Assembly: GCA_965205975.1 (NCBI GenBank)
Contig: OZ242195.1
Coordinates: 3,616,001 to 3,680,000 of the forward strand
DNA length: 64,000 bases
Reading direction: 5' to 3'
Source: Candidatus Latescibacterota bacterium
GTDB lineage: Bacteria > Latescibacterota > UBA2968
Shown piece after piece: positions 1 to 64,000 of this stretch. Each line of letters opens with the position of its first letter. Position 1 is the stretch's first letter. The position numbers and the translations under genes were made by a program. The notes beneath the pieces were generated by a model. The model was given only the letters and a program-made list of their open reading frames with translations, made no database searches and was not told the DNA's origin.

Positions 1-125
1 GATGCAAATTTCACGTGCGCTGCCCTTACGCACAGGACAAGTGCAAAACAGAAGAACCCCGGCTCATAGAAATCGAACCGGGGCATCGAGCGAGTTGTCA
101 CTTTGCCGGTGAACTCACATTTTAG
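1..125 (+). CDS. 3' end of oligopeptide/dipeptide ABC transporter ATP-binding subunit (partial)
   Basis: The frame from nt 3 reads CKFHVRCPYAQDKCKTEEPRLIEIEPGHRASCHFAGELTF*, the Cys-rich C-terminal tail typical of OppD/OppF-like ATPases. Not in the ORF track. Confidence 0.85.
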   Translation, partial: CKFHVRCPYAQDKCKTEEPRLIEIEPGHRASCHFAGELTF

Positions 126-133
126 GAAAAAAA

Positions 134-949
134 ATGTCTCTAACACAAGAACAACTCGACCGCTTTCGCTCCTCGGGTTACGCCATAGTCCCCGACATGT
201 TCACCTGTCGGGAAATACGCGCCATGCGCGCTGAACTCGACCGCTTCAAACGCGAGGGCCTCCTCCGCAATGTCGCCACCGACGGGGATGGGCAGACCCA
301 TTCACAAACGCAAATCAACCTGCAAATTTGTCCCATCACCCCAAAAAGCGCGTTTTATCGCGCCCTGCACTTTCACCCCAAAGTCCTCGCGCTTGTCGAG
401 CAACTCATCGGCTCTCCCTTTGTGTTCTACCTCGACCAGATCTTTCTCAAACCCGGCAAACAGGGCATAGGCACGGACTGGCACCAAGACAACGCGTATT
501 TCAAAATCAGCGACCCCGCCAAAGGCGTTGGCATGTGGGTTGCCCTTCACGACGCCAACATCGCCAACGGCACCCTGCACATCGTACCCGGCAGCCACCG
601 CGAAATCTACGACCATGGTCGGGACCCCAACAGCGATCATCACATCCACTGCACAGTACCCGAAGAAAGAGCCATCCCCATCGAATTCCCAGCCGGGGGT
701 GCAGTCTTCTTCAACTTTGGCATTGCACATCGCACACTTGCAAATACCACAAACAGAGAACGCGCGGGCCTTGCCCTGCACTTTTTGAATACGGCCTATA
801 TTCCCAAAACCGTCAAAGCGACCCGACGCTATACCCACCTCACAGGTTCCCTTGCCACAGGTGGGGAAAAAGAATACGGCCTTTGCGTTGCCAACACCTG
901 GTCCAATGAAGTGGATCGCTTACTCATTCCTGCGCCCTTGCCCTCATAA
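134..949 (+). CDS. Phytanoyl-CoA dioxygenase (PhyH) family Fe(II)/2OG dioxygenase
   Basis: WHQD iron motif, WVALHDA..NG.L..VPGSH, distal H-R. Confidence 0.9.
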   Translation: MSLTQEQLDRFRSSGYAIVPDMFTCREIRAMRAELDRFKREGLLRNVATDGDGQTHSQTQINLQICPITPKSAFYRALHFHPKVLALVEQLIGSPFVFYLDQIFLKPGKQGIGTDWHQDNAYFKISDPAKGVGMWVALHDANIANGTLHIVPGSHREIYDHGRDPNSDHHIHCTVPEERAIPIEFPAGGAVFFNFGIAHRTLANTTNRERAGLALHFLNTAYIPKTVKATRRYTHLTGSLATGGEKEYGLCVANTWSNEVDRLLIPAPLPS

Positions 950-1211
950 CCCGCTTCACCTTGTAAACCTCGCGCCAAAGTACCCGGACCTTACCCTGTC
1001 TCTCCGTCGTCACCACAATCTCCTCTTCATCCGCCCGCAACAAAATCCCCTGAAATGCCATGCCCTCTCTGGTCTCTATCAACACAGAATCTCCCACCGA
1101 GACTTGCTCTGGGGAATGCACCACCTCGTAATAATTATAAGAAGAGGGCGATGTGGTCTCGCATCCACAAATCCACAGACCCAAAATAGCAACGATTAGC
1201 AGCCTGTTCAT
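924..1211 (-). CDS. Small hypothetical lipoprotein
   Basis: ATG at 1211 gives MNRLLIVAILGLWICGC (signal peptide with lipobox-like Cys), followed by a small beta-rich domain. Confidence 0.65.
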   Translation of the reverse strand: MNRLLIVAILGLWICGCETTSPSSYNYYEVVHSPEQVSVGDSVLIETREGMAFQGILLRADEEEIVVTTERQGKVRVLWREVYKVKRVMRARAQE

Positions 1212-1219
1212 AATATGCC

Positions 1220-2098
1220 TCACAGCGGTTCTGCTGAAAAAACTCGCCACTGATCCACTGGTCGAAATTTCTGCTTGAACTGACGCAAACCCGATAAACC
1301 CAAATCCCCAGCGTCATTCACACGGTGATAAGCCGATAGCTCGCCATAAACCCGCCACCGTAAAAAATACGATAAATCGGGCAAATCGGGATTGGTCTTC
1401 GCAACAAAAAAATGCGCCAAATTGGGGTGCATATCTCCCGCCAGAGCAAAAGCCTCAATCCGCCTTGCCACCTCCACGCACCACCCCCACAACACATCTT
1501 CTGACCAAAAATGAAACTGATCAAGCGCTGCCCGCGTATATCCCCAGTCCAACAAAAAAGGATGCCGACGCCCCTGACGACGACGCCAATGCTTCAACAG
1601 CGCAAAACAATCCGGCACATCCCACACAGTCAAAGCGCGAAAACGGAACGCGTAGGCGCGCTCAAACCGCCGCACTCGCTTGCGCACATCCCTGAAACAT
1701 CGTCCTCTCGCCGCAGCAATTTGCGATGGATCGTAAACGTATTCCGCGTCTTTATCGCGCAGCGCAAACTGTTCGGTATCTACATATTTGGCATCACAGG
1801 CATCTAACCACAAAATTCTCGGCAGACGACCACCCTGATGAGATGCGAGCTTATCGACAACCCTCTTTAGCGTATCAGCATCACAGGGAACAGGTGGCAC
1901 CAGCAAGTCAACGCCTTCTGGACGCTGTATAAACAGACACGTACTCCCCGCAATTTCATCCGCACACACAATCCGATTGGGTGCGAGACTAAAAGCACAG
2001 AGAAAGGGCGGAAAATAACACCAGGCTCGTTTGTTTGCTCGCAAAAACACATCGCGCAAATACTCGCCGTGTGTGGGATCAATGGGATGCCCGATCAC
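1220..2098 (-). CDS. DUF2156 / phosphatidylglycerol lysyltransferase C-terminal-like (GNAT-fold) protein
   Basis: EYVYD, R..VRRF, and C-terminal VNDAGDLGLSGLRQFKQKFRP match the stand-alone DUF2156 signature (N...DLG..GLR..K...P). Confidence 0.75.
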   Translation of the reverse strand: MIGHPIDPTHGEYLRDVFLRANKRAWCYFPPFLCAFSLAPNRIVCADEIAGSTCLFIQRPEGVDLLVPPVPCDADTLKRVVDKLASHQGGRLPRILWLDACDAKYVDTEQFALRDKDAEYVYDPSQIAAARGRCFRDVRKRVRRFERAYAFRFRALTVWDVPDCFALLKHWRRRQGRRHPFLLDWGYTRAALDQFHFWSEDVLWGWCVEVARRIEAFALAGDMHPNLAHFFVAKTNPDLPDLSYFLRWRVYGELSAYHRVNDAGDLGLSGLRQFKQKFRPVDQWRVFSAEPL

Positions 2099-3092
2099 CT
2101 TGCCGCCGCCTTTTGAGATCAGCTGTGTACAGTGCCCCGTGATATTTGCCAGTTACAAGAGGCTGTGGCTTCCCTGTAGAAATAAGACGAATCATCTGAC
2201 TAACCCCACCCAATACCTGGGCACCGACATATTCATTAAACTCTGGTACTATTTCCACAGGCGCAAAGCCCATCTCGATCAACAAGCCAATCGCCCGCGC
2301 TGTCTCATCTGGTGAACGACGGCCAAAACTGACAAATCCCTGCTTACCCACCTCGGGCACCAGCGCAGAAGCACCCCGTGAAACAAATAACGACAAACCG
2401 GGCAACGTATAGGGTGGATCGGTAAAAAACACATCCATTTGCCCGCACAGATCAGCCGGAATATCCTCGCGCAAATCGCGTGCGACCACAGTAATAGCCA
2501 ACCCCTCGCGTTCACTGATCACACCGAGAAAATCAACGAGCCGTCCATCGCACTCCAGCACCACCACCTGCCCGAGCACAATCTCCAAATGCTGTGCCAA
2601 CAATCCCACCGCCACCGACGTCAGATCGTCGTCACCCAGAACGAGTAAATTTCGCCCTTCGAGTGCATCGTGTTCGTACAAATACACCGCGCGCCTTAAA
2701 ACAGTCTCAGGCGTTGCATGGGACTGATCCAGTCTGACATCGACCTCTGGCCGCCTCTCAGCAATATCTGCAAGGCGTTTGCACACATCTTTCAAAACCA
2801 CAGGAATGGGGGGCACGCCCGGGCGCGCAAAGCGTTTGCGGCACGAAAGCCCCAACTCCGACTGCACAACACCCAGGCCCTTACTCGTGAGCGAAATCCC
2901 ACCTTTTCGCGTCAAAATACCTCTTTTTTCCAATTCCCCTCGCACAGCGGCAACCACAGGAACGGGCAAGCCCGCCTCCTGGGCGACATTGCGAATGGGA
3001 ATCTGCTCAGACATAAAAACCGTTCGCAGAATGCGACGCACGCCCTCGGCACCTTCGGCCAGCCGCGCCTGGGTTGCCACCTCGCGCAGCAA
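2079..3092 (-). CDS. bpsA: N4-bis(aminopropyl)spermidine synthase-like aminopropyltransferase (BpsA/DUF43 family) with N-terminal HTH
   Basis: DQSHATPET, LLVLGDDDLTS, FFTDPPYT and FNEY motifs characteristic of BpsA. Confidence 0.75.
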   Translation of the reverse strand: MLREVATQARLAEGAEGVRRILRTVFMSEQIPIRNVAQEAGLPVPVVAAVRGELEKRGILTRKGGISLTSKGLGVVQSELGLSCRKRFARPGVPPIPVVLKDVCKRLADIAERRPEVDVRLDQSHATPETVLRRAVYLYEHDALEGRNLLVLGDDDLTSVAVGLLAQHLEIVLGQVVVLECDGRLVDFLGVISEREGLAITVVARDLREDIPADLCGQMDVFFTDPPYTLPGLSLFVSRGASALVPEVGKQGFVSFGRRSPDETARAIGLLIEMGFAPVEIVPEFNEYVGAQVLGGVSQMIRLISTGKPQPLVTGKYHGALYTADLKRRRQGDRASH

Positions 3093-3111
3093 GTCAACGG
3101 AGAAACTTGAC

Positions 3112-4200
3112 CTATGCCGTTTCGGAATCAGTGTTATCGTCAGCCTCCTCGCTCACAACCCCGAGATCATCGTCCCGAGCAAGCAAATTTTCATCATCCT
3201 TGCGATGTCTTAAAACCACATACATCAAACTCAGCCCCGACGCATAAGTCGCCTGAACATAAGCAACCACAATCCCCGTAATCACAATGAGCATCACCCC
3301 GAGAATACCACCACCCCAGACCTCTGCTCCCGACGGTGTCCCCGGCACGGGCAAACTCGCAAACAAATCATCCCATTTCTCCGGGACAAACAAGAGATAG
3401 TGCGATGCCACATAAAAAAGATTGGCCAGTTTAACATCCATAAACCAACCACATACCCAGGCAATCAGACCAATCGCAGCCATGGTCAAAGCTCCCAGCA
3501 GCATCAAACCAACCCAAACTGCAAAAATCATCCACACCGCATACAAAACCAATCGCCAGGGCTGTGACCACGTCAGTGAAAACGACTGTATCACAACATC
3601 TAAAATATCATACCCCTCAGTGCCCACAATAGCTGGCGACATAATCACAGCAACAACAAATACCAGACTGACAAACACAGCCAACAATGCCGCAAAAAAA
3701 ATGGGAATAAAACACAGCGCGAAAACGACTTCACCCACCACTGGGATCCAGCCGGCAACCCACCCAATCGCAATACCGCCAATCACAAAAAGAGCAAACA
3801 GAGCGAGCACCGCAACAGGACCAAACAGCACGGTTTTCCAGCGTAATCTCGCAAATCGCAAAGCATCGCCAACCGAATAAAACTCATCGCCCCGCAGTTG
3901 CTGAAAAGTGATCTTGCACATCATACTGGTCGTTACAAACGCCACCGCAAGGGCAAACACCATACCCAAAATGTGCAATCCCGTACCAAACAGATCAAAT
4001 TCACCAAGCGTTGCGCCGGGGAATAAACCATATCGCTGCCACAGACCCGCACCACCCGCGCGAACATGCGCGATAAGCAACAAAACCGAATACCCCACCC
4101 AGGCCACAATTAGTCCCAACAGCCCAACCCAAATTTTTTTCCCAGACCAACCCAGCCGCACACACCGAAAAATATCTCGAATATCAAAATGCAGATTCAT
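3112..4200 (-). CDS. Hypothetical integral membrane protein
   Basis: 362-aa ORF with many hydrophobic segments and an acidic tail; GGAG RBS upstream. Confidence 0.75.
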   Translation of the reverse strand: MNLHFDIRDIFRCVRLGWSGKKIWVGLLGLIVAWVGYSVLLLIAHVRAGGAGLWQRYGLFPGATLGEFDLFGTGLHILGMVFALAVAFVTTSMMCKITFQQLRGDEFYSVGDALRFARLRWKTVLFGPVAVLALFALFVIGGIAIGWVAGWIPVVGEVVFALCFIPIFFAALLAVFVSLVFVVAVIMSPAIVGTEGYDILDVVIQSFSLTWSQPWRLVLYAVWMIFAVWVGLMLLGALTMAAIGLIAWVCGWFMDVKLANLFYVASHYLLFVPEKWDDLFASLPVPGTPSGAEVWGGGILGVMLIVITGIVVAYVQATYASGLSLMYVVLRHRKDDENLLARDDDLGVVSEEADDNTDSETA

Positions 4201-4208
4201 ATTACTCC

Positions 4209-4775
4209 TTACTGTTCAGATGGTTCTTCCCGCTCATTCAAATTGAGCACCTCTCGAACTGCAGTCAAAAAATCGCCCAATTCCATGTGTGATGTTTGCA
4301 CTTGCGCGGGTTTGCTGCGCACACCCGGAGGCAGAGGTACATGCCTGAGCATGACCTGACGATTTCCACCTTCGCCCACCTGTACGGCATAACAACCCTG
4401 TCCCAACCCCACCGGCCACGGCGATCCAAAACCATCTCGCTTCGAAAGAAACAACACTGTCTCTTGTCCTGCCACAAACTGCGGCATACCTGGCACCTGC
4501 ATGCGTCGCCCTTCCCATTTACCACCGGGTAAAGTCAGCACCATTTCTGAATCAGCCTGCCCTTTGACCACCTCCATGACTCTGAACCGCGTTTGCGTAA
4601 AAATACCTTCTCGATCAGCAAAAACTGCATTCTCGCGCGTGAGACATTTGACATAGACAATAGTCTGTGCGGTTTCGCACATCTCTTCAAAGACAAACGT
4701 CTTCACAGTTGTTGCCCAGGCGGGTGTCCACCCCATAGACATCAACATCAGACCAGCAAACAATCGTTTATTCAT
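4209..4775 (-). CDS. Hypothetical secreted protein
   Basis: ATG at 4775 after AGGAG; signal peptide MNKRLFAGLMLMSMGWTPAWA; PGG..PG.P.F..G...VLFL motif. Confidence 0.7.
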   Translation of the reverse strand: MNKRLFAGLMLMSMGWTPAWATTVKTFVFEEMCETAQTIVYVKCLTRENAVFADREGIFTQTRFRVMEVVKGQADSEMVLTLPGGKWEGRRMQVPGMPQFVAGQETVLFLSKRDGFGSPWPVGLGQGCYAVQVGEGGNRQVMLRHVPLPPGVRSKPAQVQTSHMELGDFLTAVREVLNLNEREEPSEQ

Positions 4776-4867
4776 TCTCCTACCTCCTGAAAAAACAGCC
4801 GCCAGTAAACATTTCAAATATCATCTTCTTATACATCTCAACGGGCAAACAGTTGCAGGATGAACTG

Positions 4868-4968
4868 CGAATCAACGAATCAACGAATCAACGAATCAAC
4901 GAACCCCGCCCATCCTCCCAAAATCAGTATGTACTGCCATTCGTCTATTCGTCTATTCGTCTATTCGT
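4868..4968. repeat. Two opposed octamer tandem repeats
   Basis: (CGAATCAA)x4.5 at 4868-4903 and (ATTCGTCT)x3.75 at 4939-4968; the second overlaps the cca stop codon. Confidence 0.9.
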
Positions 4969-6278
4969 TCAAACACCTGCGCTGCCAATCTCAACGCCTC
5001 ATCGCGTCGCGTCACACGCCCTTCTAACTGGGCATCTTCAACAACCCGCAACACCTGCTTAAACGCGGGACCTGGTTTTTGTCCCATCGCAATCAAATCG
5101 CGTCCATTAATCAGCGGAACGGGACGAATTTGTTCTGGCTCCAGATTCTCCAGCGCAGCCTTACAAAACGCATAATTGTCCAACTCGCCGTGGCTCGACA
5201 AACAATCGATCCGGTGCAATGCTAGGTGATCTTCAAACCCATCCGTACGCAAAAACCGCTTCAACGTACTCGATCGCATCTCCTGTACATGCATAAATTT
5301 GTGGTGATCTGCCACCAATGCCACAATATGCTTTGTCTGTTCCGACGAGAAACGCAACCTTCTGCAAATCTCCTCGGTCATCTCGCGCCCAACCTTTGTA
5401 TGATTGTGAAACCGAATGCGATCTCGCACCTGAAAGGTAGGAGGCTTACCCACATCGTGCAACAAAACGCCCATCGCCAATTCTACAGAGGGATTGCGCA
5501 TCAAACCCAACATAATCAGCGTATGGGTCAGCACATCGCCTTCGGGATGAAACTGAGGCGGTTGGGGCACGCCATCCATCGCAACAACTTCGGGCATAAA
5601 AACCGCCATCAACCCCAGATCAATCAGCCAGCGCACCCCCAAAGGCGCGCACCCCTCGGTCAAAATTTTGCCAACTTCATCGCGAATGCGCTCGTGACTT
5701 ATAAACGCAATACTCGCGCTCAGTTCTCCAATAGCCTCTCGCGTCTTCTCCTCAATGGGCCAGTGATACCGACACGCAAAACGAACCGCGCGCAACATAC
5801 GCAATCGATCTTCACTGAATCGAGCATGCGGATCGCCAATCGTGCGAATCACCTTCTTTTTTAAATCCGCCTGCCCACCCACATAGTCAAACACGGCATC
5901 GGCCACCGGATCGTAAAACATCCCATTAATGGTAAAATCGCGCCTCCTCGCATCCTCTTCTTCATCCACAAACACCACACCATCGGGATGCCGACCATCG
6001 GAATACCCCAGATCCCGGCGAAAACGCGCCACCTCATAATGATAATCATCCAAACGCACAATCACCACTCCAAAATGCGCCCCAACCACCTGTGCATGCG
6101 GAAAAATGCCGATCACCTGTTGGAGATCGGCATTTGTGGCAATATCGTAATCGCGAGGCACCTGCCCCATCAACATGTCGCGCACGCATCCACCAGCCCA
6201 CAAAGCGCGAAAACCCCGCGCCTGCAAACGACGCACAACTTCCAGCGCACCCGTGCGTGCATCCTGATCATTCGTCAC
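4953..6278 (-). CDS. cca: CCA tRNA nucleotidyltransferase with HD domain
   Basis: GGCVRD..DYD, RRDFTIN, EDRLRMLRA, ERIRDE, HPEGDV..H and LLHDVGKP. Confidence 0.9.
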   Translation of the reverse strand: MTNDQDARTGALEVVRRLQARGFRALWAGGCVRDMLMGQVPRDYDIATNADLQQVIGIFPHAQVVGAHFGVVIVRLDDYHYEVARFRRDLGYSDGRHPDGVVFVDEEEDARRRDFTINGMFYDPVADAVFDYVGGQADLKKKVIRTIGDPHARFSEDRLRMLRAVRFACRYHWPIEEKTREAIGELSASIAFISHERIRDEVGKILTEGCAPLGVRWLIDLGLMAVFMPEVVAMDGVPQPPQFHPEGDVLTHTLIMLGLMRNPSVELAMGVLLHDVGKPPTFQVRDRIRFHNHTKVGREMTEEICRRLRFSSEQTKHIVALVADHHKFMHVQEMRSSTLKRFLRTDGFEDHLALHRIDCLSSHGELDNYAFCKAALENLEPEQIRPVPLINGRDLIAMGQKPGPAFKQVLRVVEDAQLEGRVTRRDEALRLAAQVFERIDE

Positions 6279-6298
6279 ATCAAATCACCTCTTTACCA

Positions 6299-7588
6299 TT
6301 ACTCCTCCACGGTCACCCGCTGAATACGCGCACCCAAACTGCGCAAGCGCGAATCAATTTGTTCGTATCCGCGATCAATCTGTTCGATATTTCTAATCAC
6401 ACTTTGACCCTCGGCACACAAAGCCGCAATAATCAGCGCCATACCCGCCCGAATATCTGGGCTCGACAAATGCTCGCCATAAAGTTTTGACGGGCCCACC
6501 ACCACCGCGCGGTGCGGGTCACAAATAACAATCTTCGCGCCCATATCGATGAGACGGTCCAACCAGTACATACGCTGCTCAAACATCTTTTCAAAAAACA
6601 GCACCGTACCCCGTGCCTGCGTCGCCAACACAATCGCAATACTCATCAAATCGGGCGGAAAACCCGGCCACGGATCATTGTCAATGCGCGGAATCGCATC
6701 ACCCACATCCGGCATAATCTCCAGCTTTTGAAAAGGCGGCACCACAATATCCTGTCCATCGACCTCAACATCCAGCCCCAATCGCCGAAACACCATCAAA
6801 CTCTTGCGCATATTTTTGGGCGCAGCATTGACAATGCGAATCTCGCTATTGGTCGCCCCGGCCAACCCAATAAAACTGCCGACCTCCATATAATCTGGAC
6901 CGATTGTATGCGTCGTTCCACTGAGATTTAACACGCCATCAATAACCAGTTCATTGGTCCCAATACCTGAAATTTGAGCACCCATCCTGTTCAGCATCAA
7001 ACACAATTCCTGTACATGAGGCTCTGAAGCCACATTGCTCAAAATAGTCCTACCCCGCGCAAGAACCGCTGCCATCACGGCATTTTCTGTGCCAGTTACA
7101 CTGCGTTCATCTAAAAAAATGTCCGCCCCTACAAGTCCTATGGGCGCCTTAAAATCATAAATGTGATTGGTATGGATCCGCCCACCGAGTTCTTCGAGCG
7201 CAATCAAATGTGTATCAACCCGCCGCCGACCAATGCGGTCGCCCCCAGGTCGCGGAATCGTCGCCTGCCCAAAACGCCCCAACAACGGACCCGCAAACAT
7301 AAAACTACCGCGCACTTTTCGGCACAAATCCTCCCGCAACACAGATTTGTGGACATCCCGTGTGCAAATAGTCAGCTCGTGATCACCTGAGTAGCGAACC
7401 TCTGCCCCCAGATCGCGCAAAATTTCGACAATAACAGCGATATCACCAATATCGGGCACATTTTTCAGCACCACGGGTTCGTCTGTCAACAAAGTCGCCG
7501 CCAAAAGAGGTTGGGCCGCATTCTTATTCCCAGCCGGAACAACAGTTCCAGATAGAGCATGTCCACCTTCGATAACAAATTGTTCCAT
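6299..7588 (-). CDS. murA: UDP-N-acetylglucosamine 1-carboxyvinyltransferase
   Basis: GNKNAA, PGGD.IG.R.VD.H, SVTGTEN, EPHV, PGFP.D, DIRAG, IDRGYE; ATG 7588 has GGAG upstream. Confidence 0.95.
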
Positions 7589-7649
7589 AAAAAACGTCTC
7601 CAATCAATCAAACGGAGGAGATAAAATAAATAGCTTCGTGGTCATGCTA

Positions 7650-7678
7650 ATCATAAACCAGATAGGGAAATATTTCAA
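7650..7678 (-). promoter_or_regulatory. Sigma70-type promoter for murA
   Basis: Minus strand TTGAAA-17 bp-TATGAT. Confidence 0.55.
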
Positions 7679-7702
7679 GAGTAAAAAGGCAGAATCAGCC
7701 CC

Positions 7703-8758
7703 TCACTTCACACCTCTCTCCATCTCCCAATACAATTGTCCACACCCAGCCTCAATATCATCTCCCTTGCTATAGCGAACAGTCGCCGTCAATTTTGCCT
7801 GAGACAAAATATCGACAAATCGATTAATTGCCTTCTGGGGGGGGCGTTCATAGTGCGCATCGTCAATGGGATTCCACGGAATCACATTAATTTTACATGG
7901 AATATCGCGCACGAGGGCAATCAGCCTGTGTGCATCTTCGGCTGTATCATTAAACCCGTGCAACAACACATATTCAAATGTCACCCATCGCCTGACCTGA
8001 TCGTAATAGGCTCGCACTGCGGACAAAAGTTCTGCAATAGGCCACTTGCGATTGATCGGCATAATCTCTGACCGCTGTTCATCTGTCGTCGCATTGAGCG
8101 ACACAGCCAATCCAATTTTGAGTTTTTCTCGCGCCAGCTTTGCAATACCCGGCACATGACCGACCGTTGACAACGTAATGCGACGTATGCCCACAGCCGC
8201 TCCATAATCCAGATTGATCAATCGAATAGCCCGAATCACCTGATCGAAATTTAGCAGGGGTTCTCCCATCCCCATCATCACCACATGCGTCAACTCATCG
8301 CCCTTCGCACGCAAAAACCGCTGTGCGTACAACACCTGCTCAACAATCTCTGCCGCCGTCAAATTGCGAATCAACCCCATGCGCGCGGTCGCACAGAACT
8401 GGCAATCGAGCGGACACCCCACCTGCGACGACACACACAGCGTTCGACGCTTGCCATCCCACATCAAAACACTTTCGATGAGCCGGTTATCGGGCAACTC
8501 AAACAAAAACTTAACCGTATCTGTTGAAGAAGAACTCAATTCACCAACGCGATTTAATTTCAAAAGCGTAAATCGCTCATCAAACCGTGCCCGCACGGTC
8601 TTGGACAAATTCGTCATCGACTCAAAATCCGTGACACCCTTATTATAAAGCCAGTCAATCAACTGCCGGGTTCTGTACCGCTCCAGGCCCATACCGGACA
8701 CATGCTGTGCCAATTCTTCGGGAAACAAACCTTTTAGTTCTATTTTTTTAGTATTCAT
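7703..8758 (-). CDS. rlmN: Dual-specificity rRNA/tRNA methyltransferase RlmN
   Basis: CVSSQVGCPLDCQFCAT radical-SAM motif, MGMGEP, terminal GCGQL. Confidence 0.95.
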   Translation of the reverse strand: MNTKKIELKGLFPEELAQHVSGMGLERYRTRQLIDWLYNKGVTDFESMTNLSKTVRARFDERFTLLKLNRVGELSSSSTDTVKFLFELPDNRLIESVLMWDGKRRTLCVSSQVGCPLDCQFCATARMGLIRNLTAAEIVEQVLYAQRFLRAKGDELTHVVMMGMGEPLLNFDQVIRAIRLINLDYGAAVGIRRITLSTVGHVPGIAKLAREKLKIGLAVSLNATTDEQRSEIMPINRKWPIAELLSAVRAYYDQVRRWVTFEYVLLHGFNDTAEDAHRLIALVRDIPCKINVIPWNPIDDAHYERPPQKAINRFVDILSQAKLTATVRYSKGDDIEAGCGQLYWEMERGVK

Positions 8759-8782
8759 TCAATAACCCCAATTTAGCGCAGC

Positions 8783-8879
8783 GGACAACCACAGAGTGTT
8801 ATCCCTACACAAATCAAAACATCATCGTAGGGGACGGTCCCCTGCTTAAGACCTGCAGGGGCAGGCCCCGTGCCGTCCC
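8783..8879. repeat. Inverted pair of GTAG-type REP-like palindromes, one carrying a nested 28-bp palindrome
   Basis: GGACAACC-ACAGAG-TGTTATCC-CTAC (8783-8808) and GTAG-GGGACGG...CCGTCCC (8827-8879) with an insert at 8839-8866. Confidence 0.75.
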
Positions 8880-8910
8880 AGTCTCCAGCCCTCGGTCCCA
8901 GCATCAATTC

Positions 8911-8939
8911 AATTTACCCAGCCTTGCACATCACGTCAA
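8911..8939 (-). promoter_or_regulatory. Sigma70-type promoter for rlmN
   Basis: Minus strand TTGACG-17 bp-TAAATT. Confidence 0.5.
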
Positions 8940-9001
8940 GGTCACAACACATGTATTACAACATATAGCAGACACAACTTTACGACCCCTATATAATGCG
9001 G

Positions 9002-9030
9002 TTGACGTATATAGCGAGATGGTTTATTGT
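9002..9030 (+). promoter_or_regulatory. Sigma70-type promoter for the M23 peptidase
   Basis: TTGACG-17 bp-TATTGT; it overlaps the ORF-track TTG start, so the real start is probably ATG 9087. Confidence 0.5.
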
Positions 9031-9086
9031 TGTGGCGCATATTCAGTCAGCAACAATTGAGAACGTTTACGAGGGTCCCTCCCCAC

Positions 9087-10463
9087 ATGCCAGTTCGCGC
9101 TTATAAAGGTCAGCCCAAATCCCCCAAGTCACGCAAACGATGGGTCTTCTTCTGCTTACTGATATCCGTCAGTGTGCTCTTCGGCCTTGGCAAAGAACCG
9201 GCAAAAGATGAACCCATCGCAAAAATGACTGAAGAAAGCTCCGCAGAACCCGTTTCCGTTGAAGCAGATCTCATTCTCCCACTTACCCCTCCAAAATCCA
9301 AAACTACCAGAATTGTGGGCTATATCGCCAATAAAGAAAACCTCACCGAAGCCCTCACGAGCGAAAATATCTCACGTACCGATGTTCTCGGACTTATCGA
9401 TGTGCTACACAGAGATATTAAACGCGCGTCATTCAATCCCAATATTGTTCGGCGTGGGGACCGCTATGAACTGGTAATCGACAGCCATTCAACCATTCAG
9501 CACCTCAAATACACCAGACAGAACGACCCTGAAACGCAATTTATTGTCGAACGAATAAATGGCCAACTCAAAGCCAGGCAAGAAAACCTGCCATTGAAGC
9601 GAGAGGCCATTATCGTATCTGGCCGCATAAAAGATAACATCTGGAACGCGCTTCGTGAAACCGGTGAAAACCCGGCTCTTCTGTGCGACAAACTCGAATA
9701 TGTATTTGAATATTATATCGACTTTTACAACGACTGCAGAACAAGCGACCAGTTTACGCTCGTCGTTGAAAAACTCTACGGCAAATCCGGTGCCTTTGTC
9801 CGTTATGGCGATATTCTCACAGCCCAATACGAAGGGGATAATGAATCTTTTCAAGCATTTCTCTACACTGACCCCAAAGGAAACAGAAATTACTACGACG
9901 CTAAAGGCCACTCCCTCCAGGCACTTTTCTTACGCAAACCCCTGAACTTTACCCGCATCAGTTCCCCATTTACCAGCCGTAGATTTCATCCCATACTAAA
10001 AAAATACACGCGCCATCACGGCGTGGATTACGCCGCACCTTATGGAACAAAAGTCTGGGCCATTGCCAACGGCAAGGTTGCTTTTGTCGGACGCAAAGGA
10101 CCCCTCGGCAACTATATCGAAATCGAACACAGCAATGGCTATAAAACCGGCTATGGCCATCTGAGGGGATTTGCACGAGGACTGAAAAAAGGACAGCGCG
10201 TCAACCAAAAACAAACCATCGGTTACGTCGGCTCGACCGGACGCTCTACAGGCCCACACCTGCACTTCAACTTTTACGCCACAGTCAATGGCAAATACAA
10301 ACTGATCAACCCAACGCGAAAAATCAATCGTCCCGCAGGCCAACCCATCTCCGAAAAATACATGGCGTATTTTCGCCAGCAGCGCGACCGGTATCTCGCG
10401 CTCTTAGATCGCAAAAACGGTTCAATCGTCACAACCGCATTGCCGATAAGGGTAGCAGAGTAA
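9087..10463 (+). CDS. M23 family peptidoglycan DD-metalloendopeptidase (MepM-like)
   Basis: N-terminal TM; HHGVDYAAP, YGHL and STGPHLHF motifs. Confidence 0.9.
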   Translation: MPVRAYKGQPKSPKSRKRWVFFCLLISVSVLFGLGKEPAKDEPIAKMTEESSAEPVSVEADLILPLTPPKSKTTRIVGYIANKENLTEALTSENISRTDVLGLIDVLHRDIKRASFNPNIVRRGDRYELVIDSHSTIQHLKYTRQNDPETQFIVERINGQLKARQENLPLKREAIIVSGRIKDNIWNALRETGENPALLCDKLEYVFEYYIDFYNDCRTSDQFTLVVEKLYGKSGAFVRYGDILTAQYEGDNESFQAFLYTDPKGNRNYYDAKGHSLQALFLRKPLNFTRISSPFTSRRFHPILKKYTRHHGVDYAAPYGTKVWAIANGKVAFVGRKGPLGNYIEIEHSNGYKTGYGHLRGFARGLKKGQRVNQKQTIGYVGSTGRSTGPHLHFNFYATVNGKYKLINPTRKINRPAGQPISEKYMAYFRQQRDRYLALLDRKNGSIVTTALPIRVAE

Positions 10464-10514
10464 GGCTATCTTTCGTCGAACTTTTGAATAAACGTTAGAT
10501 TCTTGAATTGTGTA

Positions 10515-10541
10515 ACCGTGATTATTCACGGTCTTTTTTTT
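10515..10541 (+). terminator. Intrinsic terminator
   Basis: ACCGTGA-TTAT-TCACGGT stem-loop followed by a T run. Confidence 0.7.
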
Positions 10542-10552
10542 CGAGTTATCTC

Positions 10553-11704
10553 ATGAAAATCGCCTATTTCGACTGTTTTGCCGGCATCAGCGGCGACATG
10601 ACCCTCGGCGCGCTCGTCGATGCGGGCCTGTCTTTTGCCGCTCTGAAATCCGAACTCGACAAACTCAGTGTACGCGAATTCACCCTCTCTCAGCGTCGCG
10701 TGGAAAAACACGGCATTGCCGGCACAAAAATAGACGTCAACGCTCGGGAAGGCCACGTCCACCGGCACCTGAAAGACGTCCTTGAAATCATCAACAACAG
10801 CGCGATATCGGCCTCTGCAAAAGAAAAAGCCGCGCGCGTCTTTCAAAAACTCGCCGAAGCCGAAGCAAAAATCCACGGCACCACCATTGAAGCGGTCCAC
10901 TTCCACGAAGTAGGCGCAGTAGATGCCATCGTCGATGTCGTCGGCACTATCGTCGGCCTCGAACTCCTCGAAATCGAAGCGATCTACGCCTCCAAATTCC
11001 GATTTGGCTCGGGCCACACGCGGGGCGCACACGGGGCAATGCCCGTCCCTGTTCCCGCAGTCGTAGAAATGACAAAAGGCTTTCCATCGGAACGCACAGA
11101 TATCCCGTATGAACTCGTCACCCCCACCGGTGCGGCCCTCCTCACGGCACTCGCCTCTAATATTGGCGAAACCATTCAGCTACGCACGGAAAGCACGGGT
11201 TATGGCGCTGGCACGCGCGATGTCGAACAGGTACCCAACCTCCTCCGCGTCGAAATCGGCAAACTCGTCGCAGATCCCCAGACTGATACCCCCGTTCTAC
11301 TCGAAACAAATATCGACGACATGACCCCCGAAATTTACGGCTACCTCATCGACCGCCTGCTCGAAGCCGGCGCTCGCGACGCCTTCCTCACCCCCGTCAT
11401 CATGAAAAAAGGCCGCCCAGGCATTCAACTCACCGTTCTGGCCGACCCCAACAAAGAAACCGAACTCACCGAACTCATCTTCTCAGAAACCACCACCCTC
11501 GGCATCCGCCGCCTGCCCGTTCAGCGTCACACCCTCGAACGCCGCACAGACACCGTCCAAACCCCTTATGGACCCATTCGCGTTAAAATTGCCGACATTG
11601 GCGGCAAACAGCGCATCACCCCCGAATACGACGACTGCGCCCGCATTGCACGCGAAAAACAGGTGCCGATACTCGACGTTTACAAAGCTGTAAATTCACG
11701 ATAA
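10553..11704 (+). CDS. larC: Nickel pincer cofactor biosynthesis protein LarC
   Basis: YFDCFAGISGDM, VHFHEVGAVDAIVD, TPTGAA, ETNIDD, MKKGRPG, PEYDD. Confidence 0.93.
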   Translation: MKIAYFDCFAGISGDMTLGALVDAGLSFAALKSELDKLSVREFTLSQRRVEKHGIAGTKIDVNAREGHVHRHLKDVLEIINNSAISASAKEKAARVFQKLAEAEAKIHGTTIEAVHFHEVGAVDAIVDVVGTIVGLELLEIEAIYASKFRFGSGHTRGAHGAMPVPVPAVVEMTKGFPSERTDIPYELVTPTGAALLTALASNIGETIQLRTESTGYGAGTRDVEQVPNLLRVEIGKLVADPQTDTPVLLETNIDDMTPEIYGYLIDRLLEAGARDAFLTPVIMKKGRPGIQLTVLADPNKETELTELIFSETTTLGIRRLPVQRHTLERRTDTVQTPYGPIRVKIADIGGKQRITPEYDDCARIAREKQVPILDVYKAVNSR

Positions 11705-11739
11705 CGCAGGTATAGCTACCCTCCCCCCGGTCTCTCCCC

Positions 11740-11780
11740 AGTACGAGGAAGAGGAGACATACTCTCCCCTTCCTCGTACT
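11740..11780. repeat. Palindromic hairpin element
   Basis: AGTACGAGGAAGAGGAGA...TCTCCCCTTCCTCGTACT imperfect stem; supplies the stop codon of the adjacent ORF. Confidence 0.7.
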
Positions 11781-12156
11781 ACCGCTCCAGAAGACCCTCA
11801 GGATCAAACAGAATCTCCGCATACGATGCATCCCACAGTTCCGTATCATCCCAATCGCGCGCGCTTTCAGCAGCAAAATCTACATACTTGATATCATAGA
11901 GTTGCCCCGCCAATTTGGTAATTCCAACAGCAATCGGAGGCTTACTCGATTGCCAGTCCTCAAAGGCTTCCGCAGTCAAATAGATGGTTACATCGATCTC
12001 TGAGAAATGATCTGCATAACCCCGTGAAAGGCCACCATTCAAGGTTAAGCCTATGACACCCGGCAACGCTTCAAACTCCGGCAACATCTTTTCCAAATGA
12101 TGTCGAAGCGCAGCGATCTTGTTCTCAGACTCGATTTGCACCTGTGGACGATTCAT
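11779..12156 (-). pseudogene. Nucleotidyltransferase-fold protein, probably C-terminally truncated
   Basis: GGLSRGYADHFSEIDV NTase-like motif. The ORF ends abruptly at LFDPEGLLER* at a hairpin. The ORF-track TTG start is the -35 box of a TTGACA-17-TATGAT promoter (12188-12216). Confidence 0.55.
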
Positions 12157-12352
12157 TCTATTTATAACCTCATTTGGTGACAAAAATATCATATCCAATT
12201 CAGCGCAGTTTGTCAACGCGCTGTTCTCATCAGCAAAGGCTCGTGGGGCACAGTCCTTTCCCGACCGTTATTTGCTTTAAAGTATGGAAATTTTGTCTGA
12301 AAATGTATATATTTATATATAAATATTGACGATTTGTAACATCAGGAAGGCT

Positions 12353-12949
12353 ATGGACAAATCACAGAAACCCAGTGTTCTCGAACTTGTAAAACAGGCG
12401 GGTATGCTCAGGCCGCGGGATCTGGACCAATATGGGATCCCACGTGAATACCTCAGCAGGCTCAGAAACCGGGGCATGCTGCGCCAGGTAGGACGGGGGC
12501 TTTACACCCTCCCTGATGCCGAGTGGACGGCACATCATAGCCTGGCGGAAGCCTGCAAGAGGGTGCCCCAGGGCGTCATCTGTCTGCTTTCTGCGCTACA
12601 GTTCCACGAACTGACCACGCAGCTCCCATTTCAAGTGTGGATGGCAATTCCAAACAAAGCGCGTAAGCCCAAAGTGGATGGGCTACAGATTCGATTTGCT
12701 CGTTTTTCAGGACCTGCCTTTGATGAGGGTATCGAGAGACACACCATTGAGCACATTCAAGTTCGGATCTACAATCCGGCCAAAACTGTGGTGGACTGCT
12801 TTAAATACCGAAACAAAATCGGCCTAGATGTAGCCATCGAAGCCCTACGAGACTGCATTCGAGAGCGGAAAGCGGACGACCTCTGGTACTTCGCACAAAT
12901 TTGTCGGATGACCAACGTGATGCGGCCCTATATGGAGGCAGTAATATGA
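12353..12949 (+). CDS. abiEi: Type IV TA antitoxin AbiEi (transcriptional regulator)
   Basis: N-terminal wHTH with RGLY; ICLLSALQFHELTTQ.P; YNPAKTVVDCFKYRNKIGLDVAIEAL. Confidence 0.85.
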   Translation: MDKSQKPSVLELVKQAGMLRPRDLDQYGIPREYLSRLRNRGMLRQVGRGLYTLPDAEWTAHHSLAEACKRVPQGVICLLSALQFHELTTQLPFQVWMAIPNKARKPKVDGLQIRFARFSGPAFDEGIERHTIEHIQVRIYNPAKTVVDCFKYRNKIGLDVAIEALRDCIRERKADDLWYFAQICRMTNVMRPYMEAVI

Positions 12950-13899
12950 GCACTGGGAGGATAAAGCATCTGCCGGTCTCGGTACGCCAGCACTTGCAAA
13001 ATCTCAGGGACAAAACTGGGGAAGATTACCAGCTTTTGCTTACCACCTATGCCCTGGAGAGACTGCTCTACCGACTTTCGCAGTCGAAATATGCAGATCG
13101 GTTTGTGCTCAAAGGCGGAATGCTTTTCGTTGCCCTTACAGGTAAATCGCATCGGGTCACTCGGGATCTGGACTTGCTGGGTTATGGAGATGCGTCGGCA
13201 GAACATATTGTACAGGTTTTTCGACAAATCTCTACAACATCTGTTGAACCGGATGGGATGATATTTGATCCGGAAGGCATCACGGTTCAGGCGATCCGTG
13301 AGGACCAGGCGTACGAAAGCCAGCGGGTGCGTCTGATGGCCCGGCTTGATACGGCAGTATTCCCAATTACAGTAGATATTGGGTTCGGAGATGTCGTCAC
13401 ACCAGAGGCGAAGCACCTGACCTTTCCAAGTCTGCTGGATTTCCCGGAACCTCTGGTGCTTGCATACCCACCCGAAACAGTTGTATCCGAAAAACTTCAG
13501 GCCCTGGTCTATCTGGGCATGCGAAACAGTCGTATGAAGGACTTCTACGACCTTTATCTGATGGCCAGGACTTTTTCATTTGAAGGGCCGGTGCTCATTG
13601 AGGCCATTCGGGCGACGTTTGCGCAGCGAAAGACATATCTGCCAACAGATCAACCAGTTGCGTTGCGGAAGCAATTCGCTGAAGACTCAGTGAAACAAAC
13701 ACAATGGGAAGGATTTCTGAACCGAAGTGGTCTATCTGATGCTCCTATGAAGCTTTCGACAGTAGTTGAAACCTTGAATACCTTTCTTACACCTTTGCTC
13801 AGTGCGGCCGAAGAAGGCGGGGGATACAATCAGGTATGGCGAGACGGCGGTCCGTGGCGGCTCAGCGAAGTACTTGGAGAAAGCGATAAAATAGGGTGA
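12946..13899 (+). CDS. abiEii: Type IV TA toxin AbiEii/AbiGii nucleotidyltransferase
   Basis: ERLLYRL, FVLKGG, R.TRDLDL, EK..A, NSRMKDFYD; ATGA overlap with abiEi. Confidence 0.88.
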   Translation: MSTGRIKHLPVSVRQHLQNLRDKTGEDYQLLLTTYALERLLYRLSQSKYADRFVLKGGMLFVALTGKSHRVTRDLDLLGYGDASAEHIVQVFRQISTTSVEPDGMIFDPEGITVQAIREDQAYESQRVRLMARLDTAVFPITVDIGFGDVVTPEAKHLTFPSLLDFPEPLVLAYPPETVVSEKLQALVYLGMRNSRMKDFYDLYLMARTFSFEGPVLIEAIRATFAQRKTYLPTDQPVALRKQFAEDSVKQTQWEGFLNRSGLSDAPMKLSTVVETLNTFLTPLLSAAEEGGGYNQVWRDGGPWRLSEVLGESDKIG

Positions 13900-14011
13900 G
13901 GTAGATTCGAAATAGTTCCATTGTTATTCCACGCAATAGACAGTTGCGAGAACCGAATTCACCTACTATTTTACCAGAGAATTTATGGAACTAAAACAGC
14001 GGAGGAAAATA

Positions 14012-16294
14012 ATGAAACTCTGGTATGACGAACCGGCGGAAAATTGGAATCACGCCTTGCCCGTGGGGGCAGGGAAACTCGGCGCCATGGTATTTGGTGG
14101 GGTGAGTAATGAACGCATACAAATGAACGAAGACTCGCTCTGGGCGGGACCTCCCGTACCCAAATCACCACCGGGCGCGCAACAGGTCGTCGCACGCGCG
14201 CGTCAACTGCTCTTTGAAGGCAAATACACCGAAGCGCAGGACCTCGTACAAGAAGGCGTCCTGGGAGAACGCATAGTACCGCGCAGCTATCAGACATTGG
14301 GCGACTTATTCATCGAGCAAAGCGGCGTCGAACAACACACCGATTACCGCCGCGAGCTCTCACTAAACTCTGCAATCGCCACAACGCGATGGGTCGCAAA
14401 TGGCGTCGCATATCACCGAGAAGTATTTGCCACCGCAATCGACCGGGCAATAATCTGTCGCATCGCATCGGATAAAGCAGGCGCAATATCGTGTCGGATA
14501 TCCTTTCACCGAGAAGAAAACGCACAGTGGTCGGGCATATCTGAAAACACACTCCTCATAACCGGCCGTGCGGGACACGGAGAAACCCATCCCGGCGTAA
14601 AATTCTCTGCAGGAATCAAAGCAATTGCCGAAAACGGGCGCGTACAATGTTCTAACGACGCCCTCATCGTCGAAAATGCAGACACAGTCACAATCGTCGT
14701 CTGCGCCGACACAGACTACAACTTTGACGCCCCCTACACGCCCCTGACACACGACCTGAAAGCCTCCGTAATATCCACAATCGATAGTGTGCGTCCATAC
14801 CCCCGCGTAAAGCGCGAACACGTTCGGGATCACAGCACCTACTTTAACCGATGCGCCTTCTCCCTCGGAGAAGACAAAAATGACAACATCCCCACAGACC
14901 GCCGCCTCGCCGAATTCGAACACACATCGGACCCTGCGCTCGTTGCACTCTACTTCAACTTCGGACGGTACCTGACAATCTGTTGCTCGCGCCCGGGCAG
15001 TTTGTGCGCCAATCTACAGGGCATCTGGAACCAGGAATACGAAGCCCCCTGGAACAGCGACTACCACATCAACATCAATATCCAGATGATCTACTGGCTC
15101 TGTGAACTCGTCGGCCTGCCCGAATGCCATGAACCGTATTTGGAGTTTTCAAACGCCCTGCGCGAAACAGCGCGCGAAACAGCAACAGAAGTCTATGGCT
15201 GTCGCGGAACAGCAGCGCATCACACAACAGATGCGTGGCGATTCACCGACCCATTGGGAAAGGTACAATACGGCATGTGGCCCATGGGCTGTGGATGGAA
15301 CAGCAGGCACTTTATGGAACACTGGGATTTTAACGGATCAGAAACATTTCTGCGAGACCAGGCCTGGCCGGTTGCGCGGGATGCCGCCCTGTTTTACCTC
15401 GACTGGTTGGCAGAAGATCCAAAAACCGGCAAACTCGTATCCGGTCCATCTTCTTCGCCGGAAAATCGCTTCCTCGCGCCGGACACACAGGACGTATGCA
15501 ACCTCGTCATGGGACCGAGCATGGACCAGCAGATCATCTGGGAAACATTTACAAATTGTCTGCGCTGTGCCGAAATCCTATCTCTCGACGACCCCATTAT
15601 CGACGACATAAAAAGCGCATTATCCCGTCTCGCGGAACCGCAAATCGGCTCTGACGGACGCCTGATGGAATGGACGGAAGAATTTGAAGAACCAGAACCG
15701 GGACACCGGCATATTTCACATATCTACGGCGTATATCCCGGTTTCCAACTCGTCAACCACCCCGATTTCTTGGCTGCCACGCGCAAAAGCATAGAACATC
15801 GCCTCGCGCATGGCGGCGGACACACGGGCTGGAGCAGAGCCTGGCTCATCAATGTATGGGCGCGTCTCAAAGACGCGGATTGCGCCTGGGAAGATGTGCG
15901 GCAACTGCTCATACGCTCGACACTACCCAACCTATTCGACAACCATCCCCCGTTTCAGATGGACGGCAACATGGGCGGTGCCGCGGGCATTGCGGAAATG
16001 ATATTGCAAAGCCATCACAACGCCGTCGAATTCTTTCCCGCACTGCCAGACGCATGGGCAGAAGGCAACGCAGAAGGACTGCGGGCAAGGGGTGGATTTA
16101 TTGTAGATTTACAATGGAAAAACGGGGAAAAATCCGCGCACATAACTTCCCTATTGGGCAATCCCATTCGCCTGCTATACAATGGATCTATGCGCGCTGT
16201 CAATGACGACCGGACGGTCATCGCAGAGGACCAGGGGGAAATTGCGTTCCAAACAGAAAAAGGAAAAAGCTACAATATTGCGCTCGGGGTATAA
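14012..16294 (+). CDS. GH95 alpha-L-fucosidase-like glycoside hydrolase
   Basis: [56 protein letters not shown]. Confidence 0.92.
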
Positions 16295-16308
16295 GTTATT
16301 CAAGCGCA

Positions 16309-16368
16309 CTGGATCGCGGCTCAAGCATGCCCTTGCATGATTTAAGCAGGGGACCATGCCGCGATGAC
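16309..16368. repeat. CTGGATCGCGGC...GCCGCGATGAC palindromic repeat, copy 1 (with nested insert)
   Basis: Same arms as the copies at 21945, 25964 and 40440; lies between convergent genes. Confidence 0.85.
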
Positions 16369-16393
16369 GGCTTTGTTGATGAAATTGTTGGCA

Positions 16394-17161
16394 TCATCTC
16401 CCAATAATCAACCCATCGGGATCGACCTCATCGCGCAAAATGCACAACTCCGCTTCCGTGGGCGGCACAGTCTCTTCAAGAGAATCTACCCGACCCAATT
16501 CAAACCCGGTATTTATCTTCACCTCATCAAACGTCACGCCGGGGTGCAAACTCTCGACCTGCATCCGACATGTATCTTCATCAAAACTCATCACACCCAG
16601 ATCCGTAATCACGCGATAGGGTCCCCCACCTATGGGCAACCCCGCAGCCTCGCGCGCGCCCGACCCGGTCAGAAAACCCGGCGTCGTCAAAAAATCGATC
16701 TCTTCCACAAAACGACGGCGATCGTGCTGTGTAATAATCAGCGTGCGCCAGCAAAAACTCGCAAAATCATTGGCACCTCCGCTACCCGGAAAACGCACGC
16801 GCGGCTTTTTGTAATCGCCAATAACCGTAGAATTTAAATTCCCATACGCATCGATCTGAGCACCGCCCAAAAACGCGTAATCCATCACACCCCGCTGACA
16901 CGTCTCCATAATATCACACATACTCGTCGCCATAAGCGCCCGGTGTGTCGTGCGCGAATCGCCCACAGAAATAGGCATCGCGGGCAACATCGGCGCCAAG
17001 CCACCCGCCTCAAAAGCCACCAAAAGCCCCGGCGCATGCGTCTTTTGTGCCAGCATCGCCGCAGCACACGGCGCCCCTGTACCCACCCCAACAGTCGCCC
17101 CATCCTCCAGCAACCGGGACGCCACACAAATCGCCATTTCAACTTCATTATAATCAGACAT
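16394..17161 (-). CDS. Family I CoA-transferase subunit B (glutaconate/3-oxoadipate type)
   Basis: VGTG.P, FEAG, FLGGAQID.YGNLNST, PGSGGAND; start 17161. Confidence 0.88.
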   Translation of the reverse strand: MSDYNEVEMAICVASRLLEDGATVGVGTGAPCAAAMLAQKTHAPGLLVAFEAGGLAPMLPAMPISVGDSRTTHRALMATSMCDIMETCQRGVMDYAFLGGAQIDAYGNLNSTVIGDYKKPRVRFPGSGGANDFASFCWRTLIITQHDRRRFVEEIDFLTTPGFLTGSGAREAAGLPIGGGPYRVITDLGVMSFDEDTCRMQVESLHPGVTFDEVKINTGFELGRVDSLEETVPPTEAELCILRDEVDPDGLIIGR

Positions 17162-18161
17162 AACCTGTACCCTTACCTTCCAACCGCCGCAACTCCGCCA
17201 GCCGCTCTTCCCCACCGCAAATCTCCAGATAGTCCTCAAAACAATCGACACCGTACAAATACTTATCCAGAAACGCGCGATATGCCTCTGCATCTTGCTC
17301 TGCGTCCAACCACGCTTTGAGATGTACCTCATCCGAGAAATACTCCCCAGCCATATTGCCGGGATACGATCCATAAGGCACATGACACACCGCATCAACA
17401 CAAAAAGCCGGAATCGCGGTCGCATTGGGATCGCTGCGAATCTCATCTGTACTTATAATCCGCTCCGCACTCACAATCACACGTTTAGATGCACGCGACA
17501 AATCCCAATCCGCCACCGTAATACCCCGAATGCGACAATTCCCGAACAAATCACTCTCATGAACATGAATAAGCGCCACATCGGGATACAGAGCGGGCAC
17601 AGCCGTCAGCGATTTACCCGTAAAAGGACATTCGATCTCCTTAGCTGCACTCTCCCGAAACGTATCGGTCCCCAACATACTGCGAATCGGCATAAAAGGC
17701 ACACCTGTCGCCGCCGCCCGAAACCGACATGCCAGCGCGTAATTTGTCCACTCACACACCTCAACCTCTCCGCTCTCCATCAACCGCCGCGCCTGTGCCG
17801 ACAACCCGCGCGCTTCCAACCCCAAAATATATGCCGCATCCAAACGCGAAAAAATCTGCTTCCCCGTGCGCGTACCCGCTGCCAAAATCTGAAAATCATG
17901 CGTCGTCGTATGACCGGCAAACCCCAGATTTGTTCTCTCCTGCCGCACAACCTCGTGCAAAAGAGCCGTCGCAATCCTGTTCCCACCAAACCCGCCAGAA
18001 GCCAAATAATCCCCATCGTGCACAAACCGCGCAATCGCATCGGACACAGACATCAGCTTATCTGTCAACGCGCCCTTCTTCTCTCGAAAAAACGCCCGTG
18101 CAACATCTGGATCGGGATCTGTAAACAGCGGTCCCCGGCCTGTATTTTCAGAATTTGTCAT
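17154..18161 (-). CDS. Family I CoA-transferase subunit A
   Basis: RFRAAA.G.PF.P, PDVALIHV..D.FGN, VDAV...PYG.YP; start 18161. Confidence 0.88.
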   Translation of the reverse strand: MTNSENTGRGPLFTDPDPDVARAFFREKKGALTDKLMSVSDAIARFVHDGDYLASGGFGGNRIATALLHEVVRQERTNLGFAGHTTTHDFQILAAGTRTGKQIFSRLDAAYILGLEARGLSAQARRLMESGEVEVCEWTNYALACRFRAAATGVPFMPIRSMLGTDTFRESAAKEIECPFTGKSLTAVPALYPDVALIHVHESDLFGNCRIRGITVADWDLSRASKRVIVSAERIISTDEIRSDPNATAIPAFCVDAVCHVPYGSYPGNMAGEYFSDEVHLKAWLDAEQDAEAYRAFLDKYLYGVDCFEDYLEICGGEERLAELRRLEGKGTGYV

Positions 18162-18171
18162 TATTCCCACC

Positions 18172-18942
18172 TCACAGTGCTGTCCAACCGCCATCCACCA
18201 GCAGCGTATGCCCCGTAATAAGATCCGCAGCCGGACTGGCCAAAAACACCACCGCACCCACCACATCTTCGGGCTTTCCCACGCGCCCAAGAGGAATGCG
18301 AGAAAGCAAATCCTCGCGCAACGCCTCATCGTCAAAGGTCGCTTGTGTCAACGGCGTCAAAATAAACGTCGGACCCACGGCATTCACCGTAATCTGATAA
18401 GGTGCCCACTCCACAGCCAACACCCGCGTCAGATTCACCACACCGGCCTTACTCGAACAATAAGCCGCGCGCTTGTAATAACCCACCACCCCATTTTGCG
18501 ACGCAATATTCACAATTTTGCCACCACCCGTCTCAATCATCGACCGCGCCACGCGCTGCGACATAAAAAACAACCCCTTCAAATTCACATCCAGCACCCC
18601 ATCCCAATCCGCCTCTGTCACCTCGAGCGCGTCCCTGGGAATATTCACACCCGCATTATTCACCAGAATATCAACCCGGCCATAAGTATCGACAACCCGG
18701 CTCACCGCCGCATCAATACTCTCCTGACCCGGCAATTCCAACGCCAATGGCAACGCCCGCTGCTCCAAATCTTCAACCGCTTCGCACACCTCATCCAGCG
18801 CATCAACCTTCTGTGGCACCTCACACACCGCCACATCCGCACCCACCTCAGCCACCGCCAGCGCAATCGCCCGCCCAATACCCGAACCCGCGCCCGTCAC
18901 CAGCACCACCTTATCGTCCAATCGCATACTGGGCAAAACCAT
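18172..18942 (-). CDS. SDR family oxidoreductase (KduD/gluconate 5-dehydrogenase-like)
   Basis: TGAGSGIG, NNAG, YCSSK, VDGG. Confidence 0.9.
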   Translation of the reverse strand: MVLPSMRLDDKVVLVTGAGSGIGRAIALAVAEVGADVAVCEVPQKVDALDEVCEAVEDLEQRALPLALELPGQESIDAAVSRVVDTYGRVDILVNNAGVNIPRDALEVTEADWDGVLDVNLKGLFFMSQRVARSMIETGGGKIVNIASQNGVVGYYKRAAYCSSKAGVVNLTRVLAVEWAPYQITVNAVGPTFILTPLTQATFDDEALREDLLSRIPLGRVGKPEDVVGAVVFLASPAADLITGHTLLVDGGWTAL

Positions 18943-18956
18943 TACGCCCGCTCCTT

Positions 18957-21863
18957 TCACGAAGAAAAAGAAATATTATTCTCCGTATGCCGGCAAGAAA
19001 TATCATCATCCCCGCGAAAATTCCTACACCCCCAGAAAGCCCCATAGCGCCCCTTGCGCTGAACCATATCCGCGCCACATTTTGGACAAACAGGCATCCA
19101 CGAATCACAATCGGGATCCAGACATATTTTAAATCGCCCAACGCGCTGCATCGGATTGCCACACGCTTGACATCCGCTCTCAGTATGATTGCACAACGGA
19201 TAATTGCTACAACCGTAAAACGACTTACCCTGCACAGCAACAAGCGTACCCGTCTTGCACTTCACACAGCGAATACGCTCAAAAGACGCCTGCGTCAAAC
19301 TGGTCTCAAAATCATCCAGCGCCAACGGATATTTATTCTTCAACAACTCGACCAAAAACTCAGAAGCATTCGTCATATCGCCAATCAAATACACACGCTG
19401 TTTCGCGCGGGTCAGCGCGACATAAAACAAACGGCGCTCCTCCGAATATAGAAAAGGATCTAACGCAGGCAATAACGCTTCCAGCAAAGAATGAGAAGTC
19501 TTCTGAGAAGGAAAACCGTACTGACCGCGTTCAAGCCCTAACACCACCACATAATCCGCTTCCAAACCCTTCGCACCGTGAACCGTATTGCACGCAATAG
19601 ACAAAGTGGAAAACCGCTTCCTCAACATCATCATCTGCGTGTCATTGGGCAAGTTAAAACGAAACCTGCCCAACAAATAAACCGAACTCCCTTCTTCTGC
19701 CCGCTCGGCGACATGTGCCAGCACACGATCCAGCCGCTCATCAAGATCCTCCTCTGAACCGCGACGCCTCTTCTCGCGCAACAGCGAAACCGCAGAACCA
19801 TTGACCATCGCGTGCGTAGTCAACGACTTCTTAACCTGCGCCGGATTCTCAAGCACAAACCGGGAAGCCACATCGCAAATACTATTATTAAACCGAAACG
19901 TCTTATCCAGAACCGTAATTTTAGTAGCCCCAAATCTCGCCTCAAAATCCGTAGTAAACCGAATATCGCTACCCGTAAAGCGATAAATCGACTGCCAATC
20001 ATCCCCCACGCAAAACAGAGAACACGCATCAACAGACTCTCTCAGCACCCTGACCAGCCGCGCACGCGGCTCGGAAATATCCTGAAACTCATCCACCAGA
20101 ATATATCGCCAGGGCGAAACAAAGCGACCACTTTGCACATACGCGATTGCCTTGCCAATCATATCGTCAAAATCGATATGTTTATTTTTTTCCAAAAACG
20201 CATCGTATTTCTCATAAATCGGCACCACAATTTTCAAAGCCTGCTGCTGAACCAAACTCAGGTCATCGCCCTGGACAATCTCCTTCCACGGTTGATCTGG
20301 ACGAGGCAAATGGCTCTTATACCGCCTCAACAAATCCGCGAGTAACGGCGTCAAATCGCGAATCTCACCAAACTCCCTCAGCGTATCCAGCATCTCCTCA
20401 GGCGACCGCGGATTAAATTGCACCCCAGCCTCTGTTAATTTTTTATCCAAGCCCGTCAGCAAGCGACCTTCGGTATATTCGTAGTGAAAGGTCTCAATCA
20501 AGCGCGTCCCGTACTTCTCGTGAACTCCGCGCTTCCATGCCATCCCCGCGTGATACTTCTTCTTCCCCACAAAAGGTGCGGTATTGCCATCGCGGTCTAT
20601 ACCCCAGTGCTCCAGATAAATACCGCAATCCGGAAGATAAAAATCGGGTTGGTATTGCCGATAATCCTGTCCCCTCGTCTCATGCTCATAATCCGCCTCG
20701 TATTCATACGCCACACCCAGCATAAACAGATGATTGGCGATCCAGCACTCACCCAAACCCTTTACCATCTCCCCCTTCAACGTGCGAATCCCATTCGCAA
20801 AAATATATTCAAAGTATTCCCCCTGAGTTTTAAAATCAAAGGGATTGACCTCTTGATACCTGTAATAACCCAGATAATCCAGAACCCATTGTCTATAGCT
20901 GGGAATCTCAAGCAACGCCTCAAACCACTGATCCACATGCTTCTCCAGCAATGCGCCATCTGTTGCCAGAGGCGAAATCGAAGGCTGCGCCTTTTCAACC
21001 GAAGCAATAATATCCTTGCCCAGCTTGTGAAACGTACTCGCAACAACGCCTTTTTTGTCCACGCGCTCATCCAGCCGCTCCTGCATCTCTCGTGCCGCCT
21101 TATTCGCAAAAGCCAGCATGAGAACCTCATCGGGCTGTGCCTGCCCGCTCTCAACCAAAAAACCCGCGCGTCCCACCATCGCACTCGTCTTGCCAGTACC
21201 CGCACCAGCCAGCACCAGATTATTATCCTCATCTATCACACAGGCATCGCGCTGGCTCTCGCTCAGCGGATTGCTCTCCACCCCATCAAAAAAGGTCGAA
21301 AACTGGCCCTTGAGGCGACTGACATATTGAGCGCGAAAATCTTCCACCTCTTGATCACCCCAGTGTGCCACCTCCTGCACCAGCGAAAAATCAGCATGGC
21401 GATTGCGATCCAGATAGCCCACTGCTGGCACCTTGCGAAATTGATCGAGCATATCCCGCGCCATCGCCCTGATCTTCAACCAGCGAGAACGCCTCAAATA
21501 ACCCGCATTCAGCAATCTATTAATCTCCGCGGCACACCGCTTCACTTCTGACGCGAACTTTTGAGACTCCTCCAACCAATACCAATAATCCTCCAACCAG
21601 TCGAAAAACCCATCCACCTCTGCTTTACGCAACCCCTTCAACCGTTCCTCTCCGCGATCCGTCGGCAACACCAGCTCAAAAAACAGCCTCCCCTGGTGTA
21701 ATACATCTTCTCGCGTCAAATCTTCAGAGCATACGGCAAAGCGTTCACCCCTGGCCCTCTCCAAAATCAGACCATCAGATGAAATTAAAATCGTTGCCGT
21801 CCTCGCGCCCAAAAGACGCATCATCCAATGCGGAGTAATACTTTTGTTTTTAAGTGTATTCAT
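18957..21863 (-). CDS. helD: UvrD-family DNA helicase IV-like protein with inserted nuclease-like domain and C-terminal zinc ribbons
   Basis: AGAGTGKT, DEFQD, VGDDWQSIYRF, EERRLFYVALTRAK; internal YQPDFYL..IYLEH; C-terminal CxxC topoisomerase-type ribbons. Confidence 0.8.
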   Translation of the reverse strand: MNTLKNKSITPHWMMRLLGARTATILISSDGLILERARGERFAVCSEDLTREDVLHQGRLFFELVLPTDRGEERLKGLRKAEVDGFFDWLEDYWYWLEESQKFASEVKRCAAEINRLLNAGYLRRSRWLKIRAMARDMLDQFRKVPAVGYLDRNRHADFSLVQEVAHWGDQEVEDFRAQYVSRLKGQFSTFFDGVESNPLSESQRDACVIDEDNNLVLAGAGTGKTSAMVGRAGFLVESGQAQPDEVLMLAFANKAAREMQERLDERVDKKGVVASTFHKLGKDIIASVEKAQPSISPLATDGALLEKHVDQWFEALLEIPSYRQWVLDYLGYYRYQEVNPFDFKTQGEYFEYIFANGIRTLKGEMVKGLGECWIANHLFMLGVAYEYEADYEHETRGQDYRQYQPDFYLPDCGIYLEHWGIDRDGNTAPFVGKKKYHAGMAWKRGVHEKYGTRLIETFHYEYTEGRLLTGLDKKLTEAGVQFNPRSPEEMLDTLREFGEIRDLTPLLADLLRRYKSHLPRPDQPWKEIVQGDDLSLVQQQALKIVVPIYEKYDAFLEKNKHIDFDDMIGKAIAYVQSGRFVSPWRYILVDEFQDISEPRARLVRVLRESVDACSLFCVGDDWQSIYRFTGSDIRFTTDFEARFGATKITVLDKTFRFNNSICDVASRFVLENPAQVKKSLTTHAMVNGSAVSLLREKRRRGSEEDLDERLDRVLAHVAERAEEGSSVYLLGRFRFNLPNDTQMMMLRKRFSTLSIACNTVHGAKGLEADYVVVLGLERGQYGFPSQKTSHSLLEALLPALDPFLYSEERRLFYVALTRAKQRVYLIGDMTNASEFLVELLKNKYPLALDDFETSLTQASFERIRCVKCKTGTLVAVQGKSFYGCSNYPLCNHTESGCQACGNPMQRVGRFKICLDPDCDSWMPVCPKCGADMVQRKGRYGAFWGCRNFRGDDDISCRHTENNISFSS

Positions 21864-21875
21864 TCATCAATTCTC

Positions 21876-21910
21876 AAAAAAGAAAAGCCCCCTTGCTCAG
21901 GAGACTTTTC
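21876..21910 (-). terminator. Intrinsic terminator downstream of clpP
   Basis: Minus strand GAAAAGTCTCCT...AGGGGGCTTTTC stem followed by a T run. Confidence 0.55.
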
Positions 21911-21944
21911 AAAAATAAATTAACTCTACAACGACATAAACCTT

Positions 21945-22005
21945 CTGGATCGCGGCTCAACATCATAGCCTGCCCCTGCATGCTTTAAGCAGGGGCCGCG
22001 ATGAC
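21945..22005. repeat. CTGGATCGCGGC...CCGCGATGAC repeat, copy 2 (with nested insert)
   Basis: Insert GCCTGCCCCTGCATGCTTTAAGCAGGGG at 21968-21995; followed by CACTTCA-like heptamers. Confidence 0.85.
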
Positions 22006-22046
22006 GGCTGATGGTCCTTCTCACTTCATACTTTTCACTTCACACT

Positions 22047-22658
22047 TCAATCACCTATCTCATCAAACCCATTCACAACCCGACTGATCAACCCGTATTC
22101 CACAGCCTCATCGGGACTCATCCAATAGTCTCGATCCGTATCTTCCTCAATCTTTTCAAGTGGCTGACCGGTCTCATCGGCATACATCTCGTTAATCTTC
22201 TTCTTAATCTTCACGACCTCCTCAGCCGTGCGCCGCACATCTTCAGCCACCCCTTGAAACCGCATTGAGGGCTGATGAATCATAATGCGCGAATTTGGCA
22301 AAGCCAGCCGATCTTCCTTATCTGCCGCCAGCATAATCACCGTAGCCGCACTCGCCGACAAGCCCGCGCTGATCATCTTAACTCTGGGTCGGATAAACCG
22401 AATCATATCGTAAATCGCAAACCCATCGTACACACTACCACCGGGCGAATTGATAAAAATTTTAATCGGTTCTTCCGAATCTTCATGATCCAAAAACAGC
22501 AACTGCGCCGTCACCTTAGCCGTCAATTTGTGATCCACGGGATCGGAAATCAAAATCGTACGCGCATCTATCAATCCCTTGTTCAAAATACCATTTCTCG
22601 ATGCGCCGCCTTCCTCTTTATCCTCATCCTCGAGGATCACATCGTCCTCAAAAATCAT
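22047..22658 (-). CDS. clpP: ATP-dependent Clp protease proteolytic subunit
   Basis: FINSPGG, SASA (Ser), MIHQP (His), TDRD (Asp); ATG 22658 after GGAGG. Confidence 0.93.
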   Translation of the reverse strand: MIFEDDVILEDEDKEEGGASRNGILNKGLIDARTILISDPVDHKLTAKVTAQLLFLDHEDSEEPIKIFINSPGGSVYDGFAIYDMIRFIRPRVKMISAGLSASAATVIMLAADKEDRLALPNSRIMIHQPSMRFQGVAEDVRRTAEEVVKIKKKINEMYADETGQPLEKIEEDTDRDYWMSPDEAVEYGLISRVVNGFDEIGD

Positions 22659-22677
22659 CCAATCCTCCAAAAAATAA

Positions 22678-22828
22678 ACTGATGTTACGCATCTGCACAA
22701 TATAATGGACCTGTCATTTTGAGCGGAGCGGAGTCGAAAAATCTACGACCAACGTAGGTGGAACAGATGCTTCGGCTCCGTTCCACTCCGCTCAGCATGA
22801 CAAACACCCAGACCTGCGTAACGTCAGT
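22678..22828. mobile_element. MITE-like element with 14-bp terminal inverted repeats
   Basis: ACTGATGTTACGCA ... TGCGTAACGTCAGT (13/14), flanked on both sides by AATAA; internal TGTCAT...ATGACA palindrome at 22712-22802. Confidence 0.65.
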
Positions 22829-22864
22829 AATAAAAATCAAAAAACCCGTTATGTCCAATGGCTC

Positions 22865-22893
22865 AATTTATCCTATATCCCCATTTGAGTCAA
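22865..22893 (-). promoter_or_regulatory. Sigma70-type promoter for clpP
   Basis: Minus strand TTGACT-17 bp-TAAATT. Confidence 0.5.
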
Positions 22894-22904
22894 GAGCCTT
22901 GCTA

Positions 22905-25900
22905 TTAATTTTTTGTCTCCAAACGCCTATCCGCCCTCACCAACTTTACCTCCACGCTCTTGCCGTCCTGACACGTAAAAGCCACCACCGTCTGATCCGA
23001 CTGAACCCTTGCGTCCACCAGATCATACGCACCATCCAAACGCCATTTTCCACGCACTGTCACCTCTACCTTCCGCGGCATACTCGCCTGATAGACAATT
23101 AGCGAACCGTCCTGCCGGTGCGGCGTCTGAATCTCCCAACGCCACCCAAAATCCGGATCAGCCACCGAAACCAATAATCCGTCGCCCACTTCGCGGGTCA
23201 TAACCAAACTCGGCAAAGACACAGACACAATAGCTCCATCTGTCGGCCTCGCATCCTTATCGAACAGCGCGTAACCCGTCGTCTTCATCCCCCTATGATG
23301 CACAATATGAGCCTTGTGATCTCGCTGCCACACATCGTATTCCGGTGAACGCGCAAACGCACTCACCCTATCCGGCGACCCCTGAACCAGCACGGCATAG
23401 TGATATGACGCACCCTGAGGCATAGGACCGTGATCCAAATACGCCAACTCAAAAATTCCTGTACCACCGCTATCTCTGCCATAATTTTTAGAAACTTGCA
23501 CCCCACGCTGCACCCGCAAATCGCCCCCATCTGGAACCACATACCCATTGCCCAATGAATCCATCACCCATGCCCTCTGCCCCGTCGTCCCCGAAAACGC
23601 ATAAGGAATCGCACCCACACGCTCCCCATTCACCCCCGTAGGACGGTCCTCAGAGATAGCCGCCTGAAACAGTGGCGTCACCGTCGCATGCCCCCCATCA
23701 TCATTCTCAATACCAGACCCCAGACAAACTATCACATCGTCAAAACAGAACACCGTCTTAACCGCACGAAAACTCGTATTGAATCTCGTATCGTGCAACT
23801 TCAGCGCGAACACGCCATCTTGCCCTTTCAGATTCACCCCACCCACAAAAGTCTCATCCGAAAAATTGCGATCGCGTCCCTCGTGTTTGAGTTGCTCATG
23901 GCTCAGGCGAATCACCGTCGTACCGGGCCACATACTCCAATCCCATCCATCTCGAACAATCCCACTCGCCTCGCGACCAACCGGATTGCCACTCGCGTAA
24001 ATCAGCATCGTCCCATAGCTCAAATAACGACCGAGCGGATTATTCCTCCCCGACGACTCGTAATCCCACACATATTTACCCCAGCCCTTCATACTCACCA
24101 TCCAGTCCCCACGCCGATGGATAGACAACGCACCATAAGGCAGAGTCCAGTGCCCCGAAGGTGGAGTAGCAGATGCATATCCCGCACTTGCAAAATCCGC
24201 CATCATCTGCATCGCACCCGGCGTGTGCAAATACATCAGCCGCACGGACACCCGCTGGAACAAATCTTCTATAAGCAACTGCGACTTCGGCTTCCAAAGC
24301 TGCATAAACGCGCCCGACAATTCCGCATCCACCGAAGGATAACTCAAAGCCACATACATATACGCCGGCAAAAGTTTGGTAGCCACCGCAGTATTCCGCG
24401 GAAAACGACCATTAACAGCCATTGAGATATCGTACGTATTCGCCATAATCCTGGACGTCAACAGCGCCTGCTTCAAATTATCGCGCTTATCATCTGCAAC
24501 CGCAAAAGGCGTATTGTGCAACAAATACACCAGAATTGAAGCCACATGAAAAGCATTTGGCGCATACCCACTCGCGTAAATCCCCCGATGGTGAAAACCC
24601 ACAAAATCCGGCTTAATCGTATCCAGCCACCCCGGCGCAATGTCCAGCGCATTATTGAGCCACGCGATATAGCAACGCATATTCGCCACCTTCTCAGGCG
24701 AATCATCCATCATCAAAATGCACAACAACCGATACATCGCCACCGAACGTATAAAATCTGCATTCGCGCCAGGCACCTGCGGATCCTCATACAACTCGCC
24801 AAACATGCTGAACCATTTCAGCGTCGCCAATTCCCGATCCAGTAACCCTTTGCTCTGCAAAACATCCCGCATCAAATACACCGCATGAGCATAGCCAGCA
24901 ACCCGCAAAAACTCGTGATGCATCGCGCCAACACCACTGCCGTCTGCCCAACCCTGATCGTGCAAATAATCGAACACATCCAGTGTCCGATCTCGGGCCT
25001 CCTCATTGCCATTCAACCGATAATCCAGCACCAGACGCAACAAAACACCCTGAAAAACACTCTGAAAAAGGGGTTCATAGGGCGACAACTCGGCAAACAG
25101 AGGCTTCCCCAAAATGCGATCACCCTCGCGTCGAATCTCGTAATCCGCCAGACTGCGATACCCGCGCCTTATGTAGGCTTCAAGCTCATTGAGCCTAATT
25201 TTCACAGGCCCCCGCTGGTCATCCTTCACCCCATCGCCCAGAACCCATACCTCATATCGCCGGGCAATCTTATCAAAAGCCTGTCTCTCATCATCGGTAA
25301 TCTCCGCAGGAAGTGGACCCGGCAACCTGTTTTGACGCCATCGATATTCACGGCTCCTATCAGCCCTCCTCGCATTGACAAAGGGAACCTGTGCATCTGG
25401 AGACCGCCTGGGGTGAATCCTCTCCACCAACTCCACCAGATCCAGATAAACAGCCCCGCTATTCGGTGCCCTGATTTCAAACGCCGTCACCCGTCCACTT
25501 CTCGCCCCCTCATAAGACCTGTTCCGCGCATCATCCCGTAAATGGATCCACATCGCCCGCCAGCCCGTAAAATTCAAGCCAAACTCAAACTGATAACGCG
25601 GATTATTTGCCCCCAACTCAGACTCTGTCCCAAACCCAAACGTCAGCACCTCATTGAGCGCCTCCTCATTGTACACCCACGCCCGAAACCCGGTCAGTGC
25701 CTTATTGCGTCCCGGCACGGGATCCGTGAACAAAAGCCGACTATTACTCTGCCATGCCCACTTCAGAGATTGCGCTCCCCCCTTATAACGCCTCGTCGAA
25801 AGCGACACCTCACTACCCGCATCTGCCCGATAGTATCCAGACCTCTCCTCAAAATCATAGCACCAGGGCATATCCTGCGCCATCGCCGCACTGGCCAGGC

Positions 25901-25943
25901 CAAGAGCGAAAATAACAATACAGCATTGCAAGTTCATACTCAT
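22905..25943 (-). CDS. Polysaccharide lyase family 8, chondroitin ABC lyase-like
   Basis: Signal peptide; N-terminal Y.GGAQSLKW and LNFTGWR; KPD..GFHH.G.Y...Y catalytic region; GWDWS.WPGTT; LGS.I. Confidence 0.85.
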   Translation of the reverse strand: MSMNLQCCIVIFALGLASAAMAQDMPWCYDFEERSGYYRADAGSEVSLSTRRYKGGAQSLKWAWQSNSRLLFTDPVPGRNKALTGFRAWVYNEEALNEVLTFGFGTESELGANNPRYQFEFGLNFTGWRAMWIHLRDDARNRSYEGARSGRVTAFEIRAPNSGAVYLDLVELVERIHPRRSPDAQVPFVNARRADRSREYRWRQNRLPGPLPAEITDDERQAFDKIARRYEVWVLGDGVKDDQRGPVKIRLNELEAYIRRGYRSLADYEIRREGDRILGKPLFAELSPYEPLFQSVFQGVLLRLVLDYRLNGNEEARDRTLDVFDYLHDQGWADGSGVGAMHHEFLRVAGYAHAVYLMRDVLQSKGLLDRELATLKWFSMFGELYEDPQVPGANADFIRSVAMYRLLCILMMDDSPEKVANMRCYIAWLNNALDIAPGWLDTIKPDFVGFHHRGIYASGYAPNAFHVASILVYLLHNTPFAVADDKRDNLKQALLTSRIMANTYDISMAVNGRFPRNTAVATKLLPAYMYVALSYPSVDAELSGAFMQLWKPKSQLLIEDLFQRVSVRLMYLHTPGAMQMMADFASAGYASATPPSGHWTLPYGALSIHRRGDWMVSMKGWGKYVWDYESSGRNNPLGRYLSYGTMLIYASGNPVGREASGIVRDGWDWSMWPGTTVIRLSHEQLKHEGRDRNFSDETFVGGVNLKGQDGVFALKLHDTRFNTSFRAVKTVFCFDDVIVCLGSGIENDDGGHATVTPLFQAAISEDRPTGVNGERVGAIPYAFSGTTGQRAWVMDSLGNGYVVPDGGDLRVQRGVQVSKNYGRDSGGTGIFELAYLDHGPMPQGASYHYAVLVQGSPDRVSAFARSPEYDVWQRDHKAHIVHHRGMKTTGYALFDKDARPTDGAIVSVSLPSLVMTREVGDGLLVSVADPDFGWRWEIQTPHRQDGSLIVYQASMPRKVEVTVRGKWRLDGAYDLVDARVQSDQTVVAFTCQDGKSVEVKLVRADRRLETKN

Positions 25944-25963
25944 ACCTCTAATACTATTTGAGA

Positions 25964-26017
25964 CTGGATCGCGGCTAAAGCATGTCCCGTAGTGATTCTA
26001 TACGGGGCCGCGATGAC
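25964..26017. repeat. CTGGATCGCGGC...CCGCGATGAC repeat, copy 3 (variant insert)
   Basis: Insert GTCCCGTAGTGATTCTATACGGGG at 25984-26007. Confidence 0.85.
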
Positions 26018-26034
26018 AACCAAAACCTTCTGAA

Positions 26035-27300
26035 TTACTGGCCTAATACCGGTGCATCCTCTGGCCTGGGAATATTCACGAACCAGGCAAAAACGGCAAC
26101 TATCAACACCGCTGGCGCCAGCGCGTAAAACGCGGGTGCATAAGACCCCGCAGAACTAAAAATAGACTCAATAAACCACGGACCTGTTGCAGAAGCCAAA
26201 ACCGCAAACACCTGTGCCGCCCCCTGAATCTTACCCAGATGAAGACGGCCAAAAATATCTGCCCACGCCGTAAAAAAAATCACCGAAACCACACCACCTG
26301 AAAACCCCAACAACCCCGCATGTGTCAGCGCTTGCCCCGGTGTTTTAAGCTGCGGAAACAAAAGCAAATAAAGACCAACCGCCAGCATCGCAATCGTCAT
26401 CAGCCTGCCCAAAGACCATCGGCGCGCCGCCCATCCCGCTGTAAAATTCCCCAACAACCCCGTCGCCATCAACACCGCCATCGCGTATTGAAACACCGTC
26501 TCATCAAACCCCAACTCCCCCAATATAGACTGATTGAACAGCATCACCCCCGCAATAACCAGATTGTAGAGCGCACTTCCCACAGCAAAAACATAAAAAG
26601 CCGGCGTCATCAACGCCTGTACGAGCGTAAATCCAACCACCGGCTCATCCGACTCATCATCTTTCACAACCTCGGTATCCAGCCCAATCGCCTCCGGGTC
26701 TCGACGAACAAATAGCAGACACAAACCGGCCAAAACCATCAGAATCCACCCCAGCCCCGACCACATAACCCGCCAACCCTGCTTGAGCACAACATCGCCA
26801 GCAACAACAATCGCAATCGCAAAACCCAGACTCATAAGCACGGCAAAAATACCCATCGCAACGCTCAACCGCCGCACAAACCACTTGCCAACCATCGTCA
26901 AACTCACCACAGACAGCGCGCTCTGCCCCACGCCCCGCATCAAAACCAACAACAAAAGCAAAAAACCAGCACCTGTCATCTGGCTAAAACCCAAAACCAC
27001 CAGACTCAGAACAAATAGCACCGCCGTCACAACAGCGCGCACCCCAAAGCGATCAATCGTTACCCCGCAGACCAAATTGAACAACGCCCCAAAAATCGTC
27101 GCCCAAAAATTCTTCTCGGCAAAATCGAGCCGGGAAATCCCCAGATCCGCGATCAAAGGCTCTGTAATCAAACCAATACCAACACTTCTGCCCGGTAGCG
27201 TAGCCACCATCGCAACCGCCGCAAAAATCAGAACCACCCAACCGTAATAAAACGGAGCGCGTGCGGGCAGCCCATTGCCAAAAATATTTTTCGAACTCAT
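26035..27300 (-). CDS. MFS transporter
   Basis: FYYGW, DRFGVR, WF..R...A, FGR.HLG.I.G; about 12 hydrophobic segments. Confidence 0.88.
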   Translation of the reverse strand: MSSKNIFGNGLPARAPFYYGWVVLIFAAVAMVATLPGRSVGIGLITEPLIADLGISRLDFAEKNFWATIFGALFNLVCGVTIDRFGVRAVVTAVLFVLSLVVLGFSQMTGAGFLLLLLVLMRGVGQSALSVVSLTMVGKWFVRRLSVAMGIFAVLMSLGFAIAIVVAGDVVLKQGWRVMWSGLGWILMVLAGLCLLFVRRDPEAIGLDTEVVKDDESDEPVVGFTLVQALMTPAFYVFAVGSALYNLVIAGVMLFNQSILGELGFDETVFQYAMAVLMATGLLGNFTAGWAARRWSLGRLMTIAMLAVGLYLLLFPQLKTPGQALTHAGLLGFSGGVVSVIFFTAWADIFGRLHLGKIQGAAQVFAVLASATGPWFIESIFSSAGSYAPAFYALAPAVLIVAVFAWFVNIPRPEDAPVLGQ

Positions 27301-28118
27301 TCCACACACGCCTTGAGCTTTGCCAACCCCTCTTCTGCAGCCACAACAGACCCCTTTGCCCAATAACTCGGATTAAACAACTCCAGAGACAACATCCCCT
27401 CATATCCCACATTCTCAAACCCCGCCACAATCTCTGCCCATGGTGCCAACCCATCCCCCGGATAAACCCGATCCGCATCCGTTATGGTATCCCTGTCAGG
27501 CGAAGCTGGATAATCATTCACATGCACCAATCCCAACTTGCCCGGACCCAGATGTTCCAACCCGTGAAAGTGTCCACTCCCCTTGTACATATGATACACA
27601 TCCGCCAGCAGCACCGTATTGGGACGCCCGCATTCAGTCGCCACCAGCAAAGCCTCGCCCAGCGTACCCAGAGTCTGCGCAATACCCCAAAACTCCAGCA
27701 GCGGCTTCGCCTGAAACCCGGCAACCTCATCCATCAATTCCCCATAGCGACGCGCCACAGAAAACAAATCCACATCCCGGTCTCGAATCCCAAAAGGCGG
27801 AGCCGCGACATACGTACAATTGAGCGCATCCGCCATCTCAAAACAGCGACGCGCTTCCTCAAGCCCCTTTGCCCGCTCCTCATCCTCTGGCACTGACCAC
27901 TCAAAAAACGCGATCAAATTGACAATCTGAATCCCCCTATCCGCTGCCTTATCGCGTATCTCAAACAGCGACCCACCCCCTGCAACCCACGCATCAATTT
28001 CTGCCACCCACGGCTCAATCCCCTCATAACCCGCATCCGCCGCAATATCGATGGCATCGACCACAGAAACACCCTCATTGCGAATCGTGCTGGTATTCAA
28101 ACAATACGAAAAACCCAT
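27297..28118 (-). CDS. Sugar phosphate isomerase/epimerase (xylose-isomerase-like TIM barrel)
   Basis: LNTSTI, LEF, DVYH, HVND, DADR.YPGDG, SLELFN. Confidence 0.88.
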   Translation of the reverse strand: MGFSYCLNTSTIRNEGVSVVDAIDIAADAGYEGIEPWVAEIDAWVAGGGSLFEIRDKAADRGIQIVNLIAFFEWSVPEDEERAKGLEEARRCFEMADALNCTYVAAPPFGIRDRDVDLFSVARRYGELMDEVAGFQAKPLLEFWGIAQTLGTLGEALLVATECGRPNTVLLADVYHMYKGSGHFHGLEHLGPGKLGLVHVNDYPASPDRDTITDADRVYPGDGLAPWAEIVAGFENVGYEGMLSLELFNPSYWAKGSVVAAEEGLAKLKACVE

Positions 28119-28254
28119 TTTTATTCTCCTCACACAAAGACACGAAGGGATAAAAAACGACCCGTTTTACCCCGCCCGCTCCGTCTATTCATCTGCGTCT
28201 ATCTGCGTAAAACGCTCAAATTACTCGCGTTTTTTCTGCGGATACTTCTGTTTC

Positions 28255-29643
28255 CTATATACTCGGCAAAGGCGCCGTATCACCCGTCTCGTGCTGCCAC
28301 AAGCGGATTGACGCCGCCATATTGCGAACGCGATCCCGGTGCTCGGGCGCATCGAACAAATTATTCTCCTCAAAAGGATCGGTATTCAAATCGAACAACT
28401 CGCACTGATCGCCCGCACACAAATTCAACTTCCACCGATCCCCCGTCACAACACAACGCCACGGCAGCGTCGCCACCAAATTGATATCGGGAGTCCCCAA
28501 ATTGCGGTCGCCAATCCCATTCCACTCCATAAACGCCATGTGCGCCTTCAAATCGCGTTCCCCCGTCAAAGCACCTGCCACACTCTCACCCTGACACTGA
28601 TCCGGAATCGGCAACCCTGCCAGATCCAAAAGCGTCGGAACCAGATCCGCGTGACCAAACACCCCATCCACCCGCGTCTGTTCCGCACTCAACCACGGCA
28701 CATGCATCAAAAACGGAACCCGCGCCGACTCTTCGTAAAACGCCCGTTTCTCCCACATGCGGTGATCGCCCGCCATCTCGCCGTGATCACTCGTAAACAC
28801 AAAAATCGTATTCTCCATCTGACCCGTCTCATCCAGCGCCTGCACCATCTGACCAATGGCATCATCCACAATTTTCACATTGCCCAAATACTGCGCCCGC
28901 AACTTCCGCCAATTCTCATCCCGCGTCATATCTTCTGCCACAACCCGCGCATCCGTGGTATTGCGATAAAAATCTGAACGCACGCGATTAAACAGCGAGT
29001 GCCCCTCTGGATGCTTCAAAAATGTCGGCCCCACCGGAATCTCCTCGGGATCGTACAACCCGTCATAAGGTCCCCGATAAGGCGGATGCGGCTCAAACGT
29101 ACTGGCAACGAGCAGCCATGGACGCCCCGTATTCTCGCGAATAAACCGCTCCGACTCCGCGCCCACATAAGCCCCAATCTGCGCGGATGCCGGCATCTCC
29201 GCGCGTTGTTGGGGCGTAAATCTGTTGGACACATCCGGCACAAAACCCTGATCCAGCACCCACTGGTGATACCCACACCCATCCGCAATACTGCACCACT
29301 CGTCAAACCCGTGCTGACAGTTGCCATCATCTCCCAAATGCCACTTGCCCACATACCCCTTGCGGTACGTATCGGGCATCATCTCCGCGATGGACAACGT
29401 CTCCTCCCTCAGCGGAATCCCATTGACCACACACCCATGCGAATGCGGATAAAGCCCGGTAATCAGCGACCCCCGCGCCGGCGTACAAACCGCCTGCGTC
29501 ACATAGGCATTCTCAAAAACAAAACTGCGCTCAGCCAGCGCGTCATGATGCGGCGACTGAATCCACTCATTGCCATAACACGCCATCGTATCCGTGCGCT
29601 GCTGATCCGTGATAATAACTACAATATTTGGTTGACGCGACAT
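28255..29643 (-). CDS. Formylglycine-dependent sulfatase
   Basis: PNIVVIITDQ, CTPARGSLITG, GKWHLG, SDHG. Confidence 0.92.
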   Translation of the reverse strand: MSRQPNIVVIITDQQRTDTMACYGNEWIQSPHHDALAERSFVFENAYVTQAVCTPARGSLITGLYPHSHGCVVNGIPLREETLSIAEMMPDTYRKGYVGKWHLGDDGNCQHGFDEWCSIADGCGYHQWVLDQGFVPDVSNRFTPQQRAEMPASAQIGAYVGAESERFIRENTGRPWLLVASTFEPHPPYRGPYDGLYDPEEIPVGPTFLKHPEGHSLFNRVRSDFYRNTTDARVVAEDMTRDENWRKLRAQYLGNVKIVDDAIGQMVQALDETGQMENTIFVFTSDHGEMAGDHRMWEKRAFYEESARVPFLMHVPWLSAEQTRVDGVFGHADLVPTLLDLAGLPIPDQCQGESVAGALTGERDLKAHMAFMEWNGIGDRNLGTPDINLVATLPWRCVVTGDRWKLNLCAGDQCELFDLNTDPFEENNLFDAPEHRDRVRNMAASIRLWQHETGDTAPLPSI

Positions 29644-29658
29644 TGCTATCTCTCCTTT

Positions 29659-29683
29659 GTCTGAATCAGGATGGGCAGGATGA
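29659..29683. repeat. Left arm of 25-bp inverted repeat bounding an accessory cassette
   Basis: GTCTGAATCAGGATGGGCAGGATGA matches the reverse complement of 35846-35870 at 23/25 positions. Confidence 0.8.
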
Positions 29684-29742
29684 AAGGATAAACAGGATAC
29701 CCCCCGACACACCCACCAAACCTGCTAAAACCATCCTGCAAA

Positions 29743-30423
29743 TTACGTCCCCTCTGCCACATTATCCAATTCCTGTAACAGCTCTCCATCAATCAAATTA
29801 ATCAATTCCTGCACCGTCTCAACAGTGAGTTGCGACGACTTAAAACCATGGGCAATCGCATCTCGCGTTTGCTGTGCGCGTTTGAGATCGTGATATGTTT
29901 CTCGCGCAATGATCCCTTCAAAAGTCATTTGCTTAAGCAGATAATCGGGCGTTGCAGTCTCACCCTCTATTCCCTCTTTCACCGCCAGGACTCTCAATGT
30001 CGCTTCCGCCAAAGACCACCCCATGAGAAATGCAGCCTCTAAATGCCCATTCTCTACAAAGAAAGCCACTTCCTTAATTTTTAAGCGGATTTCTTCGACA
30101 GTAAATAGCGAAGCTCCATTCACAAAAAATGAATTTTCTGGCCCTAATAAAAACAACTCAAATTTCCAGTCAGCCTCATTTCTGACAACTTTTGCCAATT
30201 CATTGACTTGAGGAAAATCAGAAACCTGCCCACGCACTCTTACTTCGACCACAATATTCTCATCGCCTTTATGTGCAATCAAATCTGGCCGAAATGCCTG
30301 TAAAAAATCAGGTAATTGATCGCCCTGAGGTTCAATCAACACATCATAGCCCTTGTCGCGATATACTTGCCCAACTTTCTGGACACGCTGTCTTTCGCTT
30401 TCCTGAGCAATTAAGTCAGCCAT
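29743..30423 (-). CDS. PD-(D/E)XK restriction-endonuclease-fold protein (AHJR-like) with HEPN-like C-terminus
   Basis: FRPDLIA...IVVEVR; C-terminal E..L...RDAIAHG (RxxxxH). Confidence 0.65.
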   Translation of the reverse strand: MADLIAQESERQRVQKVGQVYRDKGYDVLIEPQGDQLPDFLQAFRPDLIAHKGDENIVVEVRVRGQVSDFPQVNELAKVVRNEADWKFELFLLGPENSFFVNGASLFTVEEIRLKIKEVAFFVENGHLEAAFLMGWSLAEATLRVLAVKEGIEGETATPDYLLKQMTFEGIIARETYHDLKRAQQTRDAIAHGFKSSQLTVETVQELINLIDGELLQELDNVAEGT

Positions 30424-30829
30424 TGAACACCTCCTGGTCAGGAGCATCTTGAACGACAATAAATAAAAAATCACCTTCTTGCGTCAATCGTTTAAGTAAA
30501 ATATCAGAGGAAATTTCGACTCTTATATCCTCCAACCTTCGTTTCTGACACAACAGATCCGTTACCTGAGTATCATCTGTAAAAATCGTTTCTTTCAAAG
30601 CATCTAAAATGGGTTTGCTTATGTTATCTACATCTATCTTTGGGGATACATTTTCTTCATAGAAATAGGCAATTTTTATCATAACCGGATCGGCAACCAG
30701 CAACTCATCCTCTGGCCAATGACTTTTCGCTTCATTTTCAACTTTACTGATCCAATCTCGCCGTTTTTCTGCGCGCCTTGTTTGTTGAGAAACAGGAGGC
30801 CCATCAATCACAAATTCAAACGGCAACAC
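30416..30829 (-). CDS. RusA family Holliday junction resolvase-like nuclease
   Basis: G.PVS, DVDNISKPILDAL, DD.QV motif. Confidence 0.8.
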   Translation of the reverse strand: MLPFEFVIDGPPVSQQTRRAEKRRDWISKVENEAKSHWPEDELLVADPVMIKIAYFYEENVSPKIDVDNISKPILDALKETIFTDDTQVTDLLCQKRRLEDIRVEISSDILLKRLTQEGDFLFIVVQDAPDQEVFNG

Positions 30830-31337
30830 GACTATGTCTCTCCTGCGGTATGAGTACGCTCTTTGAAGATTCGGATTCCTTTATTTGGCGTTTCATTTTT
30901 TGGAAAGATAGATATTCTTCAGGCTTAACATACCGCCAAGATTGAGGGGCTACAAAATTCGAGAATAGATTTCTCAGCTTGCTCAAATCAACCGGATTTT
31001 CATATTCCCAAACATCTGTGACTTGCAGAGCATAAGCAATTTCACGCCCTGCATAATAGGCATCAAAACCTTGCTTATCGACGCCAGCGAGTTCAGATAC
31101 CTCGTTCCAAACTTCCTCAGGAGAACCCTGCCAAACATGTCCTACACGGAAGCCGCCGCGAAGTTGCTTGACAGGGCTTGACACATAAATAAACACATCG
31201 CGGCCCTCTATACCCGAAGCAATGCGCCTTCGCAACTCAGCTTTTTTGCGACCTGCAAAAATCAAGTCTGCGTAACGGGGTTTCAGGGACAAGAGCAAAG
31301 GTTGTGTTGTTTTGTTCATGACTGATTCGTATTCCAC
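30816..31337 (-). CDS. ASCH domain protein
   Basis: LLSLKPRYA..I..G.K..ELRR, IYVSSP, APQSWRY. Confidence 0.85.
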   Translation of the reverse strand: MEYESVMNKTTQPLLLSLKPRYADLIFAGRKKAELRRRIASGIEGRDVFIYVSSPVKQLRGGFRVGHVWQGSPEEVWNEVSELAGVDKQGFDAYYAGREIAYALQVTDVWEYENPVDLSKLRNLFSNFVAPQSWRYVKPEEYLSFQKMKRQIKESESSKSVLIPQERHSRVAV

Positions 31338-33922
31338 TAAATATCCAAAAAACCGTAGCGTCCGGCACTCAAAAGGGTCTCTCGCGCACGCTCCGCATTC
31401 TCGCGCACGTTATCATCTCCGCTGTCCAATCCTGCCTTCAAAATGGCCTTCGCTTCGTCTTCTGTGCCAATGTAGATGCTTTCGCCTTGATTAAGGGTAT
31501 CAGTAATTTTTGCAAAGCATTCAACGACTTTCGCAGTGTGGCTTTCGAGCATTCCGTTCAATACAGTCAGAATACTTGTGCCCCCCATGTCATCTAACGG
31601 GCCTGCATCGAGAATTTTAGCATAAGTATCCAATCGCCAATCCGGGTCAAAGCATTCCGCTTCCAGACAGTACGCGATCTTTTGCAGTTCTTCCGGTTCT
31701 TTCTGTTCAAGCCGCCAATCAAAAAATGCTACTATACGGTCTATCAAGCCTTGTTCCAAATGCTCACTACGATTTCCCACAGCCCACGCGACATAATTGG
31801 ATAAGCTCGCCCACCGCTGTGGATCGTTTTTGGTCTTCGCGTAGAATCTTTCCAGCAGACTATCTTCGCCCTTAAGTGGATAGACTTCCCACAAATAATA
31901 GGTAAAAAGACGTTGTGCCAGCATGTCAACTATTTCATTGTCTTCAATTTTGGGCAAGTGGTCAAGTGCGAATACAAAATCATCCCTCAGAATTTCAAAG
32001 GCCGGTTTGAACGGTTGAGTGAAGCGTAAGAAACTTCCAAATGCCTCTACCCATACGGGTAGATTATCTTGGGGAAAAAAGACCGCTTTGTATTCGACTG
32101 CCCATGTTTGATTCAGACTCCAAAGTTGAACGTAATACCTGCCCAATTGCGCGCGTTCCGGCATTGTAAGGGGGTACTCCGTACCGTCTTTAAAACGCTC
32201 TTCAATTATTGCGGTAACTTCTGGCACATTGTCCGTATCATCGTGCCTGCGTACCCATAAACCAAACTTCACAAGATCTTCCAAAGCACGACTGCGGGTG
32301 TTGTTGATGGCCTCGGTAATTTGATCATCACGGTTCAGAAAGACCGGCTCATCGTTATCTAATCGCCTGTCAAATTGTGTACATAACAATCTGAGAATAT
32401 TTGCCAGTGACTCCCTTGCGGTAAATGGGACGCTCGTTTCCTCTTTTAGACACTCACCAATGAAATCCCCTACTGCTCGTCGTGAATTTTCCCAGTCCGG
32501 ATGTTCCCGCGATCCATCTGGCTGTGAAAATCTCCCGTCTATCTGTTCCTGCGACTCATCTATTTTATCGCTGTCTGGATACGATAGCACCCAATCACAG
32601 AAATCAAACCATAGATTCAGCCGATTATAATGTCGCTCTTTTACATGCTCCTGTATCGCCTGAACAATTGCTTTGACATAAACTGGATCCTCTATCCGAT
32701 CACGGTTCTCCAACCAGAACGTCAATCGTTTCTCATCGGAGATAATCGTATCTTTGAACACAGTTTGAAATGCATCCGCCAATGCTTCAATGTTGATTTC
32801 AATCCACTGGTCATCCTCGTATCTATTTTCTTCGTACCATGGACGCTCTTCTTGCCAGGTGTTGATGTACGTGAGTAGTTCCTCGTCGCCAAACCCCGCC
32901 AGTTCTTCGGGTAGCTTTGGGCTACGATAAGAGACCCTCCCACCTTTTACCTGACCAACTGGTGAATAGTCTTCATCGTCAGGAGAGTCTTCATCGGATG
33001 CGTCTTCCAATTCCTGAAAATAGTTTTGATATTCTCCTGCCAGTAAACGAGCAAACGGGCGAAGTTGCCTTCTGTGAAAATTTCGTTTCCATTGCTGGAA
33101 TCCGTCCTCAGTAAATCGTTCTCCCATCCATTCACGGTGGTTTTCTTTTGATGGACCGCTCAGAATAGCTTCAAATATCTTTGTTCGTTCTCCTTCGCTG
33201 AGCAGGCTTCCACCAAAGTGCTTACAAGCCTTGCGAATCATGAGTTGAAACTCGTAATGATGTTCCCATTCGGCATAGTCTTTGTGTTCGAGGATGAACT
33301 CACGAATCCAGGGGAGGGTCTGTTCATTTGGGTTCAGTGCATAGAGGTGTTGGCGTAACCGCTTGAATACCTTCCATCTTTGATTTCGCAGTGCTTGATC
33401 CAATCTCTCAATTGATTCCGGAGATTCTTCATAGACCTTCCCACAGGCAAAGATCAGTGTGTGGACCAACATTTCTTTACTATCTGTATAGTTTCGGACA
33501 GAACGATTCAAACGCCTGCACCAGATTTCCGAGGAATCTGCATCTCCTTCTTCATCAAACTCTTCTTGATGCTTGCTCAGGCGTATCATGGTTGCCGTGG
33601 TATCAATAAGAATACGCGCTATATGGTATGGATCTTTCTCGCTTAGAGGACGTATGCCTTTTTCGAGAATTTGTTGGTATTTCCATTCCTCGAAACGAGG
33701 CGATGGTTCGAGGAACGTTGTCACATATTCCACATAGCCAGACATTGGTTCCTGGGATGTCGTCTCGTCCTGAATCTCCAATCGGCGTGCTTGCTTTTCT
33801 CCAGCTTTTGGATCTGGGAGAAAACCGACCGATTTTGTTAAGAACGCAGAAGTAAATCCAGCTAACTTCCTATCAAATAGAAAAGGCTTCTTGAGCAGTT
33901 CAATTATTTTGCTATGTCTCAT
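31337..33922 (-). CDS. Large hypothetical protein, probably alpha-helical
   Basis: 861-aa ORF overlapping both neighbours by 1 nt; no catalytic motif recognised. Confidence 0.7.
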   Translation of the reverse strand: MRHSKIIELLKKPFLFDRKLAGFTSAFLTKSVGFLPDPKAGEKQARRLEIQDETTSQEPMSGYVEYVTTFLEPSPRFEEWKYQQILEKGIRPLSEKDPYHIARILIDTTATMIRLSKHQEEFDEEGDADSSEIWCRRLNRSVRNYTDSKEMLVHTLIFACGKVYEESPESIERLDQALRNQRWKVFKRLRQHLYALNPNEQTLPWIREFILEHKDYAEWEHHYEFQLMIRKACKHFGGSLLSEGERTKIFEAILSGPSKENHREWMGERFTEDGFQQWKRNFHRRQLRPFARLLAGEYQNYFQELEDASDEDSPDDEDYSPVGQVKGGRVSYRSPKLPEELAGFGDEELLTYINTWQEERPWYEENRYEDDQWIEINIEALADAFQTVFKDTIISDEKRLTFWLENRDRIEDPVYVKAIVQAIQEHVKERHYNRLNLWFDFCDWVLSYPDSDKIDESQEQIDGRFSQPDGSREHPDWENSRRAVGDFIGECLKEETSVPFTARESLANILRLLCTQFDRRLDNDEPVFLNRDDQITEAINNTRSRALEDLVKFGLWVRRHDDTDNVPEVTAIIEERFKDGTEYPLTMPERAQLGRYYVQLWSLNQTWAVEYKAVFFPQDNLPVWVEAFGSFLRFTQPFKPAFEILRDDFVFALDHLPKIEDNEIVDMLAQRLFTYYLWEVYPLKGEDSLLERFYAKTKNDPQRWASLSNYVAWAVGNRSEHLEQGLIDRIVAFFDWRLEQKEPEELQKIAYCLEAECFDPDWRLDTYAKILDAGPLDDMGGTSILTVLNGMLESHTAKVVECFAKITDTLNQGESIYIGTEDEAKAILKAGLDSGDDNVRENAERARETLLSAGRYGFLDI

Positions 33923-34965
33923 CAGTCATGCTCCACAAAGGATAAAATATTGGAAGAGAGCTTCTCGACCACCTCAACCGAATCGGCCTTCAGGACGACA
34001 TCCATAATGCCTTCCAAAATATGCGGATTTGACGTTTCGGGAAGGTTCTCTAATATCTCAAGAACCTTCTCGGGCTTAGTTTCATAAACGCGAACGAGAT
34101 AATTGATCGGCGGCCAGAAAGGTGCCCAATCGTAGCCATCTGGTGTTTCTCCTATGTCCGGAGGATTATCGAAATAACCATTAGACCTCAAAGGTTCAAG
34201 CCACGCGCTATCTTTAACATGGGCGAAGAAGAACATGTAATTTGTCCATTTGCTGCGCTTGATTAATTCCAACATAGAATTTATGTCGTCTTCAGCTGGT
34301 GTGGATTTTTCGAGTATGGTCCTGATTTTTTGTTGATTCTGCGCTGTGATGGGAGCAAGCAGTTCGAAAATTATTTGATCTATAGCAGAAAAACACTCCA
34401 TAAAGCGTTGTTCATCAGGATTGCTTCCGTGATGAGCAAAACCCTCAAGTTCCGTCCATATTTTATTATATTGATCCCACTTTGCTTTTTTATTTGGATC
34501 GAACATGTTTGCCATCAGATCCATTTGACCGATGGCGGATTGAAACTGCTCTTTGCGTGTTGGCATCTGATTCAGTTCCAGGTATCGGTCAATATTTCGA
34601 AGTGTTTTATCAAAGTGAGTATTGACTGTCACGCCTTTCCATTTTCCATCACACCGTTCCCTGTCCTTTATCCAGCGATTATAGATACCTCGTCGCATCC
34701 CTCTGAAATCATATGACCTTACCACATCGCTTTCACGGACTACTCTTGGAAGTTTTTCAAGGAGTTCCCTTAAAGAATGGGCAGCTTGCGCGATTCGATC
34801 AGGATTGTATTTGTTTTGAAGCGCGTAAAGAGCACCTGAATACCAGTCACCCAAAGGATATTTATCTGTTTCTTTTGCTCTGAGCGCATCCAGGACCCGC
34901 TGTTGCCTTGCATCAAGAACCAGCGGTGACATCGGTTGATGATTATCTGAGAAGTTTTCACTCAT
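33922..34965 (-). CDS. Hypothetical protein with N-terminal HEPN-like nuclease-type domain
   Basis: Y.GAL..L....NPDRIAQAAHSLRELLEKLP and ELEGFAHH, then FF...K..AWL.PL...GYF.NPP...WP...YL; start could be 34995 or 34965. Confidence 0.55.
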   Translation of the reverse strand: MSENFSDNHQPMSPLVLDARQQRVLDALRAKETDKYPLGDWYSGALYALQNKYNPDRIAQAAHSLRELLEKLPRVVRESDVVRSYDFRGMRRGIYNRWIKDRERCDGKWKGVTVNTHFDKTLRNIDRYLELNQMPTRKEQFQSAIGQMDLMANMFDPNKKAKWDQYNKIWTELEGFAHHGSNPDEQRFMECFSAIDQIIFELLAPITAQNQQKIRTILEKSTPAEDDINSMLELIKRSKWTNYMFFFAHVKDSAWLEPLRSNGYFDNPPDIGETPDGYDWAPFWPPINYLVRVYETKPEKVLEILENLPETSNPHILEGIMDVVLKADSVEVVEKLSSNILSFVEHD

Positions 34966-35002
34966 TGGGATATAAACATCTCTTTTGAAGGTCATTTCAA
35001 CT

Positions 35003-35032
35003 AAAAAGAGGACTTGACCACAAGTCCTCTTT
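35003..35032 (-). terminator. Intrinsic terminator-like hairpin
   Basis: Perfect 12-bp stem AAAGAGGACTTG-ACCA-CAAGTCCTCTTT, ending in a T run on the minus strand. Confidence 0.7.
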
Positions 35033-35079
35033 GAAGGATTTCGTTCGGTTGTACCATCTTGCCCTGCATAGAGCCGAAT

Positions 35080-35208
35080 CTATTTTGCTTGTTTATTATT
35101 CTCAGAAGATTCCTTTTGTGGTTTTGGTCTTGGCGGTGGTGGCGGTGGTTTGGGTTTTGGAGGTCGTGCTGGTCTGGAAACAAAAATCTTTTTTTTAGAC
35201 TGCTGCAT
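35080..35208 (-). CDS. Unannotated 42-aa Pro/Lys-rich peptide
   Basis: GAGGAG RBS then ATG; MQQSKKKIFVSRPARPPKPKPPPPPPRPKPQKESSENNKQAK*; overlaps the SLATT stop codon. Confidence 0.55.
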   Translation of the reverse strand: MQQSKKKIFVSRPARPPKPKPPPPPPRPKPQKESSENNKQAK

Positions 35209-35698
35209 ATCTCTCCTCTGCAACTTTATATGCCTGGGTAGCACATTCCTCATTCAACTTTTGATCTTCTGGAATACCGGCATAGCCCACGCCACCTGTC
35301 ACACCTGTCATTCTCTGAACCAATTGTTTATTTCTCTCTATAACCTCTTCATTTGTCATCGTCCCATTATCGACATCAATCCATAAATCTTGCCATTCAT
35401 TTTCCAATTCACCACATTGAAGACTAATTGCATGTAAAACCGCGGCTTTTTTTCCATAATCAAAGACAAAATCCCAGGTAACAATAAGGGCAATCACTCC
35501 GCCCGATATGAGTTGGGCGATTGGCGGAAGCACATCTAAGAATGCAGCGACACCACTTGCTGCGGCGGCATAAAGCAAAAAACGGATAATGGTATAATTG
35601 CGACGATAACGATCTGAAAGCGCCGCGTAGTATCGAACAAGCCGCGCAATATCCAATAGATGTTGCCAAACTTCGTTTCTAATATGATCGGAAACCAT
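35195..35698 (-). CDS. SLATT-like two-TM effector protein
   Basis: Helix-TM-TM-helix layout (RYY..L..RY..., two hydrophobic segments, KA..H.....C..L...W..LW); GAGGTG RBS. Confidence 0.65.
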   Translation of the reverse strand: MVSDHIRNEVWQHLLDIARLVRYYAALSDRYRRNYTIIRFLLYAAAASGVAAFLDVLPPIAQLISGGVIALIVTWDFVFDYGKKAAVLHAISLQCGELENEWQDLWIDVDNGTMTNEEVIERNKQLVQRMTGVTGGVGYAGIPEDQKLNEECATQAYKVAEERYAAV

Positions 35699-35794
35699 AG
35701 TATCCACCTCTTTGCAAGTGGTGTACAACGGCTCGACGACGCAACCGAACGTACCGAAAACTGCAGCAGCAATTCAACCAAGTATCAATTGTAA

Positions 35795-35823
35795 GTTATA
35801 ACGAACAAACATACCAGTGTCAA
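35795..35823 (-). promoter_or_regulatory. Near-consensus sigma70 promoter for the SLATT gene
   Basis: Minus strand TTGACA-17 bp-TATAAC. Confidence 0.6.
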
Positions 35824-35845
35824 GCAGCAATCTTCTATTTTCATA

Positions 35846-35870
35846 TCATCCCGTCCATCCTGATTCAGAC
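35846..35870. repeat. Right arm of 25-bp inverted repeat
   Basis: TCATCCCGTCCATCCTGATTCAGAC. Confidence 0.8.
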
Positions 35871-36030
35871 GGTTTTTGATGTAACCGCTTCTTTCAGCAG
35901 GGTTTAGCCATCTGTTCCAAAAGCAACTTCTCCCGTTCAATTCGCTACACAGTGTGTAGCGAATCTCTTCATCCTTTCAGCGCCTCTCCAAGTTGGACAA
36001 GCAATTCATCCCGCCAAACCTGCCAAACCC

Positions 36031-36066
36031 TCATCCTGTTCATCCTCCCATCCTGCCTATCCTGAT
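36031..36066 (+). repeat. 36-bp direct repeat, copy 1
   Basis: TCATCCTGTTCATCCTCCCATCCTGCCTATCCTGAT; 35/36 identical to 37777-37812. Confidence 0.85.
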
Positions 36067-36120
36067 GAACTGGCCTGACACCAGTTGTAAACCGCTTCAG
36101 ACAGTTTCCACCTCATCCCA

Positions 36121-37626
36121 TCATCTGAGAAGCATGAAGGTTGACAGGGGCATGCTAACAATTCGGGGGTCGTCAACTTCTTCGGCATCGTCCTGCGTGA
36201 TCAGCAGACCAAAAGCGGCATTGTTCACTGATTTTTCCAGAAATGACCGAATGCCCAGCGTATCCCGTAAGGGATCTATCCTGCGTTGATATTTGATTTC
36301 TACCGGCACGCGTTGAGCACCGACAGTCAAAACAAAATCCACTTCGCGGTCTATTCCCCGTTCGGGAAAATGGGCGATGTCCAATCCGTGAATCGTCGAG
36401 GCAGTTGCGCCGAAAATACTCTCCGCGAGATGCCCGGCTAATGTGGTGAGTTCAGGACGCTCTATCAGGGCTTCCGACGTCAATGGAATCTGCTCTTGAA
36501 GCCAACTGGCTCGCAAGCCGTGATCAACCAGACAAAGTTTGGAACTCCCCCGCTTTCTTTTGAGCCGTATTTCAAGCGGAGGAATCAATCGAATCAGAAG
36601 TGTCTCGCCGAGAAATCTCAAATAGTGCGTCACGCGCTGGCTACCGATATTTGCGCCAAGCGATAGGCGCGCTTCGTCTGCAAGCATTGAAACCGTCGGC
36701 GTCTGCCCGGCGTAGCGACAGGTCAGGCGAAAAAGTTCTTCAAGCAATTGAGGATCTCTCTTTCGCCCGCGATCACCAACCCGAAGATCGTGTTGGATCA
36801 CACGCTGAATCACGGTTTCGTTCAACTGATCTGCAAGCACAGCCCATTCGACATCCTTCTGTTTGTGGACGATGGGATAGCCGCCGCGCTCTGAAAAATG
36901 TTGAAACGCCTCATTCCGAAATCCCGTGTTATCCTCACCATGAGCACGCAGTTCCCGCCAGAAATTCTTGTCAATCAGAAAACGCAGGCCGTTGTCCTGC
37001 AGGAATGGCCTCGGCGTTTCCAACCCGCGCAACGCCCCGATTTCGGTCAGCGAAAGCACCCCCGCCTCAATGGTGTTAATGCGTCCTGCCAGACTATCCC
37101 GGCCCCTTTCAATCCTCAGTGCAGAACTTCCAGTAACGACAACTTTTACTGAGGCATGATCCACAAGGGACTTCAGTTGTGCATGCCAGCCGTCCAGATT
37201 CTGAATCTCGTCAAAAAAGAGATATGCCTTCTGCCCATCTCGCGCTAACGCATTGAAACGCGCCCCTGTTATCTTGCGTTCAAACCAATCGGAAATGCGA
37301 AGAATCGGCTCCTCTATCCCTTGCAGCAATTCCAATTCATCAAACTGCACCCGCAGGATACTTGTGGGGGGCACGCCTTCGTCGAGCAAATCCGCAATGA
37401 GTTGAAACTGTGCCGTCGTTTTTCCTACCTGGCGCGGGCCTCGCACCACGATAATCGGAGCTATCTCTGCATCCAGACGGCGACGTATCTGAGTGACCAG
37501 ATGTCGGCGCGTTTGAGGTTGCAGAGGCATGGGGTCACCTTCCCACCAGGGATTAAACCGGCGCAAGTCAGCGACCAATTGCGGAGGGAGCCCGCTATCG
37601 GCAAAAAGCAAATCCTGACTGCTCAT
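36121..37626 (-). CDS. AAA_14 ATPase with DUF4143 / PD-(D/E)XK C-terminus
   Basis: GPRQVGKTT, FDEIQ, TGSS, LAGR, GGYP, EVDFV...PVEIK. Confidence 0.88.
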   Translation of the reverse strand: MSSQDLLFADSGLPPQLVADLRRFNPWWEGDPMPLQPQTRRHLVTQIRRRLDAEIAPIIVVRGPRQVGKTTAQFQLIADLLDEGVPPTSILRVQFDELELLQGIEEPILRISDWFERKITGARFNALARDGQKAYLFFDEIQNLDGWHAQLKSLVDHASVKVVVTGSSALRIERGRDSLAGRINTIEAGVLSLTEIGALRGLETPRPFLQDNGLRFLIDKNFWRELRAHGEDNTGFRNEAFQHFSERGGYPIVHKQKDVEWAVLADQLNETVIQRVIQHDLRVGDRGRKRDPQLLEELFRLTCRYAGQTPTVSMLADEARLSLGANIGSQRVTHYLRFLGETLLIRLIPPLEIRLKRKRGSSKLCLVDHGLRASWLQEQIPLTSEALIERPELTTLAGHLAESIFGATASTIHGLDIAHFPERGIDREVDFVLTVGAQRVPVEIKYQRRIDPLRDTLGIRSFLEKSVNNAAFGLLITQDDAEEVDDPRIVSMPLSTFMLLR

Positions 37627-37776
37627 GATCAATCCTTTCTCCAAAGCCTTGCATTTCGACCACGCGAAACGCCGGTTAGCTCCACATCCCAATAATATAC
37701 AGCATCAGTAACAAATTCAGACAATTTCCACCAAATCCCGTCCATCCCCATATGCACTAAATGAGCGACCTGCCTT

Positions 37777-37812
37777 TCATCCTGTCCATCCTCCCATCCT
37801 GCCTATCCTGAT
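37777..37812 (+). repeat. 36-bp direct repeat, copy 2
   Basis: TCATCCTGTCCATCCTCCCATCCTGCCTATCCTGAT; contains the stop codon of the adjacent sulfatase. Confidence 0.85.
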
Positions 37813-39134
37813 CCAAAGTGCTTCCCTTGCTTCGCTGCTTGCCATTGGTCTTCTGTATCGATCTCCGCGCCGGGATCGCCCTGTTGTTTCATCCAGCAAT
37901 CCAGCTCGGCAGACAGGCGTCTTTTCGCCTCTGTGTGTGCGGGATCATCGGCCAGATTATTCAACTCGCAGGGATCCTCATCCATGCGATACAACTGCTC
38001 GGGGGGACGGCGCATATATCGATCCACCAAAAACCGCGTATGCTCATTAAACGTCGTATCAAAAACCCACGTCGGCCAGTACTGGTGCCATCTAAACTGC
38101 CCCATCAGATGCTTCTCAATATAGATCGCCTCGGGCGTGAGATTGCGAATATAGTGATACGTACCATCCGTCACCGCGCGGATCGGATAGGGCGGACCCT
38201 CGGGAATATTATTATGCATAAAATACGCGAACGCCCGATGTTCATCTGCCTCGTCCAAAAGCACAGACATAAAACTCGACCCATCAAAATCAATCGCACC
38301 TGAATCGCCGCCCGCAGCCTCAATCAGCGTTGGCGCAACATCCTCATACTGAATAACCGCATCGGTATATCCCGGCTTCACCACGCCGGGCCAGCGCACG
38401 ATAAAACCCGTATGAACACCCGTATTCCAATTCGTCCACTTGCACCCGGGAAACTGCGACCCCTGCTCAGACGTAAAAATCACCAGCGTATTATCCGCCT
38501 GCCCGGTCTCGTCCAGCACCGCCAGAATCTCACCCACCTCCTGATCCAGCACTTCAATCTCCGCCAAATACTTTGCATAATCACTCCGCGTCTCCTCCGT
38601 ATCCGCCAGATACGGAGGCAACTTCAACGCATCCAGATCAAAATGCTCGGGATTGCCCAGCGTCCACGGCGCATGCGGCTCAAAAAGCCCGGTCACAAGA
38701 CAAAAAGGCGCATCCCGATCTTGCTCCACAAACGCGCGAATCCCCGCAACGCCAAACTCGGGATCGGGATGTGTGCATCCCCCCTCAATACCCGGCACAT
38801 ATTCAAAAGGAAAACTCTTATTGGGACCCACATGCTTCTTGCCACACAGCCCCACGCGATACCCCAGATCCCCCAGAAAATGCGGAAGACTCCTCGTCCC
38901 CGGACGCGCAGCAGAATGATTCCAGCACGAACCATTGCGCGCCGGGTACAACCCCGTATAAAGCGCCGTACGGCACGGATTACACATCGCCATAGGCAAA
39001 TACGCCCGATTAAAAACCAGACCATCCTGCGCCAACCCGTCAATATTCGGCGTATCCACATTCTGCCCACCGTAAAGCGACAAATCGAGATACGTCGCAT
39101 CATCTGCAATCACGATCAGAATATTCGGTTCCAT
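37803..39134 (-). CDS. Sulfatase (N-sulfoglucosamine sulfohydrolase-like)
   Basis: PNILIVIADD, CNPCRTALYTG, GKKH, PHAPW. Confidence 0.9.
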   Translation of the reverse strand: MEPNILIVIADDATYLDLSLYGGQNVDTPNIDGLAQDGLVFNRAYLPMAMCNPCRTALYTGLYPARNGSCWNHSAARPGTRSLPHFLGDLGYRVGLCGKKHVGPNKSFPFEYVPGIEGGCTHPDPEFGVAGIRAFVEQDRDAPFCLVTGLFEPHAPWTLGNPEHFDLDALKLPPYLADTEETRSDYAKYLAEIEVLDQEVGEILAVLDETGQADNTLVIFTSEQGSQFPGCKWTNWNTGVHTGFIVRWPGVVKPGYTDAVIQYEDVAPTLIEAAGGDSGAIDFDGSSFMSVLLDEADEHRAFAYFMHNNIPEGPPYPIRAVTDGTYHYIRNLTPEAIYIEKHLMGQFRWHQYWPTWVFDTTFNEHTRFLVDRYMRRPPEQLYRMDEDPCELNNLADDPAHTEAKRRLSAELDCWMKQQGDPGAEIDTEDQWQAAKQGKHFGSG

Positions 39135-39679
39135 AGCCCCTCCTTTTTAAGTCCCAACCGAATCAACAACTCCGACGGCGCATCAATAGCGCGCAATTTC
39201 TCAACCATCAAGCTCTGCATACGGGCCAGAGCATCTGATTCACCATCGGCGAGATCATTCTCCTGATCGGGATCCGAAGGCATGTGATACAACCGCGTCT
39301 TGTGCTTCTCGGGATGTCGCGCAGGCGTCTGCTTGCTCCGAAGCACATCGGCACCCCAATCAAACTGATTCCGATTCGCAATAATACTCGAATACGCATA
39401 CACCGGCGGATTGGACTCATCCACCCCCTGCAACAGCACATACTCCCCATCGGTAATATTGCATGTCCCCGAAAACTGCCCGTACAAAATCGCATCGCGC
39501 CCGGGCGCATCCTCATCCCGCAGAAACGGCAGCGTGGGATACGAAGCCAAATACGCATTCTCAAAAACCGCGCCCCGCTCGGCAAAACGATCTATATTCG
39601 GCGTATGAATCCGAGAATTGTCATAACACCCCACGTGATCTCGACGCCAGGTATCCAGCACAATCAGAATAACATTCAT
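39116..39679 (-). pseudogene. Internally deleted sulfatase
   Basis: Sulfatase N-terminus (NVILIVLDT.RRD..GCY...TPNID) joined directly to a sulfatase C-terminus; the xxPxR motif and core are missing. Confidence 0.7.
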
Positions 39680-39708
39680 AAAACACTCCTTATGTATTTT
39701 GTTGTGAC

Positions 39709-39733
39709 GGGCGACCACGAGGGTCGCCCCTAC
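39709..39733. repeat. GTAG-type REP-like palindrome
   Basis: GGGCGACC-ACGAG-GGTCGCCC-CTAC. Confidence 0.8.
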
Positions 39734-40414
39734 TCATGTATTCAAAACCTCTTCTACTCGTATCCTCAGATCCGCCGCAGAACCATCCGCGGCATTGAGC
39801 ACCACAGGACCATCATAACCATTCGCCTTGAGCGTGCGGACCACATCCACATCATCCTCCCCAATCGTCACCATCCCGATACGTTCCACATACTTATCCA
39901 CAATCCCAACAGCGTTATCAACATCCATCGCATTGAGCCAGACATGTGCGCGCTCGGGCAAATCGGGCATCAAAGCGTCAAAATCCGCAGCACTTTCCAA
40001 ACACGTATCCACCCCATTCCCTATATTCAGCGTCACATCGGGAATACTTTCAAGCAACGCCTGCACACCGCTCACCAGAGCATCGCGCGCCTCGCGGGAA
40101 CGCGCACCACAGAGAAAACTCGCACACCGCAAACGAAGCGCCCGCGCCAGATGAACATCCCACTCAACCTGCCGCAAATTGGAACCCGGATCATCGCGCA
40201 CATGTAACCCCATCAACGCCACCCCCGCATCGTCAAAATAATCGCGAATCATCCGCACCGACGCATCTGGATGAAAAGGCGAACTCGCCGTAAACGCACA
40301 ATGCAACACCATAGCATCAAAACCCGCTGCCTTCGCAATCTTCAAGGCAGCGGGCAACACAGCTTTTGGACACATAACAGGATCAAAACACAAACGCAAA
40401 ATAAGCCTCCTCAC
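39734..40414 (-). CDS. Degenerate xylose-isomerase-like TIM barrel protein
   Basis: AL..A..AGFD and L...GYDG.V.L layout, but the metal ligands appear substituted; start uncertain. Confidence 0.55.
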   Translation of the reverse strand: MRRLILRLCFDPVMCPKAVLPAALKIAKAAGFDAMVLHCAFTASSPFHPDASVRMIRDYFDDAGVALMGLHVRDDPGSNLRQVEWDVHLARALRLRCASFLCGARSREARDALVSGVQALLESIPDVTLNIGNGVDTCLESAADFDALMPDLPERAHVWLNAMDVDNAVGIVDKYVERIGMVTIGEDDVDVVRTLKANGYDGPVVLNAADGSAADLRIRVEEVLNT

Positions 40415-40439
40415 CTCTTAGCGATCAGCTAAAAATCCC

Positions 40440-40471
40440 CTGGATTGCGGCTTTAAGCATGCCGCAATGAC
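40440..40471. repeat. CTGGATTGCGGC...GCCGCAATGAC repeat, copy 4 (no insert)
   Basis: CTGGATTGCGGC-TTTAAGCAT-GCCGCAATGAC; followed by CACTTC-type short repeats. Confidence 0.85.
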
Positions 40472-40509
40472 AATCTTACTTCACACTTCTTCCTTCACAC
40501 TTCCTACTT

Positions 40510-41289
40510 CTACATCCCCTCCCAATACGCCCACATATCATCCGGATCTTCAAACTTCAGATCATCCCAATTCGTCCACCGAAAACGCGTAATAATCGCC
40601 ATGCGAATCTCATCGCTACAATTCATACTCGCGCTGTGAATCAAATGACTGTGCCAGAGCATCGCGGATCCCGCCGGCCCTGAAATCTCCTCATAATCAT
40701 CCTCATCCCAATCGAGAATCTCCAGCGGCCTCGTCGAACGCGGCTCCCCCTCGTAAATCGGCAACGCGTAAAACGCCTTACCCAGACTCACCCGCGAATG
40801 GGTCTTAAAATAATCCGCCATGTGTTTATGCGTCCCTGGCCACACGCAGGTACCTCCGCCCTGGGGCTTCACATCATTGAGATACAGCGTAATCCCCACC
40901 GTCCAATTATTCACAACACCGCTACCAAGCCCGTGACCATCCATATGATTACCCCTGGGACCTACCCATTCCCCACCCTGTGGAAACCGCAAATTCGCCG
41001 ACGTAATTGGCGGATGCAAAGGCGCCAGCCGCCCCTTACCCGCCAGCTCCTCAACCATACTGTACAGCGGCGAATCGTAAATCAGCGCGTGAAATGCCGC
41101 GTGACCATCCATCCCCTGAGACCCCTCTTTCCCAACCCACGTAGAAGGATCATTGCGATCCACAGGCAGATGATCCCAGATCACATCTCGCGCGGCTTCC
41201 ATCTGCTCGGGCGTCACCACATCGCGTTTGATCACATAGCCCTTCTCCCGAAACACCTCTTTATCATCAACCGTCAAATACGCCATCAC
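40510..41289 (-). CDS. PhyH family dioxygenase
   Basis: HMD, YLNDV...GGGT.VWPGTH, LIHSA..N....R. Confidence 0.88.
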   Translation of the reverse strand: MMAYLTVDDKEVFREKGYVIKRDVVTPEQMEAARDVIWDHLPVDRNDPSTWVGKEGSQGMDGHAAFHALIYDSPLYSMVEELAGKGRLAPLHPPITSANLRFPQGGEWVGPRGNHMDGHGLGSGVVNNWTVGITLYLNDVKPQGGGTCVWPGTHKHMADYFKTHSRVSLGKAFYALPIYEGEPRSTRPLEILDWDEDDYEEISGPAGSAMLWHSHLIHSASMNCSDEIRMAIITRFRWTNWDDLKFEDPDDMWAYWEGM

Positions 41290-42740
41290 ACACTCCTTCC
41301 ATCGGCGATATACCGCTCGACCATCTCTCTGAACTCGCGCACAATACCCGGTTCCTGGTTAAACTTATTATACGACTCAAACGGATCATCCCCCATATGA
41401 TAAAGCTGACCCCTCGCCCCCGGCACAGGACCCGTGCCTGCACACCCATCCACACCGCGCCCCATATCTCCAGAATTATCGCAATCGACAATCAACTTCC
41501 AATCCCCTCGCCGAATCGAAAACACCCCCATGCAGGAATGGTGTATCAAATCATCCCGAACAGGCTCGTTCACACTCATCAACGCGGGCAAAAAACTCGC
41601 ACTATCTTCACCCGCATCTTCTGGAAGCGTCTCCCCCACAATATCCGCCACCGTCGCCATAAAATCCTGCAACCCGACCAGCGCATCGCAAACCGAATTG
41701 GGCGCAACAACACCCGGCCAGCGCGCGATAAACGGCTCTCTGTGTCCTCCCTCCCAGATAAACCCCTTAAAACCGCGCCAATCACCGCAAGACTTGTGAC
41801 CATACGTGCGACCATCACAACCCGGCAAAGCACCATTATCACTCGTCACAATAACCAGCGTATCATCCGCCAACCCACAGCGATCCAGCGCATCCATCAC
41901 CTGCCCCACCATCCAGTCAAACAGCGCGACCATATCCCCCCGGGGACCTGCCTCACTCGCACCGCGCAAAAACTCCGGCACACATTCGACCGTACACGGT
42001 TCATGCGGCGCAGAAGCCGCCAGATAGAGAAAAAATGGCGTATCTTCATCCCTCGCCCGCTCCTCAATATACGCCACAGCCTCCTCTGTAAAAGCCGGAT
42101 CCGCCTCCTTGTGGTCCCAATCCGGAACCATCAACCCGCGCCGACCACCCGCCATCTCAACCGGCTTTTGCACACTCGGAATACCCACCGTCTGATCCTG
42201 ATCGATAAAACAATAAGGCGGTTGCGCTGTCGAACAACCCGATGTCCCGTAAAACCTATCAAACCCCAGCTCAATCGGTCCGCCAGCAATCGGCTTTGAA
42301 AAATCAATCTTATCTTCCTCAACCGGATCGGGTGATCCACCCGGCCACGGCAGGGGCTGATCAAAATCAAACACCTCACCATCCTTCACACCCCAGCCCA
42401 AACCCAAATGCCACTTGCCAAAACACCCCGTGTGATATCCACACTTCTTCAACAAAGAAGCCACCGTCATACGCTCGGGTTCAATCAATGGCAGTTCGTA
42501 ATTGAACAACACATGGGCCTTCAACTCTGTGCGCCAGCAATAACGCCCGGTCAAAATCCCGTATCGCGTGGGCGTACACACCGCCGAAGGCGAATGTGCA
42601 TCTGTAAACCGCATCCCCTCGCGCGCCAACCGATCCATATACGGCGTGGGAATCTTCGACTGCGGATTATAACACCCCACATCCCCATAGCCCATATCAT
42701 CGGCGAGGATATAAACAATATTCGGACGTGTATTTCGCAT
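41286..42740 (-). CDS. Arylsulfatase
   Basis: PNIVYILADDMGYGD, CTPTRYGILTGR, GKWHLG, SDNG, EGGHR. Confidence 0.93.
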   Translation of the reverse strand: MRNTRPNIVYILADDMGYGDVGCYNPQSKIPTPYMDRLAREGMRFTDAHSPSAVCTPTRYGILTGRYCWRTELKAHVLFNYELPLIEPERMTVASLLKKCGYHTGCFGKWHLGLGWGVKDGEVFDFDQPLPWPGGSPDPVEEDKIDFSKPIAGGPIELGFDRFYGTSGCSTAQPPYCFIDQDQTVGIPSVQKPVEMAGGRRGLMVPDWDHKEADPAFTEEAVAYIEERARDEDTPFFLYLAASAPHEPCTVECVPEFLRGASEAGPRGDMVALFDWMVGQVMDALDRCGLADDTLVIVTSDNGALPGCDGRTYGHKSCGDWRGFKGFIWEGGHREPFIARWPGVVAPNSVCDALVGLQDFMATVADIVGETLPEDAGEDSASFLPALMSVNEPVRDDLIHHSCMGVFSIRRGDWKLIVDCDNSGDMGRGVDGCAGTGPVPGARGQLYHMGDDPFESYNKFNQEPGIVREFREMVERYIADGRSV

Positions 42741-42742
42741 CT

Positions 42743-43153
42743 CTAATCCCTCATATTGATCCACGGTTCATCCCCTGACACATCGACCAGCACCTCACCA
42801 TCGAATTTAGCCGGAGACAAAATCGCCAGAAAAACCAGATCCTCATCCCCGGCATTATACGTCCCATGCACCATATCCATCGGAATATGCGCCGCATCTC
42901 CCGGACCCAGAATTTGCGAATCCCTACCCACCCACTGTTCCGCCGTCCCCGAAATCACATAAATAATCTCTTCCATACACGGATGGCGATGAAACGCGTG
43001 CGCATTGCCTGGCGGCATCGTCACCCGCACCAGCAACAAATGATCCGCCTCGGTCAACCCCTCCCGACTGATCCACTCGTGCGGCCCCCACGGCAATTCC
43101 TCCACCTGCACATCGCCTTGCCTGATAAACCTGAGTACATGGGATTTTGACAT
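42743..43153 (-). CDS. Cupin domain protein
   Basis: H.FHRHP..EEIIYV..G and G...HIP....H. Confidence 0.88.
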   Translation of the reverse strand: MSKSHVLRFIRQGDVQVEELPWGPHEWISREGLTEADHLLLVRVTMPPGNAHAFHRHPCMEEIIYVISGTAEQWVGRDSQILGPGDAAHIPMDMVHGTYNAGDEDLVFLAILSPAKFDGEVLVDVSGDEPWINMRD

Positions 43154-43175
43154 CGGCGCACTCCTTCTCGCGCTT

Positions 43176-43410
43176 AATAAGACTGGAATTAGCCAAAATA
43201 AGCCAAATATTTTATTTACAATTAATTATATCAATAAATTCAAGAATAAGACTGAATAAGACCGAATGAGCCAAACCATTTATTAACAAATGGTTATATC
43301 ATATCAATTCGAGAATAAGACCTAATAAGCCAAACTTGAGCCAAACTTGAGCCAAACTTGAGCCAAACTTGAGCCAAACTTGAGCCAAACTTGAGCCAAA
43401 CTTGAGCCAA
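43176..43410. repeat. Composite tandem repeat: 69-bp period units followed by an 11-bp VNTR
   Basis: AATAAGAC starts at 43176, 43245 and 43314; (AGCCAAACTTG)x7.5 at 43328-43410. Confidence 0.9.
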
Positions 43411-43419
43411 CACCTCAAG

Positions 43420-44814
43420 TTATAAACGGTTCCACCTTGCATCCCACCCACGACCTGTGGACACCGCCAGCCCAAGCATCTTCAAAATAGCTAAATCTTC
43501 CCGCACCTGCCTTTGGCTGGCCTGCAACTTCATCTGGGCATATATCTCGCGCAATGCCAGACCTTGACCAGCATGATCCAGCATGACAAGAATCGCTTGT
43601 TGTCGCTCGGTCAAGTCTCGCCCTACGCGCTGAGGCGGCACGTATTGGCTGGGGCGAAAGCGCACCGTCACGCAACTGGACACATCCTCAATCTCGGGTT
43701 TTGGCAGACCGGCAGATGTTGTCAACTCTGCCATCTTGAGCGTGCCGCGTCCCCATTGCTCAATGATACCACGTCGGTAGAATACACCAGCGATCAAGGG
43801 ATTCCAGGGTAGCGACTCGTGCGTCTCAAACAATTTCTCCGCAGTCAACCCAAAATGCAGCGAACCAGACGAAGTCACCTCAAGACGGTCATCGTATATC
43901 GCCACGGCCACTGAGCCACCGCCGATTGAGTAATCCCGATGGCACAGTGCGTTCGCCAATGCCTCGCGCAACGCGACCGGTGGATAGAGCGGCTCATCCA
44001 CCCTCTCAAAGATATTTGGAATGATACGCCCCGCTATGGGCAAGTTTTCGATCATAAAACGCTCTGCTCTTGTAAGCAAGGTGAAAGCATTCCCGCGAAA
44101 CTGTCGATTGTCGAGAAAATCCGTACGATCAACGCCGCGAAAACGGGCAACTCGGAGCAGACACTGCGGCATCTCAGCCTCAATCCGCTCAGTAGTCCCA
44201 AACAGCACAACCGCGGCACGCAATAATACGCCGCCTTTGATTAACCCAAGACCCCGCAACAACGCCTCTGGATCGCGTGTCCCCGGATCCTCGGCGCGTC
44301 CTCGGCGGATTGCTTCATCAACTGTGCGATGGATCTCAGATATGTCGAGATCATCAACTGACCAGTCGGTGGCAGGTTGATTCTCCCAACGTTGTTCGCT
44401 GTGCATCCGTTCGAACAACATTTGATTGTATTCATCACGCGACATACTCAAATTGGTATTCCCAACCCGGCGATAGGCGATGCCTCTGTAGCTGTAAGGC
44501 TTCATCTGACCTTGACTAACGCTCACCACAATCACCTCCCGACCTTCCCCCCCAGGAACCCGCTCAATTGCGGGAAAAGCCGGTGGATCAAGCTGCTGGA
44601 TCTCCTCACTCACATCCTCAACCGTGCGATCACTCACCTGCTGGCCGGTCACTTTTCCTCCCGGCGTAACACCAAACAGGACATTTCCTCCCCGATGATT
44701 GAGCATGGCACAAACAGTTTGAGTAGCCTCACGGCGTCTTCCAGTCGTCTGCTTGAACTCCAGCGTCTCGGACTCGCCAGTTGCAATTAGAGATGTGATG
44801 TACTCAAGCGTCAT
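43420..44814 (-). CDS. Schlafen/AlbA_2 + HATPase_c_4 + HTH protein
   Basis: GESETLEFK...VCAMLN..GG....GV, ALREALANALCHRDY, EQWGRG, C-terminal wHTH. Confidence 0.87.
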   Translation of the reverse strand: MTLEYITSLIATGESETLEFKQTTGRRREATQTVCAMLNHRGGNVLFGVTPGGKVTGQQVSDRTVEDVSEEIQQLDPPAFPAIERVPGGEGREVIVVSVSQGQMKPYSYRGIAYRRVGNTNLSMSRDEYNQMLFERMHSEQRWENQPATDWSVDDLDISEIHRTVDEAIRRGRAEDPGTRDPEALLRGLGLIKGGVLLRAAVVLFGTTERIEAEMPQCLLRVARFRGVDRTDFLDNRQFRGNAFTLLTRAERFMIENLPIAGRIIPNIFERVDEPLYPPVALREALANALCHRDYSIGGGSVAVAIYDDRLEVTSSGSLHFGLTAEKLFETHESLPWNPLIAGVFYRRGIIEQWGRGTLKMAELTTSAGLPKPEIEDVSSCVTVRFRPSQYVPPQRVGRDLTERQQAILVMLDHAGQGLALREIYAQMKLQASQRQVREDLAILKMLGLAVSTGRGWDARWNRL

Positions 44815-44881
44815 GGACGAATCTCCGCATTGCGTCGCCTAATCTTGATCTACTTAGTCAGATATGAGGTCTCAATTTCTC

Positions 44882-46381
44882 TCAAATCAAATCGCGCGCA
44901 TCGACAATAGCTTTCAGCTTTGCCTCCGCCACACTTGCCGAAGCCACGGGATTATCGGCGAACGTGGCAAAACCGCAATCCGGTGTCAGCAAAACGCGCG
45001 CTTCTCCAAACAGATTGATCGCCTCTGAAATTCGCCGCCGAATATCTTCCACCAACTCCACCGAATCCAGCTTCTGATTCACCACACCAACCCCTACGCG
45101 CTTATCGTCCGGAACCGCTTTCAACACACCCACATCACCAGCCCGCTCGGTACAAAGCTCCAGAAACAGCGACCCCACATCCACCCGCTTCAGCACATCC
45201 ATCAGCGCACCATACCCCCCGGAAAGCGCCGCGGACTCATCCCGCGTCCAATTGCCCCGGCACATATGCAACCCCAGCCGCTCCCCCGGCAAACCCCGCA
45301 CAACCTCATTCAAAAGGCCGACCGCAAAATCGAGCTCCACCGACGCCTCTAACTTCTCGCTCAAAGCCCCACACATAAAACTGCGATTCCCGGTCGCACC
45401 CCCAAAAACCACCTCTGTCAAAACCGGCTCATCGAACTGCACCAGCGCAACACCCGCCGCCAGCAAAAAATGCACCTCCTCCCGCAAAACCCGCACCACA
45501 TCCCGCGCCAATTCATCCCGCGACTCGTACGGACGCTCCCTGAGACAATCCAGCCACATCGTACGCGTCAGCAAATAAGGCCCGGGCAGCGCCACCTTTA
45601 TCGGCTTATCCGAACAAGAACTCGCAAACTCAAACTCGTGAACCGCCAGCGGGCGACTCCGCCCCAACTTCCCGTACACCACCGGATGCCGCACCTCAGC
45701 CGCCGGAACATCCAGCGCGCGCAGCTCCCGCTCAAACTTCTCCGAATCATCCACCATCGCCGTCAAATCGCTCAGCGGAATAAGCTGGCAATTATCCAGC
45801 AACCCACCCACAAAACTCGCATAACTATCCCGACGCTGCTCCCCATCCGTCAGCACATCAACCCCCGCGCGAGACTGCGCCCCAATACAAAGCCGCACCG
45901 CATCATCCGCCGTCGCCTGAAACTCTGCCTCATCCAACCTGCCCTCGAGCCGATCATGCACCGCCTGCAGCATCCAGCGAGGACGCGGCCAACTCCCAAT
46001 CCCCATAACAGACAACGGCGCAATCCCCGGCGCGGGCGCAGGACCCGGCAGCGACTCGGGAATCGTCACCGCCACCCGAAGTTGCTCCCCAACAGAAGCC
46101 ACAGCCCACCCGCGATCCTCAAACGGCCCCTTGCAAACGAGATAACTGCGCTGCCGCCCCACCTTTGTCCACGACACCAACTCATTGCTCGTCAACCGAC
46201 ACCATGCGGGCAACTCGACCTCAACCGTCGCATCCGTCGATAAAATCTCCAGCAACCCACCGCGCGCCAGCGGGTCAATATGCCGGCGAATCAGCAATAA
46301 CAAACCGCCGCCGCAATCCAAATCTCCACCGTCAAAACTGACATCGGACGCATATTTGTGTCGTTCTATCGGCTCCAACAC
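44882..46381 (-). CDS. TusA-domain / cobalamin-independent methionine synthase (MetE C-terminal half) fusion
   Basis: N-terminal DGGDLDCG...LPAWCR TusA-like domain, Pro-rich linker, then IGSWPRP, TDGEQRR, QFDEP, LHMCRGN, LFLE, TPDCGF. Confidence 0.85.
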   Translation of the reverse strand: MLEPIERHKYASDVSFDGGDLDCGGGLLLLIRRHIDPLARGGLLEILSTDATVEVELPAWCRLTSNELVSWTKVGRQRSYLVCKGPFEDRGWAVASVGEQLRVAVTIPESLPGPAPAPGIAPLSVMGIGSWPRPRWMLQAVHDRLEGRLDEAEFQATADDAVRLCIGAQSRAGVDVLTDGEQRRDSYASFVGGLLDNCQLIPLSDLTAMVDDSEKFERELRALDVPAAEVRHPVVYGKLGRSRPLAVHEFEFASSCSDKPIKVALPGPYLLTRTMWLDCLRERPYESRDELARDVVRVLREEVHFLLAAGVALVQFDEPVLTEVVFGGATGNRSFMCGALSEKLEASVELDFAVGLLNEVVRGLPGERLGLHMCRGNWTRDESAALSGGYGALMDVLKRVDVGSLFLELCTERAGDVGVLKAVPDDKRVGVGVVNQKLDSVELVEDIRRRISEAINLFGEARVLLTPDCGFATFADNPVASASVAEAKLKAIVDARDLI

Positions 46382-46386
46382 ACCTC

Positions 46387-46749
46387 CTAATACGTAATAC
46401 AGGGCGTCCCATCGGAAAGAAACTCCACCAGCGCAGCGCCCCCAACCATAATTGCCCCATCGACCAGATTATTTTCATCCAAACCGCGCTTCTTAAAACA
46501 CGGCGCACACACGTAAATCGTCCCACCACCACCCACAAACAAATCCATAAGATCCTTCAGCGGCAAAAAACCCTCCTCTGCCACATCGTCGGCATAGCCC
46601 TTCTGGGAAAGCCGAACGCCCTCCGTAGTCATAAAAAGGAGCGTCTCCTTCTCCGATCCCAGCGCGGCATTGGCAACTACAAAAGCCACAGTCGCTTTAT
46701 CCGTATCGTCCTTCGCACAAGTCAAACTAACACAGAATTTTCCAGCCAC
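46387..46749 (-). CDS. DsrE family protein
   Basis: AF.VANAA, LF...EGV.L, YVCAPC..KRG, G..M.G. Confidence 0.85.
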   Translation of the reverse strand: MAGKFCVSLTCAKDDTDKATVAFVVANAALGSEKETLLFMTTEGVRLSQKGYADDVAEEGFLPLKDLMDLFVGGGGTIYVCAPCFKKRGLDENNLVDGAIMVGGAALVEFLSDGTPCITY

Positions 46750-46764
46750 TTATTTCTCCTTATA

Positions 46765-47010
46765 TTATTTTAGTTTCTCTTCTATCCAGTAAAACGGGTG
46801 ATCCGCACGAACCATCCGCCGCCCAGTCATGCGGCACCAGGCGGGCAAATCAACAGGCGCGCCCGGATCATAAGCCGTAAGCTTCAAAACCTCGCCCTCC
46901 TCGAGCTTTTGCATCCGCATTCGAAGCAAAATAATAACCTCGCCGCACCCCATGTGTCCCGCATCCCATTCATCGGCTGCGACAATATCTCGTTCATCCG
47001 ACATCTTCAC
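46765..47010 (-). CDS. TusA family sulfur carrier
   Basis: DAGHMGCGE, DPGA..DLPAWCRMTG. Confidence 0.88.
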   Translation of the reverse strand: MKMSDERDIVAADEWDAGHMGCGEVIILLRMRMQKLEEGEVLKLTAYDPGAPVDLPAWCRMTGRRMVRADHPFYWIEEKLK

Positions 47011-48383
47011 TCCTGCGGCAATTCCTCGGCACTAATATCGATCTCCTCGATCAACCGCGCCAGATCTGCTTCTACCTCTGCCTGCACATCGGCATACGCC
47101 GGATCGCCGTACACACTCGTCATCTCCCAGGGATCCTTTTCCAAATCGAACAAATCGCGCTCGCCCGTTCGATGTACCGCGAGCGTATAATTTTGCGTAC
47201 GCACGCCATAGTGCTTCGTCGGCCCATCCCAATACGCATAAAAAGCCGACTGCCGCCAATCCTCTATCGTCTCCCCCTCACACAGCGCGCGAAAACTTCT
47301 GCCCTGCACCTGTGCATCGGGTTGCAACCCGGCAAAATCGAGATACGTCGCGCCAAAATCTACATTCACCACAATATCCTCATTCACCGAACCCGGCGCA
47401 ATCGCCCCTGGATACCGCATCACATAAGGCATGAGAAGCGACTCCTCCAGAATCAAACGCTTATCAAAATACGAATGCTCGCCCAAAAACATACCCTGAT
47501 CAGAAGTATATACCACAATCGTATTCTCCGTCAACCCCTCCTCATCCAGATAATCCAGCAACCGCCCCACACCCTCATCAATCGCCGTAATACACCGCAA
47601 ATAATCCTTTACATACTTCTGATAAGCCGCATGAATCTTCTCCGTCGTATTCATCCCCGTCGTATCCAACCGCCCCGTAGGCCACGCTCTTCCCCGGACG
47701 CCCTCATCCATCCGCTCGGCCTGCGAGAGCATCGTGCGGTGATGATTCTCCAACGCGCTGGACACCTTGTCAAACGGCTTATACAAATTCGACGGCTCGG
47801 GCAAATCCCCATCCGCAAACAAATCCGCATGACGAGGCGCGTACTCCCACAAACCATGGGGCGCTTTGTGGTGACACAGCATCAAAAAGGGCTTATCCGG
47901 ATCGCGAGCCTTCAACCAGTTGAGCGACAAATCCGTAATAATATCCGTCGCGTACCCCTCGTACTGCGTCGGCTCGCCATTGCGCGTAAACGACGGATCA
48001 AAATAAGCCCCCTGTCCCGGCAACACCTCCCAATAATCAAACCCATCCGGCTCAGACCCCAAATGCCACTTACCCGCAATACCCGTTTGATATCCAGAAG
48101 CCTGCAACTGCCGCACAAAATTGGGGTGATCGTCACTCAGCGGTTGATTCAACCGCAACACCCCATTTTTATGGCTATATTGCCCCGTAATAATACTCGC
48201 CCTGCTCGGCGAACACAGCGCATTATTGCAAATACAATTGTCAAACCGCATCCCCTCACGAGCGATGCGGTCAATATTCGGTGTATCCACCACCTCATTC
48301 AGCCATCCGTTATAACAACTGATGGCATTCACGGTATGATCATCAGACATAATGTAGAGAATATTGGGACGTGGATCAGACAT
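47007..48383 (-). CDS. Sulfatase
   Basis: Own GGAGG RBS and ATG at 48383; PNILYIMSDDH, CSPSRASIITG, GKWHL, SDQG. Confidence 0.9.
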   Translation of the reverse strand: MSDPRPNILYIMSDDHTVNAISCYNGWLNEVVDTPNIDRIAREGMRFDNCICNNALCSPSRASIITGQYSHKNGVLRLNQPLSDDHPNFVRQLQASGYQTGIAGKWHLGSEPDGFDYWEVLPGQGAYFDPSFTRNGEPTQYEGYATDIITDLSLNWLKARDPDKPFLMLCHHKAPHGLWEYAPRHADLFADGDLPEPSNLYKPFDKVSSALENHHRTMLSQAERMDEGVRGRAWPTGRLDTTGMNTTEKIHAAYQKYVKDYLRCITAIDEGVGRLLDYLDEEGLTENTIVVYTSDQGMFLGEHSYFDKRLILEESLLMPYVMRYPGAIAPGSVNEDIVVNVDFGATYLDFAGLQPDAQVQGRSFRALCEGETIEDWRQSAFYAYWDGPTKHYGVRTQNYTLAVHRTGERDLFDLEKDPWEMTSVYGDPAYADVQAEVEADLARLIEEIDISAEELPQE

Positions 48384-48758
48384 TAAAATTCCTCCAGTGG
48401 TTAAGTGTAGCACTCCCGATTCATGGCGTATGATTTCCTCAATTTGTAAGACTACGCCGGGCAATTCGACAATAACAATGTTCCACACAATATCAAAATT
48501 AACACCAAAATAATGATGAATGAGTCTGTCCCTGACGCCCGCCATACTTTTCCAAGGGACATTTGGATATTTGGTACGAAGTTCTGTGGATAGATTTTTA
48601 GTCGCTTCTCCAATAATTTCCAGATTGCGTATCACGGCATCCTGCGTCCTCGTATCCGACAAAAACGTTTCATAAGTCATTCCAGCCGTATAGACTTTTA
48701 TCCGCCGTGCGGCTTCTCGAATATCACTCAGAAAGTCTATATTTGTTCGATTAGACAT
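48384..48758 (-). CDS. hepT: HepT/DUF86 HEPN RNase toxin, reading in frame into the downstream sulfatase
   Basis: DAVIRNLEIIGEA, PW..M.G.RDRLIHHYF; no stop codon before the sulfatase ATG. Confidence 0.85.
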
Positions 48759-49059
48759 ACACGATACTTTCTTTGATATTCTGGGCAACATGCGGAATTC
48801 GAATCCCTTGAATACCAGCATCGGTCAGGACATCTACCCGTTTGCCCAGGATAGCCTCAAGATATTCGCTAAACTCAATGAACCGAAGACCTATTGGATG
48901 TTCAAATTCCACAACAAGGTCAATGTCACTTGATTGGGTGGGCGTACCTTTCGCATAAGACCCAAACAAACCTATTCTCTTAACCCCGTACTCAGACGCC
49001 AGATAAGGGCGGTTTTCCGAGAGAATATTTGCGATTTTTTCTTTTGTCAACATTGCCAT
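48751..49059 (-). CDS. mntA: MntA minimal nucleotidyltransferase antitoxin
   Basis: GLFGSYAKG.....SDIDLVV, LG.RVD; overlaps the hepT start. Confidence 0.88.
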   Translation of the reverse strand: MAMLTKEKIANILSENRPYLASEYGVKRIGLFGSYAKGTPTQSSDIDLVVEFEHPIGLRFIEFSEYLEAILGKRVDVLTDAGIQGIRIPHVAQNIKESIVYV

Positions 49060-49087
49060 TTTCTCCCTCAAGTGAATTCTCTTTCTT

Positions 49088-50347
49088 CTACTCCGGAACA
49101 TAATCATCAATAAATTCCGGCATCATATCCAACACCTTTTGCAAGCGTTCACGCGCCGCTTCAGAATCGGCATCGCCCTGCCCCAAAACAATATCGTACT
49201 CTTCCAGCCGATCCGCAGGCACATCGTAAAACCGCCCATCGTGATAAATTTTAAACCGATGTTCCCGCGCAAACTGCCCCGCGTGATCTTGACCAAAACC
49301 AAAACGCGGGTTGTAATGACAAAAAATCCAATCCCTCGGATCGCCCCGTTCGCCCCGCAACTGGGGCAAAAAACTCCGCCCATCACACGGCATCCCCTCT
49401 GGAATAGGCGCATCTGCCAAATCCATCAGCGTCGGCAAAAAATCGCTAAAATCCACCAGATCATCTAACACCACGCCCTCTGGCGCCACACCCTTCCAAA
49501 AAGCAATAAAAGGCACATGTGTCCCCGCATCCGGCATCGTGCCCTTACCGCCCACAATCTCGACACCACCCTCAAGCTGGGACGTAATCGTGCGATGCGT
49601 ACCATTATCACTCGTAAACATCACCAGCGTATTCTCGAGCAAATCCAGCGCCTCGAGCTTCTCCACAATCCGCCCCACCAGCTTATCCGCATACGCCACC
49701 ATATCGGCAAAATAGCGCGTATCCTGCTCACCTCTCCGACCTCTATCCCGCCACTCCGGGCTATCGGGCGTGGGAACAAAAGGCGCGTGAACCAGAATCA
49801 TCGGATAATAAGCAAAAAAAGGCACATCCCGATGTCGCTCAATAAAATCCAGCAAATAATCACAACAAATATCGGGACCATACCGATCTTCGATATAATC
49901 GTCTGGCAACCATTCCCCATTACATTCAATTTGCGGATTTGCATATCGCCCCTTTGCAACGCGTGCAGGATCTTCTGGAAGCGGCGTCATATTCCACAAA
50001 CAATGCTCGTCAAACCCAAAATGCGCCGGCATCTTATTATCCTTACTCAACTGCCACTTACCCGCAACACACGTAGCATACCCCGCATCCTTTAACAAAT
50101 TGCCAAACGTCTTTTCTTTGGGATTCAAATAGGCGAACCTGTCGTAATTCCGAAAATTGTACTGCCCCGTCATAATCTCCACGCGAGAAGGCGTACACAG
50201 CGGCGTCGAATAACAATGGGAAAAGAGAATCCCCCGCGATGCCAGATCGTCCAATACTGGCGTCTCATAAGTCGTACTCCCGTAACAACTCAAACACTCA
50301 AACCCCATATCATCTGCCATAATCAACACAACATTTGGTCTCGCCAT
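49088..50347 (-). CDS. Sulfatase (arylsulfatase-like)
   Basis: PNVVLIMADD, CTPSRVEIMTG, GKWQL, SDNG. Confidence 0.92.
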   Translation of the reverse strand: MARPNVVLIMADDMGFECLSCYGSTTYETPVLDDLASRGILFSHCYSTPLCTPSRVEIMTGQYNFRNYDRFAYLNPKEKTFGNLLKDAGYATCVAGKWQLSKDNKMPAHFGFDEHCLWNMTPLPEDPARVAKGRYANPQIECNGEWLPDDYIEDRYGPDICCDYLLDFIERHRDVPFFAYYPMILVHAPFVPTPDSPEWRDRGRRGEQDTRYFADMVAYADKLVGRIVEKLEALDLLENTLVMFTSDNGTHRTITSQLEGGVEIVGGKGTMPDAGTHVPFIAFWKGVAPEGVVLDDLVDFSDFLPTLMDLADAPIPEGMPCDGRSFLPQLRGERGDPRDWIFCHYNPRFGFGQDHAGQFAREHRFKIYHDGRFYDVPADRLEEYDIVLGQGDADSEAARERLQKVLDMMPEFIDDYVPE

Positions 50348-50808
50348 ACGCTCCTCACCGGGAATGATTCTGTTTATTTTAGAACAATTAAGATATACCT
50401 TCAGCAGAACACAGTCCACTTGAAAAAATCGGCATCTCTATCTTTGATAGGGAGGGAAGTAACACTATTATCTAATTGACTTTCTAACTGATGTTACGCA
50501 AGAACCACTGCAACAGCCACCTGGTCAAGCGGTACATATCTTTCACATAACCACTCATTTATCGCTCAAAATATACACTTTTTCCGCCGACATTTGTGCT
50601 CCTTCACCTCCGCTTCAACAAACATTCCAAAAATTCAAGTTGTGAATAAAACCGCAATACTACATATTGAAGGCATAATGAGGTGCCTGCATTTCTGTCG
50701 AGTCCCTTTTATCGCTCAATTCTGTGATAATTGGCCTGATATTTGCTTGAGGTCTGACTGTTGCGTTTGTCCAAAATACAACCAACCTTCAGATCTGAGG
50801 CATCTCAC

Positions 50809-51741
50809 ATGGCTGAATTTGATACGATATCCAAACATCTGATTCAGAAATACCCCAGTGACTTTGCTGGCTTTACCCTCGGGCGTGATGATGTTGAAGT
50901 TCTTGCTGTCATGGACACAGAGCAATACACTGTTGAAGCACGCCAAACCGATAGCCTGATTCGCGTGCGTATGGATGGTGAGGAGGTATTGGTCCACAAC
51001 GAGTTTCAAACAACGGATAGCACCAATCCACCTATGCCTCGCCGCATGGCGGGCTATATCGGACATGCGATTCGGCAATACGGCCTGCCGATATATTCCA
51101 ATGTCATCTACCTGCGTCCCAATGCGGGGCAGCGCGATACCGGGTACTATGTCCAGGCGCATCTCGACTACGAAATCACGATTCGGTATCGCGTGATCAG
51201 ACTGATTGAGATAGAAGGTCAACCCATCCTGAGCGGGAGACATTCAGGACTGATTCCATTCACACCGTTGATGAAGCCCCCTGAAGGGGTGGCTTCGGAT
51301 GCGTGGTTGCATCAGTGTATTCACACGGCTCGGACGCGTTCCATAGATCGGTCATATAGGGCGGATTATCTGGCTGGCATGGTGGCGTTGAGCGAGTTGG
51401 TATATGCGTCTGAAACGATTTCTAATATTATTTTCCAGGAGGGCATCATGGACATCTTGCGCGAATCATCACTTTTTCAATCCCTTACTCAGGAAAGTAG
51501 AGAGAAAGCCAGAGAAGAGGGCATTGAAGAGGGCATTGAGCAAGGTTTTGAGCAGGGGGGCAGGCAACGCACCATCGAAGCTATCCTCGAAGTGCTGGAG
51601 ATTCGATTTGACCTGAACGAAGCGCACCCCCTATCCACCCGCATTGCCGCCATTGACGATCTGCAACGCCTCAAGCAGTTGCACCGTGCGGCGATACAGG
51701 TGCCCAATCTCGAAGCATTTCAGCGCATATTGGATACGTGA
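50809..51741 (+). CDS. Rpn/YhgA-like PD-(D/E)XK nuclease family protein
   Basis: D...K.L, R.TD.L, VHNEFQ, M..RM..Y, C-terminal EEGIEEGIEQG repeats. Confidence 0.8.
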   Translation: MAEFDTISKHLIQKYPSDFAGFTLGRDDVEVLAVMDTEQYTVEARQTDSLIRVRMDGEEVLVHNEFQTTDSTNPPMPRRMAGYIGHAIRQYGLPIYSNVIYLRPNAGQRDTGYYVQAHLDYEITIRYRVIRLIEIEGQPILSGRHSGLIPFTPLMKPPEGVASDAWLHQCIHTARTRSIDRSYRADYLAGMVALSELVYASETISNIIFQEGIMDILRESSLFQSLTQESREKAREEGIEEGIEQGFEQGGRQRTIEAILEVLEIRFDLNEAHPLSTRIAAIDDLQRLKQLHRAAIQVPNLEAFQRILDT

Positions 51742-51776
51742 CGTGATTTCCATAGAACAAAGGGGAAGGACACAAA

Positions 51777-52625
51777 ATGAACATCTCGCTCACATCAACA
51801 GAGCAAAGCTCTGGCGAACTGGCAAAAGACAAATTGGCAAATGCGATAGAGGCAATACGGCACGACGGCTATGTCATCATCGAGCAAGTGGTGAACCACG
51901 CGATCCTCGACGCCCTCAAAACGCGCATGGATGAAGACTCTGCAAAGCTGATTGAGGCACAAAAATGGGGTGGCGCAGGTGGTGTACAGGGTCATTTACA
52001 GCAAGGTCCGCCACCATTTGACCCATACCTATCCCCAGACATCCTCGTCAATCCCTATGCCGTTCAGATCTCACGAGAAATGCTGGGCACAGGGTTCTAC
52101 TGCTGCTTTTACAACGGCAACACCAATACCCCAAACAGCACCTTTCAACCTCTTCATTCTGACGGCGTTCACCTCTGGGGAGAGCAAAACCGCCCCCATC
52201 CAGCAACCCAACTCATCATCAACATCTTTCCCCAGGACACATCTGACAAAAACGGATCGACACAAATCTGGCCAGGCTCACACCTCGACATGCGCCCGGT
52301 AACAGACGAAACAGAAGCCGATCGTCAATCCTTTTCCCCACCCATTCAGGCCACCCTCCAAAAAGGCGACATCTTGATTCGCGACTCACGCCTCTGGCAT
52401 CGCGGCGTACCAAATCCATCTGATCACAACCGCCACATGATCGCAGTTGTTTACAACATCGGCTGGCTGGTCAAACGGCGCACGCTCTTCTTTGATAAAA
52501 GCAGTAAAAAAATATTCGAAGCAAGCGGCGTTGATCCCAATGCCGAATTCATCGATCCCCCGTTCGAATACCTATTTGAAATGGCGTGCAGAAAAATAAA
52601 AAACGACCCCATGCGAGGCGTCTAA
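51777..52625 (+). CDS. PhyH family dioxygenase
   Basis: QPLHSD, NGSTQIWPGSH, RD.RLWHRG.PN. Confidence 0.88.
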   Translation: MNISLTSTEQSSGELAKDKLANAIEAIRHDGYVIIEQVVNHAILDALKTRMDEDSAKLIEAQKWGGAGGVQGHLQQGPPPFDPYLSPDILVNPYAVQISREMLGTGFYCCFYNGNTNTPNSTFQPLHSDGVHLWGEQNRPHPATQLIINIFPQDTSDKNGSTQIWPGSHLDMRPVTDETEADRQSFSPPIQATLQKGDILIRDSRLWHRGVPNPSDHNRHMIAVVYNIGWLVKRRTLFFDKSSKKIFEASGVDPNAEFIDPPFEYLFEMACRKIKNDPMRGV

Positions 52626-53476
52626 TCCGCTTCATTCTCGCTCGGCATAACCGCCCAATCGGTACGCAGTTCGACAGCGAGGTCAGCCGGTGGTTGCATG
52701 AACCGCTTAACCCGGACACTGGCTTTGGCCTGGCGTCTGGGTCCGGCCAGTTTCCAGGCGTTGTAATGAAATTTCCCTTCGGGTTGCATCACGCGGACAT
52801 TCAACGTACGGCGTGGCTTCCGGGTCTGGTTCATGCCAGCGCAGTGCAGACAGGCCGCATTGACCACCAGCAGATCACCTGGATCGCCGATAACCTGGAC
52901 TCTGTTGCTATAGTAATTCGGGTTGGAATCCGGCACCTCGGGGTTTTCATCAGCCTTGAAGCGATGAGTACCCGGTATCACAGAAGTCGCACCGTTTTCC
53001 GCCGTGTACCCATCGAGCAAAAAAAAGAACCACAGCCCCCTGTGCTTGCCATTGGCGGTAAGGCCGGGGCGGAAATCGCGATGGATGCCTTCAGACTGCT
53101 CTCCCGGGTTGTAGCGTTGGGTATTGGCGACAAGGTCAGAGAAGTGGTAGGTACCCAGGGCATGCTCGCAAATCGCGTGAACAGTGCCGTGGTCGAGCAA
53201 TTCTATCGCCGCATCGCCCCACAAAAAACAGGCACGGGCATTGGGATTCAGGTCGAATTTGCGGGTCCCGTACCTGTCGCCGATATTCACATCGGACAGC
53301 TTCATCCCGCCGCGCCAGGCGGCAATATAGTCATCGGCGGCACGCTGGGCGATATCGCGCAAAGGATTGAGGTATTCATGTGCGATCTGGTTCCGTATAA
53401 TGGTATAGCCGTCGCGATCGAGATTGGCGAGGTGTTCGTCCAGTTCGCTATCGCCGAGGGGATGGACGGGTCGCAT
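52622..53476 (-). CDS. PhyH family dioxygenase
   Basis: IHRD, ENGAT.VIPGTH, LH.AG.N....RR. Confidence 0.88.
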   Translation of the reverse strand: MRPVHPLGDSELDEHLANLDRDGYTIIRNQIAHEYLNPLRDIAQRAADDYIAAWRGGMKLSDVNIGDRYGTRKFDLNPNARACFLWGDAAIELLDHGTVHAICEHALGTYHFSDLVANTQRYNPGEQSEGIHRDFRPGLTANGKHRGLWFFFLLDGYTAENGATSVIPGTHRFKADENPEVPDSNPNYYSNRVQVIGDPGDLLVVNAACLHCAGMNQTRKPRRTLNVRVMQPEGKFHYNAWKLAGPRRQAKASVRVKRFMQPPADLAVELRTDWAVMPSENEAD

Positions 53477-53493
53477 GGGCTGGTCTCCTTATC

Positions 53494-54777
53494 TCATTCT
53501 GCCTGCTTTTGTTGATTTCGCAAAATCTCGTCGAGGAGTGGCAGCCCTTTGAGCCGCGCTTTCCAGTTTCGAGGCTGTTTTTCGGCAAGACTCATAATGC
53601 CTTTGTTGTATTTAAAACCCTCGCTGGTCACATTCTCAATAATCGGATGCCAACTATCCCCCGTACGGTCTCTCACAACCCCGACAGAGGGACCTCTAAC
53701 CCGTTTGATCTTCCTGTCATTCTTATCAAACCGTAGCTCTTTCAGGTATTCCTCCGGAACATTCGCAAGTCCCTTGAGTGCAATGGCCGCGTTTGTCCCA
53801 AATATCGCATGGATATTCTTTACTGTAGTCCCATCTGCAAACACACCGGGTTTATAACGCTCATCCGCCTGATTCCGTGTCTCCACAAAACCAGGTCCCA
53901 TCGTCACAGCGAAAGCACAGCTCTTCACAGTCACACCGTCGATCTTGACAACGCCATTTTGAGCTTTGTGTGGTCCAAGCAACACCGCAGTACTGCCGTT
54001 CTCACAATATAGATTCTCTGCCGTAATATCATGCACCCCGCCATTATGCCCGCCAGCACCCGTCTCCAGTCTAAAAGTCACTCCACCGCCAATGGCTTCG
54101 AGATTTTCAAAATGGATGGTCTCCCCCGCATGCATCTGAACCAAACCGTATCCCGGGCTGGAATTAGTACTTCTCAAGTTTCTCGCCAGACCATCGGTGG
54201 GCCTGAAAACGTCCCCGCTTTCGACATCCCTATCCCTGGACGGCGTAAAAATGAATGCAGAATAAGTGGTAAAACTATCCTTAACATCAATATCTGAGAG
54301 CAGAAAATTTTTGACCTTCCTGCTATTGACCGTCCGTATGCCTTCCCCCGCCATACTTCCGCGATCTGAATAATCGACAATAAACTTACCGCCCAGCCCG
54401 CGAATACTGACATTCTCTATGGATTCGGCATTCCTCCCTGTACCCAATCCAAAAACAATGGTCTTCGTACCTTTGGGCCAATAGGGTTTGATAACCGTGT
54501 CTTTCTCGATCAACAGGTGCACATTGGACTTCAAGTTGATGCCTCCAAAACGATAAACCCCTTTCGGAACAATCAGGCGTCCACCACCTTTTGCCGAGAC
54601 CTCATCAATCGCTTTTTGCAATCGCTCACTCTGATTGCTCTCAGCCCCATCATCAACCAGTCCGAAATCCGTCTTCAGATTCATCGTCAAACCGTCTGGA
54701 TCCATGGTCTCCACATATGCCGCCTCTGAAACCGCGGCCATTACAAGCACGGTCAGGATCAACAATATGGTCTTCAT
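53494..54777 (-). CDS. Secreted beta-helix glycoside hydrolase, GH82 iota-carrageenase-like
   Basis: Signal peptide; LQKAID....GGG.L..PKG.Y....I.LKSNVHL; GYGLVQ......I.FENL...GG...RLET resembles GH82. Confidence 0.7.
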   Translation of the reverse strand: MKTILLILTVLVMAAVSEAAYVETMDPDGLTMNLKTDFGLVDDGAESNQSERLQKAIDEVSAKGGGRLIVPKGVYRFGGINLKSNVHLLIEKDTVIKPYWPKGTKTIVFGLGTGRNAESIENVSIRGLGGKFIVDYSDRGSMAGEGIRTVNSRKVKNFLLSDIDVKDSFTTYSAFIFTPSRDRDVESGDVFRPTDGLARNLRSTNSSPGYGLVQMHAGETIHFENLEAIGGGVTFRLETGAGGHNGGVHDITAENLYCENGSTAVLLGPHKAQNGVVKIDGVTVKSCAFAVTMGPGFVETRNQADERYKPGVFADGTTVKNIHAIFGTNAAIALKGLANVPEEYLKELRFDKNDRKIKRVRGPSVGVVRDRTGDSWHPIIENVTSEGFKYNKGIMSLAEKQPRNWKARLKGLPLLDEILRNQQKQAE

Positions 54778-54789
54778 GATTTTCTCCCC

Positions 54790-56556
54790 TCATTTACGTG
54801 CAACATAAACGTAATAGGCACCGCAGATGGGCTGGCTGCGCTCGTCGTCGAACCAGGTGTGCAAAAGCGTAGGACCCGGCTCCAGATCTACGGTAAACAC
54901 AACACCCCGATCGTCTGGCTCAGCGGGCCTGGCGTAGAAGCGTCCACCGATCAGCACACGCGCTCTGGCAATCGGCAGCGCAATTCCCGCTTTCAATTCA
55001 CCGTCGGTCAATTGAGCCGCCTGGCAAGCCTCTCTCAGCTTGAGACCGCTCTCTCTCGGCCAGCGCCGCAGTTCAAAAGTGTACTTGCCGGCGGCTTCAA
55101 CCATCAGGTGCCAGTAACTGTTCTTCCGCACGGCCGTCCTCACCTGCCGCTGCTGATCCACAAAGACATCCTTCCACTCGCAGGCCGATAGCGTCATCGG
55201 ATTCTCGGCCTCACTGCCGATGGTAATCCGCTGCACTTGATTGGCGACCGGTTCCACTTCTCGCCACCAGGCATCCAGATAATCCTGCATCTGCCGGACA
55301 ATGTCAGGGTGCTGATCGGCAACGTCGAGATTCTGTTCGGGGTCGCTATCCAGATCATACAGTGCCGTTCCTTCAAGCAAGCGCCACCGTTTCCAGAGCA
55401 CAGCAGCACCCTCGCGTCTTATGAAAGAAGGGCTGTCAGGCGTCGGGTAGTCCAACTCCCCGGGCATACGGCTGTAATTCACCGTCAACATGCGATCTTC
55501 CGGCACCTGCTCCGCACCCCGCAAAACCGGAGATAGGCTAATCCCGTCCAAACGCAATTCAGCCGGCGATTCCAGCCCACAAAGCTCAATCAAAGTCGGC
55601 AAAATGTCCTGCACCTGAGTCAGTCCATCAATCTCCCGGGGTCTGCCCAGATCACCATTTGGCCAATGTAAGAAAAACGGTACCCGGTGCCCACCTTCCC
55701 ATAGCTCGCACTTTTTACCCCGCATCCCGGCATTGTAATAGACAGAACCAAAAGTACTGCCATTATCAGTCATAAAAATCAGGATTGTATTCCTATCTAC
55801 ATCCCGTTCTTGCAGAAAGCGTCGAAGCGCACCGACCTGAGTATCCAAATTTCGAATCATAGCGAGAAAACGAATGATATTCTCTCGCAAATTTTCGGGA
55901 AGTGCAGGCAACAGGTGTTCACCCTCTGCAAATGCCGCCTCAATGGCCTCGCGGTCTTCGGCAGGCACAAAAAGTGGGGCGTGAGGGGCATTGGTCGGCA
56001 GGAAAGTAAAAAAGGGTTCTGAAGCCGCTATTCGTGCTTGCATCCACGCTTTTGCCGCGTTAAAAAAGACCTCGGTACAGTATCCTTCCTGTCGTACGCG
56101 AGAACCATTGTGACAGTATATATCATCGAAGTAATCGTTCTCCCAGTAGTCGGGCACAGAACTGATGTGAGAGGATGGAAACCAGAGACTTTCCTCAAAA
56201 CCGCGATCCTGAGGACGGTACGGATAGTTGTCGCCCAGATGCCATTTGCCAAACACACCTGTTCGGTAACCGTTCGACCGGAAAATATCGGCCATAGTCG
56301 GCAAATCTGGTCGCAGAAGCGAGCGTCCGCTGCTCACGTTCACCGCGCCATTGCGTGCCGCATCAAGTCCGCTCAGCAATTGACCGCGAGTAGGCGTACA
56401 CATGGGCGCAACGTGAAAATCCATCAGCCGAATACTTTCCCCGTGCAAGCTGTCCAGGTTCGGCGTCCGGGCAACAGGATTGCCGTGACAGCCCAGATCG
56501 CCATACCCCTGATCGTCGGTAATGATCAAAATCACATTGGGTTGTGCGGGTTTCAT
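54790..56556 (-). CDS. Arylsulfatase
   Basis: PNVILIITDDQGYGD, CTPTRGQLLSG, GKWHLG, EGGHR. Confidence 0.93.
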   Translation of the reverse strand: MKPAQPNVILIITDDQGYGDLGCHGNPVARTPNLDSLHGESIRLMDFHVAPMCTPTRGQLLSGLDAARNGAVNVSSGRSLLRPDLPTMADIFRSNGYRTGVFGKWHLGDNYPYRPQDRGFEESLWFPSSHISSVPDYWENDYFDDIYCHNGSRVRQEGYCTEVFFNAAKAWMQARIAASEPFFTFLPTNAPHAPLFVPAEDREAIEAAFAEGEHLLPALPENLRENIIRFLAMIRNLDTQVGALRRFLQERDVDRNTILIFMTDNGSTFGSVYYNAGMRGKKCELWEGGHRVPFFLHWPNGDLGRPREIDGLTQVQDILPTLIELCGLESPAELRLDGISLSPVLRGAEQVPEDRMLTVNYSRMPGELDYPTPDSPSFIRREGAAVLWKRWRLLEGTALYDLDSDPEQNLDVADQHPDIVRQMQDYLDAWWREVEPVANQVQRITIGSEAENPMTLSACEWKDVFVDQQRQVRTAVRKNSYWHLMVEAAGKYTFELRRWPRESGLKLREACQAAQLTDGELKAGIALPIARARVLIGGRFYARPAEPDDRGVVFTVDLEPGPTLLHTWFDDERSQPICGAYYVYVARK

Positions 56557-56620
56557 CTGTCTCTTTCTTTATTGATCGGGTTTCGCCAAACAGCTTGAAT
56601 CCAAAATCGGATACCCAGTT

Positions 56621-58591
56621 CTACTTCCACACAATGGGCATCCAAACCGTCATTTCACTTTGCCCCCGATTGCACCATGAATAATAGGGGACGAATTGGG
56701 TTTGAATGGTTTCCCACTCGGGTTTGACCAGCGTCCGATACATGCCTTCTTTTAGATCTCTGCGCAAAGCAACGTTGCCGCTTATCGTCGTCAGACCGCC
56801 GAGCAATTCCGGCTGGTATTCTGCTTTTAAGTCGGAAGGGACCGGCAGATACACATCCAGAATGCCCGTGTTTTCCGGAAGGTCAGGCGATTCAATGCAG
56901 TACACTACAGGGCCGCGTTTAATCGCTACCTGATTGCGGGTTTCTTCAATACGTGGATGGCCTTCAATCAGCGCAATATCCATCGGCATTTCCAGTGCAA
57001 CAACATCACCCGCTTTCCAGGCAAGTTCAATTCTGGCAAAAGTTCCAGGTACCGCTTCAACACCAGCATCTCTCCCGTTTACCGCAATTCTGGTGCCTAT
57101 CGCCCATTCGGGAATGCGCAGCAGCATTTCAAAGGGCTTGTCCTTGCATTTCTCTATCGTGATTTTCACTGCGCCATCCCACGGATACTGGGAATCCTGT
57201 TTCAGCCTGATCTTCGATCCGTCCAGCATCTGGGTATCCAGTTTGTTCCCCCCGTACAGATTTACCGCAATGCCGTTCTCTGCCAGGCTGTATGCCCATC
57301 CAGACGACCTGGCAATGGTTCGAACAAGGTTGGGTGGACAGCAAAAACACTTGATATAGGGCAACCGAATAGCCGTCTCCGTAGGCGTCCTTGAATAATC
57401 ACGCCCTTCACGGTTCATACGAAGCGGGTTGGCGTAGAAATAGTGCTTGCCATCACTGCTGATGCCAGAAAGCGCACTGTTATATAAAACCAATTCCACA
57501 ACATCGGCATATTTGCTTTCGCCCTTCAAGCTCAGCATACGCCAGTTGAACATGGCATTGCCGATATTCGCACACGTCTCATTATAAGCCGTCGAATTCG
57601 GCATCATATATTCGTCGATAAATGCTTCATGGACAAAATCCACCCGAGAAGATGCGCCGTGATGCGCCTGTCCGACAGCGCCTGTTACATACATCTTCTT
57701 ATCGGTCACATTTGCCCACAGCCGCTCAAGAGCATCTATCAGGGCCTTCTCCCCAGTTTCTGCATACACATCCGCAACGCCAGCATAGAGGTACATAGCC
57801 AGGACTGCGTGACCAACGGCCTCTGTCTCCTCGCGAATAGAAACCCGATCCTGACACATATCGCCTTCGAACCTTGGGTTGACAGTCGGAGCCTGTACGG
57901 GACCATCTCCTCTCATGTTGACAAATATCTCGGCCAGCTCGAGATAACGCGCGTCTCTGGTCGTTCGATAAAGCTCTACCAATCCCATAATCTGAGAGGG
58001 ATTGAAACCAAAACGCGCCAGTTCCTTTGGACGAGGTTGGAAAACCCCATACAGATAGTCTGCATGTTTAACAGCGATATCCAGGAAGTTGGTCTTTCCA
58101 GTTACTCGATAATGAATACATGCACTGGTCAGCAAATGACCACTGTTGTAAAGTTCGTGGTACTGGCGATTGGAAAACCGATCGAACCCATTGATGGTAA
58201 CGTGGGTCGATAGATAGCCATCATCTTCCTGAGCCTTTCCGATGATTTCGATAATCTCATCCAGTTCCTCAACAATCTTCTCATCCCTATTGACCCCATA
58301 GACATACATGGCGGATTCCATCCACTTGTAGAAATCGCCATCGTGCCACCAGTGACCCTTATGCTCGCCTTCCTTGAGACCAGCAGCAATTTTAAAATTG
58401 TTGTAGCCATGCCCGATATCGCCTTTGAGCAACGTGCCCATATAGGGCACCATCACCTCTTCACATAACCGATATTTGTCCGCCCAAAATCCATCCGTCC
58501 ACTGGCAGTCGCCAATGTTGATACTCTTGAGCACAACATGTGGGCTTTCCTCGTTATTGACGATGCCCTGCGGTTGGATTCGCTTTCCCAT
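56621..58591 (-). CDS. GH127 glycoside hydrolase
   Basis: DGDFYKW.E, HELYN.GH, GHAV, YNETCA, CFCCPPN, RGP.VYC.E. Confidence 0.9.
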   Translation of the reverse strand: MGKRIQPQGIVNNEESPHVVLKSINIGDCQWTDGFWADKYRLCEEVMVPYMGTLLKGDIGHGYNNFKIAAGLKEGEHKGHWWHDGDFYKWMESAMYVYGVNRDEKIVEELDEIIEIIGKAQEDDGYLSTHVTINGFDRFSNRQYHELYNSGHLLTSACIHYRVTGKTNFLDIAVKHADYLYGVFQPRPKELARFGFNPSQIMGLVELYRTTRDARYLELAEIFVNMRGDGPVQAPTVNPRFEGDMCQDRVSIREETEAVGHAVLAMYLYAGVADVYAETGEKALIDALERLWANVTDKKMYVTGAVGQAHHGASSRVDFVHEAFIDEYMMPNSTAYNETCANIGNAMFNWRMLSLKGESKYADVVELVLYNSALSGISSDGKHYFYANPLRMNREGRDYSRTPTETAIRLPYIKCFCCPPNLVRTIARSSGWAYSLAENGIAVNLYGGNKLDTQMLDGSKIRLKQDSQYPWDGAVKITIEKCKDKPFEMLLRIPEWAIGTRIAVNGRDAGVEAVPGTFARIELAWKAGDVVALEMPMDIALIEGHPRIEETRNQVAIKRGPVVYCIESPDLPENTGILDVYLPVPSDLKAEYQPELLGGLTTISGNVALRRDLKEGMYRTLVKPEWETIQTQFVPYYSWCNRGQSEMTVWMPIVWK

Positions 58592-58631
58592 AAGAATTAT
58601 CCTGGCGTTGGTAAAACAATATTCCTCACCC

Positions 58632-60092
58632 TCAATACGGATGCGTCCGCACTGGCAGAGGATCGCGCGCTTTGATGATGCGTTCCATCAGTTCGTCTTT
58701 CAACTGGCGCTTGACCTGCTCCCTGCCAGCATCATCCCACAGATTGACAAATTCGTTGGGGTCAGATTCGAGATCGTACAATTCGCCATACCCCTTCCCA
58801 ACGTAGTAGCTATAGCGCCATTTCAGCGACCGAAGTGTATATACACCTGGTTCTTGCGGGACACCGGTCTGGGCAATATCCGGATTCTCTATCCCATCGA
58901 CATACGAATCTATAAAAGCCGCATCGTACCCGGTAGCGGTGCTGTCGGTAGTCAGCGCAGACACCTGGGATCGTCCCTGCACACCAGACGGCAGTATTAC
59001 ACCGGCCAGATCAGATAGTGTCGGGAAGATATCTATGGACTGCACAATATTGCCCAACCGCTTACCTTGCTGCAAACGTGAACCCCAGTTGTAAATCATC
59101 GGCACACTGGCACTTTGCTCATAATGCACAAAGCCTTTGTACCAGTCGAAATGATCACCGAGCAAATCGCCGTGATCTGCGGTGAAAGCGATGATCGTAT
59201 TTTCCCGGATTCCCAGATCATCGAGCGTTTCGAGAATACGCCCGACCGAGTCATCAATCAATGTCACCTCACCGTAATACTGGGTCCGAGCGGCAGCCAC
59301 GTTCTCATTCTGCTTGCTACGGGCCAGCGCGCGTTTGCGAACAGGTTCTGGTTTGCCATCCAATTCACCTTCTCGACGAATGGGCGCGGGCATATCAGCC
59401 TCATTGTACATCTCCCTATAAGGCGAAGGTGGATTGTAACTGTGATGCGGATCGACAAAAGAGCAAAACGCAAAGAATGGATCACCGTTCTGGTGGCAGT
59501 CCTGAATAAATCGGATGGTATGGTCTGCCGACCAGGTGCTATTGTGCAATTCCAACGGAATTTCATGATCCGGCTTGCCAGCGTGTTCTGGATAATTTTT
59601 CTCAATCCAATACGCTTGTTCGCCACGGCGACCATCGTCTCCAATATGGAATTCCTGAAATCCATAATAAGGCTCAGATCGCGTATCCATACGAGGTATC
59701 GTATGCACAAAAGGCGGCCGGTCAAAGTGACATTGAAAATGAAATTTCCCTGCGCCTCCCGTCCGATAGCCCTGTTCCATAAAAGTCTGCGCCATGGTGA
59801 TTTCATCCAGCGGCAAATCCACACCGCAATGGCGCACCCCATGTGCCAGTGGGTACCGACCTGTAAAGATCGATGCCCGGGCTGGCATACAGATCGGATG
59901 CTGGGTCCAGCACTGCTCACACAACACGCCTTCCGCCGCCAGGCGGTCAATATTCGGCGTTTGAATAACCGGATCACCGTAACAACCAAGCGCAGCCTTG
60001 CGATGCTGATCAGTCATAATGAACAATACATTGGGGCGGGAAGGGTGCAGACCCGATGATTCGCGTGCTTTCACAACAGTTTCACCTTTCAA
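58632..60092 (-). CDS. Sulfatase
   Basis: PNVLFIMTDQ, CMPARASIFTG, DPHH, ADHG. Confidence 0.92.
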   Translation of the reverse strand: MKGETVVKARESSGLHPSRPNVLFIMTDQHRKAALGCYGDPVIQTPNIDRLAAEGVLCEQCWTQHPICMPARASIFTGRYPLAHGVRHCGVDLPLDEITMAQTFMEQGYRTGGAGKFHFQCHFDRPPFVHTIPRMDTRSEPYYGFQEFHIGDDGRRGEQAYWIEKNYPEHAGKPDHEIPLELHNSTWSADHTIRFIQDCHQNGDPFFAFCSFVDPHHSYNPPSPYREMYNEADMPAPIRREGELDGKPEPVRKRALARSKQNENVAAARTQYYGEVTLIDDSVGRILETLDDLGIRENTIIAFTADHGDLLGDHFDWYKGFVHYEQSASVPMIYNWGSRLQQGKRLGNIVQSIDIFPTLSDLAGVILPSGVQGRSQVSALTTDSTATGYDAAFIDSYVDGIENPDIAQTGVPQEPGVYTLRSLKWRYSYYVGKGYGELYDLESDPNEFVNLWDDAGREQVKRQLKDELMERIIKARDPLPVRTHPY

Positions 60093-60102
60093 TGAACAAT
60101 AA

Positions 60103-61314
60103 TCAGGTCTTTTTCAGATCTTCCCTGGCCATTTGCTCCCTTTCTCGGCGCATCGCCTCACCCAATCCACTTTTGTAATAGTATTCCGGTGGCCACCAGT
60201 GCTCCGTCTGTCGCATGTTTGGAGCATCGTGGTCCTGACTCAAGTCGCAGTCAAATCGAGCCAGGATACTGTGCTTTCCTACGCCTGTAAAGTGACAAAG
60301 CCCCCACGTAATCCCACGTCCGTTGTCGGTATTGGTAAACGCATCCGGCACATAGGGTCCCGGGGCGATGGGCATCAGGCTGACAGTAGATGCGATCTCG
60401 AAATTGATTCCGTCTGGAGCGAACTGAATCGTATTGTGCTCATTCCCATGTCGAATCGCAAGCGCGGCAATCCCGCCCTTGAAGGGAAACAGACCCGTTT
60501 CATGTCCCGAATTCAACACGGGATTGAGCGGACATTTTTCAAAAGGCCCCAGCGGATCGTCGGCAATGGCCAATCCCTGCAATCGGATGTTTTGCTTCCG
60601 TGCTGCGTTCATATCCGATTTATAGTACAGATAGATTCGACCTTTGTACACCAGTGGATAGGGATCGTGAATAGAGAACTGATCCCAGGACCCTTCTGGA
60701 CCATTCGGGATCACGACCTCCTGTGTCGGTGTCCAGGGCCCATTCGGCGAATCTGCATAGGAGACCGATACAGGGCAATCATCACCGCGCGTACCCGACA
60801 TCTCCAGAAAGCTCTGATAGTAAAGATAGTATCTATCCTTCCAAACGAGAATGTCGGGAGTGGAAACAGACCGCCATCCGGCGTGCGGTTTGGCAGGTCG
60901 TGGCACCGCAACGCCCTGTTCTTCCCATACAAAACCATCTTCGCTCGTAGCATACCAGATTTCTGACAAATCCCAGTCAGTAGATGGAATCAATTCTGCG
61001 CCTCGTCCCGGACCCTGCGGAGGCGCATCCGTACTTCGCCGCGTGTACCAGACGTAATACTTGCCATCGGCTTTGATTACCTTGCTCGGATCGCGCCTCG
61101 TAAGCCTACCATCCCCCCCCCGGTAATCCAGTCCTTCAAGCTCCGTATATCGAAACTGGGAATACAGCTCATTCCACCATGTAGAAGGCTCACTGTAGTT
61201 CGCAAAAAGCCGGTCCATCGCGCGGCTCAAAGGCAAATCCGGTCTTTCTCTTGGCATAACGTACGGAAAAAACGCTATACCCTTGTTCTTCTCATCGTTC
61301 ACAGGTATCTCCAT
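60103..61314 (-). CDS. GH117 3,6-anhydro-alpha-L-galactosidase-like enzyme
   Basis: SRAMDR (SxAxxR), RRDPS.VIK..GKYYVWYT, WDL.EIWYATS.DG, HDP, NSGHE. Confidence 0.88.
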   Translation of the reverse strand: MEIPVNDEKNKGIAFFPYVMPRERPDLPLSRAMDRLFANYSEPSTWWNELYSQFRYTELEGLDYRGGDGRLTRRDPSKVIKADGKYYVWYTRRSTDAPPQGPGRGAELIPSTDWDLSEIWYATSEDGFVWEEQGVAVPRPAKPHAGWRSVSTPDILVWKDRYYLYYQSFLEMSGTRGDDCPVSVSYADSPNGPWTPTQEVVIPNGPEGSWDQFSIHDPYPLVYKGRIYLYYKSDMNAARKQNIRLQGLAIADDPLGPFEKCPLNPVLNSGHETGLFPFKGGIAALAIRHGNEHNTIQFAPDGINFEIASTVSLMPIAPGPYVPDAFTNTDNGRGITWGLCHFTGVGKHSILARFDCDLSQDHDAPNMRQTEHWWPPEYYYKSGLGEAMRREREQMAREDLKKT

Positions 61315-62703
61315 TTAATAAATCAGCCGGCCTTTGCTTAACGCAGGCTCATTGTAGCGCTCCATCTGGGCAATCAACTCAGCTTTAAAGTTCTCTGCAA
61401 TCTCTTTGTATTCGGGATCGGTATATACATTGACCAGCTCATCCGGATCCTTATGCAGATCGTACAACCAGGGATCATCGACCTGTGAGAGAACCAGTTT
61501 ATAACGTCGGTTAACGGCCATAATGGTCTGCGATCCTGAAGTGGTCATATAGACAATGCGATCGTCATCTACCACCTTTTCATCACTGAGAAACGCCGCA
61601 GAATCATTTAACCCGTGGGCATTCGGAATCTCCTCCTCAATCCCCATAATGCCCAGAATCGTCGGACCGAAATCAACCGTCGTATAGGCGGTATTCACAA
61701 CTTTCCCCGGAGCGATCTTCTCGGGCCAGCGAATCACAAACGGAATCTTTGCACTGCCCTCGTAGGGCATTCCCTTGTTGTGGCGTCTATGTTCGCCCAT
61801 CAGGTCGCCATGATCGGCGGTAAAAATCACAATCGTATTCTGAGCCAGTCCCCCGGCTTCCAGATCTGCCAGAATGCGCCCCACATTGTCGTCGATACAT
61901 TTGACCATACCAAAATACCTCTGCATCTGTCTCTGATTCAGTTCACGGGCCGTATTCCTGTCTCCAACCCGGTGCCATTTCGGCATTTTCTCCACGGGAA
62001 AATCCATCGTGCGCGGATTTTGAAAAACCATATCTTGGTACATCGTGTCGTAGGGCGCGCGAACCGTATTTGGCCCGTGCGGATCCGGGATAGAGACCAT
62101 AATGCAAAAGGGTTGATTCTGATCGCGCTCGATAATTTCCAGGGTGCGGGTAGTCAACCAATCAGTTGTAAACGATTTTTCGTCGGCACCATCTACTCTG
62201 CTGGCAGGCTCACCCCTATTGTTCCTCGCCGCAATGTATGGTGTGCCGTCCTCTTTCAGCCCGAGTTTCTTCCAGTGACCGCGGTTCCACATATACCGAT
62301 TGTCCTCAAAACCAAATTTGTGCTCTGGCGCAAAACCGGGCTTGGCTTCTCCACCCAGATGCCACTTGCCGAGATATGAGGTGGCATAGCCCTGATTTTT
62401 GAGCACCTCGGCAAAAGTGATCAACCCCTCTTTCAGGGGGATATCGTTTTTATACACATCGGTGGCAATCGGATAAAGACCGGAAACAAAAGAGGCACGC
62501 GAAGGCGAGCAAACAGGCGACGACGAATAATAACTGTCGCAAATAGCGCCGTCCCGGGCGAGCGAATCAATATGAGGCGTATCTACCTTAACGCCTGGTC
62601 CCCAGACAAAAGCCTGATCTTCCGTCATCAAATCGCGATAACAACCCAACGTGCGAAAATTGTGTTCATCGGTGTGAATAATCAGCAAGTTTGGCTTACT
62701 CAT
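61315..62703 (-). CDS. Sulfatase
   Basis: PNLLIIHTDEH, CSPSRASFVSG, GKWHL, PDPH, ADHG. Confidence 0.92.
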   Translation of the reverse strand: MSKPNLLIIHTDEHNFRTLGCYRDLMTEDQAFVWGPGVKVDTPHIDSLARDGAICDSYYSSSPVCSPSRASFVSGLYPIATDVYKNDIPLKEGLITFAEVLKNQGYATSYLGKWHLGGEAKPGFAPEHKFGFEDNRYMWNRGHWKKLGLKEDGTPYIAARNNRGEPASRVDGADEKSFTTDWLTTRTLEIIERDQNQPFCIMVSIPDPHGPNTVRAPYDTMYQDMVFQNPRTMDFPVEKMPKWHRVGDRNTARELNQRQMQRYFGMVKCIDDNVGRILADLEAGGLAQNTIVIFTADHGDLMGEHRRHNKGMPYEGSAKIPFVIRWPEKIAPGKVVNTAYTTVDFGPTILGIMGIEEEIPNAHGLNDSAAFLSDEKVVDDDRIVYMTTSGSQTIMAVNRRYKLVLSQVDDPWLYDLHKDPDELVNVYTDPEYKEIAENFKAELIAQMERYNEPALSKGRLIY

Positions 62704-63539
62704 TTCGATCTCCCTTGCGTAATCGGTGGTCTTGATGGTTCAATCGGGCGAATAATCTTTCGACGAGCGGGCGTTAATCTCGCAACCAATTCATCGGAAT
62801 ATTCATACCCGAAACGATCTCGGGTCCAAAAAGACGAATAGCGATAAATCAATGCGCGGCGCTCTCCTTCGTTGGTCCTCACGCTGGCACCGTGAATAAG
62901 TGCATCTGTAAACACAACGGCATCTCCCGCCTTGAGATGCACCTCCTTGAGAAGGGGAGCCATATCACCGGGCTCGAGAACATAATCCTTCCTGCCCTGC
63001 CTTTTCTGATGCACCAGCGGATTTGGAAGATTGGACTTATGGGACCCGGGAACAACCAGTGTCCCACCATCCCCTGGACCAATATCATTCAGTGCCAGGA
63101 GAATGTTCAAATTGCCACAGAAAAATTTATTGTCGTGATATTCAAAACTCGTGCGATACATCTTATTGTGACCGCCAGCATGCAACCTCACATGGCTCCC
63201 ACGACGGATGATCGGAAGAAAATTCATCCAAATATGCAAACCGTGGTTATCCACGTACCGCTTGACAAACTCGATCCAGTTGGGATTGTCAATCAACGCC
63301 TCAAAACACGAACCCCCTTCGATAACATTCCTGAAACTCACACTGTGACTATTGGTATTGTCATTCTTCACAACATGAACATTGCCCAACCATTCCTCAC
63401 CAGCGTCGCTCAAAACAAGCCATTCATCGACCTTCTCATTGATCTCGGCAATGAGTTCTGGCTGCACAGCATTCTTTAAAATGAGAAAACCCTCAAGATC
63501 AAATCGATAATCATCCCATTCATCCGGTGCAGGTATCAT
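62700..63539 (-). CDS. PhyH family dioxygenase with HxG motif
   Basis: LHAGG, ALNDIGPGDGGT.VVPGSH, LIHG......ERR. Confidence 0.85.
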   Translation of the reverse strand: MIPAPDEWDDYRFDLEGFLILKNAVQPELIAEINEKVDEWLVLSDAGEEWLGNVHVVKNDNTNSHSVSFRNVIEGGSCFEALIDNPNWIEFVKRYVDNHGLHIWMNFLPIIRRGSHVRLHAGGHNKMYRTSFEYHDNKFFCGNLNILLALNDIGPGDGGTLVVPGSHKSNLPNPLVHQKRQGRKDYVLEPGDMAPLLKEVHLKAGDAVVFTDALIHGASVRTNEGERRALIYRYSSFWTRDRFGYEYSDELVARLTPARRKIIRPIEPSRPPITQGRSK

Positions 63540-63560
63540 ATTTCCATCCCTTCTTTAAAA

Positions 63561-64000
63561 TCATGCAGTCACAGATTGAACAGGCGGTCTTATCGGCACA
63601 ACGGGCCGCACAATTTTTCTGCGCTCAGATGTAAGCCTGGCGAGCAATTCTTCTGACGGCTCAAAACCAGTAGCATTTTTCATCCAAAATGCAGTATATC
63701 GATAGATCAGTATCCTGCGCTCGCCGTCATTGGTCCGCACACTGGCACCGTGTGTACAGGCATCCGTAAAAATAACAGCGTCGCCTGCATTGAGGTGCAT
63801 TTCCTTTAAATAGGGCGTCAGTTTCGTCTGCTCAACCACATTCTTATGTCGCCCATTTTCCTGCTCGAAAATCAAAGGATTAACCACATTGCATTTATGC
63901 GACCCGGGCACAATCATAGTACCGCCATCTCCTGGACCAATATCATTCAGCGCGAGCAAAACATTGAAATTGCCACAATAGAAATTATCATTATGATAGC
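63561..64000 (-). CDS. PhyH family dioxygenase, 3' part (runs off the window)
   Basis: YHNDNFYCGNFNVLLALNDIGPGDGGT.IVPGSH...HGASVRTN.GERR; close paralog of 62700-63539. Confidence 0.85.
   Translation of the reverse strand, partial: YHNDNFYCGNFNVLLALNDIGPGDGGTMIVPGSHKCNVVNPLIFEQENGRHKNVVEQTKLTPYLKEMHLNAGDAVIFTDACTHGASVRTNDGERRILIYRYTAFWMKNATGFEPSEELLARLTSERRKIVRPVVPIRPPVQSVTA

Follow-up and report, generated by a model that had tools for sequence, protein, structure and literature searches.

Genetic organisation of the locus

The window, i.e., the whole stretch of 64,000 nucleotides of Candidatus Latescibacterota DNA that was analysed, encodes at positions 44882-47010 three closely packed ORFs on the minus strand: tusA, dsrE and a fusion of tusA with the core barrel of MetE (hereafter, the module). 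The ORFs and their Pfam matches agree with the original prediction of a tightly packed, co-oriented trio. The features are:

46765..47010, minus strand: stand-alone TusA-family carrier (81 aa; PF01206 E 4e-8; xCG replaces CPxP)
46387..46749, minus strand: DsrE-family protein with a CxxC motif, CAPC (120 aa; PF02635 E 1e-12)
44882..46381, minus strand: TusA::core-MetE fusion (499 aa; TusA E 3e-4 and Meth_synt_2 E 1e-29)
46118..46360, minus strand: fused TusA domain, approximately residues 8-88 (Pfam, alignment and AlphaFold)
46313-46315, minus strand: codon of the invariant Cys23 of the fused TusA domain (alignment of homologues)
46025..46114, minus strand: Pro-rich linker (partly low confidence; pLDDT <50 at residues 92-100)
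44885..46024, minus strand: single (beta/alpha)8 MetE catalytic barrel (Zn ligands, amino-acid triad, pterin-side residues)
45545..45547, minus strand: Cys279 codon (invariant in the fused, or Cys, clade; absent from the Sec clade)
45371..45373, minus strand: invariant Cys337 codon, in RxFMC (sister clade: TGA and a SECIS-like hairpin)

The stand-alone TusA passes the PF01206 cut-off, and the fused domain, which falls below it, shows the same Cys pattern and fold. The predicted CG in place of CPxP is present in these domains (GCG and DCG). The first Cys of the stand-alone TusA is found in 72/72 aligned homologues and the CxxC of DsrE in 74/74. Both the first and the second Cys of the module TusA align with E. 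coli TusA. The second one, singled out in the prediction, is indeed there but is not unusual (PGFC of E. coli TusA aligns with PAWC), and its conservation in the fused domain is limited to 66 of 78 sequences. The overlap between the stop of the upstream sulfatase and a GTG codon of tusA (GTGA) also exists. As the start of tusA, however, this GTG, which sits within a Shine-Dalgarno-like AGGAG, is less likely than ATG 47004, 2 nt past the sulfatase stop, judging from the ribosome-binding context. The fusion likewise has a likelier start at TTG 46378, giving a protein of 498 aa that matches several homologues. A scan for promoters and terminators upstream of tusA gave nothing clear. Contigs from RNA libraries of sponge or coral metagenomes (four runs) are 90-99% identical to parts of the module, and one of them (1.9 kb) extends from tusA to mid-fusion, although such contigs cannot show transcription.

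In the AlphaFold model of the fusion (mean pLDDT 83), a TusA-type domain is followed by an extended linker and then by a barrel with MetE/MesD structures as its matches (Foldseek E 1e-21); the loop bearing Cys337 is of low confidence (block means 65 and 56). When the fused TusA domain and the barrel were modelled as a complex with Zn, the score was 0.00, and the result was counted neither for nor against.

The barrel keeps the amino-acid site and has an additional cysteine

The Zn ligands of the single MetE barrel (H372, C374, E408, C469) are intact, as predicted, and invariant across 64 aligned sequences. The amino-acid triad S130/E181/D317 aligns with the 3RPD motifs and is equally invariant, and both sets of residues agree with those listed for MetE/MesD. 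Since the triad is intact, a homocysteine-like amino acid is probably still bound at the zinc. The suggestion of a carrier-bound persulfide as the substrate in place of homocysteine is so far unsupported. The pterin-side residues W276 and E323, counterparts of the folate-contacting Trp539 and Glu583, are retained, which leaves room for a pterin methyl donor.

Does the module encode a fifth kind of core methionine synthase, fed by methyl-pterin or some other donor of the cell? The role of Cys337/Sec and the carriers would in that case be to maintain the zinc thiolates in reduced form or to pass on the methyl, and any linkage to sel genes would reflect only an ancestral need for Sec. The full set of Zn and homocysteine residues, the retained W276/E323 and the best NCBIfam match (the short methionine-synthase family PRK04326, 152 bits vs a cut-off of 406) are in favour. 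As for the MetH that the host also encodes, MesD too is accompanied by MetH in 75% of genomes (PMC7857596). Yet a separate Meth_synt_1 subunit was found neither in the host nor in three further of five carrier genomes, the sole match, in the fifth, being a full MetE. The module is also patchy within one genus: 8 of 19 other genomes of the host's genus have it. We thus regard this explanation as improbable. The patchiness and the host MetH together make a housekeeping methionine synthase unlikely; the module is accessory.

Two invariant residues of the barrel, C279 and C337, had been missed in the original prediction. Among 78 aligned fusions, 77 have Cys337 and one has a gap there. The two residues map to two of the beta2-beta4 loops of the barrel, the loops that hold the folate determinants of MetE according to PMC539065. 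By topology, Cys337 is placed on the beta4-alpha4 loop, which would line the MetE methyl-donor site; Cys279 is a candidate resolving Cys. It is more likely that the carrier-linked chalcogen sits on the methyl-donor side, via Cys337/Sec.

Conservation and a sister clade with an in-frame TGA

Of 80 related loci, which come from several phyla, 72 contain all three genes, so the arrangement is not due to chance, and the expectation that the neighbourhood is conserved held: carriers and MetE-like enzyme travel together. Relatives of the barrel that lack TusA and DsrE are found at two loci (L085, L224) and in a group linked to acyl-CoA dehydrogenase. Carriers of the module include Paracoccus, Duganella and Paraburkholderia, which we take to be aerobes. 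The enzyme is annotated as an ordinary methionine synthase in the Paracoccus region. A literature search, incomplete in coverage, turned up no study of the module, which is widespread and seemingly unstudied.

In a sister clade, the gene order is tusA-dsrE-tusA/OsmC-coreMetE, the TusA domain, with the GGDLDCGxG motif that the fused domain of the window also has, being joined to OsmC. At the position of Cys337, 45 of the 53 sister-clade loci have an in-frame TGA. A SECIS-like hairpin follows it in 42/42 distinct TGA sequences vs 0/8 Cys forms, with a perfect 5-bp stem 16 nt downstream of the TGA and fixed synonymous positions; there are no compensatory pair changes, so the case for the hairpin rests on these fixed sites. 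A selB gene was found in a sister-clade genome (G091). By its TGA at a conserved Cys, its hairpin and the Sec machinery, the sister-clade enzyme would qualify as a selenoprotein, of which the window encodes the Cys form. Replacement of Cys by Sec usually marks a catalytic thiol. In protein collections, the Sec-clade proteins end prematurely at their TGA.

Linkage to selenium genes

The module lies most clearly beside sel genes in a selenium island of Paracoccus. One arm encodes selB, a UGSC-type gene with an in-frame TGA and sufS; the divergent arm encodes tusA, dsrE, two unknown genes, the fusion, selA and trxB. The two unknowns have no match in Pfam or NCBIfam, and the Atlas clusters of the small one are all without names. 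Among the 80 fused loci, 14 include selB and 2 include selD; of 8 wider Burkholderiales regions, 3 have selD no more than 7 kb from the module, and three Sec-clade loci are adjoined by selB or selAB. The sel-linked loci represent about 5-6 lineages (two Dehalococcoidia groups are sisters). In the window, no sel gene lies near the module; the host genome encodes selD (approximately 235 kb distant), selA and selB. Operons of the Cys form, which need no Sec, still adjoin selA, selB or selD, which argues further against a core methionine synthase with an ancestral Sec need.

At the level of genomes, selD is present in 47 of 50 carriers (the remaining three have selB) vs 92 of 121 (76%) in the Burkholderiales background, a difference whose nominal Fisher p of 0.005 is overstated, given the relatedness of the genomes and the use of unmatched sets. 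The selB background is also high in Acidobacteriota (96/121). Some background genomes are flagged as unpublished (G073 and G098 for selB in Acidobacteriota, G323 for selD in Burkholderiales and for the SelB domain). Such backgrounds, together with the relatedness of the genomes, make co-occurrence weak evidence, and it was dropped as a decisive test. The SelB domain is found in only 15 of 35 proteobacterial carriers vs 43 of 151 in the background, so Sec machinery is not required for the module. A selenium-handling role of some kind nevertheless seems fairly probable, and the passing mention of a selenol in the original prediction turns out to be its most useful part.

Transport-type and other neighbours

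The module has twice taken in transport-type genes. Ten of the 80 fused loci, and one further locus (L225), have an importer for three-oxygen anions within the operon; the host lacks it. In many Proteobacteria, the operon's binding protein is closest to HtxB (E 2e-78 vs 1e-20 for PtxB/PhnD). It keeps W52, R178 and D206 of the HtxB pocket (W52, N128, F158, R178, D206) and has N128S and F158H in 10/10 cases, i.e., Ser/His at the third-oxygen site, substitutions as in the PtxB/HtxB 'hybrid' class. HtxB does not bind methylphosphonate (PMC5700983), and this, with the small pocket, makes selenite or sulfite a better fit than methylated species. The hypophosphite-binding relative, with its three conserved residues, also led us to consider that imported phosphite or hypophosphite is oxidised via P-S/P-Se on Cys337/Sec, with the carriers taking the electrons. 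This is very improbable: the importer is confined to these few loci, 5 of its 7 close orthologues (in a sample of 301 genomes) are in genomes without the module, no module locus has a ptxD or htxA orthologue, and the amino-acid site would be left unexplained. An arsenic role was weighed because AioX is PhnD-like, and rejected, as no ars gene recurs beside the module.

The importer also bears on a reading, in essence that of the original prediction, in which the chemistry runs in the reverse direction to the salvage proposed below: carrier-bound persulfide or perselenide would be methylated to methylselenol, methanethiol or selenomethionine for detoxification or storage, with chalcogen from imported selenite or a SufS-type lyase and methionine or methyl-pterin as donor. 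The catalytic anatomy, including W276/E323, fits this equally well, sufS and trxB flank the Paracoccus module, and an Mlp enzyme transfers methyl from methylcobalamin to selenide in vitro (PMC10418091). On balance we find it unlikely, since clustering with importers and selA/selB/selD speaks for acquisition and not removal, no exporter recurs among the neighbours and no methyl-donor partner is encoded with the module.

The thiol partners are TusA, DsrE, OsmC, rhodanese and TrxB; none of dsr, shdr and mnmA is a recurrent neighbour. That every partner is a thiol carrier or reductase, and that a redox-type Cys/Sec stands alongside an intact amino-acid site, would suit an exchange without methyl transfer. 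In such an exchange, the zinc-bound amino acid (homocysteine, selenohomocysteine or activated homoserine) would swap its chalcogen with Cys337/Sec, and the module would insert S/Se or strip Se. A cystathionine-beta-synthase-like gene, recognised by eye, lies near the module in three Burkholderiales regions (L189, L190, L194). Cleavage of C-S or C-Se bonds at an unactivated gamma carbon normally requires PLP, however, and no homoserine-activating gene recurs, so that an exchange of this kind seems quite unlikely.

A possible route for salvage of methylated selenium

The best explanation, to which we give a probability of roughly one in three, is that the module carries out a B12-free salvage of methylated selenium, in which homocysteine receives the methyl and the carriers the selenium. 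A methyl-selenium species (methylselenol, or methylseleninate or dimethyl diselenide once reacted with thiols) would be captured as a mixed selenenyl sulfide on Cys337/Sec. Zinc-activated homocysteine would then take the methyl to give methionine, leaving a perselenide on Cys337. Finally, the tethered TusA (Cys23), DsrE (CxxC) and the free TusA would relay the selenium to selenophosphate synthetase and reset the enzyme, in some loci perhaps aided by thioredoxin reductase or OsmC. Methanethiol-derived sulfur could be handled by the same chemistry.

Several points count against this salvage reading. In a selenenyl sulfide, a thiolate normally attacks the Se atom faster than the methyl carbon; W276/E323 are retained; and some related barrels have no carriers. 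Moreover, a Sec residue need not mean a selenium substrate, as most selenoenzymes act on other things. Only tentatively, then, do we propose a cobalamin- and SAM-independent methyl-selenide (or methyl-sulfide):homocysteine methyltransferase whose donor would be a methyl-perchalcogenide on Cys/Sec and whose dedicated TusA and DsrE would hand the freed selenium to SelD.

Comparison with known systems

The core folate-independent methionine synthases MesA-MesD (PMC7857596) share with the module a single barrel, the Zn ligands, the S/E/D triad and the use of partner proteins, and the MesD structure 3RPD is the best PDB match by sequence (E 2e-20) and fold. Nevertheless, identity to 3RPD is 21% in the fold alignment, the module falls below every NCBIfam cut-off, and it has a fused TusA and an extra Cys/Sec in the beta4-alpha4 loop. 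Its partners are TusA, DsrE and OsmC instead of MesX or corrinoid proteins; MesX (PF08908) was found in 0/5 carrier genomes (the control genomes were equally without match) and not among the recurring neighbours. For MesA, MesB and MesC, the expected host is a methanogen or a Wood-Ljungdahl organism with a corrinoid partner; hosts of the module include the aerobes named above. MetE itself (1XDJ, 1T7L) has the same C-terminal barrel, Zn site and equivalents of Trp539/Glu583, whereas the module has no N-terminal barrel, fused or separate; of the two barrel domains only Meth_synt_2 is present, and the full-length MetE profile TIGR01371 reaches 74 bits vs a cut-off of 930. The folds and conserved Cys recall the TusA/DsrE persulfide relays of tRNA thiolation and sulfur oxidation, from which the module differs by xCG for CPxP and by the coupling to a MetE-type enzyme.

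By analogy, the module would most likely work like the methyl-selenide demethylation of type 1 mlp clusters and SdmABC. According to PMC10418091 and PMC11097638, these are also accessory, patchy and sel-linked members of the UroD/MetE superfamily, proposed to recycle methyl-selenides with the methyl going toward methionine (for corrinoid-dependent UroD-fold methyltransferases, PMC10418091). In Methanococcus maripaludis, selenium depletion raises a TusA-type operon together with the sdm operon (PMC11097638). The mlp/Sdm systems are confined to anaerobes and depend on a corrinoid protein with a reductive activase. The module, by contrast, relies on Cys/Sec carriers and is found in aerobes, among them Paracoccus and Duganella; genes for a corrinoid protein or a reductive activase are absent from its recurring neighbours and from the annotated Paracoccus region.

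The module bears on how aerobes recover selenium from methylated forms and on which proteins pass selenium to SelD, for which it is a compact candidate in culturable strains (Paracoccus versutus DSM 17099, Duganella, Paraburkholderia). If the methyl-perchalcogenide reading is true, the MetE fold would gain a new class of methyl donor, and the module would represent both a selenoenzyme family absent from the catalogues searched and, for aerobes, the equivalent of the corrinoid-based recycling of methyl-selenides. In that case, the HtxB-like ABC system could serve specifically to import selenium oxyanions; no dedicated selenium transporter was known according to a 2024 paper (PMC11097638). Whatever the chemistry, an enzyme that combines a catalytic Cys/Sec and tethered carriers puts the MetE fold to an unexplored use.

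A conserved module with a TusA-MetE fusion

The module comprises three genes of the window:
46765-47010, minus strand: TusA-family protein, 81 aa
46387-46749, minus strand: DsrE-family protein, 120 aa
44882-46381, minus strand: N-terminal TusA domain fused to a Meth_synt_2 (core-MetE) barrel, 499 aa

The original prediction singled out this trio, and the module is indeed real and conserved. In GTDB contigs, a relative was encoded in 559 of 599 pattern matches (about 1100 stretches estimated, 80 kept); all three genes are present in 72 of the 80 kept loci, and in 7 of the remaining 8 the contig breaks off at the module or a little upstream of it. The best 120 protein matches have 75-97% identity over 96-100% of the length. 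Two details were revised: the second Cys of the TusA domains, pointed out initially, is ordinary, and ATG 47004 and TTG 46378 are likelier starts than those first assigned.

All NCBIfam matches of the fusion fall below cut-off (best PRK04326, 152 bits vs 406). Its nearest solved relatives by sequence are MesD (3RPD) and MetE, and its AlphaFold model (mean pLDDT 83) recovers the same fold relatives with Foldseek (E 1e-21). Membership tests place the module in none of MetE, split MetE and MesD. The fusion has the Zn ligands H372/C374/E408/C469 and the amino-acid triad S130/E181/D317, which match the residue list in the available part of Price et al. (PMC7857596). Because the triad is intact, a homocysteine-like amino acid would bind at the zinc. 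The same residues would suit a methionine synthase that depends on its partners, a reading we consider unlikely. Besides the fusion, the host has a MetH-like protein of 1223 aa, in which a DxHxxG motif is present, and one further Meth_synt_2 protein of a different kind.

Distribution and flanks

Carrier records bear the labels Latescibacterota, Dehalococcoidia, Acidobacteriota, Planctomycetota, Dormiibacterota and Proteobacteria. The family has a patchy distribution: it occurs in 4/251 Acidobacteriota, 10/301 Burkholderiales, 3/401 Alphaproteobacteria and 10/101 host-phylum genomes (the centre genome counted in each), and the module is found in 8 of 19 other genomes of the host genus. A quick maximum likelihood tree places the window's enzyme, along with its three nearest relatives (all labelled Latescibacterota), inside a set of Dehalococcoidia sequences; this placement suggests, without proving it, that the module was acquired. 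Four loci labelled Bifidobacterium, Bordetella parapertussis or Klebsiella (L045, L049, L053, L056) group in the tree with freshwater Betaproteobacteria and are probably mislabelled bins.

Upstream in the window, the 604-aa "sulfatase" reading frame (47007-48821, minus strand) starts with a HepT-like domain that continues without a frame change into the sulfatase, whose own start is likely near 48380. Since a nucleotidyltransferase gene (48751-49110) lies upstream, the HepT-like domain looks like part of an inserted MNT-HepT toxin-antitoxin pair. Two runs gave contigs that lack 331 nt of this stretch. Directly downstream of the module (43420-44814, minus strand) is an AlbA_2/HATPase_c_4 protein, absent or displaced at that position in genus mates.

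Cysteine and TGA at position 337

In addition to the Zn ligands, C23, C279 and C337 do not vary across the fused clade (present in 76-77 of 78 sequences, with gaps in the others). We examined 60 loci of the unfused sister clade (about 42% identity; gene order tusA-dsrE-(tusA/OsmC)-coreMetE), 53 of which cover the motif: the C337 position is TGA in 45 and Cys in 8. Each of the 42 distinct TGA sequences whose flanks are complete has the same 5-bp stem 16 nt downstream of the TGA, a stem that none of the 8 Cys forms keeps. Third codon positions in the stem are fixed (41-42/42), while nearby synonymous sites vary freely; no compensatory changes occur among the 42, so the hairpin rests on constraint, not covariation. 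The single TGA genome tested for selB has it. Two protein-collection representatives stop precisely at this TGA, and the FMC motif is present in 46 of the 150 best representatives.

By alignment to T. maritima MetE, C279 lies three residues past the equivalent of the pterin-stacking Trp539. C337 would be located in the extended beta4-alpha4 loop, where the model is uncertain; going by topology and the loop description in an excerpt of PMC539065, both loops probably line the methyl-donor site.

One sequence of a different core-MetE subfamily (L214; G659:C1:583243-584274) carries TGA in frame where the HxC motif has its zinc-ligand Cys (H-L-TGA-R-G-N), possibly selenocysteine as zinc ligand; its genome has a TGA-containing selD, and its hairpin is not convincing. 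In three TGA-clade loci (L088:4472, L091:2179, L098:4474), a 9-10-codon frame followed by TGA and a hairpin precedes tusA, a possible selenium-sensing leader that is absent from the window.

Neighbouring transport-type genes

An ABC importer lies inside or directly before the operon in 10 of the 80 fused loci and in one alphaproteobacterial locus. The importer's binding protein most resembles HtxB, which binds hypophosphite, but its third-oxygen site holds His and Ser in 10/10 sequences; this fits the uncharacterised "hybrid" class in the accessible text of Bisson et al. (PMC5700983; PMC6629693). The ligand would be a pyramidal three-oxygen anion (phosphite, sulfite, selenite). Oxidation of reduced phosphorus, which the HtxB likeness evokes, is highly improbable: queries from a Burkholderiales-order genome (L170, G485), whose htxABCD-ptxDE-like hypophosphite operon was identified from gene order and similarity, find neither a ptxD nor an htxA orthologue alongside the module. 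Five of seven close orthologues of the binding protein sit in genomes without the module.

In Paracoccus and L077, a small hydrophobic CxxC protein and a 505-522-aa unknown occupy the importer's position; these two genes lie between dsrE and the fusion (L222:12511-14595, Paracoccus; L077:3829-5892, an Oxalobacteraceae bin) and have no Pfam or NCBIfam match. Seven betaproteobacterial loci (L064, L067, L068, L070, L071, L074, L077) have a second, divergent DsrE-like gene near importer-type operons.

A Cys-form subgroup has an Rv1679-like acyl-CoA dehydrogenase, an Rv1680-like binding protein and OsmC nearby, without TusA/DsrE, and is a second conserved system employing the MetE barrel. In eight loci (L120, L121, L124, L125, L132, L135, L137, L216), the core MetE adjoins the binding protein, with the dehydrogenase and OsmC where the contig reaches.

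Association with selenium genes

The linkage to sel genes is clearest on Paracoccus ferrooxidans pFER4, and P. versutus pBEN shows the arrangement again: upstream are selB, a gene of the UGSC family that contains TGA in frame, and a desulfurase of the SufS family, followed by tusA-dsrE-two unknowns-fusion-selA-trxB. Of the 80 fused loci, 14 contain selB and 2 contain selD, one of the latter with selA, selB and tRNA-Sec together; selD lies within 7 kb of the module in 3 of 8 wider Burkholderiales regions, and three TGA-clade loci have selB or selAB. These linked loci collapse to about 5-6 lineages, and no sel genes lie near the window's copy. Genome-wide, selD is present in 47 of 50 carriers tested (50 of the 80 loci), the other 3 having selB. 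Several results count against a selenium link: the backgrounds are high (selD in 92/121 Burkholderiales, selB in 96/121 Acidobacteriota genomes; three of the genomes counted are flagged as unpublished), only 15/35 proteobacterial carriers have a SelB domain vs 43/151 in the background, and no selD match turned up in a near-complete genus mate that carries the module and selB.

In one locus (L194:15031-18394), selD stands 7 kb from the module beside what look by eye like the selenoneine genes senB/senA. In two genomes of the host's family (L213, L215), another core-MetE family lies at a distance of 6-7 kb from selD and from a gene that by eye is EgtB/SenA-like.

Proposed function

The module is apparently uncharacterised: literature searches of partial coverage found no publication on it, "methionine synthase", "MetE", "PF01717" and "homocysteine" are absent by term search from the available text of a 2026 review of prokaryotic selenoproteins (PMC13188914), and the SAO system, in the accessible part of its preprint, has a DsrE-like member and no MetE-like one in the terms searched.

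A Cys/Sec in the donor-side loop, with a set of partners made up entirely of thiol carriers and reductases, suggests that a chalcogen species on this residue would replace the usual methyl donor. Such features could also serve chalcogen exchange without methyl transfer, which we think improbable, or methylation in the reverse direction, a somewhat better but still doubtful candidate; the rest of the probability goes to something unforeseen. Clustering with importers and selA/selB/selD points to a role in acquisition. Together with the triad, the loop and the carriers, it leads us to favour, at roughly one in three, transfer of the methyl group from a C337-bound methyl-selenide to homocysteine, the freed selenium being relayed via TusA/DsrE to SelD; all these chemical steps are inferred. 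In its way of working, the module would come closest to the corrinoid-dependent mlp/Sdm systems, for which a role in recycling methyl-selenides has been proposed (PMC10418091, PMC11097638, as excerpted), but it lacks their corrinoid parts.
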